Shown: piece after piece, positions 1 through 14,097 of the stretch | Layout of the letters: each line of letters begins with the position of its first letter | Numbering within the stretch: position 1 is the first letter of the stretch | Source: a virus | Reading direction: 5' to 3' (one strand) | DNA: 14,097 bases | Virus record (IMG/VR): IMGVR_UViG_3300045988_088018 | The notes under the pieces: generated by a model | Seen by the model: the letters and a program-made list of their open reading frames with translations, nothing else | The model's database searches: none | What the model was told of the DNA's origin: nothing | Position numbers and translations under genes: made by a program

Positions 1-271
1 AACTCTTAATAGAGTTGTGTCTACAAATCGAACAATTCCCCACTTTCAAACATTATTGTCTGACAACTATCATAATTTTAACACAATAAAATCAGTTAAA
101 GTTCATCAATTCAACTTCTAAATCAGTTATTGTTTCAAGTTTACATACAATTTAATAAATAATCTGAAAACTAATCGAACATACCATAAATTATCAGACA
201 GCTCTCAGTACTTGCTTTAAAGCGCTAAAGTGACACTGTGTAGACAATTTAGACACAATTCACTTTAGTGA
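1..271. repeat. Left inverted terminal repeat (ITR-L), presumed replication origin
   Basis: I compared 1-271 base by base with the reverse complement of 13827-14097. There are no indels and 6 mismatches (134, 185, 200, 225, 236, 243). Positions 1-133 are identical. Homology stops at 272. Confidence 0.95.
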
Positions 272-293
272 GGTAAAGTGTATTAATAAATAA

Positions 294-318
294 AATAGAG
301 GGAATAATTCCCTCTATT
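294..318 (-). terminator. Rho-independent terminator after the last late gene
   Basis: 11-bp perfect stem (294-304 / 308-318, AAUAGAGGGAA-UUA-UUCCCUCUAUU on the minus strand). It is followed on the minus strand by UUAUUUAUUAAU and lies 17 nt downstream of the stop at 336. Confidence 0.8.
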
Positions 319-335
319 CCATTTATTGAAATTAT

Positions 336-2456
336 TTATTGTGTTACCAAATTATATTTTTTATTTATAATTAAGTTAAATTCCGGTATTGTTTGCTGAC
401 CTGCTATATACATTACAATTTCTCCATAATATGTTCCGACTCCTTTTTCAATTAGAATCGCGGTGTTATAGTTAGATACATTCGTAGCAATACTAATAAA
501 TCCATTAGAATATTTTAGGCCACGTCCTAAGTGAATATGAGAATCAAGCTCTCCGCTATATTTATTGTGGTTTACATCATATAACTGAATGCCGAATCTT
601 CCGCTAATTGTAATATAAATATTTTCGTTTAAAGTTAGATTGCCGATAACTTTATTTATAAATGCACTTGTAGTATATTTATTATTCTCATAAGTCATAC
701 CACTTGGTACGTTATCAGGCGATAAATTATAAATAAAGAAATTTTTTATTGCCTGATTAGCACTGTTTAAGAAAAAAGTTTCTCGTGATTTATCGTCAAC
801 AGTAATTCCGCTTTGCAGTATATCATAAAATGGTGACGGGCTAGAATACCAACTACGATAAAACGTATTGTCATAACACGTACTACCGATAGTTAATGAA
901 TTATCAGTTGCGCCGGCAGTTTCAACACGGCAATCATGAAAGATATTAAATGACCCCTGTTTAATATTTACATTAGTGTGTTCGAATACAAATCCATAGA
1001 AAATATTATGATTATGATGATAGTCAGCATCTGTACTTTCAATGGTAAGATTTTCACATCTTAAATTATAAAATTTATTTTCGTTCACCCATCCTTTATT
1101 GTTACCTGTTATAATAAAATTTTTAACGGTCTGCATATAAAATGCACAATATGCAGTAGACATTAAAGTAGGTTCATTTCCAAGTCCCTCAATTTTAAAT
1201 GTATCTGCATAGTTAATAAACATAGTTAATGACTTAAATCCTCGTAAAGTAATAGTACCATATACGGCATTAATTTGATACCACTGTGCAATACGCTGTG
1301 TGCTGTCATAATTTAAGTCAATATCTCCATTTATAGAACCATAGCTTAAAATATATCTAATTCTAGTTCCGACTACTTTTGTAATATTAAGTTCAAGTTC
1401 TCCCGGAATATAAACTACATATTTACTATCAGTTGCAAAATTCAAAATTGCTTGGAATTTACGGGTCATTTCAGTTGGGTCATCATTAAATCCAATAGAT
1501 TCAAGACCGTATTCATCACAACTGGTAACATCAATAAACGATGTTAATTCTCCGATAGTCGCTAAATCAATAGTTTTAGTAGGAAAATGTATTAAAGCGG
1601 ATTTAGCGGTTATATCAATATCTTTTGCATTAATGATTTTTTTACCCTTATAATTTGTTGTGTTAGTATCTTCATAAGTTTCGGTATTAGTTCCGATTAC
1701 TTTTAAATCTCTGTTTGAATTATTGACTTCATTAACAGAGCCGCCTCTATTAATAGTTGTTGTGCCGCCAACATGAATAGAATCATTTCCGTCTACATGA
1801 ATAGAATCATTTCCGTCTACATGAATAGAATCATTTCCGTCTACATCAATTTCCCTGTCTACCGCGACTTTTTCAGTACGGTTGTTTGACGTCTCTGCAA
1901 TATCTCCCGCATTAACTGTGTAATCGCCGCTTACGTTTAGAGTATCATTAATTAACTGACTGATTCTCTCTCTGCCGTAGTAATTACTAAGTAAATTTTC
2001 AATGGATGTTGAAATAATATTGCCGTTAATAATAAATCGCCCGCCAATATTAATTGACTTAGTTACTCTGTATAAATCCCCGTGATACCAGACTAAATCA
2101 TTTACTAATAAATCTTTGTTGGCTGTTTCGCTATCTTTTTCGTTATAAGCAATGCCTGTCATAATTTTATTATAAATCTTCTGATAGTCAAAAATTACCA
2201 TCCAATAATTACTATCAGATAATAAAATCCCACTCGGCACAGCATCTTTACTAATATACGCGATTCCGGTATTTTCATCTACTACAACTGTATTTGGCGC
2301 GTACTGCGTGATAATATTCCACTGTAAGGGATCTGCATAATGAATTGTTTTGTAATCAATCGCCTGTTTTAACTCATTTTCAAACTTCTTTAAAATACCG
2401 AGAATCCAGTCTTGATTGAGTTCATGAAAATTTGTATATGGATATAAGTCAAACAT
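336..2456 (-). CDS. Tail appendage / receptor-binding tailspike-like protein (gp12-position, beta-helix-like)
   Basis: It is the largest ORF and the last gene of the structural block. The C-terminal two thirds have periodic N/G/I/V-rich segments typical of right-handed beta-helix tailspikes (e.g. VKNFIITGNNKGWVNENKFYNLRCENLTIES, NIFYGFVFEHTNVNIKQG). The N-terminus has YPYTNFHELNQDWIL. I chose the start at ATG 2456 (MFDLYPYT) because GGAGG lies 6 nt upstream and the collar stop TAG is at 2467-2469. The ORF-track start at 2477 has no RBS. Confidence 0.55.
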   Translation of the reverse strand: MFDLYPYTNFHELNQDWILGILKKFENELKQAIDYKTIHYADPLQWNIITQYAPNTVVVDENTGIAYISKDAVPSGILLSDSNYWMVIFDYQKIYNKIMTGIAYNEKDSETANKDLLVNDLVWYHGDLYRVTKSINIGGRFIINGNIISTSIENLLSNYYGRERISQLINDTLNVSGDYTVNAGDIAETSNNRTEKVAVDREIDVDGNDSIHVDGNDSIHVDGNDSIHVGGTTTINRGGSVNEVNNSNRDLKVIGTNTETYEDTNTTNYKGKKIINAKDIDITAKSALIHFPTKTIDLATIGELTSFIDVTSCDEYGLESIGFNDDPTEMTRKFQAILNFATDSKYVVYIPGELELNITKVVGTRIRYILSYGSINGDIDLNYDSTQRIAQWYQINAVYGTITLRGFKSLTMFINYADTFKIEGLGNEPTLMSTAYCAFYMQTVKNFIITGNNKGWVNENKFYNLRCENLTIESTDADYHHNHNIFYGFVFEHTNVNIKQGSFNIFHDCRVETAGATDNSLTIGSTCYDNTFYRSWYSSPSPFYDILQSGITVDDKSRETFFLNSANQAIKNFFIYNLSPDNVPSGMTYENNKYTTSAFINKVIGNLTLNENIYITISGRFGIQLYDVNHNKYSGELDSHIHLGRGLKYSNGFISIATNVSNYNTAILIEKGVGTYYGEIVMYIAGQQTIPEFNLIINKKYNLVTQ
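1771..1847. repeat. Perfect 24-bp tandem repeat, 3 full copies plus a partial one, in frame inside the tail appendage gene
   Basis: The unit acatgaatagaatcatttccgtct occurs at 1771-1794, 1795-1818 and 1819-1842, then a partial acatc. It encodes DGNDSIHV x3 followed by the partial copy DG. Confidence 0.95.
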
Positions 2457-2466
2457 AAAATACCTC

Positions 2467-3126
2467 CTACCAAACACTAATTAAAAATCTTTGTCTAAAC
2501 TCATTCATGATATAATCAGAAAGATTGAATTTTACTACTTCTCGTTCTTCCCTAATCATCTGCTGAGTTGTCGTCGTTCCGATATTTCCGTGAATCCACC
2601 CGCTGTGCGTCCCGGTATTATTTCTGGTATTATCAACATTACTTTTATTTTTGAATTCACTTTCAGTCGTATTTGTATTATCACTTTTTGTATTCTGTTC
2701 GCTCGCGTCTCTGTCGCTCAACTCATCATCAAACGCGTGTACCTGTGTTTTCGAATTATCTTTAATAATACCGTCAAAAGTATTGGTACTTGTACTATCT
2801 CCTCCTGTTACCGTTTCGGTTATTTCTTTTCCTGAATCCGTGTCTGTCCAATCTTCTTGTCTATCATAGTTTTCAATAGCGTTGTATTTATATTGCGTTG
2901 TTTCTTCTAGTTTTTTCCAGTTAGGAAGTTGAATTCTACTCCACATCCCAATAGCATTTTTTAAAATTTCCGGCTGTGAGTACAGAATTTCAAGTTCTGC
3001 ATAATTTAAGCAAAGATTCTGTATAAAGTCTGTTTTATTAATTGACTCGGGTAATTGTAATTCGTCAAAAATAGAATTATCATAGTTATACATTCCTAGA
3101 ATTGACAATAGGTTTCCCCTCGACAT
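2467..3126 (-). CDS. Lower collar protein (gp11-position)
   Basis: It lies immediately downstream of the connector gene, as in phi29. The N-terminal pattern (LSILGMYNYDNSIFDELQLPESI...ILYSQPE...WSRIQLPNWKKL...YKYNAIENYDRQE) resembles collar proteins of small Gram-positive podophages as I remember them. I chose the start at ATG 3126 (MSRGNLL) with GGAGG 8 nt upstream. The ORF-track start at 3183 would overlap the connector gene by 98 nt. Confidence 0.5.
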   Translation of the reverse strand: MSRGNLLSILGMYNYDNSIFDELQLPESINKTDFIQNLCLNYAELEILYSQPEILKNAIGMWSRIQLPNWKKLEETTQYKYNAIENYDRQEDWTDTDSGKEITETVTGGDSTSTNTFDGIIKDNSKTQVHAFDDELSDRDASEQNTKSDNTNTTESEFKNKSNVDNTRNNTGTHSGWIHGNIGTTTTQQMIREEREVVKFNLSDYIMNEFRQRFLISVW

Positions 3127-4012
3127 TTGCGGCACCTCCTCTGCTTTCTTTAAATTTAAGTTTAAAACTGATATTAGTTCCAAACATTTTATTAACTCTT
3201 TTAGACGATTCTTTTAAGCTATCAGCTATCAATTTAATTTTAGTTTGCGTTTCAATGTTATTACTATTCACTTCATCATCTGTCAGTCGCTCTTTCTTTT
3301 CCGTGTTTGCGTTAGGAATACCAACGTCAGTATCAAACATTAATTTCAGTTTCTTCAAATCTTCAATTTGCTGACTTGCTATATAATTCTGTCGTAGATT
3401 CTGTGCGAAAGTATTCCACATCGGCGTACCATCTTCATTGAATAATTCTTTACCAGTAACCACACAAGCGTCGCCTGATGTAACTTTATCAATAGTTTTT
3501 TTAAATGTTTCGGCACTTGTTTTATCATCAACACCGATAACATAAGAAAGTTTTGAGTTAATAATATTAACGTCAATACCCTCAGATAACAGAGCCATTT
3601 TTTCTGCGTAAAATTGAATCAAGTCATAAATCCCGCCGAAATCAGGGAATAATTTTATTAATTCAGTATCGCGATGTATTCGCGCGTCAATCGCGTTGGG
3701 AATTAATGGATTGATAATTTGCGCTGTAGTTGGCTGATACATAACGTCAAAACCATATAAATTACAATGCTGTGGAATTACTCCAAATTTATCTGTGTTA
3801 ATAACGGCTAAAAATCCAAAATATACTAATGTATACATTGTATAATTATATGCCCATGTTTCCGGTAGTTTCACTTCCCACTGTCCGAGAAAATCATCAA
3901 TTAAATAGCGTTCAAAAAATTTAGTTAATGCTATGTTCTGCGAGTGAATTGTAGACGGATTTTTCTGTCCATTCACGGCATTAATATAGGTATAATCAAC
4001 AGGGATACCCAC
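3086..4012 (-). CDS. Head-tail connector / portal (upper collar), phi29 gp10-like
   Basis: GIPNANTEKKERLTDDEVNSNNIETQ matches the phi29 gp10 segment [26 protein letters not shown]. The length of about 308 aa is similar to gp10 (309 aa). The likely start is GTG 4012-4010, with GGGAGG 8 nt upstream and a TAGTG overlap with the upstream stop. The GTG at 4021 directly abuts the SD. Confidence 0.85.
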   Translation of the reverse strand: MGIPVDYTYINAVNGQKNPSTIHSQNIALTKFFERYLIDDFLGQWEVKLPETWAYNYTMYTLVYFGFLAVINTDKFGVIPQHCNLYGFDVMYQPTTAQIINPLIPNAIDARIHRDTELIKLFPDFGGIYDLIQFYAEKMALLSEGIDVNIINSKLSYVIGVDDKTSAETFKKTIDKVTSGDACVVTGKELFNEDGTPMWNTFAQNLRQNYIASQQIEDLKKLKLMFDTDVGIPNANTEKKERLTDDEVNSNNIETQTKIKLIADSLKESSKRVNKMFGTNISFKLKFKESRGGAANVEGKPIVNSRNV

Positions 4013-4653
4013 TATATACACCTCCCTAATTTAAACAATAACCATACCGGGATATTTAACCCAAGCGGCGGGCGGGGCGATGGTGGCGGAACAGGTTCGC
4101 CGCTCAGCACTCCCCACCAATAAAGCGCGCTACTTCTTCTAATTGGTTCAGTTTTTCTAGCATTTTCAGAGCTAGGGCGTTCATAATTATAAAGCCAAAC
4201 GCTTGCTAGGGTTTCCGGGTCTGTTTCTGATATTTTAAAATCTGCGTAACTCATCGGATATTTAGCTGTAGGATAATAGTCTGCCTTTGCATCAACAAAA
4301 ATCATCTGCGCGTATCCGTCACTAGGTAAACCAGTTTTATCACTAAAATTCGGTGCATAGCCTGTTGAATTAATTGCGAAAGGATCGTTAATATATTTTC
4401 CGCCGGGTGTAAACTGTGTGAATCCATATCCTTTATTACGCCACGGACTATCATTTTTTGATGGTACTCTATCAGATTGCCACCTCCATGGATTCATACC
4501 TCCCTCATGTGATACATTTCCAAGCAAGCCGCACACTGCATTTACAGTCCAGCCTAAACCGCCTAATACTTCATAGATTGATTTAGCATTTTCAATAGCT
4601 TCAAGACTGGTTTCTGAGTATGCCCCCGTCGGTTTAGCGTACCAATTACTCAT
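4012..4653 (-). CDS. Tail-associated peptidoglycan hydrolase (phage tail lysozyme, phi29 gp13 N-domain-like)
   Basis: The motifs LLGNVSHEGGMNPWRWQ and GYGFTQFTPG fit the phage tail lysozyme family signature (GNxxxESxxNP ... GxGxxQWT). It lies between the knob and connector genes. I chose the start at ATG 4653 (MSNWY), an ATGAGTAA overlap with the knob stop. The GTG at 4665 directly abuts the GGAGG. Confidence 0.65.
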   Translation of the reverse strand: MSNWYAKPTGAYSETSLEAIENAKSIYEVLGGLGWTVNAVCGLLGNVSHEGGMNPWRWQSDRVPSKNDSPWRNKGYGFTQFTPGGKYINDPFAINSTGYAPNFSDKTGLPSDGYAQMIFVDAKADYYPTAKYPMSYADFKISETDPETLASVWLYNYERPSSENARKTEPIRRSSALYWWGVLSGEPVPPPSPRPPLGLNIPVWLLFKLGRCI

Positions 4654-6055
4654 AATAAAAACCACCCTCCATATACGATTTTATCATTTTATTTTCGTAC
4701 GCCGTACCTGGTAGTGATACATCGGCATCTGCTACCATAATAAAGCCCGGAATTGTATTGATAACTTTTTCTTGACACAGCGGGCGTCCTCTGTGTTCTA
4801 ATGATTCAGCTACCAGCGGGAAAAACTGTGCTTGAAATCTCGGCTGAAAAGAAAAATCTGAAGTACTGCCAGTACTTCCAGAAGTTTGTAACTGCGGCTG
4901 TGATGCTTTGATACTTGATTCTATACCACTAGCAACGCTTGATATAATGCCGCCAACATTTCCAGTGGTAATCGCTTGCACTGTATTAACAGCCGACCCA
5001 ATCGCTGTACTTGCCATGCCTAAATAATCAACTGCCATCTGGGATAGCTGTAAAGGTACTGCACACATAGAATCAAGCCGTGTAATCACTGAATTTAACT
5101 GCTCGTCGGTTGATATTGTAAGAGTAGCTTTTCCGGTAATCATATCTACATGATATGATACATATAAAGTAGATTTTCCGTCTAAAAAAGTCGTATCAAT
5201 AGGCAATCCGCCCCAAGGTTTAAAATCGAGGCTGTATCTGGTATATGGTGCTAAATTAAGATAGTTGCCGCGTGTAGTGGCTTGCGGGTGTTTTGGAATT
5301 GTAATAGAATATGTTTTGTCAAAATCATAGTCAAGTAACTGGGTACACTGTACACCGTTCATTTCCCACCAACCGAATTTTAGATTTTCTACTAAAATTC
5401 CAGAACCCTTAAATTCAAACGGAAACCAGATACACGAAGTAATATATTGAAACGGGTTTATTAACGCTTTTTGTAATTCAACGGAAATTTCCCCGGCGTC
5501 GATATTTAACCAGTCAGCACTTGCCATAAGAGCGTTAGTTAATTTATTTAACTGCGATTTAGTAAAGTAATAGTAATTTACGCCACCCGAACCTTGAGAA
5601 TCAGAATTAATGATACCTAGAACATACGTTCCTTTGTTCCAAGACTGCGCCCAAGGGTTTTCTAAAAGTTGTGTATTTGTAGTAATTCCGGTAGTAGTTG
5701 GATATAAACTATCGACAATTCCGCCATCATACGTATGAGACGAACGCAAAATATACTGAGTTGATGCACCAATAAAACTTTTCCAACTAGCCAATACATC
5801 AATTTCGCAAGTAGCCCACCAAAGACCCTCATTCCACGTCCAATCACGAATAAAATAATGCCTACCATACAATCCGATTGATACATAATTATACATATAA
5901 ATATCTTGAGTTGTTTTAAAAGAGAGAACCGGGGAAATAACCCCGGAACTCTGTTTTAAATTACAAGCAAGCGTTATATTATCTTCGTTGTTATCCGGTA
6001 CTTTGGTTGAGTTTTCACGCTTATTAAATTTTCTTAAAACAACCGTAAAACTCAT
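4646..6055 (-). CDS. Tail knob / distal tail tube protein, phi29 gp9-like
   Basis: The N-terminal region NYVSIGLYGRHYFIRDWTWNEGLWWATCEIDVLASWKSF parallels phi29 gp9 [44 protein letters not shown] (shared EIDVLxxW). It lies directly after the capsid gene. AGGAGG is 6 nt before the ATG. Confidence 0.6.
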   Translation of the reverse strand: MSFTVVLRKFNKRENSTKVPDNNEDNITLACNLKQSSGVISPVLSFKTTQDIYMYNYVSIGLYGRHYFIRDWTWNEGLWWATCEIDVLASWKSFIGASTQYILRSSHTYDGGIVDSLYPTTTGITTNTQLLENPWAQSWNKGTYVLGIINSDSQGSGGVNYYYFTKSQLNKLTNALMASADWLNIDAGEISVELQKALINPFQYITSCIWFPFEFKGSGILVENLKFGWWEMNGVQCTQLLDYDFDKTYSITIPKHPQATTRGNYLNLAPYTRYSLDFKPWGGLPIDTTFLDGKSTLYVSYHVDMITGKATLTISTDEQLNSVITRLDSMCAVPLQLSQMAVDYLGMASTAIGSAVNTVQAITTGNVGGIISSVASGIESSIKASQPQLQTSGSTGSTSDFSFQPRFQAQFFPLVAESLEHRGRPLCQEKVINTIPGFIMVADADVSLPGTAYENKMIKSYMEGGFYYE

Positions 6056-6065
6056 TTATTACCTC

Positions 6066-7235
6066 CTAGTCTAAGAGTAATACAATACCATTTTCTGTTA
6101 CATCATTCCAATAACGCTGATTGAAACGATACCAGATATTTGTATATTCGCCAGCCGCGTTATATGGTGTCCGCTTAACACTTCTCCCTACTTCGGTAAT
6201 GCCGATAGCTTCTTCGTCAAAAATAACACCAAAAATATTATCGGTGCTTACCGCTTTTGGAGCGGATACTACAGCACCGTCTGCACCGATATAAGACGGT
6301 GTAACATTGATACTTCCCGGTGTTTTTGCCGACTGCCAGAAATTCACGTCCTCATGGTCGATTAATTTGTAATATCCATCGTTAAACGCATCTGTAAAAA
6401 TACTTGTTTTTGTTCTGTACTGTAACGGCGTATACATATATGCCTTCATTCTGTTATACGGAGTGTGTCGCTTAACAGCCTTTCCTGTGATATTCAGATG
6501 ATACATTTCAGTTCTTTCTGTAAGCATCGAACATAAATACTGAATTCGCGCGTATGCCCACTGAATAAATGGCTTGAAATTATCGGGATATAACACAGTA
6601 GCACTTGTTAATTTAGTACCCATCGCGGCATTGTATTCCGTAACCAGATGAATGACACTATCGTCAGCAATGTTAATTTTAGCCGCAATAAAGTTTGTAA
6701 GCGTTGCACGGTCAGCTGTTTCGCGCGCCTGTTCAAGTTTATCTGACATATTACCAAGCACCATAGACCAAAATCTTTCAAGTTCCTGCGGTGTTGTAAA
6801 AGCAACGTCTAGCTGTCGGTCAAAAATAGTTAAATAATCGCCGAAATAATCAATACCGTAAAAATTAGTCTGCAGAATTTCCGGCTTGCGAACAGTATAC
6901 TGGTCGACAGATTCGCCGTCGGTTAAATCCAGATATTTAGAATCAATCAAATCTTTGTCGATTGTCTGTAATTTTCGAATATGATTACCAAACTGCTGAT
7001 TTGTTTTTCTCAGTCCCTTGAACTTTGCTGTATACGGACGGTTTGAAAAAATCGTGTTGCTTAACACCTGTGAAATAGCACCCATTACCGGGTCGTATCC
7101 GGTTTTCAAAGTTGTCTGTGCCTGTGCAATAAAAGAACTAATATCAGTTGCCGCAATATTCGATTTTCCAGTAACCTGATTCTGCAATGTATTAAGTACG
7201 GTTGCCATTTTTGTTAAAGTCATGTCATTCGCCAT
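6066..7235 (-). CDS. Major capsid protein (phi29 gp8-like, HK97 fold expected)
   Basis: The position after a scaffold-like gene and the 389-aa size fit. The segment FDRQLDVAFTTPQELERFWSMVLGNMSDKLEQARE resembles phi29 gp8 [33 protein letters not shown], and the C-terminal W/Y-rich end is also similar. Translation is coupled to the upstream gene by a TAATG overlap. Confidence 0.65.
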   Translation of the reverse strand: MANDMTLTKMATVLNTLQNQVTGKSNIAATDISSFIAQAQTTLKTGYDPVMGAISQVLSNTIFSNRPYTAKFKGLRKTNQQFGNHIRKLQTIDKDLIDSKYLDLTDGESVDQYTVRKPEILQTNFYGIDYFGDYLTIFDRQLDVAFTTPQELERFWSMVLGNMSDKLEQARETADRATLTNFIAAKINIADDSVIHLVTEYNAAMGTKLTSATVLYPDNFKPFIQWAYARIQYLCSMLTERTEMYHLNITGKAVKRHTPYNRMKAYMYTPLQYRTKTSIFTDAFNDGYYKLIDHEDVNFWQSAKTPGSINVTPSYIGADGAVVSAPKAVSTDNIFGVIFDEEAIGITEVGRSVKRTPYNAAGEYTNIWYRFNQRYWNDVTENGIVLLLD

Positions 7236-7570
7236 TATTTATTACCCCCTTTAAAATCACTAGGAATCGGCGGCGCAATCATCTGCGCGATGATATCATC
7301 AGTTGTCTGCGGCTGTACCGTCTGAATTTGTTGCCCGATAAGATTAGTTGCCTGGATTGCTCCAGTTAAATTTTTAAGAGTCTGAATCAAATCACCACTA
7401 TTAGGCTGAACCTGTGGCTGAACCTGTGGCTGAACCTGTGGCTGAACCTGTGGCTGAACCGGCGGCTGAACCGGCGGCTGAACCGGCGGCGTATTTACAT
7501 TTCCAAGTGCTAAAATCTGCTGTGCTGTAAATCCTGCTTTTGCCAGTAATAAAATGTCGTTCTGTGTCAT
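7235..7570 (-). CDS. Putative scaffolding protein with (P-P/Q-V-Q) tetrapeptide repeats
   Basis: A small ORF immediately upstream of the capsid gene and translationally coupled to it (the gp7 position in phi29). AAGGAGG lies 10 nt upstream. The function is assigned by position only. Confidence 0.35.
   Translation of the reverse strand: MTQNDILLLAKAGFTAQQILALGNVNTPPVQPPVQPPVQPQVQPQVQPQVQPQVQPNSGDLIQTLKNLTGAIQATNLIGQQIQTVQPQTTDDIIAQMIAPPIPSDFKGGNK
7404..7487. repeat. 12-bp tandem repeat, 7 copies in two subtypes (4x ggctgaacctgt, 3x ggctgaaccggc)
   Basis: Read directly. Units start at 7404, 7416, 7428 and 7440 (the ctgt type) and at 7452, 7464 and 7476 (the cggc type). They encode PPVQ x3 then PQVQ x4 on the minus strand. 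Confidence 0.95.
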
Positions 7571-7776
7571 GTATCAAATTCCTCCTTTAAATAAACATTG
7601 CCGTTAATATCAACGGTAAGCGTTTTTATATTTCTAATATTACCGTCTTTATCGAGGTAATAAATAGGGCTGTAAATATCTACTTTATTAATAGGTGCGT
7701 TGTCACAAACATTATCTAAGCAACAATATAAATTGTATACAGTACTAAGTTGTTCATGCGAATCTAAACATTCCAT
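7567..7776 (-). CDS. Hypothetical small Cys-rich protein
   Basis: It fills the gap between the endolysin and scaffold genes. Its stop overlaps the scaffold ATG as ATGA. Only a weak RBS (AAAGG, 10 nt upstream) is present. No recognisable motif. Confidence 0.45.
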   Translation of the reverse strand: MECLDSHEQLSTVYNLYCCLDNVCDNAPINKVDIYSPIYYLDKDGNIRNIKTLTVDINGNVYLKEEFDT

Positions 7777-8257
7777 AAATTTTTGACCTTTCGTATTCTA
7801 GTGTACAAATTTTATTTTTCTGATTGCCGCCAATTGCAAAAACAGTTTTTGACCCCGCTTTATTATCTAAGTAGGCAACTGCAACATGTTTCGAACTGGT
7901 TTCAACCATTTTGTTACCAGCCCATAAGAAAAATAAAATATCGTCTTTTTTAATGTCGATAGTTTTAAGTTGTTCCGCGTTGTAAAAAGTGCCTTTATTA
8001 GAATTTCTAAGTTTTACCATTAAAGAATAGACATTGTCTGACTTCACATCAGCCATACCTAACTTATTAATGATATATGATACTGTAGTGGCACACCAAC
8101 TTTCCTTAACATAAGAGCCGTAATACCATTTTTGGATAGTTCCAACTTTAGAATCCCACTCTACAGCTGGTTTCATTTTTTCCAATTCATCTGCGATAGA
8201 TTTTTTCGAACATGTTTCACGTGGAACATATTCGACTCCATCAATTGTTACTTTCAT
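7754..8257 (-). CDS. Endolysin, CHAP / NlpC-P60-like cysteine peptidase/amidase
   Basis: The catalytic-type motifs are ESWCATTVSY (Cys), SKHVAVAY (His) and AIGGNQ, in the order and spacing typical of CHAP/TIGR02594-like cell wall hydrolases. It lies directly after a holin-like gene. AAGGAG is 10 nt upstream. Confidence 0.65.
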   Translation of the reverse strand: MKVTIDGVEYVPRETCSKKSIADELEKMKPAVEWDSKVGTIQKWYYGSYVKESWCATTVSYIINKLGMADVKSDNVYSLMVKLRNSNKGTFYNAEQLKTIDIKKDDILFFLWAGNKMVETSSKHVAVAYLDNKAGSKTVFAIGGNQKNKICTLEYERSKIYGMFRFA

Positions 8258-8450
8258 TCTCTTTCATCTCCTTTAACATAAGAGATAATTCATTGAGTGC
8301 CTGCGTATTATTATTAATTGCTTCTGTAAACAATTTTGTTTCATCTTTATGACTATTCATTTCCCGATACCACAAATAAAACAATGCAATGCATAACGCT
8401 ACTGGAACCCCTGTGTTATTAATAAACTGCGTGATACTTGCTAAATCCAA
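8241..8450 (-). CDS. Holin-like protein (BhlA/UviB-like: one N-terminal TM helix plus a charged coiled C-terminus)
   Basis: A 69-aa protein with a single hydrophobic segment (GVPVALCIALFYLWY) followed by a K/E-rich tail, immediately upstream of the endolysin. It has a TTG start (8450-8448) with GGAGGTGG 6 nt upstream. Confidence 0.55.
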   Translation of the reverse strand: MDLASITQFINNTGVPVALCIALFYLWYREMNSHKDETKLFTEAINNNTQALNELSLMLKEMKENESNN

Positions 8451-8476
8451 GCTACCACCTCCATTCTCCGCCCTTA

Positions 8477-8560
8477 TAATGGGAGATACTCCGGCGCGTC
8501 CCCGCGCGACTCACGCTTTCCGAGCGTTGGATATTGAGCCGCTTCGTATATCTCCCACTA
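8477..8560 (-). ncRNA. GC-rich structured RNA element (three-way-junction fold) of unknown class; candidate small RNA or 5' leader of the late operon
   Basis: Minus-strand fold: P1 is 8560-8548 with 8489-8477 (core GGGAGAUA/UAUCUCCC). P2 is 8540-8536 with 8512-8508 (GGCUC/GAGUC). The inner hairpin ACGCU-CGGAA-AGCGU is at 8527-8513. The P3 hairpin GCGCG-GGGA-CGCGC is at 8507-8494. By my count 35 of 50 bases are G/C at 8481-8530, in an AT-rich genome. There is no credible ORF here. Confidence 0.45.
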
Positions 8561-8565
8561 ACAAC

Positions 8566-8594
8566 ATGATAGCACTTTCTAAATATTCTGTCAA
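8566..8594 (-). promoter_or_regulatory. Sigma-A-type promoter (late/lysis-structural operon or small RNA)
   Basis: Minus strand: TTGACA (8594-8589), a 17-nt spacer, then the extended -10 TGcTATCAT (8574-8566). It starts 6 nt after the ATPase stop codon. Confidence 0.65.
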
Positions 8595-8600
8595 GTCTGA

Positions 8601-9644
8601 TTATTCAAAATATTTTGACAATAAAACTTCACATAAATATTCTTCGAAATCAATTTTATTTCTAAGATACGCCAGCCACACATAAGCGAAGTCACGCTTA
8701 AAGCGGACTAACGATATTTCACTTGGCTTGTATTCGGGGCAAGTGCCCGCTGTATGCGTACTAGCATAGTATCGTCCATTAGATTTGTGTTTGTATATAG
8801 TGAGTTCCCCGACATGGACGATTGGACGATATTCTTTTAATGATTTTGGCTTGGCTTGAAAATACTGCGAATCCAAAAATACATTGCCAAGTGCCATCTT
8901 ATTATATTCGTCATTTCCACCGACTTTGTATAATGCGGTGTTCTTTTTCATTTCAGCAATCGGCGATGATTGTGGAATAATTAAACAAATACCGCGCTCT
9001 TTATTAATGTAGTATTCCTGCTTGCTCTCAACCATTTTCATAGCTTTTGAAATAAGACCGAACTCCATAAACATAGGGTTAGCCATTCTATCACTATTGG
9101 CACAGCAAACCATCTGAAAAGATTTTTCCCCTTTTAATTCCCTATTTCGGTTAATAGTTTCAAACGCATTTCTAAAAGCGAATCCCTCTTCTTTAATTTT
9201 TATATCGTGAGGCTCTGGAATGAATTCGTCATATAGACCTATTCTGTAACCTTGTCCAGAAAATCCTCTTAAATTTTTAATGGTTGATAATGCCATGCAT
9301 AACGCTAAAACTCCGCCATCTTTGCAAAGTTTCCCGTTCTCATTCGTGTATGATTCATTAATGGTATATGACGATGTTTTCTTAATTGGAAAAAAATTAT
9401 AACTTTTATCAAAATCCGAATTAATAGGAATAAGCGGATTGTATTCTTTAGTGCAGCAAGCATCTAACTGCGTTTGTAATCGTCTCATATAAATAAATGG
9501 CTGTGGGTTGTCAATTAACAAATCTTTTAGTGTGCCGTATGTCTTACCGCTACCTCGTGTGTCTACTACAAAAGTAAACGGCAATCCCCATGATATGATT
9601 CTAGGCATATCAACCCAGCCATCCTTGTTATAGATATTCAGCAT
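8601..9644 (-). CDS. DNA packaging (encapsidation) ATPase, phi29 gp16-like
   Basis: Walker A is VVDTRGSGKTYG (phi29: GARGIGKSYA) at the same N-terminal distance. Walker B is IGLYDEF (phi29: IVFDEF). The 347-aa size compares with 332 aa for gp16. Confidence 0.85.
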   Translation of the reverse strand: MLNIYNKDGWVDMPRIISWGLPFTFVVDTRGSGKTYGTLKDLLIDNPQPFIYMRRLQTQLDACCTKEYNPLIPINSDFDKSYNFFPIKKTSSYTINESYTNENGKLCKDGGVLALCMALSTIKNLRGFSGQGYRIGLYDEFIPEPHDIKIKEEGFAFRNAFETINRNRELKGEKSFQMVCCANSDRMANPMFMEFGLISKAMKMVESKQEYYINKERGICLIIPQSSPIAEMKKNTALYKVGGNDEYNKMALGNVFLDSQYFQAKPKSLKEYRPIVHVGELTIYKHKSNGRYYASTHTAGTCPEYKPSEISLVRFKRDFAYVWLAYLRNKIDFEEYLCEVLLSKYFE

Positions 9645-9672
9645 AATAAAATAAGCGGGGCATTCGCCCCGC
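9645..9672 (-). terminator. Terminator-like GC hairpin plus U-tract, immediately upstream of the ATPase ATG
   Basis: Minus strand: GCGGGGC-GAAU-GCCCCGC (9672-9655), then UUAUUUUAUU (9654-9645), then AUG at 9644. Confidence 0.6.
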
Positions 9673-9693
9673 CGTTCCTCCTTTCTAGGATAA

Positions 9694-9888
9694 TTACTTT
9701 TTTACTTTCTCTTTCTGTTTTGATTCATAGACAAGTCGCGCTGTCTCAAGTTCTTTATCAATTCTTCTAATTAACAGATAATTGGCTCTTAAACTCTCAG
9801 TAGGCTCACCGTTTGACAATGAATCCATATAGGAAGTATAAACTTCCTCTTTGATTGCGTTATATACTTTTTCTTCAAATTTATACAT
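9694..9888 (-). CDS. Hypothetical protein (64 aa, helical, charged)
   Basis: AAGGAGG lies 8 nt upstream of the ATG. It is tightly packed after the SSB-like gene. No recognisable motif. Confidence 0.5.
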   Translation of the reverse strand: MYKFEEKVYNAIKEEVYTSYMDSLSNGEPTESLRANYLLIRRIDKELETARLVYESKQKEKVKK

Positions 9889-9901
9889 TCTTATTTCCTC
9901 C

Positions 9902-10234
9902 TTATGCTTCTAATACAATGTTTAAAAACTCACGTCCCGCTTTTGTTACGCCTTTAATAACCTTGATGATATTAATTTCTCCAAAGTCATCTAACAGGGT
10001 AATAAGTTCTTTTCGAACTACGCCGCTATTAGTTGTATAAACAACTCCGCTTTTATCCTCAAAGGATACCAATTTTACCTCTTTTCCGTCTTTATCATTA
10101 CTTGTATAGATAACAAAGTTTTCAAGTTCGATAATCTGGTCTACAGCTTCTTTGAGCGGTTTAGCTTCTGGGGAACGAGTCAGTTTGTAAAGTTCCATTT
10201 TGTTAAGTTCTTTGTTTGTTCTTTCAATTGTCAT
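9902..10234 (-). CDS. Candidate single-stranded DNA-binding protein (phi29 p5-like)
   Basis: The 110-aa size compares with 124 aa for p5. The C-terminal pattern KEVKLVSFEDKSGVVYTTNSGVV...IIKVIKGVTKAGREFLNIVL parallels phi29 p5 EETVTTIFAADGSLYSAISKTV...FKVKVVQGTSSKGNVFFSLQL. AGGAGG is 6 nt upstream, and it is the first gene behind a consensus promoter. Confidence 0.45.
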   Translation of the reverse strand: MTIERTNKELNKMELYKLTRSPEAKPLKEAVDQIIELENFVIYTSNDKDGKEVKLVSFEDKSGVVYTTNSGVVRKELITLLDDFGEINIIKVIKGVTKAGREFLNIVLEA

Positions 10235-10277
10235 TGTTTACCTCCTAAAAATAATTCTGGTTTCGATTACATTATTT

Positions 10278-10306
10278 ATTATAATTCATTTCATCTAAAA
10301 TGTCAA
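10278..10306 (-). promoter_or_regulatory. Perfect consensus sigma-A promoter (middle operon: SSB-like gene, ORF, ATPase)
   Basis: Minus strand: TTGACA (10306-10301), a 17-nt spacer, TATAAT (10283-10278). It sits in the 77-nt gap between the polymerase stop and the next ATG. Confidence 0.75.
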
Positions 10307-10311
10307 TAGAT

Positions 10312-12369
10312 TTATGATAAATCAGCTAGTAAATTTTTATATTCATCTGTCAAACTCATATTATAAGTTGTCGGTCTTAATGTAACATTGGAAGTTATTT
10401 CTATATCGTGATTTTCAATTCTAATTCGTTTTGTAACAGGATTGTCACTGTACACCGTTTCAAGTCTCCCCGCATCTCGAAATACGAACCCATCACGAAA
10501 GGCAGTAATGCCGCCGCGTGAATCAATTTCCTCGCCGCCCTTTTTCTTCTGTACGCCTGAAACTGTAATATGTGTTTCTGGTTTGCCTTTTTCTGTATAA
10601 GCATATCGTTTCGCCCCCAATGTTATGAAATTGTCGTAGTATCCGTCATTTTCATAAATTTCCATAAAATGAGTTATACCGAATTTATCTCTAGCAAAAG
10701 CACCGGATTCTATTGACTGCCTCATTTTACGATTATTATATTCTGTAAAGTCAACTTCCGTTATAAATTTATTACTATCAGTATCGCCATAAATCCAAGC
10801 ATCTGGATTCAGCCATATTCCTTCATGTAATTCATAACGTGCGTTTGCAGTAGTCCAAACTCCCCATTGATACGGTAAAAACGCTTTTTCATTGTATGCA
10901 TCTAAAAGTTTGTTTTCCGCTTCTTCTCGTTCTATAAAACCAGTTCCATAGATATAATCTATGGACTGTTTAACTGGGTCTTGTGCTGACATTCCATAAA
11001 TGCTGTTCAACAAGTTTTTATTTTTATTATAATATATTTCTTGCCCATCTACATTCTTAAGCTCTGTTTTATTTTTATAATACATTTTATTTAATTCAAT
11101 AAGAGGCTTCGGAAGTTTACCGTATTTTGATACATACGCATCATAAAAATCTACTTCATCAAAATCATACTCCCGAATCAAAATTTTAAAATCAATATCG
11201 GTTAAAGTCGTTTCTGTGTAGTCAGCGTATAAGATGCGCCCGTTATCATAAACGCCTTTTTGCGTTGCTCTACATTTCGAACGTGATAAATAGGGGTTGG
11301 GAAACCCGTCTTTGATTCTCACGTTGTATATAGTACAGCGAAAAACCATTGCGCGATTATTTTGTAAGTATTTATAAAATTCTTTCGGTTCGATTTCGCC
11401 CTTATATTTAAATGGTTCAACCGGATATAAACCATTACACTGTACGCCGGGATAACTACTAGAACGATCTTTACTAAACACACCCTGCAGAAGTTTACCC
11501 ACAAAAAATCGGCTTGCGTGTGTATCGCCGCCTCTGAATGCTTCGCGAAGAAGTTTGTATAGTTCGTAGTTTGGCATAAGTGATTTAAGCCATGCTTTAT
11601 TTACACTTCGCATTGCCTGTTTAGCATCACGCCTAACATAGCCAGTAGAAGTTAATGGAATAGTGTATAATGTGTCCATATCGCGTTTTAACTCTGCTTC
11701 GATAATTTCTACTGTTGCTAACACATCATTCACACAATATCGTAATTCATATTCAGTTAAAGGTGTCCACGGAAAACGCAACTTGTTATAATCAAATAAT
11801 TTACCAGATAGTTTGCCATGCTCTACATTAAATTTATTAGAAGCGACTGCTAAACTCATGTTTGTTTGTAAATACGCGTCTCTAAATTCCAGTTTATCAT
11901 CAAACATAGAGCATTTTAATATTTTACGTGATTTTACAGCAAATACTTCTTCCGGTTTAAAATGATATATTCCAGATAAAAACTGAAATTCATATGATAA
12001 ATTCCAGACATAAATTACTATAGTTTCTTCACTTTCTAGCTGACTTGTAATGTATTTACACATAGCAAGAAATTCTTTCCAAGTTCTCCCTGTTATAACT
12101 GTATGAGTACCTATAGCAAACTGCCAATGATACATGATACTAGCTTCTTCTTTTTTAGCTATTAATTCCCCCGTTTCTTTATTCTTTTCATATTTTTCTA
12201 TTGGCATAAATGGAGTAATGCACGTTGTTTCAATATCAAAAGCTGTAACAACATTTTTATATTTTCGCAATTTCTTTTTTGTTCTGTTATTTCCACGTGG
12301 GCGATTTAACAGAGTAATATTTGTAATTATATCCGGCTTTATATTATTCATGTTATACAACTTATACAA
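10312..12369 (-). CDS. Protein-primed family-B DNA polymerase (phi29 gp2-like)
   Basis: Exo I is FDIETT. Exo II is WNLSYEFQF. Exo III is YCVNDVLA. Motif A is DRSSSYPG (DxxSxYP). Motif B is KNLLNSIYG (Kx3NSxYG). Tx2AR is TTANAR. Motif C is YGDTDS. KxY is GAKRYAY. The start is uncertain: TTG at 12369 has GGAG 8 nt upstream, while the first ATG is at 12351. Confidence 0.92.
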   Translation of the reverse strand: MYKLYNMNNIKPDIITNITLLNRPRGNNRTKKKLRKYKNVVTAFDIETTCITPFMPIEKYEKNKETGELIAKKEEASIMYHWQFAIGTHTVITGRTWKEFLAMCKYITSQLESEETIVIYVWNLSYEFQFLSGIYHFKPEEVFAVKSRKILKCSMFDDKLEFRDAYLQTNMSLAVASNKFNVEHGKLSGKLFDYNKLRFPWTPLTEYELRYCVNDVLATVEIIEAELKRDMDTLYTIPLTSTGYVRRDAKQAMRSVNKAWLKSLMPNYELYKLLREAFRGGDTHASRFFVGKLLQGVFSKDRSSSYPGVQCNGLYPVEPFKYKGEIEPKEFYKYLQNNRAMVFRCTIYNVRIKDGFPNPYLSRSKCRATQKGVYDNGRILYADYTETTLTDIDFKILIREYDFDEVDFYDAYVSKYGKLPKPLIELNKMYYKNKTELKNVDGQEIYYNKNKNLLNSIYGMSAQDPVKQSIDYIYGTGFIEREEAENKLLDAYNEKAFLPYQWGVWTTANARYELHEGIWLNPDAWIYGDTDSNKFITEVDFTEYNNRKMRQSIESGAFARDKFGITHFMEIYENDGYYDNFITLGAKRYAYTEKGKPETHITVSGVQKKKGGEEIDSRGGITAFRDGFVFRDAGRLETVYSDNPVTKRIRIENHDIEITSNVTLRPTTYNMSLTDEYKNLLADLS

Positions 12370-12374
12370 TTACA

Positions 12375-13073
12375 TCACTCCGTTTCGATTCCTAGTTTTC
12401 TCGTCCAATATTTCGACGAGTCTTTTAAGTTTTTAGATGGTTTTCTAGTTTTTGCTAACTGTTCCTCTTTTACGATAAAATCCTCAAAATATTGTGATAT
12501 TAAATCGCTATTAATTTCTTTCTTTTCAATCTGCTCCATTAACTCTAAAACCCGCTCACTATCATATATAGAGTCAAGTTTTTTAGTTCTTAATAAATCC
12601 ATAAAATTATAAAATTGTTTTACATTCGATTTATTAAGTAAAAACTTGCCACGTGTTATTCGCTTAAATCCTGCGTGTTCCGCTCTTTCTTCGCCGTATT
12701 TATCAGCGTATGATTCATAATAGTTTCTATAAAGCATCTGATTAACAGAATTAATAGTTTCTTTGTCACGTGCTCTAAGTCCCGTGAGAGTAGATGTTTC
12801 AGCCGAAAGAAAGAGTGCTACTTCTTGTAGTTTCCGTCTTAACTGTCCATTAGTAGTAATATCAGAAATTTTAACAAACGAATCTTTCCGCCGCTGAATA
12901 AATGGTTCGTCTTTATATTCAGATTTTTCTATCTGCGCTAAACGCCGCCCTGCGATTTTACGAAGGCGGCTGTATTCAGAACGTACTTCTTTTATGTCAC
13001 GGTGGACTGTGTAGTACGCCATATATTCAAGATATCCCCATTTTAATACCTTGCTATTTTTCCAAAGACTCAT
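12375..13073 (-). CDS. Candidate terminal protein (replication primer)
   Basis: It lies immediately upstream of the polymerase gene, as phi29 gp3 does. It is 232 aa and rich in K/R/E/Y/S. The N-terminal EYSRLRKIAGRRLAQIEKSEY resembles phi29 TP AEYARLVKNTKAKIARTKKKY. AGGAGG is 5 nt upstream. The assignment rests mainly on synteny. Confidence 0.45.
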   Translation of the reverse strand: MSLWKNSKVLKWGYLEYMAYYTVHRDIKEVRSEYSRLRKIAGRRLAQIEKSEYKDEPFIQRRKDSFVKISDITTNGQLRRKLQEVALFLSAETSTLTGLRARDKETINSVNQMLYRNYYESYADKYGEERAEHAGFKRITRGKFLLNKSNVKQFYNFMDLLRTKKLDSIYDSERVLELMEQIEKKEINSDLISQYFEDFIVKEEQLAKTRKPSKNLKDSSKYWTRKLGIETE

Positions 13074-13323
13074 AAGTTCCTCCTATTGTATGATTATATT
13101 CTAAATATAGTCTATCATATTCGGCATTCACAATTCGTTGCCGTAAATAACGCCGTTCAACTTCATTTATCTTATTATTATCATATAACCAATTAATATA
13201 AAATAATTCACAATTACAATTAGCTATATTATTAATAACACGTTCACGAGTATTACGAGCATATGTTACCAATGCACGTTTATGACCTAAATTTCTAATG
13301 ATTTTATGTTTTATTTCTCGCAT
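13054..13323 (-). CDS. Hypothetical early protein (89 aa, basic)
   Basis: AGGAGG lies 8 nt upstream. It is R/K/N-rich and could bind DNA. No recognisable motif. Confidence 0.5.
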   Translation of the reverse strand: MREIKHKIIRNLGHKRALVTYARNTRERVINNIANCNCELFYINWLYDNNKINEVERRYLRQRIVNAEYDRLYLEYNHTIGGTYESLEK

Positions 13324-13340
13324 TTTTTATTCCTCCTATC

Positions 13341-13529
13341 TTAAACCATTCTAAACAGTAATAAAATTATATCAACACACTTTTCACAATGCTCTTCGGA
13401 GCCACTTGTAACAACTCTGCCGCTGTCAAGTTCACATATAGTCATTGCGGAACCGTCCCAATTAGTTTTGTAATCTTTTTCTGTAATGTATGCTAACATT
13501 GTTAATTTGTCTTTTAAAGATTCATTCAT
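13341..13529 (-). CDS. Hypothetical early protein (62 aa)
   Basis: It has a TAATG overlap with the upstream ORF, and AAGGAGG is upstream. No recognisable motif. Confidence 0.5.
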   Translation of the reverse strand: MNESLKDKLTMLAYITEKDYKTNWDGSAMTICELDSGRVVTSGSEEHCEKCVDIILLLFRMV

Positions 13530-13723
13530 TATATAACCTCCTTACTAGAATCATATACAAATATTAAATAATCATCTATTAAATTTTTATTAATTGCATA
13601 AAATAATGCATTGAATAATAAATTGAATTGATTTTCTGATAATTCCTTGTAACAATATGTTGCGTAGTGCGGATAACTATAAGCGATTTGTACTTTAACA
13701 ATTTTCATTTTGTATACCTCCAT
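13529..13723 (-). CDS. Hypothetical early protein (64 aa), first gene of the early operon
   Basis: GGAGG lies 8 nt upstream of the ATG at 13723. It is the first ORF inside the right ITR. No recognisable motif. Confidence 0.5.
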   Translation of the reverse strand: MEVYKMKIVKVQIAYSYPHYATYCYKELSENQFNLLFNALFYAINKNLIDDYLIFVYDSSKEVI

Positions 13724-13753
13724 ATAATTTAATTTATTTCTTTAACTGTCTTT

Positions 13754-13762
13754 ATTATAACA
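13754..13762 (-). promoter_or_regulatory. Candidate early promoter (extended -10, TGtTATAAT)
   Basis: Minus strand: TGTTATAAT (13762-13754), about 30 nt upstream of the first early gene's RBS. There is no good -35 (TGGCTT at 17-nt spacing). Confidence 0.5.
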
Positions 13763-13826
13763 CAACTCCATCATAAAAGCCAGTCTGACTATTTTAACGG
13801 TTATCAGAATACTTTACTACGTCAGT

Positions 13827-14097
13827 TCACTAAAGTGAATTGTGTCTAAATTGTTTACACACTGTCACTTTACCGCTTTAAAGCAAGTACTGAGAGCAGT
13901 CTGATAATTTATAGTATGTTCGATTAGTTTTCAGATTATTTATTAAATTGTATGTAAACTTGAGACAATAACTGATTTAGAAGTTGAATTGATGAACTTT
14001 AACTGATTTTATTGTGTTAAAATTATGATAGTTGTCAGACAATAATGTTTGAAAGTGGGGAATTGTTCGATTTGTAGACACAACTCTATTAAGAGTT
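13827..14097. repeat. Right inverted terminal repeat (ITR-R), presumed replication origin
   Basis: It is the reverse complement of 1-271 with 6 substitutions, and the outer 133 bp are identical. Confidence 0.95.

What the first reader, a model, noticed from the sequence alone, without database searches (positions are those of the whole stretch)
8451..8600. Promoter-driven, GC-rich three-way-junction RNA between the packaging ATPase and the lysis/late operon
This 150-nt interval between the ATPase stop (8601) and the holin-like TTG start (8450) is the only long non-coding stretch inside the genome. Its composition is strikingly different from the rest: 35 of 50 bases are G/C at 8481-8530, in an AT-rich phage. 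On the minus strand it opens with TTGACA-17 nt-TGcTATCAT. The RNA starting a few nt later can form a long closing helix, with core GGGAGAUA (8556-8549) paired to UAUCUCCC (8488-8481), extendable to 13 pairs. That helix encloses two further arms. One is GGCUC/GAGUC, carrying an 8-nt bulge (AAUAUCCA) and an ACGCU-CGGAA-AGCGU hairpin. The other is a GCGCG-GGGA-CGCGC hairpin with a GNRA-type loop, directly abutting the first arm. Hypothesis A is a packaging-RNA (pRNA) analogue. phi29-type motors need a 3WJ pRNA, no other candidate is visible in this genome, and this element sits beside the ATPase gene. The GGGA loop and the UCC in the bulge could give only about 3 intermolecular pairs, which is weak. 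Hypothesis B is a regulatory leader or riboswitch-like element for the late operon. The 3' strand of P1 (UCUCC) is also complementary to GGAGA at 8469-8465 and to the holin SD GGAGG (8462-8458), so P1 formation could control SD access. There are arguments against pRNA. No terminator follows the element. At about 84 nt it is shorter than phi29 pRNA. The connector N-terminus lacks the basic RKR segment that contacts pRNA in phi29.
Basis: partly seen in the sequence, partly recalled or inferred. Interest (0 to 1): 0.8.

Follow-up and report, generated by a model that had tools for sequence, protein, structure and literature searches.

The report
New pRNA-shaped small phage RNA
The GC-rich gap after the packaging ATPase gene encodes a real, strongly conserved folded RNA found in hundreds of tiny phi29-like gut phages; it has the same layout as the phi29 packaging RNA but is much smaller and unrelated in sequence, so it may be the long-missing packaging RNA of these phages.

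Summary
Window 8477-8560 (- strand) folds into the described three-way junction (z = -3.7) just after a near-consensus promoter.

It belongs to an undescribed RNA family. A covariance model or structure descriptor finds it in about 175 of 249 related small phi29-like phage contigs, with no Rfam match. Every helix covaries: 95-97% of cells are paired against 30-44% in slid controls. The bulge and the D-loop are Watson-Crick complementary in 98% of 93 distinct combinations, including the window's UCC/GGA.

The helix order matches the phi29 pRNA prohead-binding domain. However, the RNA is 65-85 nt, the Rfam pRNA model does not match it, it has no long A-helix, and the connector lacks phi29's basic N-terminus.

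The RNA persists in three genome layouts:
- between the ATPase and holin genes (the window);
- with the promoter and holin, far from the ATPase;
- as a promoter-RNA-terminator unit with no downstream gene.

It therefore has a self-contained function.

Best reading: a miniature pRNA-like packaging RNA (about 0.45). Rivals are another trans role or a cis-acting late-operon leader.

About half the lineages also carry a covarying segment next to the holin ribosome-binding site that can capture hairpin E. This is unexplained.

The parts
8589..8594 (-). -35 hexamer TTGACA of the promoter that drives the RNA
   Evidence: TTGACA followed by a -10 box 16-18 nt later is conserved upstream of the element in nearly all relatives.
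8566..8574 (-). Extended -10 box TG-c-TATCAT. The predicted transcription start is about 8558-8560.
   Evidence: In relatives the -10 ends 2-10 nt (mode 5-8) before the first P1 pair, so the RNA 5' end coincides with the start of P1. The start site is inferred, not measured.
8549..8560 (-). P1 5' strand. The core is GGGAGAUA 8556-8549, extendable with UAGU 8560-8557.
   Evidence: MFE fold. The P1 columns covary in the family, 9 of 9 pairs with changes on both sides.
8541..8548 (-). Junction J12 (UACGAAGC). It is unusually long; most relatives have 0-1 nt here.
   Evidence: This insertion is why covariance model R1 does not align the window full-length.
8536..8540 (-). P2 5' strand GGCUC.
   Evidence: Two compensatory pair changes relative to the L004 haplotype. 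Family P2 is 100% paired and 4 of 4 pairs covary.
8528..8535 (-). Bulge AAUAUCCA, the counterpart of the pRNA CE / right-hand loop. UCC 8531-8529 is complementary to the D-loop GGA.
   Evidence: Bulge/D-loop complementarity: 98% of 93 distinct combinations have at least 3 contiguous WC pairs, against 36% when cross-paired. All 14 tetraloop variants pair loop nt 2-4. Helix 3 supports the same contact. The same AUAUCC/GGGA pair occurs in Amedibacillus phage AD70P2 and in L183-L194.
8513..8527 (-). Hairpin E: ACGCU 8527-8523, loop CGGAA 8522-8518, AGCGU 8517-8513.
   Evidence: Two compensatory pairs relative to L004. The family E stem is 99.6-100% paired. The YNGAA loop is nearly invariant.
8508..8512 (-). 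P2 3' strand GAGUC.
8494..8507 (-). Hairpin D: GCGCG 8507-8503, loop GGGA 8502-8499, CGCGC 8498-8494. It is the counterpart of the pRNA D / left-hand loop.
   Evidence: The family D stem is 99.5-100% paired and 4 of 4 pairs covary. For the loop contact.
8489..8493 (-). Junction J31 (CGGAG).
   Evidence: Most relatives have A-N-G-A(A) here, so the window deviates.
8477..8488 (-). P1 3' strand. The core is UAUCUCCC 8488-8481, extendable with AUUA 8480-8477.
8469..8473 (-). 'Anti-E' segment GGGCG. It is complementary to CGCUC 8526-8522, which is the E 5' strand plus the first loop base. It lies 6 nt upstream of the SD.
   Evidence: It changes to GGGUGU in the L004 haplotype, matching ACACCC there. 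An equivalent covarying segment is significant in 11 of 22 distinct E types, against 2 of 22 for a reversed-query control.
8448..8462 (-). SD GGAGG 8462-8458 and TTG start 8450-8448 of the holin-like first late gene (ORF 8241-8450).
   Evidence: Weak PHROG holin hit, E = 1.9e-4. The homologous start codon is ATG in relatives.

Best explanation
Window 8477-8560 (- strand) is this phage's copy of a previously undescribed small structured RNA. The RNA is shared by a large clade of 11-15 kb phi29-like, protein-primed podoviruses from gut and rumen metagenomes.

A strong sigma-A/sigma70-type promoter starts transcription at the first base pairs of helix P1. The RNA folds into a three-way junction.
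- P1 is the closing helix.
- P2 carries a 7-8 nt 5' bulge and is capped by hairpin E, which has an almost invariant YNGAA loop.
- D is a second hairpin whose loop pairs by Watson-Crick pairs with the P2 bulge (UCC with GGA in the window).

Shown here: the structure, its conservation, the promoter arrangement, and the fact that the RNA is kept whatever its neighbours are.

Inferred: the RNA works as a self-contained molecule, and its most likely job is that of a miniature packaging RNA. In that role it would sit at the portal vertex of the prohead, possibly oligomerising through the bulge/D-loop pairs, and help dock the gp16-type ATPase.

In the window's genome layout it would be made as the 5'-terminal domain of the late (holin-first) transcript. 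It would then act either still attached or after cleavage in the AU-rich spacer. The segment GGGCG upstream of the holin SD can capture hairpin E and probably couples the two functions.
For: Structure and chance
- Fold z = -3.66.
- The descriptor is unique in the window, with 2 hits in 5000 shuffles of the region.
- There are four compensatory pairs within the window's own clade.

Family
- Covariance model R1 hits 63 of 80 IMG/VR loci, 64 of 84 searched sources in the metagenome set (the 80 metagenome loci plus L084, L087, L094 and L095), and 23 of 80 loci of a more distant clade. All hits but two (L087, L095, whose loci were not oriented by the ATPase match) are on the ATPase strand.
- The descriptor hits 175 of 249 loci.
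- 95.3% and 97.1% of cells are paired, against 30-44% in slid controls. 24 of 26 and 21 of 21 pairs show changes on both sides.
- The bulge/D-loop contact covaries.

Phage type
- The ATPase belongs to PF05894, the gp16-type family.
- The connector is homologous to phi29 gp10, E = 1e-14.
- There is a type-B DNA polymerase and 271-nt terminal inverted repeats.

Autonomy: three layouts
- Type A (window): ATPase, then promoter-RNA, then holin.
- Type B (L084, L155/L077): promoter-RNA-holin far from the ATPase.
- Type C (L257-259): promoter-RNA-intrinsic terminator facing the end of a convergent gene. It is the only copy in the genome. The 66 nt are 100% identical in three genomes whose flanks differ, and the late operon there has a different leader.

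Other points
- The motif is phage-restricted. A scan of 185,579 species genomes gave only one real hit, a 13-kb phage-like contig.
- No other pRNA candidate exists. RF00044 finds the phi29 pRNA at 145 bits but nothing in the window or its relatives.
- The literature states that pRNA is known only from Bacillus phages (PMC11476376, PMC5066667, PMC12670572). The last of these uses '3-nt pairing of right/left-hand loops plus a 3WJ' as criteria, and this RNA meets both.
Against: - Sequence and profile: there is no similarity to phi29-type pRNA, and R1 finds nothing in phi29.
- Size: the RNA is 65-85 nt against 117-120 nt. P1 is 7-17 bp, without the bulged long A-helix that docks gp16 in phi29.
- Connector: the N-terminus lacks the RKR/QRQKRNR basic cluster that binds pRNA in phi29.
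- Context: in 169 of 172 elements the RNA is directly followed, 20-40 nt later, by the RBS of the first late gene with no terminator. The stand-alone case is a single lineage.
L089 has no D hairpin, and its bulge pairs 8 bp with the junction strand. Other variants use tetraloops with only 3 pairs.
- The covarying anti-E segment next to the SD points to some cis role.
- No experiment of any kind is available.
Confidence: 0.45

Rival explanations
1. Cis-acting leader of the late operon. The folded domain at the very 5' end of the late mRNA controls translation initiation and/or stability of the holin-first late transcript. Hairpin E toggles between its own stem and the anti-E segment just upstream of the SD. 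A trans factor that recognises the folded domain or the YNGAA loop may shift this equilibrium.
For: - In 169 of 172 elements an SD and start codon follow 20-40 nt after P1 with no terminator.
- In two independent rearrangements the RNA moved together with the promoter and the holin gene, away from the ATPase.
- The anti-E segment covaries with the E 5' strand plus loop in 11 of 22 E types and lies 3-12 nt upstream of the SD. In the window this is GGGCG/CGCUC, with a compensatory change in L004.
- P1 begins at the predicted 5' end. This is the known requirement for 5' stabilisers in Gram-positive bacteria (established knowledge, not tested here).
Against: - In the L257-259 lineage the RNA is kept 100% identical with its own promoter, an immediate terminator and no downstream cistron. 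The late operon there uses a different leader.
- The anti-E segment is absent in about half of the E types.
- P1-3':SD complementarity is no better than in shuffles.
- In nested folding models the SD is similarly accessible with or without the core enforced.
- A three-way junction plus a covarying tertiary contact is far more than a stabiliser needs.
Confidence: 0.2
2. A self-contained trans-acting RNA with a role other than packaging. Examples are a cofactor or decoy that binds a phage or host protein through the YNGAA hairpin, an assembly chaperone, or a regulatory or anti-defence RNA.
For: - The evidence for autonomy is the same as for the best explanation.
- The E loop is nearly invariant while all helices drift, which is typical of a protein-recognition hairpin.
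- The connector lacks the phi29 pRNA-binding residues.
Against: - Near-universal presence across ATPase divergence down to about 30% identity argues for a core function rather than an accessory one.
- The exact coincidence of topology with pRNA, in phages that carry the phi29-type motor, would be a coincidence under this reading.
- No complementary target was seen in the late leader of the stand-alone lineage.
Confidence: 0.2
3. A small-molecule riboswitch or a self-cleaving ribozyme placed in the late leader.
For: - The architecture is a compact three-way junction with a loop-bulge pseudoknot, as in several riboswitch aptamers and small ribozymes (own knowledge).
- Junction purines are conserved in the main clade: J23 A(A/C) and J31 A-N-G-A.
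Against: - No Rfam family matches, even at E up to 10.
- The motif is absent from 185,579 bacterial and archaeal species genomes except for one phage-like contig.
- The junction sequences are not conserved across clades. The window and AD70P2 have different J12, J23 and J31, so there is no conserved pocket or catalytic core.
Confidence: 0.05
4. A processive antitermination RNA, like HK022 put or the EAR element. It would modify the RNA polymerase that transcribes it so that the long late operon is read through.
For: It lies directly after a strong promoter at the start of a roughly 8-kb operon. It carries a conserved hairpin with a purine-rich pentaloop reminiscent of boxB (own knowledge).
Against: - In the L257-259 lineage it is followed immediately by an intrinsic terminator at the end of the transcription unit. 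This is the opposite of what an antiterminator would be kept for.
- No convincing intergenic terminators occur inside the window's late operon. The hairpin 5946-5929 lies inside an ORF.
Confidence: 0.03
5. A chance GC-rich inverted-repeat cluster, or a purely DNA-level element such as an operator or origin, with no RNA function.
For: None beyond the moderate z-score of the loose 120-nt cut.
Against: - Covariation is found in every helix, including G-U pairs that would be A-C on the other strand.
- Covariance-model hits are strand-specific, for example 82 against 15 bits for L095.
- The fold has z = -3.66.
Confidence: 0.01

Closest known systems
phi29-type prohead/packaging RNA (pRNA; Rfam RF00044)
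   Same: - It is encoded by a protein-primed podovirus with a gp16-type ATPase and a gp10-type connector.
- It is driven by its own strong promoter, and its 5' and 3' ends pair in the closing helix.
- It is a three-way junction with the same order of elements: closing helix; second helix with a 5' bulge; capping hairpin E; third hairpin D.
- The bulge and the D-loop are Watson-Crick complementary (3-5 nt) and covary while the sequences drift.
   Different: - There is no sequence or profile similarity.
- It is 65-85 nt instead of 117-174 nt.
- The closing helix is 7-17 bp and perfect, not about 25 bp with CCA and other bulges.
- The E loop is nearly invariant (YNGAA).
- It is usually the 5' end of the late mRNA rather than a separate early transcript at the genome end.
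- The connector lacks the basic N-terminus.
- Whether the loop pairing is intermolecular is unknown.
Pseudoknotted three-way-junction aptamers in 5' leaders, such as THF-I-type and purine-type riboswitches (comparison from own knowledge)
   Same: It has a compact three-way junction with a long-range loop-bulge or loop-loop contact. It sits in a 5' UTR close to an RBS. An alternative pairing involves part of the folded domain.
   Different: - It is phage-restricted.
- There is no conserved junction pocket across clades.
- The alternative pairing captures an internal hairpin (E), not the P1 3' strand.
- The RNA is kept without any downstream gene in one lineage.
5'-terminal stabiliser stem-loops of Gram-positive and phage mRNAs, such as SP82, ermC and aprE leaders (own knowledge)
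   Same: A stable helix begins within a few nucleotides of the transcript 5' end, in front of a long operon.
   Different: It is much more elaborate, with a three-way junction, a covarying tertiary contact and an invariant loop. In the stand-alone lineage the late operon uses a simple hairpin leader instead, while the RNA is kept elsewhere.
HK022 put RNA and lambda boxB-type leader hairpins (own knowledge)
   Same: A promoter-proximal structured RNA. It carries a GC stem with a purine-rich pentaloop.
   Different: The architecture is different. In one lineage it is followed directly by a terminator. No antitermination target is evident.

Membership tests
phi29-type pRNA (Rfam RF00044) | Scores against the RF00044 covariance model | tested here: not met
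   There is no hit in the window even at E up to 10. There are none in 20 related loci at the gathering score, nor in L084/L085. The same search finds the phi29 pRNA at 145 bits.
phi29-type pRNA (Rfam RF00044) | Encoded by a phage with a gp16-type packaging ATPase and a gp10-type connector | tested here: met
   The ATPase matches PF05894 and phrog_2150. The connector matches phrog_2038 and is 24% identical to phi29 gp10, E = 1e-14.
phi29-type pRNA (Rfam RF00044) | Three-way junction in the order A helix, C helix with 5' CE bulge, E hairpin, C' strand, D hairpin, A' strand | tested here: met
   MFE folds. The family consensus has covariation in all four helices.
phi29-type pRNA (Rfam RF00044) | Right-hand (CE) and left-hand (D) loops complementary by at least 3 nt, and covarying | tested here: met
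   In the window, UCC 8531-8529 pairs with GGA 8501-8499. In the family, 98% of 93 combinations have at least 3 contiguous WC pairs, against 36% when cross-paired. Helix 3 agrees. The criterion is taken from PMC12670572.
phi29-type pRNA (Rfam RF00044) | The loop-loop pairing is intermolecular and builds a ring on the connector | not testable with these tools
   Covariation cannot tell cis from trans. The L089 variant (bulge pairs with the junction strand, no D hairpin) hints at cis.
phi29-type pRNA (Rfam RF00044) | Long bulged A helix (about 25 bp, with a CCA bulge) that docks the ATPase, in a domain of about 117-120 nt | tested here: not met
   P1 is 7-17 bp (mode 10) and perfect. The whole element is 65-85 nt.
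phi29-type pRNA (Rfam RF00044) | A discrete small transcript with its own promoter and terminator | tested here: inconclusive
   A promoter is present everywhere. There is no terminator in the window or in 169 of 172 elements. A full promoter-RNA-terminator unit exists in L257-259.
phi29-type pRNA (Rfam RF00044) | Basic N-terminal segment of the connector (RKR) that binds the RNA | tested here: not met
   The alignment to phi29 gp10 starts at residue 10. The window has YTYINAVNGQK where phi29 has YRSINEIQRQKRNR, and there is no RKR.
phi29-type pRNA (Rfam RF00044) | Binds proheads and is required for DNA packaging | not testable with these tools
   This needs experiments. A cultured phage carrying the element exists (OP172638).
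New family defined here (model R1, three-way-junction RNA behind the late promoter) | Full-length match to covariance model R1 | tested here: not met
   For the window, only hairpin E aligns locally (E = 5-9). The cause is the 8-nt J12 insertion and a deviant J31. The nearest non-identical relative, L094 (ATPase 54% identical), scores 38.9 bits, E = 4e-8.
New family defined here (model R1, three-way-junction RNA behind the late promoter) | Same helix order, 6-10 nt bulge, YNGAA loop on E, and D hairpin (structure descriptor) | tested here: met
   There is a single hit in the window, at 8560-8477 (-). The false-positive rate is 5 per 1.69 Mb of shuffled sequence and 2 per 5000 shuffles of the region.
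New family defined here (model R1, three-way-junction RNA behind the late promoter) | Consensus promoter whose -10 ends a few nt before P1; position after the ATPase and/or before the holin-like gene | tested here: met
New family defined here (model R1, three-way-junction RNA behind the late promoter) | Bulge complementary to the D-loop | tested here: met
   The window has UCC/GGA. The identical AUAUCC/GGGA pair occurs in AD70P2 and L183-L194, and other tetraloop variants covary.
Translational riboswitch or leader | An alternative pairing that sequesters or frees the SD | tested here: inconclusive
   P1-3':SD pairing is no better than in shuffles. The E/anti-E pairing is significant in 11 of 22 E types, but it lies upstream of the SD rather than on it. 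SD accessibility is unchanged in nested folding models.
Translational riboswitch or leader | Always coupled to a downstream cistron | tested here: not met
   L257-259 have an immediate terminator, a convergent gene end and no ORF on that strand.
Intrinsic terminator or attenuator | A stem directly followed by a U-tract | tested here: not met
   The window has AUUAUAAG after P1. In the family the mean is 3.4 U in the first 8 nt, and only 21 of 107 have at least 5 U.

The most novel reading that the evidence does not exclude
The RNA is a dual-function miniature pRNA. As the 5' domain of the late mRNA it binds assembling proheads and the packaging motor through hairpin E and the bulge/D-loop contact. 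While unbound, hairpin E is captured by the anti-E segment next to the holin RBS. Holin translation, and hence lysis timing, would then be coupled to the state of prohead assembly or packaging. This would be the smallest known packaging RNA and the first link between a packaging motor component and lysis control.
Probability: 0.1. Interest if true: 0.95.

Novelty: new variant of a known kind. Interest (0 to 1): 0.82.

Why it matters
pRNA is the only RNA known to be an essential part of a viral DNA-packaging motor. Reviews and a 2025 Infernal survey describe it only from Bacillus phages (PMC11476376, PMC5066667, PMC12670572). It has long been open whether the many other phages with a phi29-type ATPase also need an RNA.

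This work defines a covariation-supported RNA family in hundreds of small gut and rumen phi29-like phages.
- It has the pRNA layout at about half the size.
- It is kept whatever its gene neighbours are.
- It is present in a cultured phage, Amedibacillus phage AD70P2, so the question becomes directly testable.

If it is a packaging RNA, it redefines the minimal pRNA and offers a new, very small self-assembling RNA scaffold. If it is not, it is still a new, abundant, phage-specific structured RNA with two independent covarying long-range contacts and an unknown partner for its invariant loop.

Tried and rejected
- DNA searches: nucleotide searches of the whole window and of the element against GenBank phages found nothing useful.
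- Rfam: searches of the whole window, the element alone, 20 relatives and a canonical member found no family.
- tRNA/tmRNA: none found.
- Model R1: it does not align the window full-length. I therefore used a structure descriptor with shuffled controls.
- Alignment: MAFFT could not align the divergent variants (L085, L088) well enough for a second, broader model, so no second model was built.
- Distant loci: a locus search with an alignment of very distant ATPases failed for lack of conserved stretches. A single-protein search with the AD70P2 ATPase found only an identical contig. A protein search plus a new alignment solved this.
- 'P1 plus U-tract acts as a terminator': rejected as a general feature.
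- Bacterial riboswitch class: rejected. The genome scan gave one phage-like contig and one chance match inside an Omnitrophota ORF.
- CsrA-type GGA-loop site: considered and rejected, because loop variants CUGAA, CAGAA, UCGAA and GUGACA lack GGA.
- Distant phages: no credible instance was found in phi29, phiCPV4, Eggerthella phage LE1-1 or a Clostridium innocuum phage.
- Papers: searches found no description of this RNA.
Full report
**What the window is**

The 14,097-bp window is a complete linear genome with 271-nt inverted terminal repeats. All genes lie on the minus strand. In transcription order they are:
- small early ORFs;
- a type-B DNA polymerase (10312-12369);
- an SSB-like protein;
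- a gp16-type packaging ATPase (8601-9644; PF05894, phrog_2150);
- a holin-like gene (8241-8450) and an endolysin;
- the major head protein;
- the upper collar/connector (3086-4021), the lower collar and the tail.

It is therefore a very small phi29-like, protein-primed podovirus. No close relative exists among GenBank phages at the DNA level. By protein similarity the nearest records are unannotated human-faecal phage contigs and the cultured Amedibacillus phages AD70P2/P3.

**Checking the observation**

Every coordinate and sequence in the finding is correct.
- The promoter TTGACA-17-TGcTATCAT (8594-8566) is the second-best sigma70-type match in the genome.
- The 150-nt gap is the longest internal non-coding stretch.
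- The exact element 8477-8560 folds into the proposed three-way junction at -36.9 kcal/mol. This is z = -3.66, and none of 200 dinucleotide shuffles folds as well. A looser 120-nt cut gave only z = -1.83.
- Rfam 15 has no match, including the pRNA model RF00044. The same model finds the phi29 pRNA at 145 bits.

**Relatives**

The ATPase has about 945 homologues, mostly on 11-14 kb contigs. I fetched 80 loci from IMG/VR, 80 from metagenomes and 80 of a more distant clade around AD70P2. I also fetched several complete records.

Directly downstream of the ATPase stop, most loci show the same architecture as the window, with entirely different helix sequences:
- P1, the closing helix;
- P2 (4-6 bp) with a 7-8 nt 5' bulge that usually begins AA;
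- hairpin E with a C(G/U/A)GAA loop;
- the P2 3' strand;
- hairpin D;
- a purine-rich junction;
- the P1 3' strand.

I built a covariance model from 22 sequences.
- It hits 63 of the first 80 loci.
- It hits 64 of the 84 sources searched in the metagenome set, that is the 80 metagenome loci plus L084, L087, L094 and L095.
- It hits 23 of the distant 80.
- All hits but two (L087, L095, loci not oriented by the ATPase match) are on the ATPase strand.
- A relaxed structure descriptor finds the motif in 175 of 249 loci.

**Covariation**

On the model-fitted alignments, 95.3% and 97.1% of cells are standard pairs, against 30-44% when partners are slid by 1-3 columns. 24 of 26 and 21 of 21 pairs show changes on both sides. 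The covariation scores are 0.88 and 1.01, against 0.07-0.14 in the slid controls.

These alignments lean towards the model's structure. The second set, however, is independent of the seed, and the slid controls keep relatedness.

G-U pairs and strand-specific scores (82 against 15 bits for L095) fix the functional strand as the gene strand.

**The bulge/D-loop contact**

The P2 bulge and the D-loop are complementary, and the pairing covaries. Examples are GGUCA/UGACC, GACCA/UGGUC, GCACA/UGUGC, UUGCA/UGCAA and AUGCA/UGCAU. The descriptor does not require this contact.

| Contiguous Watson-Crick pairs | Own bulge and loop (93 distinct combinations) | Cross-paired bulges and loops |
|---|---|---|
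| at least 3 | 98% | 36% |
| at least 4 | 75% | 9% |
| at least 5 | 40% | 2% |

All 14 variants with a four-base D-loop pair loop positions 2-4 with the bulge: GGA/UCC, GAA/UUC, GCG/CGC, GAG/CUC, GGU/ACC, CCG/CGG, GCC/GGC, UGC/GCA and GCA/UGC.

The same AUAUCC/GGGA combination occurs in AD70P2 and its clade.

**Is the window's element a member?**

Model R1 aligns only hairpin E of the window. The window clade has an 8-nt insertion between P1 and P2 and a deviant D-to-P1 junction.

Membership rests on five points.
- Position and promoter arrangement are identical.
- The descriptor hit is unique, with a false-positive rate of 2 in 5000 shuffles of the region.
- The E loop is conserved and the bulge begins with AA.
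- There is a continuum of relatives. L094 (ATPase 54% identical) scores 38.9 bits.
- There are compensatory changes within the clade itself. The only other haplotype (five contigs) differs by eight substitutions that form four compensatory pairs in P2 and E.

**Promoter**

TTGACA, 16-18 nt, then TATAAT is conserved upstream of almost every element. The -35 box often lies inside the last codons of the ATPase gene. The -10 box ends 2-10 nt (mode 5-8) before the first P1 pair. The transcript therefore starts at P1. The start site is inferred, not measured.

**Genomic context: the key argument**

Three layouts exist.

*Type A* is the window and most loci: ATPase, then promoter-RNA, then an SD and the start of a small holin-like gene 20-40 nt after P1, with no terminator.

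*Type B* arose in two independent rearrangements. In the 14-kb record MT835998 (L084) the ATPase is on the other strand, 8 kb away. The element (E = 4.5e-9) sits with its promoter in front of the holin-like first gene of the late operon. In L155/L077 a bidirectional terminator and two opposite-strand genes separate the ATPase from promoter-RNA-holin.

*Type C* is one lineage, L257-L259.
- Early genes and the ATPase are on one strand and the late operon is on the other.
- The element follows the ATPase with its own promoter.
- An intrinsic terminator follows within 5-10 nt, with a different hairpin in each of the three genomes. Then comes the end of the convergent tail gene, so there is no downstream cistron.
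- It is the only copy in the genome.
- Its 66 nt are identical in three genomes whose upstream coding sequence has many substitutions and whose downstream sequence is unrelated.
- The late operon there has a different, simple hairpin leader.

An RNA needed only as a late-operon leader should have been lost in type C. An RNA needed only as an ATPase 3' element should have been lost in type B. Keeping it in all three layouts indicates a self-contained function.

The caveat is that type C is a single lineage among 172 elements.

**Phage restriction**

A 21-specified-base pattern scanned over one genome for each of 185,579 species gave two hits.
- One is a 13.2-kb phage-like contig binned with a gut Clostridiales MAG. 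It scores 82 bits against R1.
- The other is a chance match inside an ORF.

This argues against a bacterial riboswitch class.

**Comparison with pRNA**

The order of elements matches domain I of the phi29 pRNA: A helix, C helix, CE bulge, E hairpin, D hairpin, with covarying CE/D complementarity. This layout comes from PMC5066667 and my own knowledge of pRNA. The criteria used by PMC12670572 (a 3WJ and a 3-nt left/right-hand pairing) are met.

Against membership:
- there is no profile similarity in either direction;
- the RNA is 65-85 nt;
- P1 is only 7-17 bp, without bulges;
- the connector is homologous to gp10 but lacks the basic N-terminal residues that bind pRNA in phi29;
- most copies have no terminator.

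Two observations suggest the contact could be an intramolecular pseudoknot. One variant (L089) has no D hairpin, and its bulge pairs 8 bp with the junction strand. In other variants a 5-bp kissing contact is replaced by a 3-bp tetraloop contact. Sequence alone cannot decide between cis and trans.

**A second long-range pairing (unexplained)**

In 11 of 22 distinct E types, which include most sequences, a 5-9 nt segment 3-12 nt upstream of the SD is complementary to the E 5' strand plus loop and covaries with it. A reversed-query control gave 2 of 22.

In the window this is GGGCG 8473-8469 with CGCUC 8526-8522. In the sister haplotype it changes compensatorily to GGGUGU/ACACCC.

This pairing excludes the E stem, which itself covaries. 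Relative to P1 and P2 it is a pseudoknot. It is absent in the stand-alone lineage.

This suggests that, where the RNA is the leader of the holin gene, its state is coupled to that gene's ribosome-binding region. I could not test how.

**Verdict**

The element is real and belongs to a new, abundant, phage-specific structured RNA family.

| Reading | Probability |
|---|---|
| Miniature pRNA-like component of the packaging machinery, made here as the 5' end of the late transcript | about 0.45 |
| Another trans-acting role | 0.2 |
| A cis-acting late-leader role as the core function | 0.2 |
| Riboswitch or ribozyme | 0.05 |
| Antitermination | 0.03 |
| Chance | 0.01 |

The remainder covers readings not listed here, such as a bare 5' stabiliser. 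No description of this RNA was found in the searchable literature.

Noticed in passing
window 8469-8473 with 8522-8526; also L032, L052, L025, L053, L041, L084, L086: A segment just upstream of the holin SD is complementary to the 5' strand plus loop of hairpin E and covaries with it. This holds in about half of the distinct E types. The pairing is mutually exclusive with the E stem and is a pseudoknot relative to P1/P2.
   Followed up: partly
L257 5403-5471 (+) and flanks; L258, L259 (= L233, L231, L234): In one lineage the RNA is a stand-alone unit: its own promoter, a 66-nt element identical in three genomes, an immediate intrinsic terminator (a different hairpin in each genome), then the end of a convergent gene. 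The late operon on the other strand starts with a different, simple hairpin leader.
   Followed up: yes
L089 (MT835901) 6028-6100 (+): This variant has no D hairpin. The 10-nt bulge contains AAAAGGAA, which can pair 8 bp with UUCCUUUU in the strand joining P2 to P1. This suggests an intramolecular pseudoknot.
   Followed up: partly
L085 = OP172638 (Amedibacillus phage AD70P2) 6404-6475 (-); L183-L194: A cultured phage and its clade carry the element with the same bulge AUAUCCAA and D-loop GGGA as the window, although the ATPases are only about 30% identical. In L183-L194 the E loop is a GGAA tetraloop.
   Followed up: partly
L201, L209, L210 (about 60-130 nt after the ATPase stop); L232: There are further variants. 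In L201/L209/L210 the E loop is GUGACA instead of YNGAA. L232 has an extra hairpin inserted between P1 and P2, giving a four-way junction. The bulge/D-loop complementarity is kept.
   Followed up: no
window 1-271 and 13827-14097: 271-nt inverted terminal repeats, 98% complementary. The window is a complete linear genome of a protein-primed phage.
   Followed up: yes
window 9654-9673 (-): A strong intrinsic terminator (GGCGGGGC-GAAT-GCCCCGCT plus a U-rich tail) lies 10 nt upstream of the ATPase start codon. The ATPase would have to be expressed by read-through or from an unrecognised promoter.
   Followed up: no
window 8589-8625 (-): The ATPase ends ...TTGTCAAAATATTTTGAATAA. A near-duplicate, TTGACAGAATATTT, follows the stop codon and supplies the -35 box. 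In most relatives the -35 TTGACA lies inside the last ATPase codons (L-T-K-Y).
   Followed up: partly
family-wide (P1); window 8549-8560 / 8477-8488: P1 is strongly strand-asymmetric. The 5' strand is 73% purine and the 3' strand 27%, but the 3' strand is not specifically complementary to the SD.
   Followed up: yes
window 5929-5946 (-): A GC-rich hairpin followed by a U-rich run lies 110 nt inside ORF 4646-6055, just after the major head protein gene. It may be an internal attenuator, or the ORF start may be miscalled.
   Followed up: partly
window 8448-8450 (-): The holin-like gene starts with TTG in the window but with ATG at the homologous position in the sister haplotype.
   Followed up: yes
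window 10278-10306 (-): This is the only perfect TTGACA-17-TATAAT promoter of the genome. It lies in the 77-nt gap in front of the SSB-like gene.
   Followed up: no
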